Below are positions 1 to 64,000 of a stretch of DNA of 64,000 nucleotides, piece by piece (within the stretch, counting starts at the first letter, position 1; every line of letters begins with the position of its first letter). Origin of the DNA: Callorhinchus milii (Eukaryota). The notes under the pieces are model-generated. The model ran no database searches, was not told the DNA's origin, and was given only the letters and a program-made list of their open reading frames with translations. The stretch covers positions 25,854,001 to 25,918,000 of the forward strand of contig NW_024704747.1 in assembly GCF_018977255.1 (NCBI RefSeq). Direction: 5' to 3'. The translations under genes and the position numbers were made by a program.

Positions 1-75
1 TGATTTTGCTGTGTAAAATGTTTGATCGATAGGCGAATTATAAATACTGGTTTGTAATATAGAACATCACAACGA

Positions 76-78
<3 letters not shown>

Positions 79-106
<28 letters not shown>
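79..106. repeat. (GT)n microsatellite
   Basis: Direct reading. Confidence 0.95.
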
Positions 107-1221
107 TGGGGGGAAGGGTAATTCTCTGAAGCAATGCAATGGGTCAGGCCTCCGTTTAACTTTTTAAAATAAATCCGTGAGGACTGCCAAATGTCACAGA
201 ATTAATTCTATTTGCACGTAATTATCTGATTGTGACAAAATGAACCACTTTTCATGAGCAGATGTCACCTGCAACTTAAATTCTACTGTAACGAGCAATT
301 TTCCTTTGTATATCGATTAATTCGTCCTATTCACTTTTTTTACGCGTTACTTGATCGCCCCTTTCCCTTCATTTCGGGTTTGAAAACATATTTGACGGAA
401 ATACTGTACCCGGAAATGAATACATAAAATACTAGAATAGATTTGTCCTCTCCTTTCAGTGCGTGGTAATGAAAGTATTTGTCTACACGCATTCTCCGTT
501 GTCTGTATATACCGTATTAATATATTACCAAGACATTCAAAAGCAGGAAAGTGAAACTAATGCAAAACAATTCAAACCATGCCTTACTCCAAGGACAATG
601 TTACAACTTTAAAAATAGGCACTGAAGTCATCCATTAGCAGCACAGGATGTGGAACCTCTGCTGTAAGTTAGCACACCATGTTTGTGTTATCCGCCGGTT
701 TCAGCGCTGCATTTCTTATGCGTATGTCCAACTGTGCCTCGCATCAGGTCAAATAGAGGAGAAAATGTCTACACCCTATGGCTCGCTATAATAATGGTAA
801 CCGGAGCAAATGTATATTTAGCTGAACATATTTTAGATTGGTTGGGCGTTTACGCAGGGAACTATTCTATTTATTCTCTCTGGACCTGAATACACATGCC
901 AGGTTCTCAGCTGTCAAGCGAGATATACCGCTTTCCCGAGTGTACAGTTTGCCTATGTGTTCCAATCGTGGAAAATCCAACGGTGAACGCAAACATCGTC
1001 CAAATTGTTGTATCTAACGGCGAGTGGAATTGGTTTCATACAGTCCTCCCGACCGAGTGCGTCTAACGCTCATAAATCTAACCTTGTCGCAGGCGCCTGT
1101 CTGACAGTCGATGGAAGAAATACTGTCTTTGTCCTGTACTAACTGCTCCAGTCGGCTCTTACCAAACAGTCGGTTTAATACAGCAGAGTGGGGTGGAAAA
1201 TAAAGTCAGGCTTCTAGACTA

Positions 1222-1237
1222 GTGCCCCCTATGAGGC
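1222..1237 (-). promoter_or_regulatory. CTCF-like motif
   Basis: Minus strand GCCTCATAGGGGGCAC. Confidence 0.55.
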
Positions 1238-4200
1238 TGAGACTTTGCTCGGCCTGTCTGTGCACTGTATTACATGCATAACAAGGGACAAATGGGAATT
1301 ATCGTGTGCGACAGACGAATTAAAATGTTGATTTTTTCGCTTTGCAGTGAAATCAGCTTTGGAGTTTTGGGAGAACGTCGCCGTATCTGGAAATGCATCG
1401 GTTCATCAAAAGAGTGAGCTCAACCTCTTTGGACGAAGTTGTTTTTTTTTTGGACTCGCATTGGATAATTCTCATCCAACTACAGATTAAATCAATCGAG
1501 GACTTTGTCGGCGTGAGATTAACATCACATTGAAATTATCATTTTTTTTAATGGCGTAAATGTAGCGAATCTTAACATCTAAGATTTTTCGTCTCCGATG
1601 CCACACTTTGAGATCCAGTCAAATGTTCCTGACTGCATTAATTATGATTTATTGTATCTTGTTTTTGGAAGCTGGGATTCAAACGATAGTGTTGTTGGAA
1701 TTATTATGTGAAATAACTCTTCAGAGCAAGACTTTGAAAACCGGGCCAATAAAAATCTCCCACAAACTGTAAATTCCCACAGACAGAGCAGAGTTTATTT
1801 GATCGAAAATGCTCGTGTCCCGATTTCATTGACCATCGGTTAAAAAACAGAAAATATTTTTTTCCATTTGTCTTTTCCTTTAATCCTCCGTCATTCTACC
1901 ACTCGGTCTTGATCAAGATCAAGGCATCGACGAAATTACAATCAGTCTTTGCTTCAGAAAGTTCAAGACTGTATGGCTAAAAGATATTTAGGCATCACAT
2001 AGTTCGACAGAACCATCTTTGATTTACCTTCAAATATATTTCAATCAGATACGAACCTCGTCTGGTATTTCTAATTGGCATTAAAAATATCGAGCAGTAG
2101 TAATAATAATTCCTATATACTGAAGGAATGTATGTATTTTATCAATATATTTTGTATTATATTATATGTTTGGTATATATTCCAATTGATCTCAATAAAT
2201 TACATGAAATTCAACCTAAAATTGAATTTAGTAGCTCACGTTTGCATTTTTTCACATTGCGAGAATCGGAATATTTAATCTTTGCTTTGCTAAAAATATC
2301 TAATTTCTATCGACGTGCTTACCATTTGATATTGAGGAGTGTCTGAACCTAAGAGGGTGTAGTTTCAATTTATACTATTTATAAAACATGTGTATGATTA
2401 CAGGAATATTTTATTTTACGGTTTTCAAAAAAAAACGTGTGCGCTGATTACAAAATAACCTGTGCTTTATTTCCATAAGGCAAGCAAATTAAACGCACAG
2501 GCTAATTAAATGCATTATTGTTAATGTACACATAAACGCTGGCTGTTAGCCACGCCTTAGTCTTTTGATATCACGATGGTTGCACGTATGTCTGCTGCAA
2601 GATTAATCTTATTTTTACCCTAATGTAAAATGGAATCATTGCAGATTGGTGTCCAGTTTACAATCACATTAACCCCAAAATGTTCCAGACAGAATATCTC
2701 TTATTCGAGTCATAAATTAAGGGAGAAAAAAATAGATAAACAACTCCACTCAAAAAGTATCTAACGACCAGAAATGCAAAAACGGACTTGCCAAAAATAT
2801 ATAAACAACAGCAGTGATATTTATAAACGTTAAATTCAGCGCATGTCTTTAGTTTGCGCATTTTCTTTAAAAAGATAAATCCAACAATGCGGACTAATAG
2901 TTAACCTGATTGGTGCATGAGAGACCTTGTTGTTTTAGTATCACTTTACTTCGTCTTTGTATTGTAAACGTTGTAAAAACAGTGTTCGGCTTGCCTGCAT
3001 CTGACCCAAACACATTGTTCCAAAAGGCTGGAGAGCCCCATGTTTTGTCTCACAACAATTTTCCTGTACCAGCTACAGCATTTTTTGTTTTGCAGACGAG
3101 AAAAACCGGGCACAGATGAAGGAAGGGACGGATTGATATCATCTGCAGCTCTGACGAAGTGCGCAGTGTCATAAACCTTCACAGAATCCAGCGCTGGGTG
3201 CAGGCAAACTGCAGCCATAATAACCTGAATGCGACTGCTGGATAATCATTGCATAAATGACCTCTCTGTGTGCAGGCTAATGTCACGTGGTAAATTATAA
3301 CACTGTAATTGAAAATATTATCCGAAGGTTTACCCAGAAACCAAGCATTTCTTCTCACAACACACTGCAGCATCGCCTTACTCTTTTGCACAAGCGCTCG
3401 GAACAAGTTGCCGCCATTCATGTTTGTGTGTATTTTCCCTGGACAACGCACATGTACAGCCGAGTTAAGGTCACCTCCTGCGCAATGCTACCAGTAGAAA
3501 ACCAAACATTTCTGAGGAGGCAATAAACACTGAAGATGGAATACACAGACAGCTCACTGGACGGGATTGACACAAATAGGAACAACAGTCATAATAAAGG
3601 AACCGGTTAAACCTCTGATACAGAGCATTGTTCATTATCAGCCAAAGTACAAGCTGTGTCGGCAAAGCTTAAAGCCTATCATTAAAAAAAACCAAGCACA
3701 AATCCCAACTCCTTTTCTTACAAATAAATATTGAAACATTAAAAAAAAAGCATTTAACACGATTCCCGCTATTTGGATTCAATCAATTCCCCAGACTAAT
3801 CCGAAAAAAGGCTCCTTTATTGTTCGTTCATTTGCTGCCCGACATTTCTCGCCTTAACCGCTTAGAACCCATCCAATGAAACAAACATCGCCCACTTCTA
3901 TGTTCGCTAGTGCCATCTGCAATCATAAAAATGGGGAAAGAACATCACTTACCCATTTCAGGGCTTTTCCCTGAGATCGAAACCAGGCGAATTTTGTATT
4001 CCATTGGTACTCTTCGATCAATAAGGCAATTGGAAAGAAAAATCAGGTAAGGTGAATGAAAAAGGCAATGGAAAGACTGTAAGCAGACATCAAATGTCGG
4101 CGAAAGTCCAAAACATGAAGTCGAATGACTTGCACACAGTTATAGAGCAACAGCACTGGACACCGAGATGCTGCGGAAAGTAGTCTTGTTTCTGTGAGGA

Positions 4201-7200
4201 ACTGGCGTCAGATACCAACCACAAAAAGCAAGCTAAGAGAGATACTGACAGAAAGGACGGTTTGAGACGAGTTAGCAGCGGAATGCAGTGAAATATTCGC
4301 AAGGGAAATCAAGAAAAGGCCATGAACGCAGTTACTAGATTCACATGACTATTGGTGGCCAATGGGAGCGTCTCCTCAGTCGTAAAAGGTCCATTGCAAA
4401 GTTGTAAATTTTCTTCAAACAAAAAGGAATTCGCAGCAATTCCTTGCGGGTTTCGCAAGTAACAGCTCGCAAGAGCCATGTTTCATTTAACGAGTTTCTT
4501 TGCCGCAGCCATTTGTTGTAATGAGTTCTGGTAACGAACACCTTAAACCGCAATAGCGATGCAATTCAATCCATATCGTCGATTTTACCCCCAAACTGCC
4601 CAGATGGGCCATGGGCATGTCACAACACGCATTTTGTTATGACTTGGCTTATATCCGTGTTTTAAATAAGTGTCAATTTTAAACATACACATGTATATTT
4701 TAAAAAAAGTCCCATGATTAATTCAAACCGCAGCATTTATGAAACGTAATGCTGTCAGAAGGTTTGTTTTATTGCATACTCATATTCGATGAGGTTGGCT
4801 TAGGTTAGGCTGAGACGAGGCAGAGGTAAGCTAGTTTGAGCAACAGAATAATATCCCAAACGTAAGGGAAAATGGTCTTTATGAGAGAGAAAAAACAATA
4901 GACAAGAAACGCGAAGCGTCAGCGATTCGTTCTGCACAAGTGTGTGAAGCAAATCTCTTCAAACATCACCTTTAGCCGCCACTCTGTTTTCGTATTGTGT
5001 TTTAACGCTGCGCTAAAAAAAAATCATCAGACACGAGCAGCAAAAGCTACACGCGATTCTGCTTCAGAGGGACAAAAATAATCGAACTTCTAACAGAAAC
5101 CAACACACCAAAGTCCTGCAAGACCGCAGCAAGCTGCCCGAGGCACCATCAAAGGCCTCGATATCCGCACAAACATGTTGTAAACAGATTTCTCCCATCA
5201 AATGTACTCAGCGCGAATAAAGGTTGCTTTTTCAAATCTTTCTCTCAGTTCGTTGTGTGAACAATTGTCCCGGATCGGATTTTTATTTACACCGAGAGTA
5301 GCTTAGATCGTCACTTCATTTTACGCCAGGGCAATGTTTTGCGAGAAAGCCACGAATTTAAACAGCTCATAATTGTCAGGATTCAGATGTTCAGATTTTT
5401 TCCGGGTCCAATCGCTCCCTTATAGGTCTCACCCTGTCGCTGGGGGAGAGGTGGGTACATCTGGTGTAGATCCAAAACGGTCCAAAAAGCTGGGGAGTGA
5501 TTTTATAGGGAAAAGGTCAAAACACAAACTGGGTCAGAAATGTAATGCAAGTGGGCACGAGCTATTTTTTAAAAAGTAAAATGACAGTAAACGTAAGATG
5601 CCCAGAAGTGCGGAGAGCGTAAATAAAAGTCCACACAGGTTTAAAAGAAATATCTTTTATTTAATACCAGTAGGTTTTCGCAATCGATGAAGAGGTTTGC
5701 GTTTGAATTGCCCGTTTTCTCGACTCAATTTCAGCCCTCAAAAGGGAGAACGAAAACAGGGAATTCAAACATTTTGTCCAGGTTTTCACAAACAAAACAA
5801 ACGCACTGCCTATACAGTTGGCGCAAACGTTTTTCTAACTAAAATGCACAAATGTTTTTTTTTAATACGCATAGTTGTATTTATTATTATCTTTCTTCTC
5901 GCTTGTACATCGGAAACTTCTGGGACGAATCACCGTCCACGGAGTATTTCCACCTCAACCTGCTTTCAGAAGAATGTAAAACTGTTTGAGGATCGAGTAT
6001 GTCTACTGAGTTGGGAATGGCGGAAATTGCAGCAATTAAACAACACGCTGTTGACGACCCCCGCAATAAGGACGTGGAACTAATTTCCCAACTTGTGTAA
6101 TCCCAGTGAATTTAAAATAAACTTTTCATTAATTTTGCTCTTTGTTTCAACTCCCCCCCCCCCCTCCCCCCCCCTCTCATTCGTCCAAATTACAGCAGAT
6201 CGGGCGAATTCCTAGAAAAACTTGTGTAACGTGAGACATGAGGAGGTGCAGAACCTACAACCTTGTGAGAAGCGTCTGCGTTTGGAAGCTCGATATAAAG
6301 GAAGGCAATCTTTTACAGATTGCTTAAAATTCCGCGTGACACACATCTCTCCTCTAAATCGGTACAAAATTGCAGTTACACAAAGACTACGATCACGATA
6401 GCTGCAATTAAATTATTCCGAAGCGAGCCGTTTGCCTTGTCATCGCCATTGAAATGAGTTTCCGACATTTAATACATTTCTCAAAGTATGGTTGCATTAA
6501 TATAATACATAATGCTACTCGGGAAAAGAGCAGTATGTACAGGTTTGGCAAGACACTGGAATCGCTGGACAGCGATTGCGCGAGTGAATGTTAATTGCTG
6601 TTTCATTTGGCAACTATACCAGAACAGGATTACTGCACAACTTTGAGTAAACGACGTCTGGTAATTTAATATAAAATCGAATTCAATTACCATGAGAAAC
6701 ATGTTCTAAATTAGATATTTTGCATCGCTCCCGTATGTTTGCAGCAGCTTTCTGACTATGTCGCTGGAAGCGCATGTTATCTTCAGACTTGCAAGCAATT
6801 GCATGTATTGATCGCTTGTGTAACAGTCTACAATGTTTGCTTTAACTGATCATTTCCTGTTTGTTCATATCAATGTTTTTCTACATTCAAGCTTATCGTG
6901 TCAGTGTTGTTTGCCGTATACTTGTGGGTAAAGAGAAGGTGGTGCTGGAGAGAGAAAAAAAAGCGCCACGTCCTATTTATAAGGGTATAAATACAACGTG
7001 TAAACCCGTGGCCACCGCTGTTGTTTAATGCTCGGACGTGACTTGATCGCTGCTGAAGTAAAGTTTGATGTAAAGATGAAAGGTCACTCGGCAGCTGAAG
7101 ACATGGCTTTCGCGTCCAGCCTTTAAGCAGCAAAGAATGAATTCGAACGCAAGAGTTCATAATTTGCCCAGTGATTTGTAGTATTAGACATTTTATTGTC

Positions 7201-7723
7201 GGTTTTACGAGATTTGCTGATATACGCTTTACAGTAGAGCACAGTTTAACACCAAACGCTAACTTTTATTGCGTTGTTTTAGCCACACATGAGCCAGGCA
7301 TGTGATCTGGTTATCCAATGGCGACTCTCACACCGTTTGATTCAACTTGGAGCTCACATGAACTAATATTCTACTCATCGACTATCATTACGTTTGATAA
7401 GCATATGGAGAATAAAGCCGAGTTTCAGGCTTTTTCATCCGTTTAACGAACACTACTTTGGACTCCTATCGCATGGGTCCAACCCCCGTATGGCAACAGG
7501 ATTAAAAAATATATAAACTACATTTGATTTAATCTCGCAGCAATGCTCAATCCAGCTGCAACATGTTGATAAACCGCTGTGAAATATGATTTACCTCCCA
7601 AAGGATCTTCTAAAAAAATGTGCCATCTCATTGCCTGTGAAATGCATTAATTTGGTTTTCTCTACTCTTTTCAGGATTCGGGGTCTAAAATGAAGCAAGC
7701 ACAGTGTTGATTTTTAAACAACA

Positions 7724-7729
7724 TTTATT
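7724..7729 (-). terminator. Candidate poly(A) signal of Hoxd8
   Basis: TTTATT on plus (AATAAA on minus) about 700 nt past the stop, with T-rich sequence downstream on the sense strand. Confidence 0.55.
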
Positions 7730-7967
7730 AATTTAATCACATTCGACCATCATAAAAAGTGACTATTGCTGCAAAATACCACGTAATTCTTTTTGTCTGT
7801 GTTTAAAATCTGCGTTTCAGAGAGATAGATAATAGTTCAGAATTTCCAGCCACAATATACCACCAATTAATTCATACACACAGTAATTAAGACACATCGC
7901 AAGTGCACTATTTGTTTCTACAATTCATAAAGTGTATTCGCAATACATTCCAAATAATTCATTCTAT

Positions 7968-7988
7968 TAGGCAGTTCATGTTGTTGGG
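7968..7988 (-). promoter_or_regulatory. miR-196 target site in the Hoxd8 3' UTR
   Basis: Plus strand TAGGCAGTTCATGTTGTTGGG versus mature miR-196a UAGGUAGUUUCAUGUUGUUGGG. It lies between the stop (8423) and the AATAAA (7724-7729). Confidence 0.88.
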
Positions 7989-8374
7989 TATAATCACAAA
8001 AATGCTAAAACAATCAACAAACTAAATCAATCACAATATAATTTCATATATTCACGTTATCAAAAACAAGAACTTCAATTTCAAAAATGGCTGTTCTGCG
8101 ATTTTGCCACTTTTCCACTTTTTCACTTGTAAAGGGAGTTGCATAATTTTATAGAATTGGTGATAGCTGTCACGGTGTGATTGAAAAGGATAAAATGATA
8201 CACAAATACTTCATTAGAAATAATGTCAAATTAAGGCTATAGACATATATATATGTAAAAAAAAGTGGACTTTTTGCACAAAACTAGCCACCAATGTGCT
8301 GTAGGCTGCAGAGCTCCTTTTGATCACCACATTTTACCAGTGTAACTCGTACAAGCTGAATGATGTTTTGTTTT

Positions 8375-8404
8375 GAGAGAGAGAGAGAGAGAGAGTGAGA
8401 GAGA
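8375..8404. repeat. (GA)n microsatellite just after the Hoxd8 stop
   Basis: Direct reading. Confidence 0.9.
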
Positions 8405-8422
8405 GGAGCAATGGCAGGAAAG

Positions 8423-8715
8423 TTATTTGGTATCGTTTTCTGTTGCCTCCTGCTCAGTTTCTTCCAGCTCTTTCTTTACCCCTTCCTCCTCCTCGTTGCG
8501 AGAGGTTGGAAATTTGTCCTTGTTGTTTTCTTTTTTCCACTTCATCCTCCTGTTTTGAAACCAGATCTTCACCTGTCTCTCAGTCAGTCCCAAAGCGTGT
8601 GAAACCTCGATTCTTCGCTTTCGAGTCAGATAGGGGTTGAACAGGAATTCCTTCTCCAGCTCCAGAGTTTGGAATCGGCTGTAAGTTTGTCTGCCTCTAC
8701 GCCTGCCGGGGGCTG
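8423..8715 (-). CDS. HOXD8: Hox-D8 exon 2 (homeodomain)
   Basis: PG8 homeodomain [65 protein letters not shown]; SRFQ and KDKFP fit D8. Acceptor cccag|cag|ccc, intron 221 bp. Confidence 0.95.
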
Positions 8716-8936
8716 CTGGGGAAAGCGACAAACACAGAAAAGAAACGTTAATATCTATGCAGTAAAAATGATGGCAAACTGAGAAATAAATGGCAATAAT
8801 AATGTTGGCTCTGCCCTGCAGTCCGACACAATGAAGATCCTCTCCACATAAATATATACAGATAGTGTGCTGAACACCTTAGCAATATAACTGAGCCGTA
8901 AAACGTGAGATGAAAACTAATTTTAATATATCCAAC

Positions 8937-9363
8937 CTTGAGGTCTCATCCAGGGAAACATTTGAGTAGGAGACGAGTTCTGATTTAAGTGCTCTGGTTC
9001 TTCGCCAATATTACTGCTGGACGATTTACAGTCAGGATATTGTACCAGATCGGCCTCTTGCTGTGTCGTAAAAATCTGCTGTCTCTGTAAATTATCGTAT
9101 CCGTAAAATTTAGAGGGGTCACTATGACACGTAATTCCACAAGGATTCTGTTGAAAGCCAGTATTAGGAAGTGCTGATGTCCCATGATGGTAAAATTCTT
9201 GAACTTGAGTTGGGTGCTGGAAGCTCGCACCGCTGCTGGGTCCATAGACTACAGCGTGTCTGCTGGCAACGTCTTGGGGAAAGCGGCAGTCGTAGTAAGT
9301 GGGACTTAACGTCTCTCCTGGCTTGTACTTGGAGTAAAATGGATTGACAAAATATGAACTCAT
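8937..9363 (-). CDS. HOXD8: Hox-D8 exon 1 (protein about 239 aa)
   Basis: Starts MSSYFVNP. Contains the D8-type segment [29 protein letters not shown] and the hexapeptide MFPWMRPQ. Phase-1 donor CAAG|GTTGGA at 8937/8936. Confidence 0.95.
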
Positions 9364-9445
9364 CTGGGCTGGCTCGAGAAACGGTCAGCGGAGCAATCAC
9401 CGCACCGATCAATGTGGGTTTCTGTGTTGTGTTTTTTTAAAAAAA

Positions 9446-9545
9446 ACACACACACACACACACACACACTCGCAGCAAACAACAAGAGCAACAGCAGCAC
9501 CAGCAGCAGCAGCGACAACAACAACAACAACAACAACGACGACAA
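9446..9545. repeat. Compound (CA)n + (CAG)n + (CAA)n repeat upstream of the Hoxd8 ATG
   Basis: Direct reading. Confidence 0.9.
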
Positions 9546-10871
9546 GAAACACACAACTTGAAATAAAAGTTATTTGGGTTCCCGGGGTCTACGCAGTGCT
9601 CATGATGGGCAGTGCAGGTCTTGTGAGCACTGATGCCCAGTGGAACATACTCGCTGCTACTGTAAGGAACGCCAACCACTGCCTCTCACTGCTTTGCTTT
9701 GCTTTGCTTTAAGCTGTTTCACTTTGAATCCGCAGATCAATTCTCCAGCAGCTCAGGAGAGAGAGAGAGCCTTTGCCTTGCAGTTTGCAGTTTGCAGTTT
9801 GCAGCTTTGGCGGCCAACTCGTCAACCCCCCTCTGAACTGGGGAATGATATTTTGCTAAAGTAAAGAAGGGCATTCAGATTGGGGTGTGTGTGTGTGTGT
9901 GTGTGTGTGTTGGGTGGGGGGGAGGGGAGGGGGGGAGTGTGGGGGGGTGGAGTGGGGGGGGTGGAGGGAAAAAAAAGATAACATGCGGATTAATATATTC
10001 AGCACAATCTCATTACAATTAGGCGGGCCGCTTCACACGAAACATGAAATACGTGCGCCACTCAGCTGAAGTGAGGTGAGGCTCGACTACAGCAACTGCA
10101 ATTAGATTTCAGAGCACAACAAGGTGAGACTGGACTCAAGGTCAAGATATGGTCGAAAATGGGGAGGGGGGGGGGTTGGTGGAGGGGGGGGGGGTGTTGG
10201 AGAGAGAGAGCGAGAGAGAGAGAGAGAGAGAGGCAGAGAACAGAGGACTGCAAGATTTGGCACAGGCTTTATACCTGGGATTATTTTGGTGGAGGCTCTT
10301 CATACTTTACATCTTCTGGAACCTGTCCCCTGTCTATCGATCTGTCTAAACCGAGGATGTACATGTACTGTGGGTAGATACATATCTGCACACAGAAGCA
10401 ATATGTTACATTACACCTACATGTCAGTAGTCTGCCTGGATTCTATTGCCAATCGAGCAGTACATGCCTCAGTGTTGTGGGACATGGCAAGAGATCCGAA
10501 ACAGTACATAGATGCGTGTTAAGAAAACTATATCAAACAGCATTAATATAAGAAATGCCCCCTTGCACGTTTTACGAGAAGAAACGTTTACCCTTGACTC
10601 AGAGAGAGAGAGAAAAAAAACAGGCACGCTTGACTGAAACTTTGAGGTTAATTGCTACCTAATGAAAATCATGCCTGTGAATACGATTTCCATCATTTCA
10701 CCCCCCGGCAGACGTCATTACCGAGGAAAGTAGCTCGAATATGCAGGGGAAAAAAAACACACCGTTTTTAGCTCCAGGTTGGAATTTCAACAAGAACTCG
10801 AGCACCGGGAGAAACAACAAGTGCAAAACGAGAAGCGCGTTGGCTATGGTTTGCTTCAGAGAGAGGCGAAT

Positions 10872-10872
10872 T

Positions 10873-10900
<28 letters not shown>
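10872..10900. repeat. (AAT)n microsatellite
   Basis: Direct reading. Confidence 0.9.
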
Positions 10901-10903
<3 letters not shown>

Positions 10904-13900
10904 TCCTTGCGTTTGATAGAGCGCTTTTCACGTCGGGAGGACGTCCCATAGCGCTTCACAGAACGCACCGCGAAGCGAATTGACTGTATATGTTTGCGGG
11001 CGGAGGGCGGCAGCCAATTGCGCACAGCAGCGTCCCCGCAGACGGTCGTGGATTGAAAATGACCCCCATTTATTATCGGTGTCGGTGTTTCGAGAGGCTC
11101 GTGAATAAACCGAATCCCCATTACCCCCCACACCCCCCGCCCCCCCCCCCCCCCCCCCCCACCCCCACCCCCCCACCCCCCTCGAGCCACTGCGTTTAAA
11201 GTTTAATCGAGAAGGACCGCTCGATCTGGTTCCACATGGTATTCACGGTGAACTTTGTGCCTCACGCTCCGTTGGTTGCCTCAACCCCAAGGAAACCTTC
11301 AGAGAAACAGCATTACAAATGTCTCCTCTCCACTGCCCGCCACGACCGGATCGGTTCCACTCGCAGTTTTAACGCAATACCCCCCCCCCCCCCCACTCCC
11401 CCCCCACCCCCCAAAATGATGGAAAGTTGGGCCACCTCTCGGTTCTGCGCGCCTTCTGTTTTTTTTAAAAAATAATAATAAAAAAAAATACACACGTTTT
11501 TGAATCGGTTTTGTTCGCGCGGAAACGAAAGCAAAAGATGCAGCTGGAAAGTCGCAAAGGTGTTTCTTTGCTCAGAGCGTTTATAGCTATGAAAATATCA
11601 TATACCTTCAATGTTATATACGCACTGATGCGGAAAGATGTTTTTCCTTCCGCCTGCGTTAATTTATTTCACGACCAAAGCCAGGTATTGCATTTAAGGT
11701 TAAAATCAATTCCCTCCATTTCAATCGGTATAATTTACAATGTAAATGATAAGCTTTACAATGTAAATTATACGCCGCTATTTGAACATGTTCTGTACAA
11801 AATCACATCTACATATTTCTTTTAGGTGACATCTACACTTTACAAGGACGTGTGCTGTAATTTACATGAAAGTTAACCATTATTCCATGGACGGATATGT
11901 ATATACCCCTCAGGTTATTTTATTTATTTTTGTTTTTAACAAAATCAAACCCTTACTGAATCATACGGCGGGATGGTTTATGTAAATGTCAGGTCGATGT
12001 TAATTTAATAGACTTGTTTGCCATGTTTTATTTTGGTTTATTTTGTCTGCAATTGAAACGGCCTTAATTTTTCTTCTAATAAACCAGAACCTTTATTTGT
12101 GAATACATTTATGAGGAGAAACGAGGATTCCGTTTCTCTCGGATTAAAATTTAAAAATACAGAAGCTATAACCATCATTCGGGCTCGTTGGAGAAACTCA
12201 ACCTCATCAGTGGCAAAATAATTTTAAATAAAAGGATAAAACATTATTTATCCGTAATCGGGTAAATGCTGCCGTGACCGTTTCAGACATGAAACTACGT
12301 AGAAAATAGATACCTGACTATTCTCCCCAAATACTGATTTGAAATAAATAATTGAAGCGCACGGAGCTCAATTGAGTTTAAAATATAACGGGAGACAACT
12401 GTTATTTTTATTTCACTTACTCTTTTGCAAATAATTGTTCTTTTCAGAAATATTTGCTGCCGATTTATCATGAGACAAATGGGCACCCATCTATGAGAAA
12501 TCCGAATAAACCGCTTATTTGTTGTGCAATGAACTCACTGCAAAACTACACGGTATTAAATAAAACCTTTAAAATAAGTATTTGAAATCATAAACTCACA
12601 AATTGGACATAAAAGCAAGACGGAAAATTTACCGAAAACACGTGTGTGTCGCTTGTTCTATTTTTATGACTGAAATAATCGTTAAACTATTTTCAATCAG
12701 ATATTTTATTAAGATTAGAGAAAATACGTTATTTCGTGTAGGATTCCGTTGCAGCTGTTTATTCGAATATATCGCTGAGATTTCGTTTTTACATCACATA
12801 GTTTATTAATTTGGGAAATAAGGCCTAACGTGTTTTAGTAGCGTTTATATCTCAAATCCAGAACGTATCATTGAATATTTTCCGTATTGGCTGTGACTAT
12901 AGTGCGCCGCATTATCCATTTTAGAAAAAAAGTTTTTTTAAAAAATACACAAGTGTGCAACAAAATGGAGTTTTTTTTTAAATGTAGCCTTTACAATGAA
13001 GTTAAACTATTACATGTGTGAATTGTTTGAAAAAAAACCTGCCCCATTTATTTCGACAAGCCTGCGAAACCGTAGCTTGTGCTGTCGAATTGTTTTAAAA
13101 TCCATTTAAAATAGGCTGCGTGGAAGTTTTTCTTTGCTTGCAAATCAGCATTTTGCAAACGTGTCTGATTTTCACATTTTTTGGGGGGTCGTGAGCGAGT
13201 CTACAACTGGAACGCAAATTCCTTGCTGTTTCTTTGATCGCATGTTTAGGAATAAGCGCGTCAGTTATTATTCCACATTCTCTAAATTTAGCTTTGCACT
13301 TTTCTGGTTTAGTTTTAACCATTTTGCTGTAATGATTCCATGGTTTCATGCGGTGAACAACTTGGTTATAATGGAGCGACAGCTCCCTCCAGTGGACAGT
13401 GCTGTGTACTATTGTCTGTCCAGAACATGGACTGTTTTGAGTCCAGGTTTGTACAGAAACATGGCAGAACCATTGACCAAACGCAGCAGAATGTCAATAT
13501 ATATTATGTGAAATAATTGTCGATGAAGATAAGTATAAGATTGATGGGATACACTGCACATCCGTACACTAGTTTACTTGGATTTGGTGGAGAAAATCAA
13601 CTTACTAAACCAAGATAGTATGAGAATTTATAGCACAATTGAATATACTAACACGGTTTGTTCTGCTCACCTCTTTGTGCGAAGAAAGAAACACAGACAA
13701 AGATAGAGGGAAACAAACTAAGTGTTTTGACAGTTTTATATCATTCGTGCTCTCCATTTGCCGAGTCTTTTTAATTGCTGGATAGCAACATGCGATTATA
13801 TTTGTAAAGCTATTTATTCCTGGTGTCACAGTAATCTTTGGAGTAGCTTCACGCATCTTTCAGCTAGTATTCTAAACAAAAACCTTGCCAAGACAGAAAT

Positions 13901-16474
13901 TTCCGAAATAAATAAGAAATAAGACAGAAATTTCCGGAAATCCACAACAGGTTGATCTGCACCTGAAAGTCAAAAATAGGTTAACATTTTAAATATTACC
14001 TTTCATCAGACCTGAATAGTTCCGTTCATGTTTTATAGTTTGCGTCAATTGCTTCACATCATATGTCGTTTTAATCCATCAATAAAACCAACTATCGCAG
14101 ATTATTATTGAATGATGGTTATATTAATCTACTTTGCATAAAAATGCGTTGTATGAAATTATGAGTAAGTACATATATGTGTATGTATGCATAAATGTGC
14201 TCAGGAAGAGATAACTCTTTGAGTCGATTGCTTGAATTCCAGTGACAAGAGCAGAATTAATTGTCTTCTCTGCTTTAACCAGTGTCTGCAATTTTGTTTG
14301 TCACCAACAGACAATAACATGTGAATTAGCTGGTTTCAAAGAAGCCCGTAATTGCACGGAGAAAACCATAAAGCCATTAAGGTCAGACGTCTAGCCAGTT
14401 GTGGGGGTTTATTGTACCCCGTTCCTTCCTGTTTTAAAGTAGTATTTATGGAATTGTGACAATAGATGGCGTTGCAATTCAACACCTTCTGAACACTTTA
14501 AAGTTTTACTGGAACTTCTTTAGTGAAGATGCAAGAAGTTTTAGTTTTACGACTGCATAGCATTGTCTTCAATCTGAGGTGGCAAACGTGATAGTCATGT
14601 GAAATAACATGCAGTCGCTTGTGTGCTATATGGTCAATTATGTGCAAGGCAACCACCAATCTGTACTCAGTGCTTTATAGCTCCTGTGCAAATACTTTTA
14701 ACCGTGAGTGTATGACTGTGGTGAGTCGACTAAACACATTTGCAGCTGGGAATCATTGCAGTGTGTCATTTAGTCGGATATTGGTAAATAGCGTGAATAG
14801 TAAAATAATAGTCAAAGCTTGAGAGGAAAAAAAACACACCGCCTTATAACACAGTGCCCACATAGGCCTACTTATAAGGAGGATAACTTCAATTGTTTTG
14901 GGGCTGAAGTTAACTCCTTTTGGTGTTTAACCAAAACATTTTATTTAAAATCGTGATTAATAATGTAGTTGCTGGATCGATATTAACTGTGAAACATCAT
15001 CTTACATCTGAAATCCCGTCCATAGGCGTCAATTAACATCCTTGAATCATTATACTATTATAATAATTATAATCAATTAATTTCCATGCTGAAATAAAGT
15101 GTTGATCCGTTAACTGAACGAATTTCCATACATCTCCTGTTGTTATCTGCCTTAGAGTTTCTGTGATCCTTTCACCAACCAAATGCAAAGCAGAAGCTAA
15201 TACCGCCTCTGCGTTTTATCCGTAACATACAGCTTTTGTAACTCTCGCTAAAAGGGTGTTTAATTGAACTCAAACTGCGTTTACTGAATCCTTAAACGAC
15301 CGTTACAGTAGCACAAAAACGGAATTGTTTATGAACTTTTTATTGTTGGTATCACAACGAGCAAAAGTGACGTACACAATATATATATGGGCTGGTACAT
15401 GAGTGGCATCTTCTGGTTTTAATTATAGTATTTTGTGTTTTACAGCATAGAATAAGTTTTACAGTTACGGCTGTGGTGGTTGTTAAATACCATGGAGCAG
15501 TTGGTGAGTAAGTCCAAAACTACTGTGACGTTAGCTTTTTTTTTGCATCTAAAAATACATTAATTACATCATTTTGGACTTATATAATAGTCCAAGTAAA
15601 TCGCCTCTTCAGAACATTATTCGAATCAGCGAAAAGAGCACGACGTTAAACTATGTTTTATCCACTTCACAATTACTAAATATACTTGTTTTACACTGCC
15701 CCAAACTCACGAAAAAGAAAGATGCATCAAAACAGTTTCGAACATTCCAGAATTAAATCTGTTTCCATGTACCTGTGCCACCCGGTCGAAATGTCAGTGT
15801 TTTTATGAAGACTTATTGTATTCGACAAATATATGTTCTCGTCAAAATTGTATGAAGCTCTTTAATTTTGCTTGGAGTATGATAAAATAAATATTGTATT
15901 GGGGCTGACTCTCTTTGTCACCACAGTGGTATCTGTCATTCTGTTGGCTAATAACTGCCCTGATATTAAGCCCTTGGCAGTTGTGTTGGATTCGACACCG
16001 AATAAAATGAATAAAAATGGAATAAAACGACAAAAAATGGGGTACAAAAATGGTAACATTTCCATGTGTTTATGGTATCTAAAGAATACACTACAGGCAG
16101 AAACATTAGTCAACGACAATACAAGTTGCACGACTAAACAAAATGTCACACATGGGCAAGGTTTTACCTCTATATATAAAACAAGTACACTTTATTAACT
16201 TCGTCAAAGTTTTAACGTGATAAGACCGACTTGCTGACATCAATTTAGATTCGGTTTAATGTTGCCCAACAGCAGCAAATCAGGGAATAGTCTCTAGAAG
16301 GCAGTTACTTAAATACAGAATTGCTCTGGAACAGTACAACACTGGGAAACATATAGACCGTGCTTTGTTTCTGACTAGGCCAACCTCCACTAGATAGATA
16401 AACACATTCGCACGGTCTGCTTTGTAAGATTTTTTTTCGGAAAAACCACCACGACACACGCGCACGATCAATCC

Positions 16475-16716
16475 CTAAGGCGTTTTGTTATTTCGCTCCT
16501 TGCTCATCTTTTTCATTTTCATCCTTCTGTTTTGAAACCAAATCTTTACCTGGCGCTCGGTAAGATTCAAGATTCTAGCAACTTCATAACGCCGGTCCCT
16601 GGTAAGGTACATGTTAAATAAAAACTCCTTTTCCAATTCGAGCGTCTGGTATTTGGTGTAGGGACAGCGTTTCTTCCTGGTGGAGCGAGCGTGGATCCAA
16701 TTTGCTGAAGGGTTAT
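16475..16716 (-). CDS. HOXD9: Hox-D9 exon 2 (homeodomain)
   Basis: [73 protein letters not shown]. Acceptor ttccag|at, intron 579 bp. Confidence 0.95.
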
Positions 16717-17295
16717 CTGGAAAGGAATTGAAAAAAGGCATATTAATTAACTGGATTTCTGTGTGTCCCCCCCCCCCCCTCCCACTGGAAGTCCACCGTT
16801 TGTCAAAAAATTCTCATCTGCCAATAAAATATTCCAAAGCTGCAATATTCCTTTTCAAATCAGCACTCGTCAAATTCACGTCAGCTTCACACAGGAATCA
16901 ACAGAAGCAGTTAGTTAGCAGTGGTTGCATTCGGACCAATTCTGAAGAGAGAGAGATGCCATTGAAAGAGAATAAAAACAAAGACACCGGAGAAGGTTAA
17001 ATGCAGTTACAAGAAGTTTAAGCGGCGAAACATTGCTTTGCTTTCCGCATCGAATGGGGTTTTAAAGATTCACGTAAAGATGCATTGCGACGACGCTTCG
17101 CAATTTGATCAGAACCAACTTTGTGTGTGAAATGTTAGTTCTGTGCAAACAATATCACCGCTTTACAGCTGGCTGTAGCTCCTCAGACTTGGGTAGGCGT
17201 CTAGACATTTTTATAGGTTTGTAAAACCATCAGCTTTGCACACTCGGGGCTCCAGGTTTGGGTTGTAAATCAAGCTGCAATTTTTTTGTACTTAC

Positions 17296-17851
17296 TTGGG
17301 TCAAGTTGCTGTTGTTTCTCCTCCTTGGGCTCACTGTTGCTCGTAATCTCGGAGCTGGTGCAGCAGAGCTCCTTGGAGAGTTTGTCCCTGCTCTCTGAAT
17401 ACGACCCGCACGTAAATTCCGGTAGGCTCAGGGCTTGCAGCTCGTACGAAGAACATTCAGTCCTCTTGGTTGACAAAGTTTCCGGCTTGATCCCGTAGTG
17501 CCGCCCGTTGGAGTGGAATCCGGAGAAGGGGACGGGAGCCGAGATCGGATCCAACCAGGAGCGCACGTATCTGGAGTCCGAGGTTGCAAGGTGCGATTGA
17601 TGCATATAAGGATGATAGATGCCCGCAACTGCGGCGGAGGATTGCGGATGGACAGGAGCCCAAGAGGAGGAAAAGACCGCCGATTTGGGGGCAAAGCTGC
17701 AGGAAGAGAAATCCGAACTGTCCGCTACACCTGATGGCCTTGAAGCCGGGTTGTGCGTCCCTTGAGCGTATCTGGTGGCGTACAGCTCCTCGGCTTCCTG
17801 TCCTATCAGGGAGTCCACATAATAGCTGCCTATAGTGCCACCGGTCGACAT
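17296..17851 (-). CDS. HOXD9: Hox-D9 exon 1 (protein about 265 aa)
   Basis: PG9 N-terminus MSTGGTIGSYYVDSLIG, plus SCSFAPK, RYVRSW and HYGIKPE motifs. Donor CCAA|GTAAGT. In-frame upstream ATGs at 17872 and 17926 make the start slightly uncertain. Confidence 0.92.
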
Positions 17852-17949
17852 TTTAGGTACTCTCGCATTCATAGAAAAGGTTACACTGGAAAGTGTATCT
17901 CTGATACCTTCCCTCAGAACAATCATAGTATTTTGCCGACCGCAGCGGC

Positions 17950-18075
17950 GGCTATTGGTTGTGGGCTTCACGTGATTGTATTTACCAATACACCGAGTAA
18001 ATCAATCCGCTCATCAATGTAACCAAAAATGGTGCGAGGCCCGCGTTATATGAATTAGGAAACAGATTACCAATG
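17950..18075 (-). promoter_or_regulatory. Hoxd9 proximal promoter motifs
   Basis: ATTGG/CCAAT boxes, E-box TCACGTGA, and TGATTTAC (PBX-HOX type) on minus near 18000. Confidence 0.55.
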
Positions 18076-21000
18076 GGCAAAACTCATCTCAATAAAGTCG
18101 GTTGGTTTAGGGGGGGGAGGAGGAGGGTAGAGGGGGAGGGGAGGAGGGGGTGCATGGAGCAGGGAGAGGGGTGGGGGGAGGGGGGTGGGGGTTGGGGGGA
18201 GGGAATAAAAAAATAATCTGCAGCAGCCAGATTTGCAACCTCTCCAAAGTGCAGTTAAAAATAAGGTTGTGGAGAAGCACGGGGGGACTATTTTTCTCCC
18301 GTAGACCAATTAATGCCTGTCACTCGTTTCATAATCAGCAGTGCGTAGTCCATGATCTATGTCAAGAGCGAATATCTGTTAGTTTAGCGTAATAAAGCAT
18401 CAAGAAAACACCTTCGAGGTATGTTAGTGTTTCTGTACTGTGTGCCACTGCTTAGAAAAAAAATAGAAATGTAAAGGAGAGTAAAACAATGTGATATAAA
18501 ATGATCGATGGGGTAAGCGTTTTTTTATACCTTGAATGCAGGTCTGTACCGATTTTATTTCACCCCTTTTAAATGGTCGCCTAATATTATAATTTGTTTC
18601 AAATATAACCACATTTCGGAGCAAAGTGTTCCTCACCGCTTTATAGCCTGTACTCAGAAGCCACCATAAATGTTTTTATGTCTATCAATAAAAATTTTAT
18701 GAGGTGCATTTGATTCTACATTAATGTGTCTTTAATAAAACAGGGACTCTTTTAGCGTAGTAAAGCAGGTCTAACCAACTAAAGGTTCCCACAAAGCTAC
18801 AAGTACTCTCTCCATGTGAAAACAAATTTGTTTTTTTTTCGTACCAAGGCTTTCGCGAGACTTGAGTGTACCATTGTGTGTACAAGAGAGGAGACCTCAG
18901 TCGCTGCTCAGAATGTAAATGCTCCATCAGCTCGAGTGGAACATTTCAGTCCTATAGCTTCCGTAAACAATGGGGGGAATTGCAGAGAAGTCTTTGAATG
19001 CAAGTCGTGCAGACTGTGAATGTTTTCCACGCTCACCCACCCCCCCCCCCCCCCCACCCCCCCCCCCCCCAACCCCCCCACCCCTCACATGAAAGGCATC
19101 AAAAAAGCTGCAGAGACTGAGTGTTCCTTCAGATAACACGTTCAGTTAGTTCAGTCTTATCCTCTGTCCAGGACAAAGATCAGAGAGGCAAACTTCGTTC
19201 GTTGTGAAGGGGAGAAGTTAGGTTACGTTGTCTGAACTGTATTCATCAATTCAGTCTTTTATTGGATTGATTTACCCTTCCCCTCTCCCCCTCCCACACC
19301 CCCAAAAAAATAAATAAATAAACTGATTTTCTTTCCTTTTGAATGGTCAAGTCCGACACAATCATCTTGGCATTCACCCTGACGAGGTATTGAGGATAAC
19401 TGGATCGAGTACATGGCCGTTCCATAGCAGAAACTTAATTTAAACTAAAATTGCTAAAATTTGTCCCACTCTCTGTCCCCTCTCTCTACTACCCTCGTGG
19501 TAGAGGGATTATTACCTCTGATTTACTGTTTATAAAATGAAAAGCTAGTTGTTTGATTCAAGGGGAAATGGCAGAATCTAAGATCAACTGAGCCGGATCA
19601 AAGACCCGTCAAAAAGCATTCAGATTAATTTCCCTCTATTATGTAACGTTATATACCATTGCCTCACATAGCAGCATTGTGTGCATTAAAGGCAATTTAT
19701 TGAACAATATTTAACCATTAAACACCCAAACATGTTCGTATGTTACCAACTTACTTTCACTTTCCGCTATATTTAAGATCACAAATGCTTTAACTGATCG
19801 TAGGTGGATTAGACAACGAACAAGTTCACGAACGCTTTACATTGAGCATGAGTTTGATCGGCCATGTTTCTTAAAGCGTCAGGTTTTGTTCATTTGTGTT
19901 CGGTGTTATTTCACAGAAAGATTTTTTTTTTGGTGGTTAAGTGCGTTATTGAACGATACATCCTGGATGCGGGTTCTATACACAGTGAAACGCGCGGATT
20001 GAGGAATACATGTTTTGTCTTTGAAAGGTTTTTTTTAAAAATATCAAATTTCATTCTATTTAAAAGACCACGTTCTTAAAGTTTACAGTATCAACACATG
20101 GAACATCCCCCGATTATGCTGGTCACATTTGCTGCCATTTTGCAGCGCATTAATATACAAAGCTAAACCTTTCTTTTCCAAGAAGACACAATGCAGACTA
20201 TAACAGCAATGCTAATGTTGATATGAAACCTTTAACCAACTGAAAAGAAATACTGATACTGTGAAAGTCGATAATTGCAAATCAATGGCTGTACATTTTC
20301 ACTGATCTATAAAGTTACCGACCAGAGGAATTTGACCTCCATACTCCATTGGAAGGTTTCTACTATGTAATCAACACTGGGGAAAACATCAAAAGTTTTG
20401 TATATGTCGAATCACACAAGCAGAATAACGTAATTAAAAATGTATTCAATGAATATATTTAAACTAAAACGGCCCAGTTTTACTAACTGTTAGCAAAATA
20501 AATCCAACACATTTCCATATGTGGTTAAAGATTTTTTTTAGAAGTTGAACCCAGACTGATCAATTTACAGTTCAAAAAAGAATTTTGGTAAAGCCCTTGA
20601 AGCCTAATTGTATGTTTCTGATTTTTTGTTAAGACTCAACCGAGCAAAATCACGTTTTATTCAATATGAAATAGAATTTACTTGGAATTTATTTTGGAAC
20701 AAATGTTGGGCTAAACATGTCCCGCAAAGCTTCGGTCCACACAGTTTAGTACAGTCTAAAACTAAGATTGTCTATAATTCACTCTTCGACTCAATTTGCT
20801 GAGTTTTATTTAGCTTGAATCACCATGTTTTTTTTTCTGAATACGCAAGGATATTATATACTTTCATTATCTAATATATATAATACTATCTTTCTCAAAA
20901 CTACCAATATAAACACGACAGACTTGGAATACAACTTCCGTGCTAATTTATATGACATAATCCCTTATTCAACTGATGACATTTGTAATTTTCTGGTGCT

Positions 21001-21493
21001 AGAATTCCGTTGAACGATATTAATAACTAAGGTTAAAGCATCCGGAAATGTCATAATATGGATCATCTTATATTTGGATGTTTAATGATTTTGTTTAAAT
21101 ATATCTGAGCTACGCTTTATTTTCTTTACTTCGATTCTGCTTCGGAATTCCAAGACAACGAATTGGGTTTTCTTGGGATTTTTTTTCAATAATATGCGTT
21201 TATAAATATATATGTTAAACACGGTGAATTCGAATATTCACTGGATTGATTATCTTCCACATTAAAAGGACTTACTGAGCTGTACCGTTATCTGGTGGCC
21301 TCCTTCTATACACACTGCCCGTGCAATGGTTCAATTTGTTTTTTTGTGTGTCACTAGATTCCCATTGAAAAATCTCGCATTAATTAATGCTCTTTTATTT
21401 TTTAAAAATCACAAAACTATGCAAAACCGGTCACCTTGTGAGCTAAAAATATTCGTGCAGAATGACCTAATTGCGTTACTAAAATGATTCCTT

Positions 21494-21499
21494 TTTATT
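21494..21499 (-). terminator. Candidate distal poly(A) signal of Hoxd10 (proximal candidate 22558-22563)
   Basis: AATAAA on the minus strand. Confidence 0.45.
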
Positions 21500-21570
21500 A
21501 GTCTGGCTGACATTTACAAGGGACAGCCGGACACTCCTTTAAAGAAACGGTCACTGAACACATTAGGTTT

Positions 21571-21596
21571 GACCCTGAATAGAACCGGAATTTGTG
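21571..21596 (-). promoter_or_regulatory. Extended miR-10b complementary site in the putative long Hoxd10 3' UTR
   Basis: Plus strand gACCCTGaaTAGAACCgGAATTTGTG versus miR-10b UACCCUGUAGAACCGAAUUUGUG. Confidence 0.65.
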
Positions 21597-22929
21597 AAAC
21601 ACATTGGATATGATGGTAAATATGCTATTGCATTTGCCTCATACCGGATCATAAGTATGGGGGCAATAGTAATTGCTATTTACGCTGAACACATTAGAAG
21701 ACGACAGTCTTCCGATGTGTCACAGATGTCGAGTACCTTCAAGTACTGAATACTAAAAGTGGTTTGGAGTTGCGGTTAAAACATCAATCCTAAATGCAGA
21801 AATAATCTAAGTACGTTACTTTAAAACTGTTTTAGCCGTGGCAGCGAGCTGGGTTTACTATCCGTGGCTACTTTATAGGGCATAATCACCGTTTTAATTT
21901 TACACATTCGAATCCTTATTTTAGATACCACAGTCATTGTTTTTTTTATACTGTGAAAAAAAAGTAAAAAAAAAAATCCAGAATATTTTATGAATCCTCT
22001 TATCTGCGCTGAGGAGGCGAAGAAGATCGATCCCCAGTGTATCTCCCAAACAAAGCTGAAAAATTATGACCTAGCCGGGTATAATTGAGCCAAAAGGTTA
22101 TGCTCTTATTTTATACAGCCAGGACCATTCCGTGGCAATAAATAATTTAATAAATAGCTGTGGGAATTTACAGTTTGGATTCCCTGTTCCAAGCGAGGAT
22201 GGCAGCATCGTTTCAGGCTAAATGTCTGCAGGTTTGGTTTAATTAAAAAAAATCAACTGCTTTTGATGAAACTTCGCTGTCTCTTTAATGCCTTGTCACT
22301 GGGTACGCCCAAAGGCGCGAGGTATTGTTCAGAAGTGTTGGAGAAGCAAATCGAATTAATCTTTCAGCCCAAACTGTTACATTTCATCTATTCGTCATTC
22401 ATGAATTGTCTTCAAAAGCTTGAATTTATCTACTGTTAAATCATTTTGACTGCATTGCGCACAGATAATTTAGGAAATAAAACAACGCGCTTATGGCTAT
22501 TAGCTCGCATTTCTCAAGTTGTAAAACGGCTTGAAGAAATTGAAATATAATTTAGGATTTATTATATATTCGTGCAACAGACACATGCACATAAATACAC
22601 ATGAAATTTAGCATCGCTATTCCATCACATACTCCAGAAATGTACCTTCACAAACCTAATGATCTGACCGCTATAATTGTATAAGGGATTTTTTTAAAAG
22701 GTGTAGCTCTGTATTTAACAATTAAAAAGATGCGCTTCTGTTAATTGTTCACATTAGCAGTGGGACGTCTATCTGATCTGTAATTACCAGATAAATGTTC
22801 TTTTTGACGAATCATAATTTTGCTAAATGAGAATTTCTAGCATTGTGTACAGTCAACTCTTTCCCCCCCCAAAAAAAAAAATTGCACGAATAACTTAAAA
22901 CCTACTGACTAAATTAAAGTAAATAATTA

Positions 22930-22936
22930 ACCCTGT
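22930..22936 (-). promoter_or_regulatory. miR-10 seed site (7mer-m8, ACAGGGT) in the Hoxd10 3' UTR
   Basis: About 220 nt after the stop codon. HOXD10 is an established miR-10b target in mammals. Confidence 0.6.
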
Positions 22937-23152
22937 GTTAAATAAGACAGTTTTTTTTTAAAAAAAGCAACATTCTTGATAAGGTAAACGTGCTACTGTG
23001 TTTTCAGACAACATTGAAAGAGAGACATTATCAAAGTAATGGGCAGTACTGTAACCCAGACTGGGTCTAATGCATAACGATTTCCACAGTCTCCGGTAAA
23101 CCACTGCAGCACTAAACGCGTTGTATTCCGTTCCCCAAAACATTTGATTGGC

Positions 23153-23430
23153 TCACGAAAAGGTCAGGTTGGCGGTCAGTTCTCGGATTCGGTTTTCTCT
23201 GCTCATTTTCTTCAGTTTCATTCTCCGGTTTTGAAACCAGATCTTCACTTGTCGGTCGGTCAGATTGACGCTCTTACTTATCTCTAGACGGCGCTCACGA
23301 GTCAGATACATATTGAATAAAAATTCCTTCTCCAATTCCAGTGTTTGGTATTTTGTGTAAGGACATCTCTTCTTTCTTCCAGTCTTTGCCGTTAGCCAAT
23401 TGCCCGTCGCAGCCTTAGTCGTGGTATCCT
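23153..23430 (-). CDS. HOXD10: Hox-D10 exon 2 (homeodomain)
   Basis: [17 protein letters not shown]...[43 protein letters not shown], the D10-type C-terminus. Acceptor gatag|ag, intron 1166 bp. Confidence 0.96.
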
Positions 23431-24596
23431 CTATCAATAAGAAATCAAATGTAAGCAATCATTTGTGTGACACACGGTAAACCTAGTTTCAATTGCTTTA
23501 ATCGCAAGATAGCCAACTAAAGTTGAAAGCAGATTGCATGTTATTTAATGTATTGAAATTCTTGGCAAATACAGTATTCGCAACAAATAGAAATACAAGA
23601 TGGCTGAATAGCAAGATGCAAGCATTTGATAAATTGAAGAAGAACTGAACTTGAAGGTGTGAGATATTGACTATTATATTGTTTCACTGTTTTCTAAATA
23701 TCGGGAATCATTTCCTTGTGAATTATGTCAAATGTAGTGTAAGAGTAGAATATGAATAAACTTAAAAAGTACTGATTCTCAATTAATCGCTTGTAATCAT
23801 GTTTTATTTGTAAACGGAATGTGAAGTTTGGGGTTGAAATAAAAACAGTGTTTATGCCTCAGGTCACTTCAGAGCTTCGAATCGAAATGTATCGAAAGCA
23901 AAGCAAAGTGCGTTCAGAATAATTCTAGAGGTAAATCTTAAGAGCATTAAACTTATGATCGCTGTCTTTTATGACACAGCTTAATTGCAATATATGATTA
24001 TACGTATTACATGTAATACTTCATCGTCTTAGAAAGGACATTTTATCACTTTTTATATGTGTTCAGATATGAAACATAAATTATTTCTGTGAAAACGACA
24101 ATAATTACAGCGCCCGGGCCTCTCCCACTCTGTTATTTCCGAATCAGCAAAAATACTAGGCATTTACTATCCAAAATACAAGCAACACCTATGGTACCGA
24201 TAATACTGAGTCTCCGCCACTTTCTTAAATACATAATTTATATGTGTAATATATAGTACATGCATGGTACTGAAATGTCTATACACAGTAATACGTTTCG
24301 TATTATTTGGCACGCTCTAACGCTGATGAAACTATCAATGTTTAGCTGACATCTGTCAATGGTTTACTGGCATTTACTATGTCATTAACGATGTCATGGC
24401 ATTACTGAGCAAATTTCCGAACAACTGGGAGTTCTTATAATGAAAGGAAGCTGTGCTACTTTGCGCAATGCTGTATGAACTTTCTTACCCGTAAGTATTC
24501 GAATTAATACGTTTAAATGTAAAACTTTGCAACCAGGTTCAGATGGAGTAATAAAGTAATTATTTAAATGCGGAATTGGATATTATGAATACTCAC

Positions 24597-25335
24597 CTTT
24601 AGTCTCTTTGTCCGACACTTCTGAGTCTGAAGCGACTCCTTCAGCAGCCGCACTGGCCTCCAGTGAACTGAGCTTTGGCTCAGGACTTTTCAGAGGTTTT
24701 CCTTTGGTGGAATCCTGTGCGTTTGGCTTCTCAGTTATTTTCCTGTCCACTGCAGACTGGCTGGCCACCTGAGGTTTGCTGACAAACCCCAGGGCCGACT
24801 GCGGCACCACATTTGAACTGATATCTGCAACATTGCCATAGTCCAGGTTTTTCTCCACCGGGTAAGCTTGGCAAAGTCTGAAATATCCAGGGATGGGAAT
24901 CTCAGGATTATCAATAGAGCAGGTCTCAGGGATCAGCCTGTGATAACCGGGAATTTCTGAAGAAGTGACTTTAGCTCGTTTATCAGAATTATACATGCAG
25001 CAAGTACTTTCTTCCTTCACGCTAGCAGGGAAAGAACACGTGGGCATCTGCGGAGTAACAGGTTGCTCAATTCGGCATGGTCTCGAAGGGTCAGCCCAGC
25101 CATCTACCTGAGATAAATACGGATGAACACTCATAGTCATATTTGGGTGACAAATCTCTCCTCGTTTAGTCATTGTCGGGAGCAGTCCACAGGTCTGCAT
25201 TCCGTAAGTTCCCATATCTGTGCTCGATTGCATGTACATGGGGCTGTTTGAATAGAAATTATCGCCTCTACACGCACTTATCAGAGAATCTACTAAAAAC
25301 GAGTTAGTAGCGGGAGAGCTGTTGGGGCAAGACAT
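24597..25335 (-). CDS. HOXD10: Hox-D10 exon 1 (protein about 338 aa)
   Basis: MSCPNSSPATNSFLVDSLISACR, YGMQTCGLLP and IPGYFRL PG10/D10 motifs. Donor AAAG|GTGAGT. Confidence 0.95.
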
Positions 25336-25427
25336 TTTGAGGAGTAATTTGAAGAAGGGAGAAGATGTCCTTTGTATGGTGACATCTCTAGCAAAACATT
25401 CCCCGTGTAATTGTGGATTCCTCTGCA

Positions 25428-25565
25428 CAACCACATGACAACTAAGCCAATGGAATTTGAAAGTGGCCTTGAGGCGCTGCCTCCCTCATATCACATGATC
25501 CGCAAGGAGCTGAAATCCAACTCAACTGCGGGCAACAGCGACATCTACAATGCCAATTGGAAACT
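25428..25565 (-). promoter_or_regulatory. Hoxd10 proximal promoter motifs
   Basis: CACATGAC followed by CCAAT, a second TCACATGA, and CCAATTGG. Confidence 0.55.
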
Positions 25566-28500
25566 GATCCTTGCTCCAGCACTCTGCCATCCCCACAGAG
25601 ATTCCGGCTAAAACCATTCAGAGCACGCATACTCCCCCCCCCCCCCCCCCCCCCACCACCACCCCCTCCCCACCGCAAACCCCCACCCCCCGCATAATCT
25701 CGTTCTAATCACCAATAGAAAAATAATTAGCATCGGATGCGTATTGCGTTTGAGAGTCAAAATTGAGAGTACATTGATCGAAGGTAAACCAGATGAAGTA
25801 AGACCGATAGAAGGTTTTCAACATAGCTGTTGATTTAACAGCCCGCATTAGTAGAATGAAACTAATGGAGCTCAGGTTTAAGGTCTGAGACCTCTGTTGT
25901 TTAGGAAAATCCGTTGCAATGCAGTGGCCACAAACTGTTTGTGTATTGTCTACAAATTACGTGTTTGCAATTTAGACCAAACTAAGCCATTCCATTTTGT
26001 TTTATTTAGGCAAAACAACATCTATCACTCGAGTGAATGGAATCAAAATCAGGTTGCATTGTATTAGTACTGCAACTTTCTAGAAAAAAAACTTTGATCA
26101 CAGCTTGGTACAAAAAGCCGCATAAAATAGCTGAGTTATGTTGGCGAAGATCCTAGTGGATTTGGACACGCAAACCGTAAAGGTAACAGCGGATTTACAT
26201 TTCTTTACTCAACTTGTATTGAGTAATTTGTCGAGTCTGAGGTCAGGACACAAAAGTAGGGTATTGTGATTTGTAACTATCGGGAGAGTTTCCGTCATCG
26301 GTATTCATAGCTCTTCTCGGTAATTTTCTTCCTCTTATGGAACTAAATGAATTATATTCTATGTTACAGCTGCAAATATGTAAAAGCATTTTATTACAAA
26401 ATCAATCATATCTTCGTAAAATATAAGATTGATTATTATGAGAGCCCATAATAGAGTTCACATATTGAATTATTGACATCACATCCATTCCCTCCCACCG
26501 TGTGCGATGAATGCCGATGTCGCTTCTTTCCATTACAGAAATCGTTGAAAATAATATTTGGTGTATAACATTGCTATCCACATTTCTGAATACTGCATTT
26601 TTTTTTTTTACATTGGCGTATTTGCACCGAAATCCCTTTCGAAATCAATCCGAGAGACTGCCGAGTGCCACTTGCGATTCTGGCCACCGTTAATTCGTAA
26701 ATGTTGCTTTTAACAAACCATTCACTCACTCGTGTTGCCTAACGCTGAAAACTGTTTCTTAATGTTAAACCCCAACACATCTGCCTGCTGTGGTTTGGTC
26801 GCTGATAATCAATAACAAGATTCTGCCAAACAGACGGGAAGCTATTTTTTTTGAACGGTGCGCTTAGAAAACAGTGACTTTAAAGCATGTCCCTCTGTCT
26901 GGTGGTTGTAATCGCGCTCCTTGTGTTGAGCGTTTCACACTGATTCTTGTTGGGCCGCCATTCCTCAAAGCTTCTCCGAACTTTCCCATTACCGGATGAA
27001 AAAAACTTCAAATGCTGCCATTTATCGAGAAAGAGATTATCAGTGTTTTTGCAAACTACGGTCATGGGGGGGGGGGGGGGTAAAAAAAAAAAGCACGATT
27101 TACGACTTTGACGCAAAAGTACTTTTCCTTCCACACAAACCGAGATTTTCCACTTAAAGAGAACAGTTGAGAAAGCAGCATTGTCAGGGTCAAGGCTGCG
27201 GGCGGCCTAATTTCTTTGTATCTCCTCTTTTTCTAACGCGACGCTACATAATAATGCTCAAAATCATTTTAGAATAACGGATTTTTTTTCCTTGAAGAAA
27301 TATCTAATTTTCTTTTTTAAAATTCTGGATCATTGAAACAATTGCTCAAATCACTCTTATTTATAAGGCGCCATACTGAACCGGTTTAGTCGTTTGCATG
27401 CATTGTATTGCTCTGATTTTGGAACACATTATTTGTGGGAGTTTTATCCTTGCAATGCTCTTGGGTTTAATATATATATATTATACATATATTTAATGTT
27501 TACTGATCAGCAATTGTCAAACAGCGCAACTTCTGAATAGGAATGTATGACAATCCATACATTATATTGCTATAAAACGTAGATTATTTATGCCATGGGT
27601 GGTTTGTTTGCCAATGTATTTCTTAATCGTCACATTGCTGCAACACACAGCCATAATGTTTCCGGGAAGATGTTAGTTCTGTCTCTGAAGATTTTGAAAC
27701 TTTCTCCCTCCTCCTTGTGAAAATGCCTATTTGTGAACACTATAATCACCGAAAAGGGGTGAGTAAAATAAATAAAGAAAGGACCCAATCGGCGCCGTCA
27801 TGCTAATTTATTCAAAGTGCGTCCTTTATTACAATTTATTTTGCATTTGCTGTAATGCAAAATTGATCTTCCACGAAAGAATAATGGTAGTAGGTACAAA
27901 TAATAAAGTGATATTCTTCCTGGCATGTTGCATCCTGTATACACGTATACCCGTGCCTGTTTTTAAGTAGAAAGATATTCGGTTCAAATACTATGCATTT
28001 GTCATGCCATTTTTATTTAGTTCCTTTGTGTACAATCATTTACTACTAAGTCCGCAAACCTAAAAGTCTACATAGCATAAATATTCATGCACTTTTATAT
28101 GACAATAAAATAAATTGTTGTGATTAAAATAAAATCCAATAATGCAATTTTATTGTTAACAAAGAGTACCATTAATTAAACATATATAGTTAGCATGGGT
28201 ATATGTGGAATAATAAGGCGTGTAAATGACTCTTGCAGGCAATAGCCCATTCCCTAGGTCACATATATAAGCAATGAAATGTTGAACGAGAGCCAACGGT
28301 GTGTTTTTATTGCACAACGCCTCCCCATATCATAAACTACATTAAGATTCATTGTCAACAATATCAAACCGCTGTGCCTTTGCTTGAAAGCAACAAATAT
28401 TCAAATAGTGGTGACTGTGGCAGAACTGCAGTGAAATGTCGCTGCACTGCTTCCAAACAACAGATTTTTGCAGCCTTGAACGAGAGATCCCCCATTGTCT

Positions 28501-31500
28501 TATGGCCCACGCAATGCCAAATAGCTATCTGTAAATAAATTCTATTACTCAATTACATAGCCTTCAAAGGATAACACGTCTAGATCTTAGAATTGGCAGC
28601 GGATAGCAAAACATAGTGTCTCGGCGTTGAAGTATTTACTTTTCAGCAAATGTAAGATAGTGCCCTCCTAAGAGGATGGGATTTTTGTTGACTATTGATC
28701 GGTGCCATTCATTTGGCCTTGCGTTATATCTGCTACATTAAATATAGCAATTATGTACCGCAGCATAATGTATGATGACATAGCGAAGGTTACATTTACT
28801 TCTATGCTTGCTTTTTTAGTTGTAGCGCCTTATACTGCAGCGTCTTATGCAGAAAACTTGTTAAATAGCACCTTATCATTGTATTTTCTCGTCTAAACTA
28901 CTCGGTGTTTATACTGGAGCACGATCACTTGTATCTCTAAGCTGGTTGATTGTATCACAACGCACATTAAAACAATAAAGGTCTGAATAATGTATTTACT
29001 AGACATTTATTCAGATAGCGTCGTCTGATAACTACCGCATCACACAAGCAAAATAACTGAATTTGTATTCTGTACGACATATTATAATTGTCTATTTCAA
29101 AAAGCTTACATTAAAAAAATTAAGTCCATGAACCTGTATTATCAGGTTTCTGGTAAAACAAAAAAAACTCATAAAATGTTACGACGACAGCCACACCAGA
29201 CTTAACTGTTGCGTAGACTTTGGAGTGTAAAGTGCCCTGGTATAGAGAATAAAAGACTGTATTATCAGCCAAAGTCATCTTTAGGGGCAGCTCAATTGGC
29301 ACTGGGGCAAATTTCAGCAGCGAAAACGTACATTAACAATAAGAACTAAGTAGGCTGACGGATTAGTCTCCAATTGATGCTTTATTCTTCAATAACGCGG
29401 TTATAGGCTCTTTATGAGAGCAGTGTTACATGTCGTGCTACCTACATTAGTTCTATTGATACCGCTTAATTAAAATCTCGTAAGACTTAAATCGCAAACG
29501 CGGGATACGATTCTCTCTCACCATTTTTATGCATAAATACAGCTTAATGAACACTGGATTGCAACGGGAAACGTTGCAGGGAGGTTAGCGGCACGACACG
29601 TGCAGAGATATCTTCAACATAAACCGAGGTGCCCACACCCAGGGGGTTGGACAAAATAAAAGGACAAGTTCCAAAAAAAAAACACCCGACAATTATTGTT
29701 TCATTGTACAGTGTTAAATCACTGAAACGTCACGGTATGGCTGCCAAACTACTACACCCCGCCCTGAATTTGCCTGGCTGGTAATCGCTCTGGTTGCTGG
29801 ACTCTTGCCATCAGTCTAAACTGGTTATCGACTTGTGACCGTGAAACCGCCAACTACTCGTATCCTTCACTTTCACCTTGAAGCTTTTAAAGACATTTTT
29901 CTTTTGCACGCGTGGAAATTAAAGACTGCTAACTTATGAGAAAAAAGGTTAGCAACGGTTCTTGCGTTACTCTTCATCGTTTAACGGATGGTCGTGCGAC
30001 GTATATATTATATATTATAGATATATATATATATATGAAAATAGCTCTTCCTGTCTGAAAAGTGTGTTTTGTAAACATCCGGTAGAAGGCGCAAAAGACT
30101 TGAGTGAAGCTACATTTGTGAAAAGGTTGTTTCTAACGAATCTTTGCTCTTGACTTGTACCACTGTGAATAGTTTCGGTCAGTGGAAGTTGTTCGGTTAA
30201 ATTGTAAGCGAATAGTAAATGGTCGTAAATGGTACACTACCATTGTGGATTGTCACTGTTTTATTGTGGACCATTGCGAAATTGCAATTAACTGAGAACA
30301 GTTCCAGCAAATTTAAATCATTTAACTCCTTACCACATTAAGGCCCTTGTTTTAATCTTTGCTGATGGCACACACTATTTAATGCCGGTGAGCCATCACA
30401 TGCAACCCGATGATAGAGAGGTCTGCAATTATTTACCTTTTTAAAATTATTACTTGTAAAGTGTATTTTCCGTACAATTCACAAACATGTTTTTTTCCCA
30501 CGAGCTTGTAAAATAACTACGCGGTTAAAAAAAAAACTTACAGGACATTTAAAATAAATAAAGCTGATATTCTCTAAAAGCAAACAGACACCCAATTTTG
30601 GAAAGTATATGATACAAAGAGAAAACGTGTCCGAATTAGGTGGAATGGAAGATACTAAATCGATTAACTACTTAAGCTCACTATGATAAAAATGAAGCGA
30701 ATTTCTGCTTTTTACACACCCACCTCGTGTGATGTGAATAGGAATTTTAAAACAACATAAGCGATTAATACACCAGTACTATTTCGTTACAGATAGTGCC
30801 ATGTTGGCATTTACCGTGATCCGTCGCTTTCAACTATCCAATAGTAATGTGATTTCATACAAGGTTAGGAAAATCTCTACGTAAAGAATACATCACTACA
30901 AACCCGAGAAAAACTGTTTCTCGCAAAGTAGAACCGAAAATGTGGTATGTTAATCGCGTCTAAATGTTTGTACCCTTTTTATTATTCCCCTGGTATGGTT
31001 TGTACACGTTTGCTGTCAATGGCCCCTTGTTTTAACACTGCTTGACAAAATACAGTAATTATAGACTTAGCAAGGAAACTATTTATATTGAACGTTTTAT
31101 TTATCACAAAATAACAAAATGTTTCAATTTCTTTGCGGCCGAAAATGCTGTGAACCGAAGTTAAATATAAAGGTTTCTGCCTTTAGAAACACTATCTGTC
31201 TTTAGTACAGCGGTTTTTAAATGCAAAAGTAACCTGAAATGTTATTTGAATATCACACACAATCCATTTCCCTCGCCTTCCTTGTTTGTTAAATCAGTGG
31301 ACAACTATGTGCATCTAAACGTAGGGCGAATGAAGTTTAAAAGCAGGTTTAGTGTAATAGTTTGAAAAGACTGGTTCAAACAGTGTACTCCGGTTACAAT
31401 ACTTAGCAGCTTTCTTTAAGTTGATCATTTAATATAATCGTTTCAACCTACTTTTAATTCCCCCACGAAGACGCTTTAGAGTTTTAGTATTGCACGATAA

Positions 31501-33803
31501 ACAAATTGTCTTCCATTCATGCCAAACGTTATTATAGTAATCTGGTTTACTCCAAGAATCTTCGATCTGATTGTGAAATGTCTAACCCTTTTGGTTCGGG
31601 CCCCTCAATGTGTAGCTTCATTGTTTGCTGAACAAATTATTCAATCAAAAATAAAAGCACTGAAGCAAATGCGACGAACCTCGTCAAATAAAACGTCGAA
31701 TTTTGCCTTTTGCATCGGCAACAGAAACTGATTTTCATTACTGTGGTCACGTAACTAACTATGAGGCAGAAACGCCCTTCTTAATCTTTTCTTTGCGCCA
31801 GAGCAATAAACTGAATTAACTTACGATTGCAATGAGCTGTCTTCGGGACTCAATTTAATTAGTTAATACTTGCTTTAATTCCATACTCCGGGTTGGTGCT
31901 TCCACTTACATGACAGACACCGGGGAAAAGTCTACAATTCGTAATTCTTAGCTTGTTTCAGTTGGCTCCATGTTCATCCCTGAAAGCCATTACCATGTAG
32001 GCTTTTCACCCACATCCAGTTGCTGGACTCTGGAGCTGAATTACGCCCCCGTGTGGCCATCCGCTACACCAACCAGTGGCAAACAACATCTCCAATGTTA
32101 CGAGCCTCACTGTCAGATATTGTCACATAATTGTCGGTTCTTACACGGGCCTAATCCAATTAGATATGTTATTGGTAATTAGAGCGGTGCACGCAGACCG
32201 GGGGGGAAGACGTATTTAGCAGATTATCGGCGTCCCATGAATCCAGAGAATGTGGAAACACCCCGATTTACATTGCAAACTTCAATTTGTGAGCCGTGAG
32301 TTACTTTTTTTTTCCCCCCCCACCACCCACCCCCTCTCATTTCCATAGAAACCTCCACACCGGTGCGTCGCTGGTGCGGTCTGTGGACGTACAACCAAAC
32401 AAACCCTGGGCAACTTTTCCCATTAAGGGGCTCATCCTTCCTACATAAACTTGTTGAACTATTGATTGAAAGTCTGTCCTTACTGAGAGCAAATGAGTTT
32501 ATTGATGAAGGCTGTAACACAGAAATATCTTTCGACAGTATTGATGAAAAGAACCATTGGTAAACACGTGTTCTTTTTTTCACTGAAAGACGTGTTTGAA
32601 GTTAGTGAATGTTCGAGTTGATTCCCTACGTTGATTATGTGCGTCAGTATTGATACGCACTGCAGCATAATGTTACATATGTACAGATCTTATGTTTTAC
32701 GTTTGGAGGGAAGCTGCAAGAACAACCAAACAGCCACCAGGCGCCTATTTCTTCAAAAAGGTTAAAGGTGATGACCTTGACATTATAGAAGTTCAAAGGC
32801 AACATTATAAGAATTCCCCTACAAAATATGTTTTAGTACCCGCAAGAGGTGATGCCAGAAAGTTGCTACGTATCATCCCGATCTTCCTACTTTATTACTT
32901 TTGTCAACGGTGTTTTTTTTTAGAAAACAATATATACGATTTTACATATAAAATCATATTTTTACTTTGTGATTGATTGTGTTTTGGTTTACTGGTTACC
33001 TTGACATTGGTGTTTTCTTCTATGTTAAAATCCTCGGTCGATTCTTTATTTACTTTGATTTCCCTCATTTTCCTTTTGTTTGGAGTATATTGCGGAAGTC
33101 TTTCTCAGTGACCAGAAGGTGTAATAAGTCGCCATTAAGCTGTTTACTGCAGTGGACTTTATGATGTTGTCTAGACAGTTCAAGGTTTTATAAACAGCCC
33201 ACATTGTCACACCGCACGAACAGACAGGAGACAATTCAACAATTCTTTCACTGACGTGAAACGCAGGAGTTTAGTGAAGTCTTATTTGATGGGATATAAA
33301 ACACTGAAAAGTCTGCTTCAGGCCGAATTATGTTTTCAATATAAAATGAGTAACATTTTCAGTATAATGTGAGCAGTTGTTAATTCAGCGTTAAATGAAG
33401 ATAGCTGTTAGCAATTTTAAATAATCAACCAAAACAGGTTCAGTAATTAATTTTGACATAGATTTTTTTAAGATGAATATGAAAATAAATTAATAGTAGT
33501 AACTTAATATGTGTATTGTCAAAAAAAAGTAGGGTTATCTGCGCCCCAAATACATTTCATAATGTTATTAATTAAAATGATAAGGGAATCCATATTCATT
33601 CTTATATTTCAGTGAACAAAAGTTTCCTCAGATAAGTAGTTAGGGAGAACTATACATTGCCTGTCTCTGTAGCAATATTTTCAGACAATTTAGTGGTTTT
33701 ATTGTATTTCTGAGAACAATATGAACGATTAAAAGGAGCAGTTTATAAATATCTATTTCGGTGAGTTAAAACACAAGAATCTCTCTTTTTTTTAAAAAAA
33801 AAG

Positions 33804-33836
33804 TTTATTTATAAGAAAGCATCTAAGGCCTTTATT
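33804..33836 (-). terminator. Two candidate poly(A) signals of Hoxd11
   Basis: TTTATT at 33804-33809 and 33831-33836, followed on the sense strand by a T-run. Confidence 0.5.
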
Positions 33837-34467
33837 CACTTGAGAAAAATACAAAACAACACATGCTTTAATCATAAAATGTCAACAAATTATAACATCA
33901 AAAGTATATCAAACCGCAACTATTGGACATCTCAACTGTGGGAATTTCTAATTAACAAATAAAATGTATACAACTGAGAATGTAACATAATAAATATACA
34001 TTTTGTTCTTTCCATGACATTGCATATACAAATTGAATAGCTCAGATCAGTTTGGCTACACATTGATTGAAACAAATAAAAAATATATAGTATTGTCTGA
34101 TTGAGCCTTCGCTGTGACATGAACAATAGTTTCACTTCACTTCAGCACACTGCAGCCTATTACCCTGATTTTATTGATTGAAAAGCAGATTGCTGCTCCT
34201 TTCTGTGCCAAACTTCAGAATCCCGAAGAACCTGAGGAATCGGGTAATAGAAATGCTGAGGTATTATCTTATAAATATGCTGCAAGTTTCTACACGATCA
34301 GTCGCCGTGAACCCGAATCCATTCCAAACATAGTAAGTACGCTCCCTTTTCCACCGAAGAAGAGACAGACTGTTTCATTACACTGATAGTTCCTGATTGT
34401 ATAAGTACTGATCGATGGAAGGGCAGTAAGGAGACCGGAGGTTTCATCACGAACGAGCTACGTCTAG

Positions 34468-34700
34468 TCACAATAAAGGGTTCCCAGTAAAAAAGTGCAG
34501 CCGATCTCTGCTTAATTTCTTTTCTTTCATCCTTCGATTCTGGAACCAAATTTTAACTTGTCGATCGGTAAGGTTCAGCATTCTTGACAACTGCAGGCGT
34601 TTCTCTTTGTTTATATAGACGTTGAAGAAAAATTCTCGTTCAAGTTCGCGTATTTGGTATTTGGTGTAGGGGCATCTCTTCTTTCGGGATCGGAGAGGGG
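34468..34700 (-). CDS. HOXD11: Hox-D11 exon 2 (homeodomain)
   Basis: [74 protein letters not shown]. Acceptor cctcag|cc, intron 587 bp. Confidence 0.95.
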
Positions 34701-35287
34701 CTGAGGGCGACATAAGGTTAGAAGATTATTAATTGAGCGTTGTTAATACCCGCCACATAGCTATAAAAGCGTGTTATTTAATTGTTCGGTTCTCTGTGGA
34801 CAACAAACGTGAAATGCTGCAGGAAACGCTGCGAATGCAACGCATCTGCGAGAATTATTTCTTCGTAAAGGTGGATATTATTTGTTAGTAATTCCGGCAA
34901 TGACAGCAACGCGTGGACGTAGCACTTTATTTTCAAACTGGCACTGCTAAAAAAAAAAAATAAGCGAGATCGCGTTGCATTACGATATGAAACACCGGCA
35001 GATTTTGCATAAACAACCCAAAACGTACACCCTCGAAATCCCAAGATTTCCCCCCCCCCCAAAAAAAAAAATGCAAACAGCTGATTTAAACAATTGCTCC
35101 TTTTATATATTGGATGTGCATTCAAAAAGCCCACCTAAAATGATTTCCGATCGTAAACGATCTTTACAACTTTAAAACAGATCTTATAGGGTATATAAAA
35201 CCCCTCGGCTGCTTATAAAATTCCACATAAAATCGGTGAGACGAAGCGTTGGCCTGGACGCTAACCCCGTCTTATCGCTGTACCTAC

Positions 35288-35945
35288 TGGAAACGTTGCT
35301 TTTCTCTGTCGCACTGTGACCGGGGCATTCGGGGTTGTGGTTTTGCGCCGGAGTTTGTCTCTCGTGGTCTGGTGAGAGTTTATCAGACGCCGTTATACTC
35401 TGGCACGCAGGCACAGGCTTTTCGGTCAAGTGTTCACTGTGGGAAGGATCAGAAATCCCATAGGCAGTCTCGAAAAATTGATCGAATCCTTGAGGAAGTA
35501 TCCCGTTCCTGCCCACCGTGGCGTAGAAATTGCAGGTTGCGTTGGCGCCTCCACGGTGACCGTAGACGGTATCGTTTTTAAATAACATTCCCGTCCTGGT
35601 CGGTGGCTGAACGTAGTCCCTGTGCATGATTTCTTCCGCGGAACAGTAAGGCGCATAGCTGCTCCTGTAGTGCCACTTAGTTGGATGCTCTAACCCGTAA
35701 TCTCTGAAGGACATTTCTCGAACAGGTTGAACCTGAGCTAAATTAGTGGAGTAAGGAAATGTCATTTGGCACGAAGTAGTCTGTGGTAAGAACGTGGAGA
35801 CCGACGAGAAATCTGCGGCTGAGACATAGTACGCGCAACTGGGCAGATACATATTGGACGTGCAGCTCGTCCGGTCTTCAAACTCGGTCATGTCTTGTTT
35901 TGGGGGTCGCGGGTAGGAATTAACAGGATTGATGGCGTTAAACAT
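35288..35945 (-). CDS. HOXD11: Hox-D11 exon 1 (first ATG 35945; canonical D11-type ATG 35891)
   Basis: [33 protein letters not shown] and [16 protein letters not shown]11 motifs. Phase-1 donor TCCA|GTAGGT is the one that matches the exon 2 phase. Confidence 0.92.
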
Positions 35946-36009
35946 GCTCCATCTATTCTACTCGAAAGGCGTCTGGTCGGGGTCCGCGAAGGGGGGAAAG
36001 AAAAAAAAA

Positions 36010-36082
36010 TTGGGAACGTAAGCTGACGCGCAATTCATCTTGATTGATTCCAAGGCAAAACGAGTCATGTGATCCAATGTAG
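36010..36082 (-). promoter_or_regulatory. Hoxd11 proximal promoter motifs
   Basis: CRE-like TGACG, TGATTGAT (PBX-type), GTCATGTGA E-box and CCAAT. Confidence 0.55.
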
Positions 36083-39000
36083 GAATTACCATATATCAGA
36101 TTTAGTCATATTGATTTATTCTTGGGAACTCGTAGGTAAGACTTTGGAGTCTGACTTATTAGTGTTCGCATTCTGCCAAGAAGCTGCTTCCTCACCCACC
36201 CCCCACACCCCCCCCCACCCCCCACCCCCCACCTCCACCGATGCCAACACTTTGTGTTTTTGTCGAAGGCTGAAGGAAACACTTCAACACACAACGCAAT
36301 TTGACTCCATATGCAGCTTGTCATAGACACGCTTCTCTTTCTCGAACGTTGGAAAAAACACCCCCAGCGGTTTATCAGTTATTACATTCATATTTACAGT
36401 ATAAAATCTTATTCTACCGATATGGCATTCAATAACACAGCATTGCATTAAGCAGTTACAGCAGCCCATGTACAACGAAGTGGGATTTGGGCGTTACTTC
36501 GTATTAGTGAACCCATTACAACACACATGGGGAATTCGACTTCCAGAGCAGATTGATGTGTGGTTGGGTTTCCATTATATACCTCTTACAGAGGAACTTA
36601 AACGGCGTGTCCTTATATACCGACGTGCATTAATTATTTAATAAAGTGAATAAATGCGATGACGAATTTCACTCAGATTTGGTGATGAGTGGTTGCCAGC
36701 AATTGCCTTACAGATAAAGAGGTTGCTATTTCTTACTGATAAGTTGGCAGACTCGGGCCCCTGTTACTTCTCTTATTGTGTGACGCATCAAAGATTATAT
36801 TTTCACTCCATTCATTCTTCTAACCATGGTTAGAATAACAGATCATATCACCATCTGTGTTACTCAAATTAACTACCCAGTGATTTTATGAATTTAGCAC
36901 AGTATTCTGGCTAGTCTGTAAGTGCGTACAGTGGGACTATATCGTTAAATATAACACCACTATAATATAATATTAACCCCATGAGAACTGCAGCATTTCT
37001 CCACCAAAATAAAAATGGAGCACCAGAGGACATTTAACTTAATGTTCAAATACTACGACATATTGTCTGAAACTGCGCATTTCTCGAATTCTGTTTCCTA
37101 AACCCATCTCCCCAAAAGCATGCACATACAGTGGTTAAATGTTCGGAAATTCGCGATGTGTATTCTGAAATCTGCAAACATGATCTCAGAGCACAAAGAG
37201 TTAAAGTAAATAATCTCCCTGGATGATTTCCATAACCTTTCTCGTTTGGAATACCAAAGAGCATTGTAAAATAAGCCTTTTCAAAATCCATCTATATTCA
37301 TTGGCCTGTGTTTCATATTTGAAAGCTATTTTTTTCTATCTATATGGACTGTGCTTTAAGGTAATCAGAAGACGAATTAGCAGGAAACGCAGAGGATGTA
37401 ACGCTAATTCAGAATATATCCAAGGGAAGCGAAAATCACGGAAAATACGTATTCAGTTCATCAATAAATGTAATCCATGTTCTTATTTATCCATATCCCT
37501 ATCATGGAATGCATACAATATACTGACCTTTAGCATCAATGACTTAATATGCGGCAGCAGAGCACTGTTTTATTGCTTTTGCGTGAGACGAGGTCTTGGT
37601 TGAATAATCTGTATTCCGGGTAAATGCAACTGGATATGCTATTTTGATTTGACCAATTAAATGAAGTATATTTGAATTAATTTAGTTCGCATAGACTAGA
37701 AAATGCTGGCATATCCAAGTCCTGCTTTATTGAGTGAAACGTGTTTATCACTGATCATAGAAGTGACAACAATTCCTTCTTTTCTCGATCCCAAAATATA
37801 GATTCAAATGAAAGATTAGAAAACTTCTGGCAGACAGTGAGCGACTGTTTATTATCTGAAAAAGGTAGAGAGCCATTGTATTGTTTTGATTAGTGAGCGC
37901 CAAAGAGAAAATTGTTAATGATTATAGCATAATAAAGATGCTTTGCCAATGATAGTTTCCCTGGATTCAGATCAAGAATTGCAATCCCATAATTTAACAT
38001 AAGTTAAGTAACGTTGATGATGCATTAGACCATGGGCCTGGGCACCTCACCTAAGTTACTCAACAAAGTAAACGCATGGTTCGTCCATTTTACTGCGAAT
38101 GTTTATTAATATAATAAAATAACCGCGCATTCAGCGCCGAATGTGTTTCCAGTTGAGTCGAACACAACATTTGCAGCATAGTTTCTGTTCCGGGGACCAC
38201 GTATCACTTTCGATCCAGTTTTTCGTTGCATAAAATTCAAACTTAAGCATAAAATAAAATATCTTGAAGTGCAACTGTATTTTGCTTCGTCGTGCGGACA
38301 TTGGCAATAAACCCGGGCTCCTCGGAAAGTGGACGGTTTTTAAAGGAAACGAGGCGGGCAATTAAATGGCATGGTGTTCACCGTGCTCAGATACACAGTT
38401 AAATCATTTGAATTTTTTTCTGTGCTAATTGTATACAGGAACGGATTAAGAGCGCCCTTTGTTCTTGTCCCCAGCGCACACATGTTGAAACGACTTTAGC
38501 AATGATACGTTCGTTGACTGTAAGGATTTCGGCCTATTTTGACCTCAGCCTACATACAAATACCAACCGCCTTGACCCAAATGACCCGTTATTATACACA
38601 ATACCAAGATAACCTTAGTTAGTATCACCGTTTGGTCTTGTGCGTAGCCGCCACATAAAACACAATGTAAAGAAAAGCCACGTACTAACCGCGTGTGTTG
38701 GAGGTATTATTTAAGCAAGTGTTCAAGTCGGAGAGGTATTCTTTGACTGTGGCGTTCCAGATAACATAGGGAAAAAAAAGTTTATTTTTCTTTAACACTG
38801 CACGCAACATTAAGTATTTCAATCGTGAAAAAAATCTCATTAGTCAAGCAAAGTCCATGATCAGTAGGTAGGAGAGACGCGTGCAATCCAAGAAGAGACA
38901 CTAACTTGACCTTAACTTTGTTATGGCGCCCCCAGTATCTGGAGAACATGTACAGACACCGTCTGGCAGCTAGAACCATAAAAATGAGATGAAAAAGAGA

Positions 39001-42000
39001 TTCCAAGCAATTCCACCTAATGCACGACAAATTCCCTAAGCTCTTTGTTGTAGAACTGTACGTACGATAACCTCATTAGAACAAGACACTTTAGTGCAAC
39101 AATAAATAATTTACGTTAGTAATAATTATCAAGCAAGTAACAGAGTAAAACAGTGTAAAGCACAGTGTCGAAAATTCATTACCATGCTTAAGAGTACCGA
39201 TCTTTACCAAAGAGCGGCTGTTGGGCAATACTCGCTTTGGTTTCTCTTCAAAGAGAAACGATTAAATCTTTCTTAAGTATTCGAAATCAGCGAAGACCCG
39301 AATTTAATGTTCGGAAACGGTGTCGGTCTTCAGAATCATCCAAACTCAACACCACCCCGGTTGGATCTGGACTCGAAATCTCATCAAAACCGAGATATTT
39401 TCAAGAGGGATTAATCATTTCAATAGTTTGTTCATTTAAATATCCAAAAAAATAATATGTACCTCTGTTATTTCACAGATGTTCAGAATGCAGGTACATA
39501 TTATTTTTGGGGGGATATTTAAATGAATGTGCGTGTAAATATATATATATATATATTATATACTGATTAAAATAAAGGGTACACCGGAATTTGGCACGGG
39601 TAGGCGAATCCCTGATGAGTTGGCGGCTGCGTTTGTTTTTTGTTTAATGACTGTCTCATGTGGAGGGAGCTGTGGCTTTCCTCCCGAGTTCCGTGGAGGC
39701 TGCAAGCAAAATCATTCACCCGTACTGTAAACCTACGTGGCATTTTCATTCGCTTACAGCATTTCTGAAACAGCCTCACAAGGTATAACAGAATGGAGGT
39801 ATTTGTTTTCAGTCTAACGCCAGCCCAAAGGACGTTCAGAGTGCTTTATCAACCGCCTCAGACATTTTGGGGGCATTATCTTTAAATATGACAGAAGATG
39901 TGTGTATAATAGTTGTGCCAAAGTCTTGAGAACCGAGAACAGTGGAATTTGACGGATATCTGAAATATACTTTACAATGTATACAATGTATACAATGCAG
40001 AGCCTGATTTTGGAAGTTCAGTTTTTTTTTCTCTCTTGCGCGTTAAAACTTTTATTTCAGAGTCGCCCTGCTTTCGAGTTCTGCCATACGGCTTGAGTCT
40101 GTGCTGAAGACCAGGGCATTTGCCTGCTGTGTGAGCATTTCTAAAAACATAGAGATAAAATGTTTGGATAAAAATGCAACTTAGGACCGTTGATCCATTT
40201 CAGTGTTCAAAACAAAAGATATTTACATGCAACAACTGGGCTACATCTTCCTCTATTGTTTGCTGAAAATACGACAGGCCATGCAGTGACCTGGACATTT
40301 TAAAGTCGCTTGATATTTAGGTATATTTATTAATCTGGATTATTAAATGATATGTGCGCGGTAAACCCTTACAGTATTCTGTAACCCGTGGACAAGTTAT
40401 CTTGACAAAATGATTGTAAATTTGAGAGGAATGTGCTTATTGCCCACTAACCGAGCTTGATAACTTTGAAATGGGTAAAAAAAAAATCTGCCCCCGTGTT
40501 GTTGATAAATTCCAAACAGGTACCATCAGTAAAATTCTTAACCCGCGTCACTTTGAAACAACGCAAGAAATAAAACGGCCCGAATGAAATAAGTCTGGAC
40601 TTGCAAACAGGACAGAACGCATCTTCGCTTTGATATATTTCAATAAAGATCCACTAAAAGGTCCATGAAAGTTTAGCTGCATGTTTAATTAATGTGAGGC
40701 CAGACAAACAAGTGGCGGGTTAGAAGTGTCTGTCTGTCTCTTTTTGCCCACCCACAATCTCAGTTCCTGGAATGAAAAGCGAGTGGCTGCAATTTATTCA
40801 TTCTCGTTGACATTTTCTGCTCACTGTCGATATTCAAGTACCACCATAGTTTCCTTTCAGCATCGTTTGCTAAACATAGATCGTGTGTTTATATCAAAAT
40901 GCATCAATTCCGTAGACAGCAAATATATATACCTCCGACTGAAAACAATCAAAGCAGAAAGCTTAAATAAGCAAAAATCCATTATGTCTATAACTGAAGC
41001 GAATTACGCCATTTTGATTTATCAGAAAAATAAAGAATAATGCGAACTCTCGTTTCAGACCTTGAGAACTGTTATATAATTCAGCAGCAATCCCTATTTA
41101 ATTTTGAAAAGAATGCTGGTTGTCATTTGATGAACTGATATTGCCCGAACTAAACATTTAGTTTTATTTTCATTCTGAGTCCAAAACAATTAATAAACTG
41201 TGCGACGGTCAATTGTCAAATCAAGTTACTTGGAAATTCTGACAAAGAAAATATTATATTTCATTCTTTTTCCTTTAAATATTTTTTTGAACCTTACATT
41301 TTTTTGAACAATCACAATATGTGAACGCATATTTCTCAGTGCAATATGGATTTATATGATTTTTAAAAATTCCAGAGCTGAGAGTTTAAACTGCTCGTTA
41401 CTGTATTAGAATATAGTTTATTGAAAATGAGGGAGACAATCGTACCATTTTGTCTGCGTTTTATGTGTCCACAATTTTATCTTAATGCTGTTGCAAATGG
41501 AAACCACAGTATTACAGCATATGGGTTGAGGCTGTACAGTCAATTCACACAGAAATTAAAAATCACCAGAGCATCATTTGGTTTGACATGTGATCAAGGT
41601 CGAATTTCTTTATTTTGCTTTGATTAGAATATGGAGAGAACTTCCCCACTTTTGGTGGCTGAAAGAGATTTAAAAGTTAACGCCATTAGTTTATAAAATA
41701 ATATAACAAAGAATAAACACGTTTGGTTGGTGTTTTAAAATAAAAAAACAATTAGAGTGGGATAATTTGAAAGCGATTCATTCTGTATCCGAACCGTGTA
41801 TTCGCTCTGTTATGTAATGTTCTACTTATTTCCATCAGATTTTTTTTTTAGCATTCACAATCTACTGGTTTTGACTGATTTTAATAATAATAATGGTTTC
41901 GACAAATATATTATTCGAGTGTCAGTTACTCGACTCTTTGTCAGTAAACTGATCATACAGGTACAGCTTGATAAGGAAATACATTTTTCTTTTTCCTATT

Positions 42001-43040
42001 GAGCTCAATATAGAGAGGGTTTTCTTTTGTTGAACTGAAGGAAAAAAAATACAAATTCACCACAGCTTATCACCCGTGTGTTTTATTTATGAATTATTTT
42101 AAATGGCATTATTGCCATTGATTTATTTCATTGTCTCCATCGCATTCACGTATAATGTCGGTAACAACACTTGTGCAATATGAAACTGAGGCCTTTCGCA
42201 GGTTTGAGGAAAAAAAAACAAATACATTGAAGACAGCTGGCTGCACAACGCATAATACTCATCATTGGCTCGACTGAATCCCACACATCCCATTATCACA
42301 TGTCAACTTCATAATCCATCGTTTACTAAAAATCAAATAACATAACCTCTTGTGGATGAGGATGGGTGCTCACTGTGCCGTCAGACACCTTTGAATTAAT
42401 TTCCTTTCGAGTCCTTACTTCACAGCACTATTATAGCAAGAAAATGTTTTGTACATACATACCAGTGAAAATGCTTTACGGTTACTTTTTATTCAAACTC
42501 AATTTACATAGGTAGGGTGCATGCATAATATATACTGTATATTTAAGGTTAAAATACGAAAGCTTCTTTCTAATTACTGTGGTACTTACATTCTCAATAT
42601 CTGCTTGTTACTCGAGTCGACAGACAATCGTGTGACAATTTAAACAAATTGACGAAACAAAACAATTATAATCTCTTGAAAACTGAAAAAAAAAATGAGA
42701 TGACGCATATTATCCCTGGACATCAAACGTACAGGCCACGAGAAATCAAAACTTGCGCTTTCTGAACATTATCCTGCAACAGTCGATGGTTCACGAGGTA
42801 TCCATGGTTTGCATCTCAGTCTGTATGTTGCTGATGTTTAAAAACCCCAACACGCCCATGACTAGTGACAGTGGCAATGTAATGTTACATTGCTGTTTTA
42901 TATGACAGCACATCAAAGGAGCACCTATCCATTAAAACGATGGATATTCTTGATCTACACGCTTTCTACAAGCAAGCTTAATTACCATTAAAAAGGCCGA
43001 CTCGCGAACTTGGAACTCACATTTGAACTTCAACTTTCCC

Positions 43041-43279
43041 CTAAAATAGCGAGAGCGTGTGCTCACGCATCACAAGCCTTTTCTTTTTCATGCGTCGGTT
43101 CTGAAACCAGATTTTGACTTGCTGGTCACTCAGATTCAGTCTGTCGGACAAATCTTTCCTTTTCTGTCGATTGATAAACTCGTTGGCAAGGAATTCATTC
43201 TCAAGTTCAGCTATTTGTGGCTTTGTGTACGGTTTGCGTTTCTTCCTGGACCTCACTTGTGTTGGGCACCACGACATCC
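43041..43279 (-). CDS. HOXD12: Hox-D12 exon 2 (homeodomain)
   Basis: [59 protein letters not shown]; QIAELENEF and INRQKRK are D12-type. Acceptor tttgtag|gg, intron 785 bp. Confidence 0.96.
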
Positions 43280-44064
43280 CTACAAAACGGAGGAGAGAGA
43301 GAGAAAAAAACACAAAGCAATTGAAATTTTCCTATATTTTCTCGCCAACTGAATTGACACTTGCGACCACTTGGCTATTTCGCACACCATCTGTGTGAAA
43401 GATATTGCATTGGTAATGGATGACAAAATCGACAGCTTTTTAATCCTGTATTTTTTTTTCTGTACAGCAGGAATGTAAATTACACGGATTATCTTGTTTC
43501 GTGAAAATAACATAAGAAGTTCCAAGTGACAAAACAAACTAAAAGGGTGAAACAAGCATCTTAATATCATGTGTTACAGGAGAAACTGATCGAGGTTTAA
43601 TATTTTGACAAATGAAAGTCACATTAACATGTCAGTATCTTACAGGAGCTAAACCACAATCTAGTGATCATTCAGAGAATGTTACATCTCTTAGTTACTG
43701 AAAAGTTTCCATGCAGACTTCCAAATTTGAAATCGCTTCATTGATTTTATTATCATTTCGGCTTTATTCCACCATAAAAGCTACCAGTGTCCGCGTTGTG
43801 ATAGAACCATTTCATGCTTTGCTTCAATATCTATCAGTGTGTGCTTTCCAACATTTTCCTTTAATTTGGTTTGCAAATTTTCATATCACTACATCACGTG
43901 TTAATGTTAAATATATGAAATGGACATGAATGTGTCAGGTAGCTTTTTTGTTTGGTGGTGGGGGGGTGGGGGTGGGGGTGGGGGTGGGGGGGTGGGTGGG
44001 GGAGAGAAAGGGGTTCCTGCAGCCTTGAAATAACCATCGTTTTAATATTATACTGATACTGTAC

Positions 44065-44635
44065 CATCGGAGGATCGGTTGCATGCTGGAGGTATTGATG
44101 ACTGTAATGACATATTGAGGCTCACACACTGCTTGATGCCTTCATTTACAGTGGAAGTGTTGGAATTCAATTCAAAGCCTTGGCTATGTAACGAGGAGCC
44201 GTGCGGGGATGTTTCCACGTTTGAATATTCGTACTTGGCAGCGCTGAGCGAATAAGGGATGCCCGCTTGGCTTGGGTAAGCCTGGTTCTGCCTGCAGCGC
44301 TCCTCCAGTTTTCGGCTGCTGTCCTGGAAATAGTATTTGCCCGTCTCCTCCCCGGCTACGGCCTTTTCTGGTCCGTGCCTGCTGATGCTGACCGGGTTGC
44401 TGAGATAGGACTGAGAGTAGCCGCCGAAGGCGCGGCTCTGCGGCGGCGAGGCGCACGGACTCGGGGAGGTCCACGGGAGCGCACACACCTCCCGGCGAGA
44501 ATAAGAGAGAGCCGGAGACAGGGCGGACAGCTGGGCCCCATTCGGACGCAGATTGGGGAAGTAGAAGGGCTCCGGGCTGGGGAAGTTCAACAGGGAGCCG
44601 ACATAGCCTGAATTCAGCAGGTTGTGCTCGCACAT
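44065..44635 (-). CDS. HOXD12: Hox-D12 exon 1 (protein about 269 aa)
   Basis: PG12 N-terminus MCEHNLLNSGYVGSLLNF..PFYFPNLRPNG. GC/CpG-rich exon. Donor GATG|GTACAG. Confidence 0.94.
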
Positions 44636-45107
44636 TTCCGAGGCGCGCGGTCGGATCTTCTCCAGTCCCTATTTAGCTCTCGGACGGAGATAAACGAAAG
44701 GCAAAGCCCCATTGGCTCCGGTACAGTCACGGGGCAGGCGGAAGCTGGTATCCCCCCCCCCCCCCCCCCCGGCACCGCCTTCGTCCCACAGCAGCTCACA
44801 TCTGAAATGTCTCAAGTCCATGTCCATGTGCACCACCATCCCATTTAGCCAACGCTCACTAACTAACCCGGGTCAGGGGGGAACACACAAGATGTCTCGT
44901 TCCTTTTTGGATCATTTGTTGGAAAGGAAACGCAGCGTAAATCCAATGTGCTCCAAAGACACAGCTTCAACGGCGTCTCTCACACATTATATTAAAGTTG
45001 TTTTTTTTAATATATATATATAAACAAAAGTGCAAACACCAGACATGCCATGTTAGTGCTGTTTTCTTGAATGTACCCAATCCGTTTCTGTGCCCATTGC
45101 GGTCAAG

Positions 45108-45133
45108 ACAGGACAGGACAGGACAGGACAGGA
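45108..45133. repeat. (CAGGA)n pentanucleotide repeat
   Basis: Direct reading. Confidence 0.85.
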
Positions 45134-47530
45134 TGGGATGCGTTCACATGGAGAATGTTTTAACAGATCAGAGCAAACGCGACGTGTTGAATCGGGGAAG
45201 AAAAAGTGCTGAAGTGGAGGGAAACGTAAACCGTTTTTAATTTATATTTTACCGACGATGGATTTTTAGGGATTGATTCATTTCTGACAGAATGTCTGGT
45301 TGGTACAATAACGTGACATTGCGTCGTATCTGGAGCGCTGAGGCGTTTTTTTTCGTTCATTTGTTTTGACTAGATTTTGTTAACGAAAAACAACGAAAAC
45401 ATGGCAAACGAAAGCAAATCTTAACAAAATAACATTAGTGGACAGTCGTCAAGCGCTCAGCTCAGAACGAAACAAACGTTTATGCTTTAATATTATTATT
45501 ATTATTATTATTATTATGGTTAATGACGGGAACCGCGTATTTCATAATTGAATACATCAGAGATACATTCACGATACCGAATGCAATAATTCGTTTTTTT
45601 TTTCTGAAGGCAAAAATACATCAGTAAAAGTAGACAACAGCCTGTCTCAAGGCCACATATACGGCCATGTAATTGGGGGCCATCTTTTCATTCTAGTCTT
45701 TAAATTCTGTTCTGCAATGCAAAATCCTTCGGACAATTGCAGTCACTAAGACTGCTCTGACATTACGAGTTGGAAACTAAAATTGCACCCGTTCGTACTT
45801 TTATCCTTTGTTTCACTATTACTAACCATACGGTGGAGGTGAAAGGGGAATTTTTTAATTCACATCAGCAGCCGCATTCGGAATACATATATTTTCGGGG
45901 GGGGGGGGGGGGGGGGGGGATAGATTAAACTCTACCCTTCTGTGGTGCGTTTAGATTGTACATTTTATTTAGAGAGTAATTTCTTAACAGAACAGCGGTT
46001 AACGTAAGCGGCTCGAATTATAACAATTAAACGAGCTTCAAGTAAACGTTGAAATCAGACGGTTACTGTAAATTCAGTATTAAAAATCCAGAAGAACCGA
46101 ATAATCAATCCTGTTACTCGCATGTGTTTGATGCCAGAAGCAAGTTTTAGAGAGAGTCCACAGTCATCGGGAAAAAAAACGTGAAATGTTTAAAAAGTAG
46201 CCGTTGTAAATCCATGCAAATCGTTGCTGCATATGCTATATTTTTCGTCAAATAGGTCAAATAATTTGTAACGAAATAAGCTACATAAAATAATTAAATA
46301 TGTGCCTTGTTTGTGAGTTAATTACACGATTCACTATGACTTTAGAAAATTAAATTGGCGCCAAGTCCTTTTGTAAAAAGTAGCACTTTATGGACAAATT
46401 CGTTCCGACTGTAGAAATAGAGTATTTGAAAATGTTACCGGTCTTGGTGTTCAGAATTTGACTGTGCTCATTCCGTGGGTCTACGATTTATCTTACCTTT
46501 CGGGACTGGGAGGGTTACAGTTTGACCTCCTTTTTTTCAGTTAAAAATCTGCCTATGTGCAGCCAAGTCAGTGCAGATACTGCCAGCTCATCTCGCCGGA
46601 AAGAAATGCCAGTGTTGATTCTCTTCCACTTTATGATCTCACCATAGCTGCCCAAATACTCGAACGCCTTCTCTAAGTTTGCCATTCATTTGCTAAAGTT
46701 GTTGGAAATCAAAGCGCTCAAACCGAAAGCGAGAACGGCATCTAAGGTTTCTTGTGCAAACGTGAAAAAGACTTGAATGAAAACAGCTCAGCTACCCACA
46801 GTTCAAGGTCAATGTCGAAGGAGTATCTATCCGAATGCCATATTTTTTTCAAAGGATATTGAACATTTTCGTTTTCATGCGTTTTCCGAAAATAAAGAAC
46901 GGTTTTGGTGGTAAACCTTTCGGGTCAAGTACAGCAATTTCCACGTTCAATGGGATTAGTGCAACAGATAATGAAATCCAGTGAGGATTCGGGGTTTTAT
47001 TACAAAAAAAAGTTCTTCAAAACTGTACTTTATTGTTAAAAACGTTTGTTTCAAAGCTGTGCATCCTTCATAGCCCGTATTCAAATGCACACAAAGTATG
47101 TGCGCTTTACCTATAAATAATATTAGGTTATGTTACATAGGCAGGAAAAAAAACTGCAATACGCCTGATTTGTGGCACAATTTCTTCAGTATCAGAGTAA
47201 TGGGTCTGGCTCATCTGGGGAAAAAATGCCATTATTTGAAAAAAAATCGTAACGAGTTACATAAATGAATAATAAAGCACGTCAAGTTTAAATGGTGCAA
47301 GAATATTAAAACCGAAATGTAGCCTCGGTCTCAGGGCAGCCCCGGTTTTGTGTTGAAAGACTTTATTTTATGAGCTCTTTTCTTGCAATATAGGTTTATG
47401 CCGCTGTCTAAATTTTCAATACGACCTGTCAATAAGATCCTGCACGTAACCAGTACCTTTGTGGCTCTGTTTTGCAGCGTAACATAGGAACGACCATCTT
47501 GTGGCCAGTTTTTTGTCTGGAACAGCGTGT

Positions 47531-47561
47531 TGCTGTACTGTAGATGTCCAGCAGATGGCGA
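47531..47561 (+). promoter_or_regulatory. CTCF motif with upstream module, between Hoxd12 and Hoxd13
   Basis: TGCTGTAC, then GTCCAGCAGATGGCGA, which matches CCASYAGRKGGC. Confidence 0.75.
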
Positions 47562-48849
47562 AACAGCTCTGCAGTCTCAGCAGTGTTTATTATTCATGAG
47601 GCTAAATAAAGTCAAGGTCAAAGACTATAATGATAGTCAAGGTCAATTTTAAATAGAATATTGACTTTCGACTGCTAAACATCCTTCCTAAATGCATCTT
47701 TTTAATCAGAAGCCCGCACAACCCAGCGACGAAACTTCAGCCTGTTACGATATGAATATTGGTAACCCCTAAAAAAAAAGAGTTGTTTCTTTTTTCGGGA
47801 GAAACACCATACCTTTCGATGTCTTTCTCTTTGCCTTTCTTCAGAATTTATTCCAACGCAGGACTAATGTTAAACCCGTTTCTGTTCTTGTCTGAAACGT
47901 ATAATTGAAGATGGCGGTCAGTATTGTTGTGACCTACAAAGTCTTCGTCTGTTCTGTTCACCACTTACTGTACTGCAGACACTCGATTTTAAGGGCAGTC
48001 GTTAAACTGGTCTGTTTTGCTCTTACTGTTCTCGTAAGTTGGTTTTAGATTTTGGTCACTGTCAGGTTCAAATGAATATAAAATGGCCACAATCGTGAGT
48101 TATCCTGATTGCAAAATGAACCACAAATTGAGGTTGTGCTTTCAACACTCTTACGCTTCTGTTGGCAAAACTGGAAGTGAAAATTCCTCAAAATCGTTTT
48201 GCATACTAACTCAAACGATAAATTCATCCTAAGTGGAAACTTTGTTGATCATTTTACCTATTCTTATTATGATTTGTGGTCCGGCTATGTGCAGTCTCAC
48301 ACGTAATATCCAGTGCAACGCTTTTTTTTAAAAAAACATTCAACGTTATCTCTACATATTTCAACCTAATAGTAAGATACCAAGAATTATCTCGGCTATA
48401 ATTATACCTTCAATTGCACTTAGCGATATGAACGATGTTTTCCTATAACACATATAACATGTTATCACAAATCACTCATTAATCCAACCAATAATAATTT
48501 GTGGAAAACCAGAATTTGTCGTACTTTGCAAATAGCCTACAGAGAAGCAAATGACATCCTGTTATGGGGTTTTTTTGGAAAAAAAAGGAGAAACATTTGT
48601 ATTCTGGAATTTTCTTTACTATTGGCAGTGGAAATGTTTTTAAAAGTCCTTACCACTTTACAAGTGGCTACATTTGCAAATATAACTGTGCAAAACATAG
48701 GTACTGTCGTATTAGCATAGAAAATGATGAATTATGATAGCGAACCATCTCTTTATAAGTGCAAATTTTCAGTGACTTGATGTTTGCAGATTATTCAGAC
48801 GTGAATCTGTTTTGGATTTGTGCGCATTCTCCCAAGATACCGTCGGCAG

Positions 48850-48898
48850 TGTATGTATGTATGTGTGTATGTATGTATGTATGTAAGTATGTATGTAC
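48850..48898. repeat. (TATG)n tetranucleotide repeat
   Basis: Direct reading. Confidence 0.85.
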
Positions 48899-50296
48899 AT
48901 ACTTCTGGAAAGTGGATAAACATTTCCTGTAAACGCTAGCCAATAAAATGCAGAAACCTTGATGTGTGGCGAATGAAAATGTATTAAATTAATTTGCATA
49001 GCGTGTAAAACTTGGAGGCAGTTAAAGTGTGAGTTAATATTTTGCACAGTATAAATCATTTAATGTAAGGAAATCAAGGATAGTTCATATTTAATATGAT
49101 GGAGAATATGAAAAAACTTTATCCAAAAATTGTACACAGAAGGATTAATGTCAAATTTCTGCTCTATCTTATTCGTATAGTTAACATGATTACATAATGA
49201 AAAAATAATTCAAATATACAGCATAATGAGTAATTGGTTAGAAAACAGGTTTAAAAGCCTCAATTGTAGGCAGCCTACTCAAAACAGCATTGGGATTTTC
49301 AAATATATTAACATTTGTCTTGAAGAACAGTTTAAAATGAACAAAAGATTCGATGTAGAGCAATATAATCTTGCATAGTTAAACCATAACTTTTTAAGAT
49401 GTTTTAAACTGCCACAAATTTTAATTAATTAAGCCCAAAATTTATGTCTACAGTTCTTTGGAGAAACGTTTCATTAAATGACTTGAAAATTTGGAGACAC
49501 AAGAAAACAGAAGCCATCTTTCATTTCTGATTGAAAATACATTTATAATGAACGTGTTTGATTGTAAATTCGCTGCCGATTCACATGATTAAATATCTTA
49601 TGGGATTAAGTCACAACTAGTCTGGAACAACTCCACTTGCAACTAATTTCTATCTGGCACTTATTTGAAATGGAATTTTTATTACTTTATTTTGAATTAT
49701 TCACCACAGAATGCATTTTGCTGTTAGTATATAGGTATGATTTACAATTAGAACATATTTGTAGGGTGCCCAGAGGCTCTCTTGCTAAATATGGCTGAAG
49801 TTTAAGCGTTAAATAAAGAATTGCCTTACATTCAGAAAGTTATAATTACAGTTTGCTTAATGATAGATGTCAGTTGCAGTCGCCATTATATAGGCGCGTT
49901 TTAAACTCCCCAGTAATTCATTTGAACCCACGAAGAACTCAATCAAAAGTGAATTATTAGGAGATACTTTGCAGTCACTCAAAAAAAAAATCATTTAGCA
50001 CCATATCGGAATATAAATACACGAATGGTTAGGAGAATAGTGGAATTTTTCGCTCCTTAAGAGAGAGTCTTGGATGAGTCTTGGTGGCGAGGTACAATAG
50101 CAAAGTTTCTGCCCAACCCTCGGGACACTTCATGAAACTGATCTATTCAAGATTTCTTTGTAAATCCGAAGATGTGTTTTGAACTTTGACCACATCGCTT
50201 AGCATTTTGTTCCCACATATTTTTTCTGGTTAGAAATTTCCGCATCACATGCAGTTCAGCAGAGTACGGCATCACTGGGGAACCGTGTCTGGTGCA

Positions 50297-50547
50297 TCAA
50301 GGTATATTGTCTTTGATTTTTGAAACGACTTTCTTTTCTTTCACTCTTCTGTTCTGAAACCAAATGGTGACTTGTCTTTCGGTGAGGTTGCTGGCAGTCG
50401 ATATCCGTCGTCTTTTCTCCTTGGTTATGAATTTGTTTGTGGCATATTCTTTCTCGAGTTCTTTCAGCTGTGTTTTCGTGTAGGGAACCCTTTTCTTCCT
50501 CCCTCGTCTGTAAATGTTTAAATCAGTCTGATGGTGCATTACATCTC
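50297..50547 (-). CDS. HOXD13: Hox-D13 exon 2 (homeodomain)
   Basis: [65 protein letters not shown]. Acceptor tgttag|ga, intron 415 bp. Confidence 0.95.
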
Positions 50548-50962
50548 CTAACAGGGTGAGGGGTGGGGGGTGGGGGGGAGGGGGGGGGGGGAATATAAAT
50601 GATGAGCGTGAACACTTTAAATCCAGGGCGCATTAAAACAAAACAAAGGGCAAATCAAAAGAAAAGCTCCTTTAACGATCATTCAAAGCATGTTTTTCAT
50701 TTCCCAGTTCACACAATTCAGCAAGCTGATCTGCAACCCATCAAGCTGTTACGCAGTCACTTCACATTATCCATATTACTTGTCATTATTTTATTTGGAA
50801 AAACAAACCCCGCGAATTCCTGGCAAAATCAAACAATAGCGTTGCACTCATTTAATCAACGATTCAAATGAATCTGGCGGGGTCTTCTCCCCCCCCCCCC
50901 CCCCACCCCCACCCCCACCTCCTCCCCCTAGGAATGTAAGCAAAAGTAGGAGCATAGGTTAC

Positions 50963-51653
50963 CTGAAAGAGGCGATTTCCAAAAATGTGAAGCCTGTGTC
51001 TGATCTTTAGGGCAATAAACCTGACCGTTCCAGCCATTAGCAAATGTCCAAGGCTGATAGGTCTCCATGGGTATTAGGGCTTCATGCCTTGGCTCCCCGT
51101 GACCGCTTATTGCAGGGACAACTGGGACGTCTAAGTAGCCAGAGACACGCTGATACGGGTTGGGGTAGCTCTGATAGAAAGCGAACTCCTTTGCCCTGGA
51201 TGACACTTCGTCACTGGGAACAGAGGTGTTGGTCAAACCCGAAACGTCCATGTATTTGTCCACTGGATAGCCGCCCAGAGATGCGTGAGCACCAGACTTC
51301 AGAGCAGTCTGCTGAATGCCAACATTTCGACAACTGTAATAGCTGCTTCCAAAATGATAGCCATAGCTGATCGCCGGGCTGGGAGGGCTGGTGGGAGCTG
51401 GACACGGGGTGCATTGCTTGGCAGATTCCGAAATGACCGAATGCGCTCGATCCCCGACCGAGTACGCGGGACCCGATGATAAAGGGTTGTGATGGGTCCC
51501 GAACGCAGACGGAGGCAGAAAATTCCTGCATTGGTTCGAGGGGACGTTCCCTCCTCCCAGCCCTTCCATCTCCGAGTGAGCTGTGCTGTTTTTGTTGTGC
51601 AGGTACCTGATTGCATCAGTCCTCCAAGGGGCTGAGAGAAGTGAAGCTGTCAT
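50963..51653 (-). CDS. HOXD13: Hox-D13 exon 1 (first ATG 51653; second ATG 51569)
   Basis: [41 protein letters not shown] and [15 protein letters not shown]13 motifs. Donor TCAG|GTAACC. Confidence 0.92.
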
Positions 51654-51679
51654 ATCACGGTCCACTCCAAACTATATCC

Positions 51680-51795
51680 TGCTTTATAAAAGCAGCCTCG
51701 GGAGTGGGAAAGAGGTGCTTATTTTTCACTGATTAGAGTGCACTGACCAACACAGAGCTGGTAGGTCGAGCCTGGCCACGTGATATGCAAAATGA
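51680..51795 (-). promoter_or_regulatory. Hoxd13 proximal promoter motifs
   Basis: TATAAA at about 51683-51688 on minus, CACGTGA E-box and octamer-like ATGCAAAA at about 51775-51792. Confidence 0.55.
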
Positions 51796-54268
51796 GGAGA
51801 AATATTCAGGAATCATCAAATCCCCCCCCCCCCCACCCACCCTTTTCCCCTATGGTTTCCCAATATTAATTTATGATCAAATATTTGCAAAGACGTAGAA
51901 TTTAAAAAACAAAAACCCTATTACACAGAATGGAGTTGCTCGGGACAAGTCTGCTCGTGGTATATTTGAAGACTTTTAATTAACATCACCAGGTTTGTTT
52001 GCAAAATGTGGGATCACTGTATTTCGGGTTATTAAAAGCTACACGTGAAATATCCTCGAGTGACTATTTTTTTTCTTGTTTCCATCTGACTGAAATGAGC
52101 ACTGTAGATTATTTTTGGGGGAAAAAACGAATCATTTGGAGTTTGGCTTGTAATTGGGAATAGCATTAGAGTTGCCCTCTCTTTTGCTTCGCAATTTATT
52201 TTTTAAAAAATCTTCTTGTTTTGTACCAAATGCCCGCTTCCGGGACAGTGTTGTATTTTCTATATAATAAAACAGTTTTCTATTAGTTCCTGTGAATTTA
52301 CTGTTTATTACGACCTTGCAGATTTATGCATTTCCCATTATAATTATACCTCGACAATTCTTGTTTCGATACACCGAGTATTCACAATTCTAGGCGGACA
52401 TTAATCGGGCCCCTAATCCAAGAAAGGACCGTTTGGCACATTTCATTCAGGTTTAGCGAACCATTCATTAAAATTATTACATGTTTTCGTAGTTTTGCTA
52501 AAATTCAGTGTTTCAGTTATAGGAAAATAGAACCTCGAGGTCGTCCAAGGTCTCCGTAGATGTTTTTTTAATTTTATTTCTGCCTAAAACCCAACGTACT
52601 AACGTAAGACTTTAGTCAGTGATCATCGGTTTGCATGTTGCGTAAAAGGCGCTATAGTATTCCAAAATTGTGCATATTTTCAATTTAGTCCTGGCTGCAA
52701 TGAGATGTTCAACTGTATTACTAGAATGAAGAGAATTTGATATTAATGAAGCATTCGCTCGAAGCAAATCAGTTTCTGAAGACATTAGTAAACGATGCTT
52801 TTTCTCATAGTCCTAGTGCAATTATAATCCGAAATTGTAGGGTTTTTTTTTTGTGGGAAAGATGCAGTATATAATCTGTGCATGAAATGACATGTTGAAT
52901 TCACCCCACAGCCGTCATAGTGATCACAGGACCAACATATATTAAGATATATATACATATAAGGGCCAACGTATTCATTGTTGGCAATGTCCTTCCGATA
53001 TTTAAGATATTTAACATTGTCATGATGCACTTTGACAATATAACACGACGTAAAAAAAAAGATAATTTGAATCCTTTACACCAAACAAATATTGCTATGG
53101 GATAAGGCTGGCGTTGTATGTGAAAGGACGTAATACCTTTGACACAAGTATTTATTCCATTAAATGTATCGAGAACATCGCATGTATTTGGGGGTATTTT
53201 GTTTGTCTTCCAGTTAGTAGCAGTCACTAACAGCTTCAGGAGTTAAGCGGATAATAGGTGTAAAACGATCGTCAACATGAACTGCTGTGGCAAACTCGGG
53301 GGATCTGATCTAAACTGTTCCGCAGTTCCCCGAAAGTTTAAAAAGTTTCTGTTGCAAGAAGTAAATGTGTTGTGAGGGCTGACAAGTTGATCAGGTTTTA
53401 ACACGATGGGATCATCGGACGAATCATCAAGTTACCAGATATCAACGGATTCTATTGGAGCCAAAGTAAACACAGTGCGACTTAATTAAAGGACATGTTT
53501 ATATTAAAAAAAATGTCGAATCCTTTTCAGAGAGCCAAATCGACACGAGGAAACCCGTTGACACGAAGCTTGACTTCACATGACCGAACCGACCGGACAA
53601 TCTGCGTGATGTGACCGTCAGGTACAATGCATATTTGTTGCATTTATTGCATCTGCATCACATGTAGATCGATTATTTCAATCCCTTGTTTCATTTCCTT
53701 CCCCCCACACACACACACACAAAAAAAAAGTGGCGTTATTTTACCCTTTTTTTTTACCCGGTTGTTTAACATTTCACCATTTTTAAGCCACGTCCTTCGA
53801 CAAAATATTTCAAACGTATACTACTGTGTTCTCAAAAGGTACATTTTGGGGAGGGAGAGGTTGGGGGTGGGGGGTGGGGGGGGGGGGTGGGGAGAGAGGG
53901 GTTGGGGGTGGGGAGTGGGGAGAGAATTTGACGTTTGTGCCTTTGTTTTTCTTTTCCATCATATGGGATTTGGTGTGAAGGGAGAGTTGTTTTTCTTCGT
54001 TGGTGTCCAATGCAACACAGAACGTTATTTAATGCATAAAGTAAAGCTCCGGCAGATGGCATTGCTGCTTCAAAAAGAAAGCACAGTCCAAGTAAAGTAC
54101 ATCCTTCCAACGAGAAACAGTTAGCAATTGGGTTCGTGGGCTGGTTATAGTATTCCGGGAAAACCCAAGAACAGGGTTCAACAGATACTGTTGTTTCAAG
54201 TTGCCCACATCATTGGTATGTGGACAAAGAGGTCTTTGCCGGAAGCAGATGAAGGCCAAGGTCAAGTT

Positions 54269-54409
54269 GGAGAGAGAGAGAGAGATGGGGAGGGGGAGGG
54301 AGGGGGAGAGAGAGAGAGAGAGAGGGATGTGAAGGGGGGAGGGGGCAGGGGGGGGGGGGAGGGGGGGCGTGGAGAGGGGGAGGAAGAGAGAGAGAGAGAG
54401 AAAGGGAGA
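54269..54409. repeat. Polypurine (GA)n/G-run tract
   Basis: About 140 bp that is almost purely G/A on the plus strand. Confidence 0.85.
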
Positions 54410-56409
54410 TGGAAAACAGCAAACCCAAAGCAACTCAACAGCTCCGTGGGATTTATGTGAGAATTTCAATGACTGGAGGTAGCTGAGATTTATAACACAA
54501 ATTCGAAAAACTTTGACGCCGTTGATACATTAATTAATTCAGACTTTTTTGGGGGGATTTTTGCATCGACATGCTGCCGTAACACAGTTATTGTCATGCC
54601 GTGGCCACCCATTTCGTGTTTAACTAAACTGGAAGGGGGAGAAAAAAAACGGTTTCCATTGAAAATAGAAGATTAAATATAAAACAATCTCATCTGACAC
54701 AGCTGAGAATATCAACCTTTCAAGGTGTTTTATTTGAAAAAGGCAATAGTTGATGTAACTTTTTTTTAAAAAAAGATTGTAGCTCTATATTTACACTTGT
54801 CAGGGAGTTTTGATGTATTTGAATAGAAAGTTATATTCGTTCACGTTTTCTTCAAAACTGTTGTCTCATCCAGTTTCAGTGTAAATGTGCTTTGGTCGAT
54901 TTATAAATTGTGTGAAGAAATTACCCGTCAATGACGCCCCTTCCCTCTGGTCCCGCGATGAACATAGTTGAATTGGTTCTCTTGTCCTCACTCGTTTTTA
55001 TTTTGATTCCGTAATATTTTAAAAAGCGGATGACTTAAACTGCAGATGAATACGATGTCAAAGTGCTTACAGTTTCAAAATGTGTACAAACTGGAAGAGC
55101 TCGAAAAGTCAGACGCGAAATGATGTTTGATTCATAAATATAACAGTGCCCTGAAAAGTTGATGATGTCATTTCGGTTTCCAATCGGGCTTACTGTTAAC
55201 TGAAGAAATGTTTGACAAATTTTAAAATTAACTTATCAGAAATATTCACAGCGAAACATAAACGTACTTTCTGGTGCAATTCCTTGCATACTTTTAATTT
55301 CAATGAATTCGACACATTCCGAAATATTAACTGCTTCCCACCGTTATTGCTTTAAACGCAGCTTGAAGTTATGAAGATTAAAAAAGTTATGGTGCACATC
55401 ATATACAAAGCAATTCATTGCAGTGCAAGTTGCAAATCTGATAAATATATCTTTGGATGGGGGAAGGTATTAGCGTAAAATAAACTGCACTGCAAAATCA
55501 ATCAGTTAAAATAAATGCGATATTGCAGTTAGCTTATTTTATCAAATTCATCAGTGAAGTTATTTACTTAACAATTATTCGCTAAAGTGGAATTGACTGT
55601 TACAGGTTATATTAGCTCCGTTGACATTACACAAATCATAAACATGCCATTTTTTGTCAATGTAATGCATAATATTAATACCTGAATGAAACCAGATTAC
55701 ATATAACTGGGTTTAAATTTTGAGCAGGTGAAAGTACCTATGCTATTAAATATGTCCAGATATATCCTCATGAACCTTAAATGGTTAAGTATTAGAACAT
55801 TATATTGAACGTAATTCGTAATTCACGAACAAAAATCTTAAACAGCAGCTAATATCAGATAGAATTTTACTTGCGGTAGAATTGCCACGTTACTTGTGAA
55901 ACCGACCTGCCAGGGAATAGGTGAAGTATGCAGTCGAGAACAGTGAAATTAACGAAATGTGGCTTTCATTTGACAATTAATTAATAATATCACATTACGA
56001 ATACCTGGGTTAATAAGGTGACCCATATCTCACCCATCAGGCGAACGCTTCCACGAGAAATACATAAAGCACAAGGCGGTATTTTGCTCGGATCCAAATG
56101 TGTTGCAAAATCTCTAAAGCTGTTCGATAGTTCCTTCATACTGATTTCTTGTAAGCGACTGGGAACGGTCGCACAATACACCCATTTTTTGTAATACGTT
56201 TTAAAAGTCAAAAGTTGTGAAAGGTTCTTTAAATATAGTGTAGTTTCCCTGTGCGTAATAAATAAACGCGATTGCATTCTGAGTGCACCATATTGTCTGA
56301 TGGACTGTCAGAGTGGGAGGAACAGGAGCATAAATAACGCAACAAATCAAGGCGAATTAGCTCACCTGTTGAACATTTTAGTATTTTTGAAAAGAGCATT
56401 AGCTTCCAA

Positions 56410-56544
56410 CCACACCTCGCTCACAAAATACACAGTCAATCCACTTTACAGTAAATCATGTGAAGCACTTTGAGACATCTCGACATCTCGATACGATGCT
56501 ATATCAAGTGCAAGGATTATTATTATTATTATTATTATTATTAT
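56410..56544 (+). mobile_element. 3' tail fragment of an L2-type SINE/LINE ending in (ATT)n
   Basis: TGTGAAGCACTTTGAGACATC...GCTATATCAAGTGCAAG immediately followed by (ATT)n, which resembles L2-derived 3' ends. Confidence 0.5.
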
Positions 56545-58129
56545 GTGGTATACATGATGATTTCACTGGGGTTGATGTTGGAAGTTTTCAGGGATTATGG
56601 TGTGTAAGAATTAATTGATTTGTGGCAGATGAAGCCATTCCCACATTAGGAAAATTATGCAAGCAATCGTTGAAAACTGTCAAAGAGCACCGATGTGTAG
56701 TAGCATATGGTTGTTTAACACGGTGTGGTCTTCTTATGGGACGTACACTAATTAAATAAGGGTGGGTTATTGTATAGTTTTACCGTGAGACTGGTGCATA
56801 TGATTTTCTACCATGCATTGCAATTGGTCTTCAGCAGGCTAAATGTGACGGGCTTCTTGCAGTTTTCTAGAAAGGATGGTTTGGCAGGCCATACTGAGAT
56901 CAAAGTGTGATCAGTCGATACCTCTTTTGTTCCACTAGACCTGAAGAACATCGGAAGAAAACGGAATGGCCCGTGGGATGAACTATCCTGAACGATTCTA
57001 TTTGACGGACCAGCGACAATTTAGATTATTACGATTTAAGCTCTCACCCAAGAATACATCTCGATGATAAGCAACCCTCCAACTTCTGCTGCGATTTCAC
57101 CACCATCTTTATTTTTCATAACTAAAAGCTGACAAATATGTTACACTTGTTGCCTAAAAATACCATTCAAGTGCCCTCACCCCCAAAATATATTGCTTAC
57201 CGCTGGTGTGTATCATTTACTGGTGAGCTACATGCTTGTGTTGTGTTGTCGAAAACATTGATAACATTATTTTCCCATAGGGTCTTTCAAAGTCTGCCGA
57301 ATTGTTTGACCCTGAAATTGTTTTCATTAAACGTACGGTTGTGCAAACGATTCTAATCAAATTTATTATCGGATGTTATTTCAATCTGCTCAAAATCTAT
57401 GGGGAATGACAAATCTTGCCTATAATACGTCTAAGTTGAATATGTATCTTATAATAATCCTTATGTTATGCATTATCATGTCTGTACTTATCTATGCGTG
57501 TGATTGCCAAGTATTATTCTCTTTCCGACATGTGTATACGCAGCCCCAGGAATTTGATTGATGTTCAACAATTACCGAAATACAATCGATTCCTATACCT
57601 TTTCCAGTCACTTTCCAGTAAGGTACGGTGTGGCGAAACCGTTTCCAGGGCCATGGGTTTTGACCACAATCGGGTTTATGGCAGTCTGTGCCTTTACTTT
57701 CTAGAACATACCGAGTCTCCGATGAATGGAAGCAATTAATGACCTCTACTATAGCAAAGGGGAACGTAACTGGTTAGTAAGAGCTGGAAACATATACAGT
57801 ACCTTCGTCTAATTGTTTGTGTACAGTGGTCAAGAGCAATCTGTTACTATTGACAGACACCTGCTTTGGTTCTGTCGCGCATTCACCAATAAATACACAA
57901 ACAGAACAATACTATTGAAAGGATTGTAGAAAGCTTGGTTCGCGAATCTCATCCAGGCATAGAGTACACACCGGTAAGATTTCACTACCAGAAACTCTGG
58001 AGATATTTGTTTATAAATGTTCTCACATCCACCATCCAGTATTGGAGGTGAAACATTCACATACTCCACTGTTGTGAGTCACTTAATATGGTGTCTGATC
58101 AAATGCAATCCGTACTTACCACAGTACTT

Positions 58130-58230
58130 TATAATATACTTTAAATATAATAAATTTATATATTTATAAATTTAAATATATATACATATATATACTTTAT
58201 ATAAATATATATATACATTTATATATATAC
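58130..58230. repeat. AT-rich low-complexity (TA)n-like tract
   Basis: Direct reading. Confidence 0.8.
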
Positions 58231-58983
58231 TGTACAAGTACTGGGATACTTATACAGTCATACATGGATGGTTAAAATGTTGACTTTTTTATACAAATAA
58301 GTAGAACTGACTAGTTTCTGCTTTTTTCATTTGTCGACGTTAATGTAAGTATATCATCACGTCTAAGTTAGTTTCACTTAACTATGTACATTTATCTGAG
58401 GTAAAATATTATAGTGTTTTGAAAAATATATATGTTTCGAATACGTTTCTTCATGTCAAAATGTTAGAGAATATAAACCCTAATTGCGCACTTAATACAT
58501 TTGACAATTTTATTAAAATATAACATTTGATTACTTTTTACAACATATATAAAATCACTTTCAATTTCGTTAAAGGCATTGGCAGGAAAATCTATACAGA
58601 ATGTCATCTCTTTTAAACATTGAGACTAACCTTATAAATTATTTCATGTCTCAATTATTCACGTGTACTGAATGATCTGCGAGTACCAATGATTGTTCAA
58701 AAAATCAAGCTTGAATTTTCTCTTTGGAATCAAATTAATCTCATGGTTTACACGTTAATTATTTGCCATATGTAGCATAATCAACTGATGGAGCCTTCAA
58801 AACACATCTAGATTACACAACACAATAAGATAAAACATTTGAATTTATTCACTGTTAAAAAAAATGTTTTAAAGAAATACAGTAGACAGGGCAATAACTC
58901 TTCCTGCGTGTCCCAAACCAGGTGAAGGTTCCGTGGTTTCTACCAGTCAAATACGATTTGTATTTAGGTGAAAACGTTCCACT

Positions 58984-59073
58984 TCACAGTCCAGAACCAC
59001 CTGGATTTACCGGTTGTTGAACACGGAGAAGTTTCTTCTCTTTCTGTCGCTGGTTTTGGAACCATATTTTCAC
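58984..59073 (-). CDS. HOXD14: Hox-D14 exon 3 (recognition helix and C-terminus), absent from the ORF track
   Basis: Read by hand: tcttcag|GTG AAA ATA TGG TTC CAA AAC CAG CGA CAG AAA GAG AAG AAA CTT ... TGA = VKIWFQNQRQKEKKLLRVQQPVNPGGSGL*. Intron 178 bp. Confidence 0.93.
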   Translation of the reverse strand: MKIWFQNQRQKEKKLLRVQQPVNPGGSGL

Positions 59074-59251
59074 CTGAAGAGAAGATCGGATCCTTTGAAA
59101 ACAAGAACTCTCACACCACAACATTACAACGGATTTGGTTTTTTTTTTGTGTGTGTTCAAATTAATATACCCACCAGTTGGTAATGAGCAGGCACGTTTT
59201 TTTTAAAGAGAAAAAAATAATTCTGCAAATCCAATATGAAAGCTTTCTTAC

Positions 59252-59433
59252 CTGCCTTTCCGTTAAGCCTAACTTCAACGAAATGTTTAATCGAATTTCA
59301 GGGGTGAGGAACCGATTATTTTCGAATGCCTTTTCCAGTTCGGTGATTTGTAGTTTGCTGTAAGGGATCCGCTTTTTTCTTTGTCTATTTACCTGGTTCT
59401 GCGACGTTGACCATTGAGAAGCAAATCCTAATG
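59252..59433 (-). CDS. HOXD14: Hox-D14 exon 2 (homeodomain residues 1-44)
   Basis: RQRKKRIPYSKLQITELEKAFENNRFLTPEIRLNISLKLGLTERQ followed by phase-0 donor CAG|GTAAGA. Acceptor at 59433 or 59427. Confidence 0.92.
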
Positions 59434-59503
59434 CTGAGGAAACACAGACATTGATCATATCTTAATTTATCTCGGCTAAAAAAAATGAAATTCACTCCTA
59501 TCT

Positions 59504-59535
<32 letters not shown>

Positions 59536-60146
59536 TTTGTCTCACACATTCAATACGTATTTTATTAAAGAAATAATATCGTTGACTAACTTTTTAGAAA
59601 ATGTTATTGACAAATGAATCTTCAATTATATTTGATGTGACAGCAAAGACTAATATCAATCGTTTCCAAAGTATTCAAAAAATTGGAGTTTAATGGGATG
59701 CGTAATTAATGTAAAAACTTTATCCAGTACCATACTTTACACTATTTTTTCTGAAGACTTACGTTACGTTTCTTTTTTGCGATTAGATCTTTAACATTTT
59801 GACAAATATTTGATGTGAATTATGTGGATATTTAATTGTGTTGTACTTTAAAAACAACTGATCGTGTTCAGTAGACTTTGTGAGAACTGTAATTATTTTA
59901 GAAAATTATTTACTGGGACTTTTTCTTTACACAAGAATAACAACACTAGTAACTAGAAACAGCAAAAATAAATATCTACGGATATAAAACACAAGCAAAG
60001 GTAACAGAAAAAACAAAGGCCCGGATGTTGTCAGACCTACTTAATGAAAATCCTGGAATTATTTCATTTCCGGATACACATTACAAAGATTATTTGAAGT
60101 GTTTAACTGATACAGAAACGTAGGAGAATGTTGTTGTCAGACCGAC

Positions 60147-60675
60147 CTAAAGCCCTTGAGACACTGGGCATTGCAGTGTTGAATGCTCCTCCTGAAATAG
60201 GTGCTCCATAGTACTGAGAGTGGCTAAAGGCAGACGTGCCCAGACTGTTGTGATCTGTTTGGTTCTGCACAGGTGCAGCCCGGGGATACTCTAAAGGCCA
60301 GTGCTGATAAATTTGGGTGCCTGTGGGATATTCACCTCTTGTGCACGGGTTGTGGCGGTGGCTGACAAACGAAGATATATGACTGTCGCTTTGAAACTGG
60401 TTTGGAGCGATTCGACCTGCCTCAGGTGACAGAGCAACTATCTCCCGTTCTGCGCCTCCGTACGATCCGCAGGTCGCAATATCTTCGGGGTACAAACCGT
60501 GGCACCTGCCACTCGCTGTGGCTTTAAAGGACGGGGGAATCATAGAAGAGGAAAATCCAAAATTAGTAGAAAGTACTGGTATCATCTCCATAGGCCGAAT
60601 TCCATCCTGGAGTGTCCCGGTTTTATCGCTAGATGTCTCTAATGTCAGCTTGTACTGCAGAGCGGTAGAATCCAT
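60147..60675 (-). CDS. HOXD14: Hox-D14 exon 1 (protein about 264-266 aa)
   Basis: ATG-initiated ORF about 0.7 kb upstream of the homeobox exon, rich in Ser/Pro/Tyr/His. Phase-1 donor TTAG|GTCGGT joins exon 2 in frame. Confidence 0.85.
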
Positions 60676-61808
60676 CCGACAAGTGAACTAAAATACTCCC
60701 GTTTGCTTCTGTCCGCTTTTAAAATAAAACCTGCCTGAAGTTTCTTCTGTCGTTACTTGTCGGCGTAAATTCCTCTTTGTCCCAAGTTTTGAGAAGGAAA
60801 TGCGTGCACAGGCGCTGAGCAAACAATTCAACCACCTAGAAATGGCGCTGGGCTATCCATTAAGTGTACACACTCACCCTGATCCAAACTACCTGATCTT
60901 TTTTATTGCCGTAACTCTACTGCAGTTGGTAAATAGAGCACAGTGTAGACTCTTTGCAAATTAAACTTTGGTGAACAAACGTCAAGGACACGACTGGATT
61001 ACAGAAGGGCACAGTTGTACTGTAGCTATTATACTCTTTCCCCCAAGGTCAATGCTGGCTTTTGAGTTAATTTCATACCCATTTGCACTTTGAGTTCCTC
61101 GTATGACTTTTCTCCGGGTGATTTTAAGTTGCATTTGATTGTTCAGTGCATATATTTACAAACAGGATGTTTTAATTAGACTTCTGTACCAGGAACGCTA
61201 ATTTGGATAAGAATCGTGAACTGGAAACTGGAATAAACCTTCTTCGTGACATTGTAACTTGCGTCAGACAAAAAGCATTTAAGGCGCTTTTATTGCCTGC
61301 TATAACCCTTAATGCTTTAGAATTACACCTCGCGGCACATACATTAGACGATCGAACAAATATTTAGTCTATTGCAGTAAACCTTCTTTGAGCTGGGTAA
61401 AGTGAACTACTGCCATGTAATGAAACCTAGTTTAATCTGCCCGTTTACCTTTGTTTTTTACCAGCTTTGTGACTACTCGGTCTAATCAAAGCTTTCCAAA
61501 AAGTATTACAGGTAATTAAAGATTGGATGACTGAAAGTTTAGATTTGAAAACGCTACAAATTATTTTCCAGATGAATACGCCTCGCCACCGACTATGTAT
61601 CAATGGTAGCTTCATTAATCGATATTATGGCAATGTCATAGACTAGAGGACTGATATCATTCTGAAGTTTGAAATCTGTCAGCAATTAATCTTTGACCTT
61701 CAACACACCGATTCAATTCATGCAGTACATCGAAACGAGTTTCAGTAGGCTAAATATTAACAAATTTATTGAACCAAAATGTTAAATTCAATCTTCATTT
61801 TCCCCTTA

Positions 61809-62130
61809 GGTGTCAGTCTGAGTCAATTGGTGGCGCTCTCACCTCTGGTTCGGAAGGTTATGAGTTCAAGTCCCACATGGGGACTGTTGAGTGTGCAGAC
61901 TAGATTGGCATTCCAGCGCAATGTTGGGGGCGGACTGCGTTGATGTGGGTTCAGTAAATTGGATGAAATATTAAACTGAAATCCCATCTGCCTGGTTAGG
62001 TCCCATAGCCCTCTTTCAAAAGAGCAGGGAATCTCTCCTACTGCCCTCACCAAACAACCACCCGATTAAAAAATCATTAACTCCATTACCGTTTGTGTAA
62101 TATGGCAGTATAAAAATTGACTGCCTTTCT
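61809..62130 (+). mobile_element. Degenerate tRNA-derived SINE with Deu-domain-like core (shark DeuSINE/SacSINE1-like)
   Basis: Pol III A-box-like TGAGTCAATTGG and B-box GAGTTCAAGTCC, then GGATGAAATATTAAACTGAAATCCCATCTGCC...TCCCATAGCCCTCTTTCAAAAGAGCAGGGA, resembling the Deu core. Family name is from memory, not from a search. Confidence 0.75.
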
Positions 62131-64000
62131 GGCCTGCAAATGCACACCGTACAGAAAACTATGATGGACGTTGACAGTATAAGTGCTATATTACATGCAC
62201 GTATTTTTATTTTATTATTGCATCTGACCATTGGGGGAGAGAATACATTGCTTAAGGTCTACACGTGTGCCTCGTTTGACAATATCACCTTGCGATCACG
62301 GATACCTCACTGTGCCGCGGCCAAAACGACACCGTTGAACCACTAAATCGATGTTATTAAGAAATCAAATGTTAAAAACATAATTATGTCTATCCCTCGG
62401 GAAAAAAAATGGCCCCGAAACGGTGATGTAAATGAATTCGGTAAATATAGATTCGTTTTACTTTGCGTCTTAAAGTGTTAATTTCGGAAGCCTTGGCTGT
62501 TATTGAAATTAATAACTTTGAAGTCATTGTAAAGCCACTACTGGCGTTATAACCAGAGAAAACAGTTGAGGGCGCCAAAGGACAGTTATTTTGAGCAAGT
62601 GCAGTTATAACCTCAATTTCTTTCATCTTTGTTACCCAATACCACTCCTCCAAAAAAAAACATTACCGCAATGTTCCACGATCAATTTACTGTATAACGT
62701 TCGTTTATTTATTTTTTTTGTCCGTTTCAACCACGGATGATATTATTAAAGATACCTCAATTGGTCACCAGAATCTTTTTTTTTTGAAAAAAAGAAAGAC
62801 TTGAGTGGCATCTTGTAACATCCGCGTTTGCAGGATTGTGGAATTTTGTAAATCTGTTACCGAGAAGCATTTTAATTTATGGGCGATGTTGGGAAAATGC
62901 AAGAGGTTTCGCTGATGCGAAATGTTGGAATGTTTGATTGATAACTACAAGACAACCGGTTTGCCAATACTTATGATCAAGCCATTTTTCGCATTAAATT
63001 AGCGTTTCCTTTTGGTCCCAATGATCGCATTTCCTACAACAACAATGTATCGCTGACTATGCTTTGTAAGTCACACTCATTCTTTTATGAGACGACTATA
63101 AAATTAAAATAGTTTCTCCAGCATTTTGCAGAAGTCGTGGTGGTAAAATTAATATCCGGAGCGCGACCCAATATGAACAAAACATATTTATAATTGAGGT
63201 GAAACTTTTAATATCACCTTTAAAGACGTTTTTCTTACACGCAGCTTTATCAGGGGTATTTGTTTTATCAATTCTACTCCGCATAAATCAATTGATATGT
63301 TCTTACAATTTTGTGACCCCCCCCCCCCCATGCATTTCAACATTATTGAAATAGCGAATAGTGTTGGTTATATTTTATCCAAGAACTGAAAATTTCCTAA
63401 CAAAAGTTGCAACTGTATCTACTGGACAATTTATTTCAGATTATGAACTGGGAAGGAAAGACATTGTTTGGGAATCCCTTTATTATTCATTTTTATAATA
63501 AATAATGATCAGCTGTGCTCTAAATCTATCAAACATTATTACTAATACTTGTTGACAATTCACTACTGATAATTTTGTCGCATAAAGGGAATGAATGGCA
63601 ACGGAAACAGTTTTATTAAAATTACATGATAGCCTCTGTCAATGTATATTTAATATTAATTAAGTGTTTTATGTCACATTATTTTAATCATTTTGGACTC
63701 GGTAAGAACTCTTCTGCAAAACCCCATTCAAAAGCCAAATAAAGCTTTAAATTCACATTTCACGCGTTTAGTTGGTTTTTTTTAAAATAAAACAGCTTAC
63801 ACGTTTCGTTTGTGGTTTTCAACTCTTGTTTTGCATTGATTTTGGAAACCCAAAGAACTGCGGCGATGATGACAACAACAGCAAATTCATCATCATTATC
63901 ATCATCGCCATCAACGTCATCATTACTACCACTATTAACAACACCAAGAGTGTAGCTATCCACACAGCTACACTCCATCTCTCAAATCCTCTCTGGGATA

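Follow-up and report, generated by a model that had tools for sequence, protein, structure and literature searches.

The DNA that we analyzed is a 64-kb stretch of the Callorhinchus milii genome (here, the window) that carries seven Hox genes, all on the minus strand. We take the cluster to be HoxD of the cartilaginous-fish type, a label that we assume from the fit of gene order and complement, including the neighboring homeoboxes. The paralogue name Hoxd10 is likewise assumed from gene order and complement (Table 1). The genome contains three Hox-linked miR-10 precursors, namely, an a-type in HoxB, a b-type in HoxC, and a b-type in HoxD, the last of which lies ~10 kb to the left of the window. 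We took the mature miR-10b sequence from the genome's own precursors; it is the same as the one printed in the available part of PMC2148072. miR-196 is present between Hox10 and Hox9 in clusters A, B, and C. We did not find miR-196 in the HoxD cluster or a remnant of it in the D Hox10-Hox9 interval, and an Rfam scan of the window returned zero RNA families. As a separate observation, the HoxD miR-10b precursor aligns weakly with the HoxA miR-196 precursor plus its 5' flank (G000:C2:48087189-48087254, L015; score, 42), a place that is the position of the amphioxus miR-10 copy. This alignment was the best of 16 comparisons and was equaled by 3 of 500 dinucleotide shuffles; the likeness is probably due to chance.

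Table 1. Features of the Hoxd10 3' region and of the Hoxd8 comparison site, in window positions
Feature	Position	Strand	Remarks
Hoxd10 homeobox exon, within open frame	23153-23458	-	Stop codon at 23153-23155
Canonical 7mer-m8 miR-10 seed site, proximal 3' UTR	22930-22936	-	217 nt past the stop; seed only, -11.4 kcal/mol, without 3' pairing
Proximal AATAAA	22558-22563	-	CA 16 to 17 nt downstream
Extended miR-10b complementary site	21572-21596	- (Hox sense)	Pairs nt 2 to 23, 22/23 nt, -29.1 kcal/mol
AATAAA named distal in the first-pass annotation	21494-21499	-	X5 contig passes through
AATAAA, candidate distal signal	19696-19701	-	X5 cover ends at 19681; CA 15 to 16 nt downstream
Putative long 3' UTR extension of Hoxd10, or read-through RNA, bearing the extended site	19681-22540	-	Deduced from X5 contigs
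Extended miR-196 site past Hoxd8	7968-7988	-	~440 nt past the stop; 0.72 of perfect

The first-pass annotation of this DNA had described 22 of the 23 miR-10b bases in order on the plus strand, with a 2-nt and a 1-nt insertion, about 1.6 kb from the Hoxd10 stop. We found the sequence as described and measured the distance as 1.56 kb. On the plus strand, positions 21572-21577 equal miR-10b nt 2 to 7, 21580-21586 equal nt 8 to 14, and 21588-21596 equal nt 15 to 23. The target thus has a 2-nt bulge (21578-21579) between nt 7 and 8 and a 1-nt bulge (21587) after nt 14 or 15. The annotation had also proposed pairing along the whole miRNA with a bulge just after the seed. The bulge and the pairing of nt 2 to 23 are there. 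The bulge falls at nt 7/8, however, and position 21571 places a C opposite nt 1, which is unpaired, so that the seed is only a 6mer (nt 2 to 7) without a direct nt 8 match.

The duplex at the extended site has 0.72 of the energy of a perfect miR-10b duplex. The a-type miRNA pairs there with -25.2 kcal/mol and a mismatch at nt 12, where the site matches the b-type base. Nucleotides 8 to 14, including nt 9 to 11, form contiguous pairs, and keeping nt 8 to 11 open costs 7.2 kcal/mol. The 3' pairing comprises 8 to 9 contiguous base pairs up to the last nucleotide, with -13.2 kcal/mol from nt 11 onward. The seed of the site is rather closed, with an unpaired probability of 0.02 (22nd percentile of the region). 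We also found the canonical seed site in the proximal 3' UTR, which the first-pass annotation had overlooked together with a slicing-type alternative.

A repeated motif surrounds the extended site. An exact 13-mer occurs at 21554-21566 and at 21685-21697, 131 nt apart, and an 8-nt core copy of it lies at 21598-21605. There is also a 25-nt repeat (72%; spacing, 41 nt), and its 8-nt cores lie on either side of the miR-10b site. Shuffles did as well in 3 of 500 and 0 of 300 cases, for a region that was picked post hoc; these repeats might reflect a motif bound by a protein or a local duplication of some age. Window positions 22158-22177 in the Hoxd10 3' region and ~1763-1782 on the 3' side of Hoxd8 share the same 20 nt exactly, in inverted orientation. 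We considered a repeat origin for the miR-10b match unlikely; the 281 bases around it were single copy in a genome search.

We compared the extended site with several nulls. Among all 40-nt tiles on both strands of the window, the site formed the best duplex with miR-10b (-29.1 kcal/mol; runner-up, -23.3 kcal/mol). It was also the best miR-10 site in the four Hox clusters (574 kb; 168 seed-anchored matches), with the three miR-10 genes set aside. A comparison with shuffled controls had been suggested in the first-pass annotation, and the site beat them. In the window, none of 2,000 dinucleotide-shuffled miRNAs attained its alignment score and 4 of 1,500 attained its seed-anchored energy, and on the 574 kb of Hox sense strands its alignment score was attained by 1 of 1,106 (Gumbel P, ~0.0005). 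The 22-base miR-10b match is above chance.

In 991 Mb of genome, the three-block pattern, which was drawn after seeing the site, matched only the three miR-10 genes and the extended site (control, 0). The seed plus a 9-nt 3' match had 31 matches, made up of the three genes, the extended site, and 27 others (control, 8). The rarity lies in the central pairing that comes on top of these blocks, in a Hox 3' region and on its sense strand. By extrapolation, ~1.8 equal-scoring matches are expected genome-wide; it is therefore the location of the match, in the 3' region of a Hox gene, that gives it weight. As further observations, a HoxA match at C2:48069784 reaches -25.1 kcal/mol with miR-10a, and the sense/antisense counts of miR-10 6mer seed matches are 21/6 in HoxD (G000:C6:25794001-25918000) but nearly balanced in HoxA (30/23), HoxB (19/25), and HoxC (24/20), as raw counts uncorrected for composition.

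We then asked what RNA covers the site, using four of 24 runs, compared over positions 16000-21940. We deduced that two of them, X5 and X7, are RNA from a spliced Hoxd9 joint, 17296 to 16716, which in both runs spans a 579-nt GT-AG intron on the minus strand. X5 contigs, which give no strand, ends, or level, cover 19681-20629, 20653-20919, and 20999-21940 (and beyond). X5 depth there was ~7 to 13, versus ~2 to 6 in the Hoxd9 intron and 0 in three bins at 18985-19581. One X5 contig of 1,572 nt, which starts at 20999, carries the extended site and crosses the AATAAA at 21494 unbroken. Judging by its length, this contig, if colinear, would reach ~22570; cleavage at the CA behind the proximal AATAAA would make a 31-mer graph branch there, and the putative link of the contig to the proximal UTR follows from this length. 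X7 was patchy across the interval, including 19473-19667, and its depth was zero in the bins with the extended site, which is not proof of absence.

Both AATAAA hexamers named in the first-pass annotation are present on the minus strand. The proximal one is probably the main poly(A) signal. The other had been taken as the distal end of a long isoform, a role that does not fit the X5 contig that runs through it; the long isoform appears to be ~1.8 kb longer. The end of X5 cover next to the AATAAA at 19696 is a weak hint that this is the likelier distal signal. As a hint from one study, the data suggest that the Hoxd10 3' UTR is mainly short (~0.6 kb), with a minor long form of ~3.5 kb. The earlier claim that the site belongs solely to a long isoform has partial support. 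The site lies beyond the proximal signal and is covered by X5, one of the two RNA runs compared; the proposed distal end is not supported, and strand is not visible in contigs.

Alignments to DNA contigs from two other species include the site. One contig aligns end to end over 21328-21600 with 20 substitutions and 16 gap letters, and a contig of the second species aligns over 20591-21940 with 169 substitutions and 45 gap letters; these are whole-contig totals and not values per site base. The putative extension is alignable to two other species at ~84 to 87% identity, and several stretches closer to Hoxd9 fail to align to the other species' contigs. We found no counterpart of the extended site or its region in the Hox10-Hox9 intervals of clusters A, B, and C. 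The exact site pattern had 0 matches in metagenome contigs. From 425 metagenome homeobox loci, we kept 80; two of these resembled Hox10, neither with an alignable 3' UTR, and the best site score in the 80 was at most 26, versus 35 for the extended site.

The miR-10b match is real and, on all of these data taken together, probably selected, with a function that we predict from sequence. We tentatively prefer, at slightly less than an even chance, the reading that it is a selected high-pairing site by which miR-10b would silence or slowly slice a minor long Hoxd10 transcript. According to this model, transcripts extending beyond the proximal poly(A) signal would gain the extended site in addition to the proximal seed site. 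AGO-miR-10b would dock by the 6mer seed, close the 3' helix, and then pair nt 8 to 14 across the scissile position. It would then cut or destabilize the long RNA; the predicted cut, opposite nt 10/11, separates 21582 from 21583. Wherever miR-10b occurs (it is encoded in HoxC and HoxD), it would hold down long or read-through Hoxd10 RNA.

The feature expected for slicing, near-full pairing that includes nt 9 to 12, is found here over 22 of 23 nt. Slicing is not assured, because insertions at t9 to t15 slow cleavage at least 10-fold, according to the portion of PMC10338343 available to us, and because the seed is not very open; the insertions in the extended site are 2 nt at t7/8 and 1 nt at t14/15 or t15/16. 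In the sections of the respective papers that we used, HOXD10 is repressed by miR-10b in human cells (PMC7792759), and miR-10 is proposed to clear noisy Hox transcripts (PMC3394115). miR-10a-null mice are described in the accessible part of PMC3812087 as having no major trunk defects, which tempers the effect to be expected.

Few miRNA sites in animals have such extended pairing; for the Hox clusters, the textbook example is miR-196 acting on Hox8 genes. miR-196 slices an extended site in the Hoxb8 3' UTR (Yekta et al. 2004, as cited in the part of PMC3394115 that we used). In a control scan with the genome's own miR-196, we found extended sites behind Hoxb8 (0.83 of perfect; C23:1155460), Hoxd8 (0.72), and Hoxc8 (0.66; C27:1707640). 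The miR-10b site is similar to this system in that a Hox-embedded miRNA pairs nearly in full, including nt 10/11, with a Hox 3' region, and its ratio of 0.72 is that of the Hoxd8 site. It differs in the miRNA and in its flaws, which are target bulges instead of wobbles or mismatches. It also differs in lying in a distal, minor UTR extension and in having no paralogous copies. The logic of the preferred reading would be like that of miR-196 on Hoxb8 and Hoxd8, except that the target lies posterior (5') to the miRNA gene, against the usual bias stated in the text of PMC3394115 available to us.

In humans, miR-10b regulates HOXD10 by way of a proximal-UTR seed site. The present pair of miRNA and target is the same as the one for which repression in human cancer cells is given in the accessible text of PMC7792759, and this genome also has a plain seed site in its proximal UTR. 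In contrast to the human seed site, the extended site is 1.3 kb farther out and is paired almost throughout. Zebrafish HoxB1a and HoxB3a have miR-10 seed sites, including a 6mer that was functional in a sensor assay (PMC2148072, in the sections available). Unlike the extended site, those are seed sites in anterior genes, and HoxD10 is unmentioned in the same sections.

An alternative that we consider unlikely, at perhaps one chance in four, is that the match is a coincidence within a stretch conserved for other reasons, such as UTR constraint or a Hoxd10-Hoxd9 DNA enhancer, maybe one that includes the repeated 13-mer. The genome-wide expectation of ~1.8 such scores and the shuffles that equaled the energy are consistent with coincidence, as are the lack of a paralogous site in A, B, and C, the lack of a report of the site in the literature found, and the appearance of the long isoform in one RNA run (X5) of those compared. 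Against this, the probability on Hox sense strands is ~0.0005 to 0.001, for a miRNA that is encoded by these very clusters. The match also lies on the sense strand, in the transcribed 3' region of a known miR-10b target, and its bounds are exactly nt 2 and nt 23.

Somewhat less probable still is the reading proposed in the first-pass annotation, in which the site would act as a trigger for target-directed miRNA degradation (TDMD). A long Hoxd10 RNA would hold AGO-miR-10b by the seed and the 3' end with the centre open and would recruit ZSWIM8. This reading predicts that miR-10b is lowered, more than miR-10a, in posterior tissue. We regard it as equally doubtful that the long Hoxd10 3' UTR is a Hox-encoded trigger tuned to miR-10b, such that a posterior Hox mRNA, through the choice of its distal poly(A) site, would destroy the anterior cluster's microRNA, and Hox mRNA and Hox microRNA would limit one another.

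In the part of PMC10899785 available to us, validated triggers have seed pairing, mostly an 8mer, and a 3' run of no fewer than 6 contiguous pairs, whose energy ranges from -9.6 to -17.1 kcal/mol (median, -13.5 kcal/mol). They typically have a loop of 3 to 11 nt that unpairs nt 9 and 10, with exceptions. The 8 to 9 contiguous 3' pairs of the extended site, at -13.2 kcal/mol, lie inside the validated range, which was obtained with a different folding program. The site also passes the TDMDfinder thresholds given in the accessible portion of PMC8887481 (at least 7 consecutive 3' pairs, a bulge of 2 to 8 nt, and a ratio of at least 0.7), with a ratio of 0.96 by a ViennaRNA analogue. Like the pairs Cyrano-miR-7, Nrep/libra-miR-29b, and HSUR1-miR-27 described in the same part of PMC10899785, it combines a seed with long, strong 3' pairing to the end of the miRNA in a noncoding region. 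HSUR1 acts with a 6mer seed, and centrally paired sites trigger at times, according to that text.

Of the trigger features, the extended site thus has seed pairing, as a 6mer, and contiguous 3' pairs. In contrast to those triggers, it has no central loop of 3 to 11 nt at nt 9 and 10; there is a 2-nt bulge at nt 7/8, and nt 8 to 14 are paired. For the first-pass proposal, the strength of the 3' pairing is supporting evidence; the bulge and the 6mer seed are unlike those of a typical trigger. In the sections available to us, ZSWIM8 shows only weak binding to targets that are paired throughout, and the length of the loop makes a difference (PMC13083262), and larger TDMDfinder effects accompanied bulges of >4 nt (PMC8887481). 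The bare seed plus 9-nt 3' match is also common, as its 27 other places in the genome show. In the three files examined of the mouse Zswim8-knockout supplements (PMC10620050), miR-10a/b are listed solely in an expression-level sheet, and the main text of PMC10499020, PMC13041716, and PMC13369745 names neither miR-10 nor Hox. The mouse data may say little about this site, which mammals could lack. HOXD10 was absent from the TDMDfinder supplement (PMC8887481) and from all 11 supplementary files searched, of 14, of PMC8653786. Elsewhere in the genome, we observed a site ~1.4 kb before the HoxC3 coding start (G000:C27:1647010-1647039, L047; minus strand; -25.4 kcal/mol) that pairs perfectly with miR-10 nt 14 to 23, has a 5-nt target loop, and pairs nt 2 to 10 with a G:U at nt 6. 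By its predicted pairing, the HoxC3 site is more trigger-shaped than the Hoxd10 site but has a wobble seed.

The site is not itself a miR-10 gene, as the first-pass annotation had correctly held. It matches RF00104 (mir-10) neither at the gathering score nor at E 10 and folds into no hairpin (z, 0.21), and whole-precursor alignment to the interval is insignificant, with 42 of 100 and 10 of 100 shuffles as good. The resemblance to miR-10 is confined to nt 2 to 23, and the flanks are unlike those of all three precursors. That the stretch is what is left of an ancestral miR-10 gene once located between Hox9 and Hox10, or of a miR-10 gene copied in inverted orientation, without present function, is very improbable on these same results and because the site fits the 5p-arm complement (score, 31 to 35) much better than any 3p arm (17 to 19). 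In its favor, amphioxus carries a miR-10 copy between Hox9 and Hox10 (PMC3394115, in the part available), and the minus strand just 5' of the site is weakly like the miR-10a 5p arm, with 6.8% of random tiles as good. The score of this stretch against the complete a-type precursor, 32, exceeds the 99th percentile for 140-nt tiles, partly because the site matches the precursor loop. Even a relic could since have been co-opted as a target site.

Regulation of human HOXD10 by miR-10b and of zebrafish HoxB1a and HoxB3a by miR-10 is known. We found no report of the predicted extended site on the distal Hoxd10 UTR in the literature, with the elephant shark Hox cluster paper, its conserved-element tables, and bioRxiv supplements outside the scope of the search. 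If silencing or slow slicing of a long Hoxd10 form by miR-10b is true, the pair would be a second case of extended pairing in the Hox clusters and would tie poly(A) choice to miRNA control within a cluster. Its combination of trigger-strength 3' pairing with a paired centre would also be a natural test of the boundary between slicing and miRNA degradation. If the site were instead a trigger, a Hox mRNA would have a noncoding role against a Hox microRNA.
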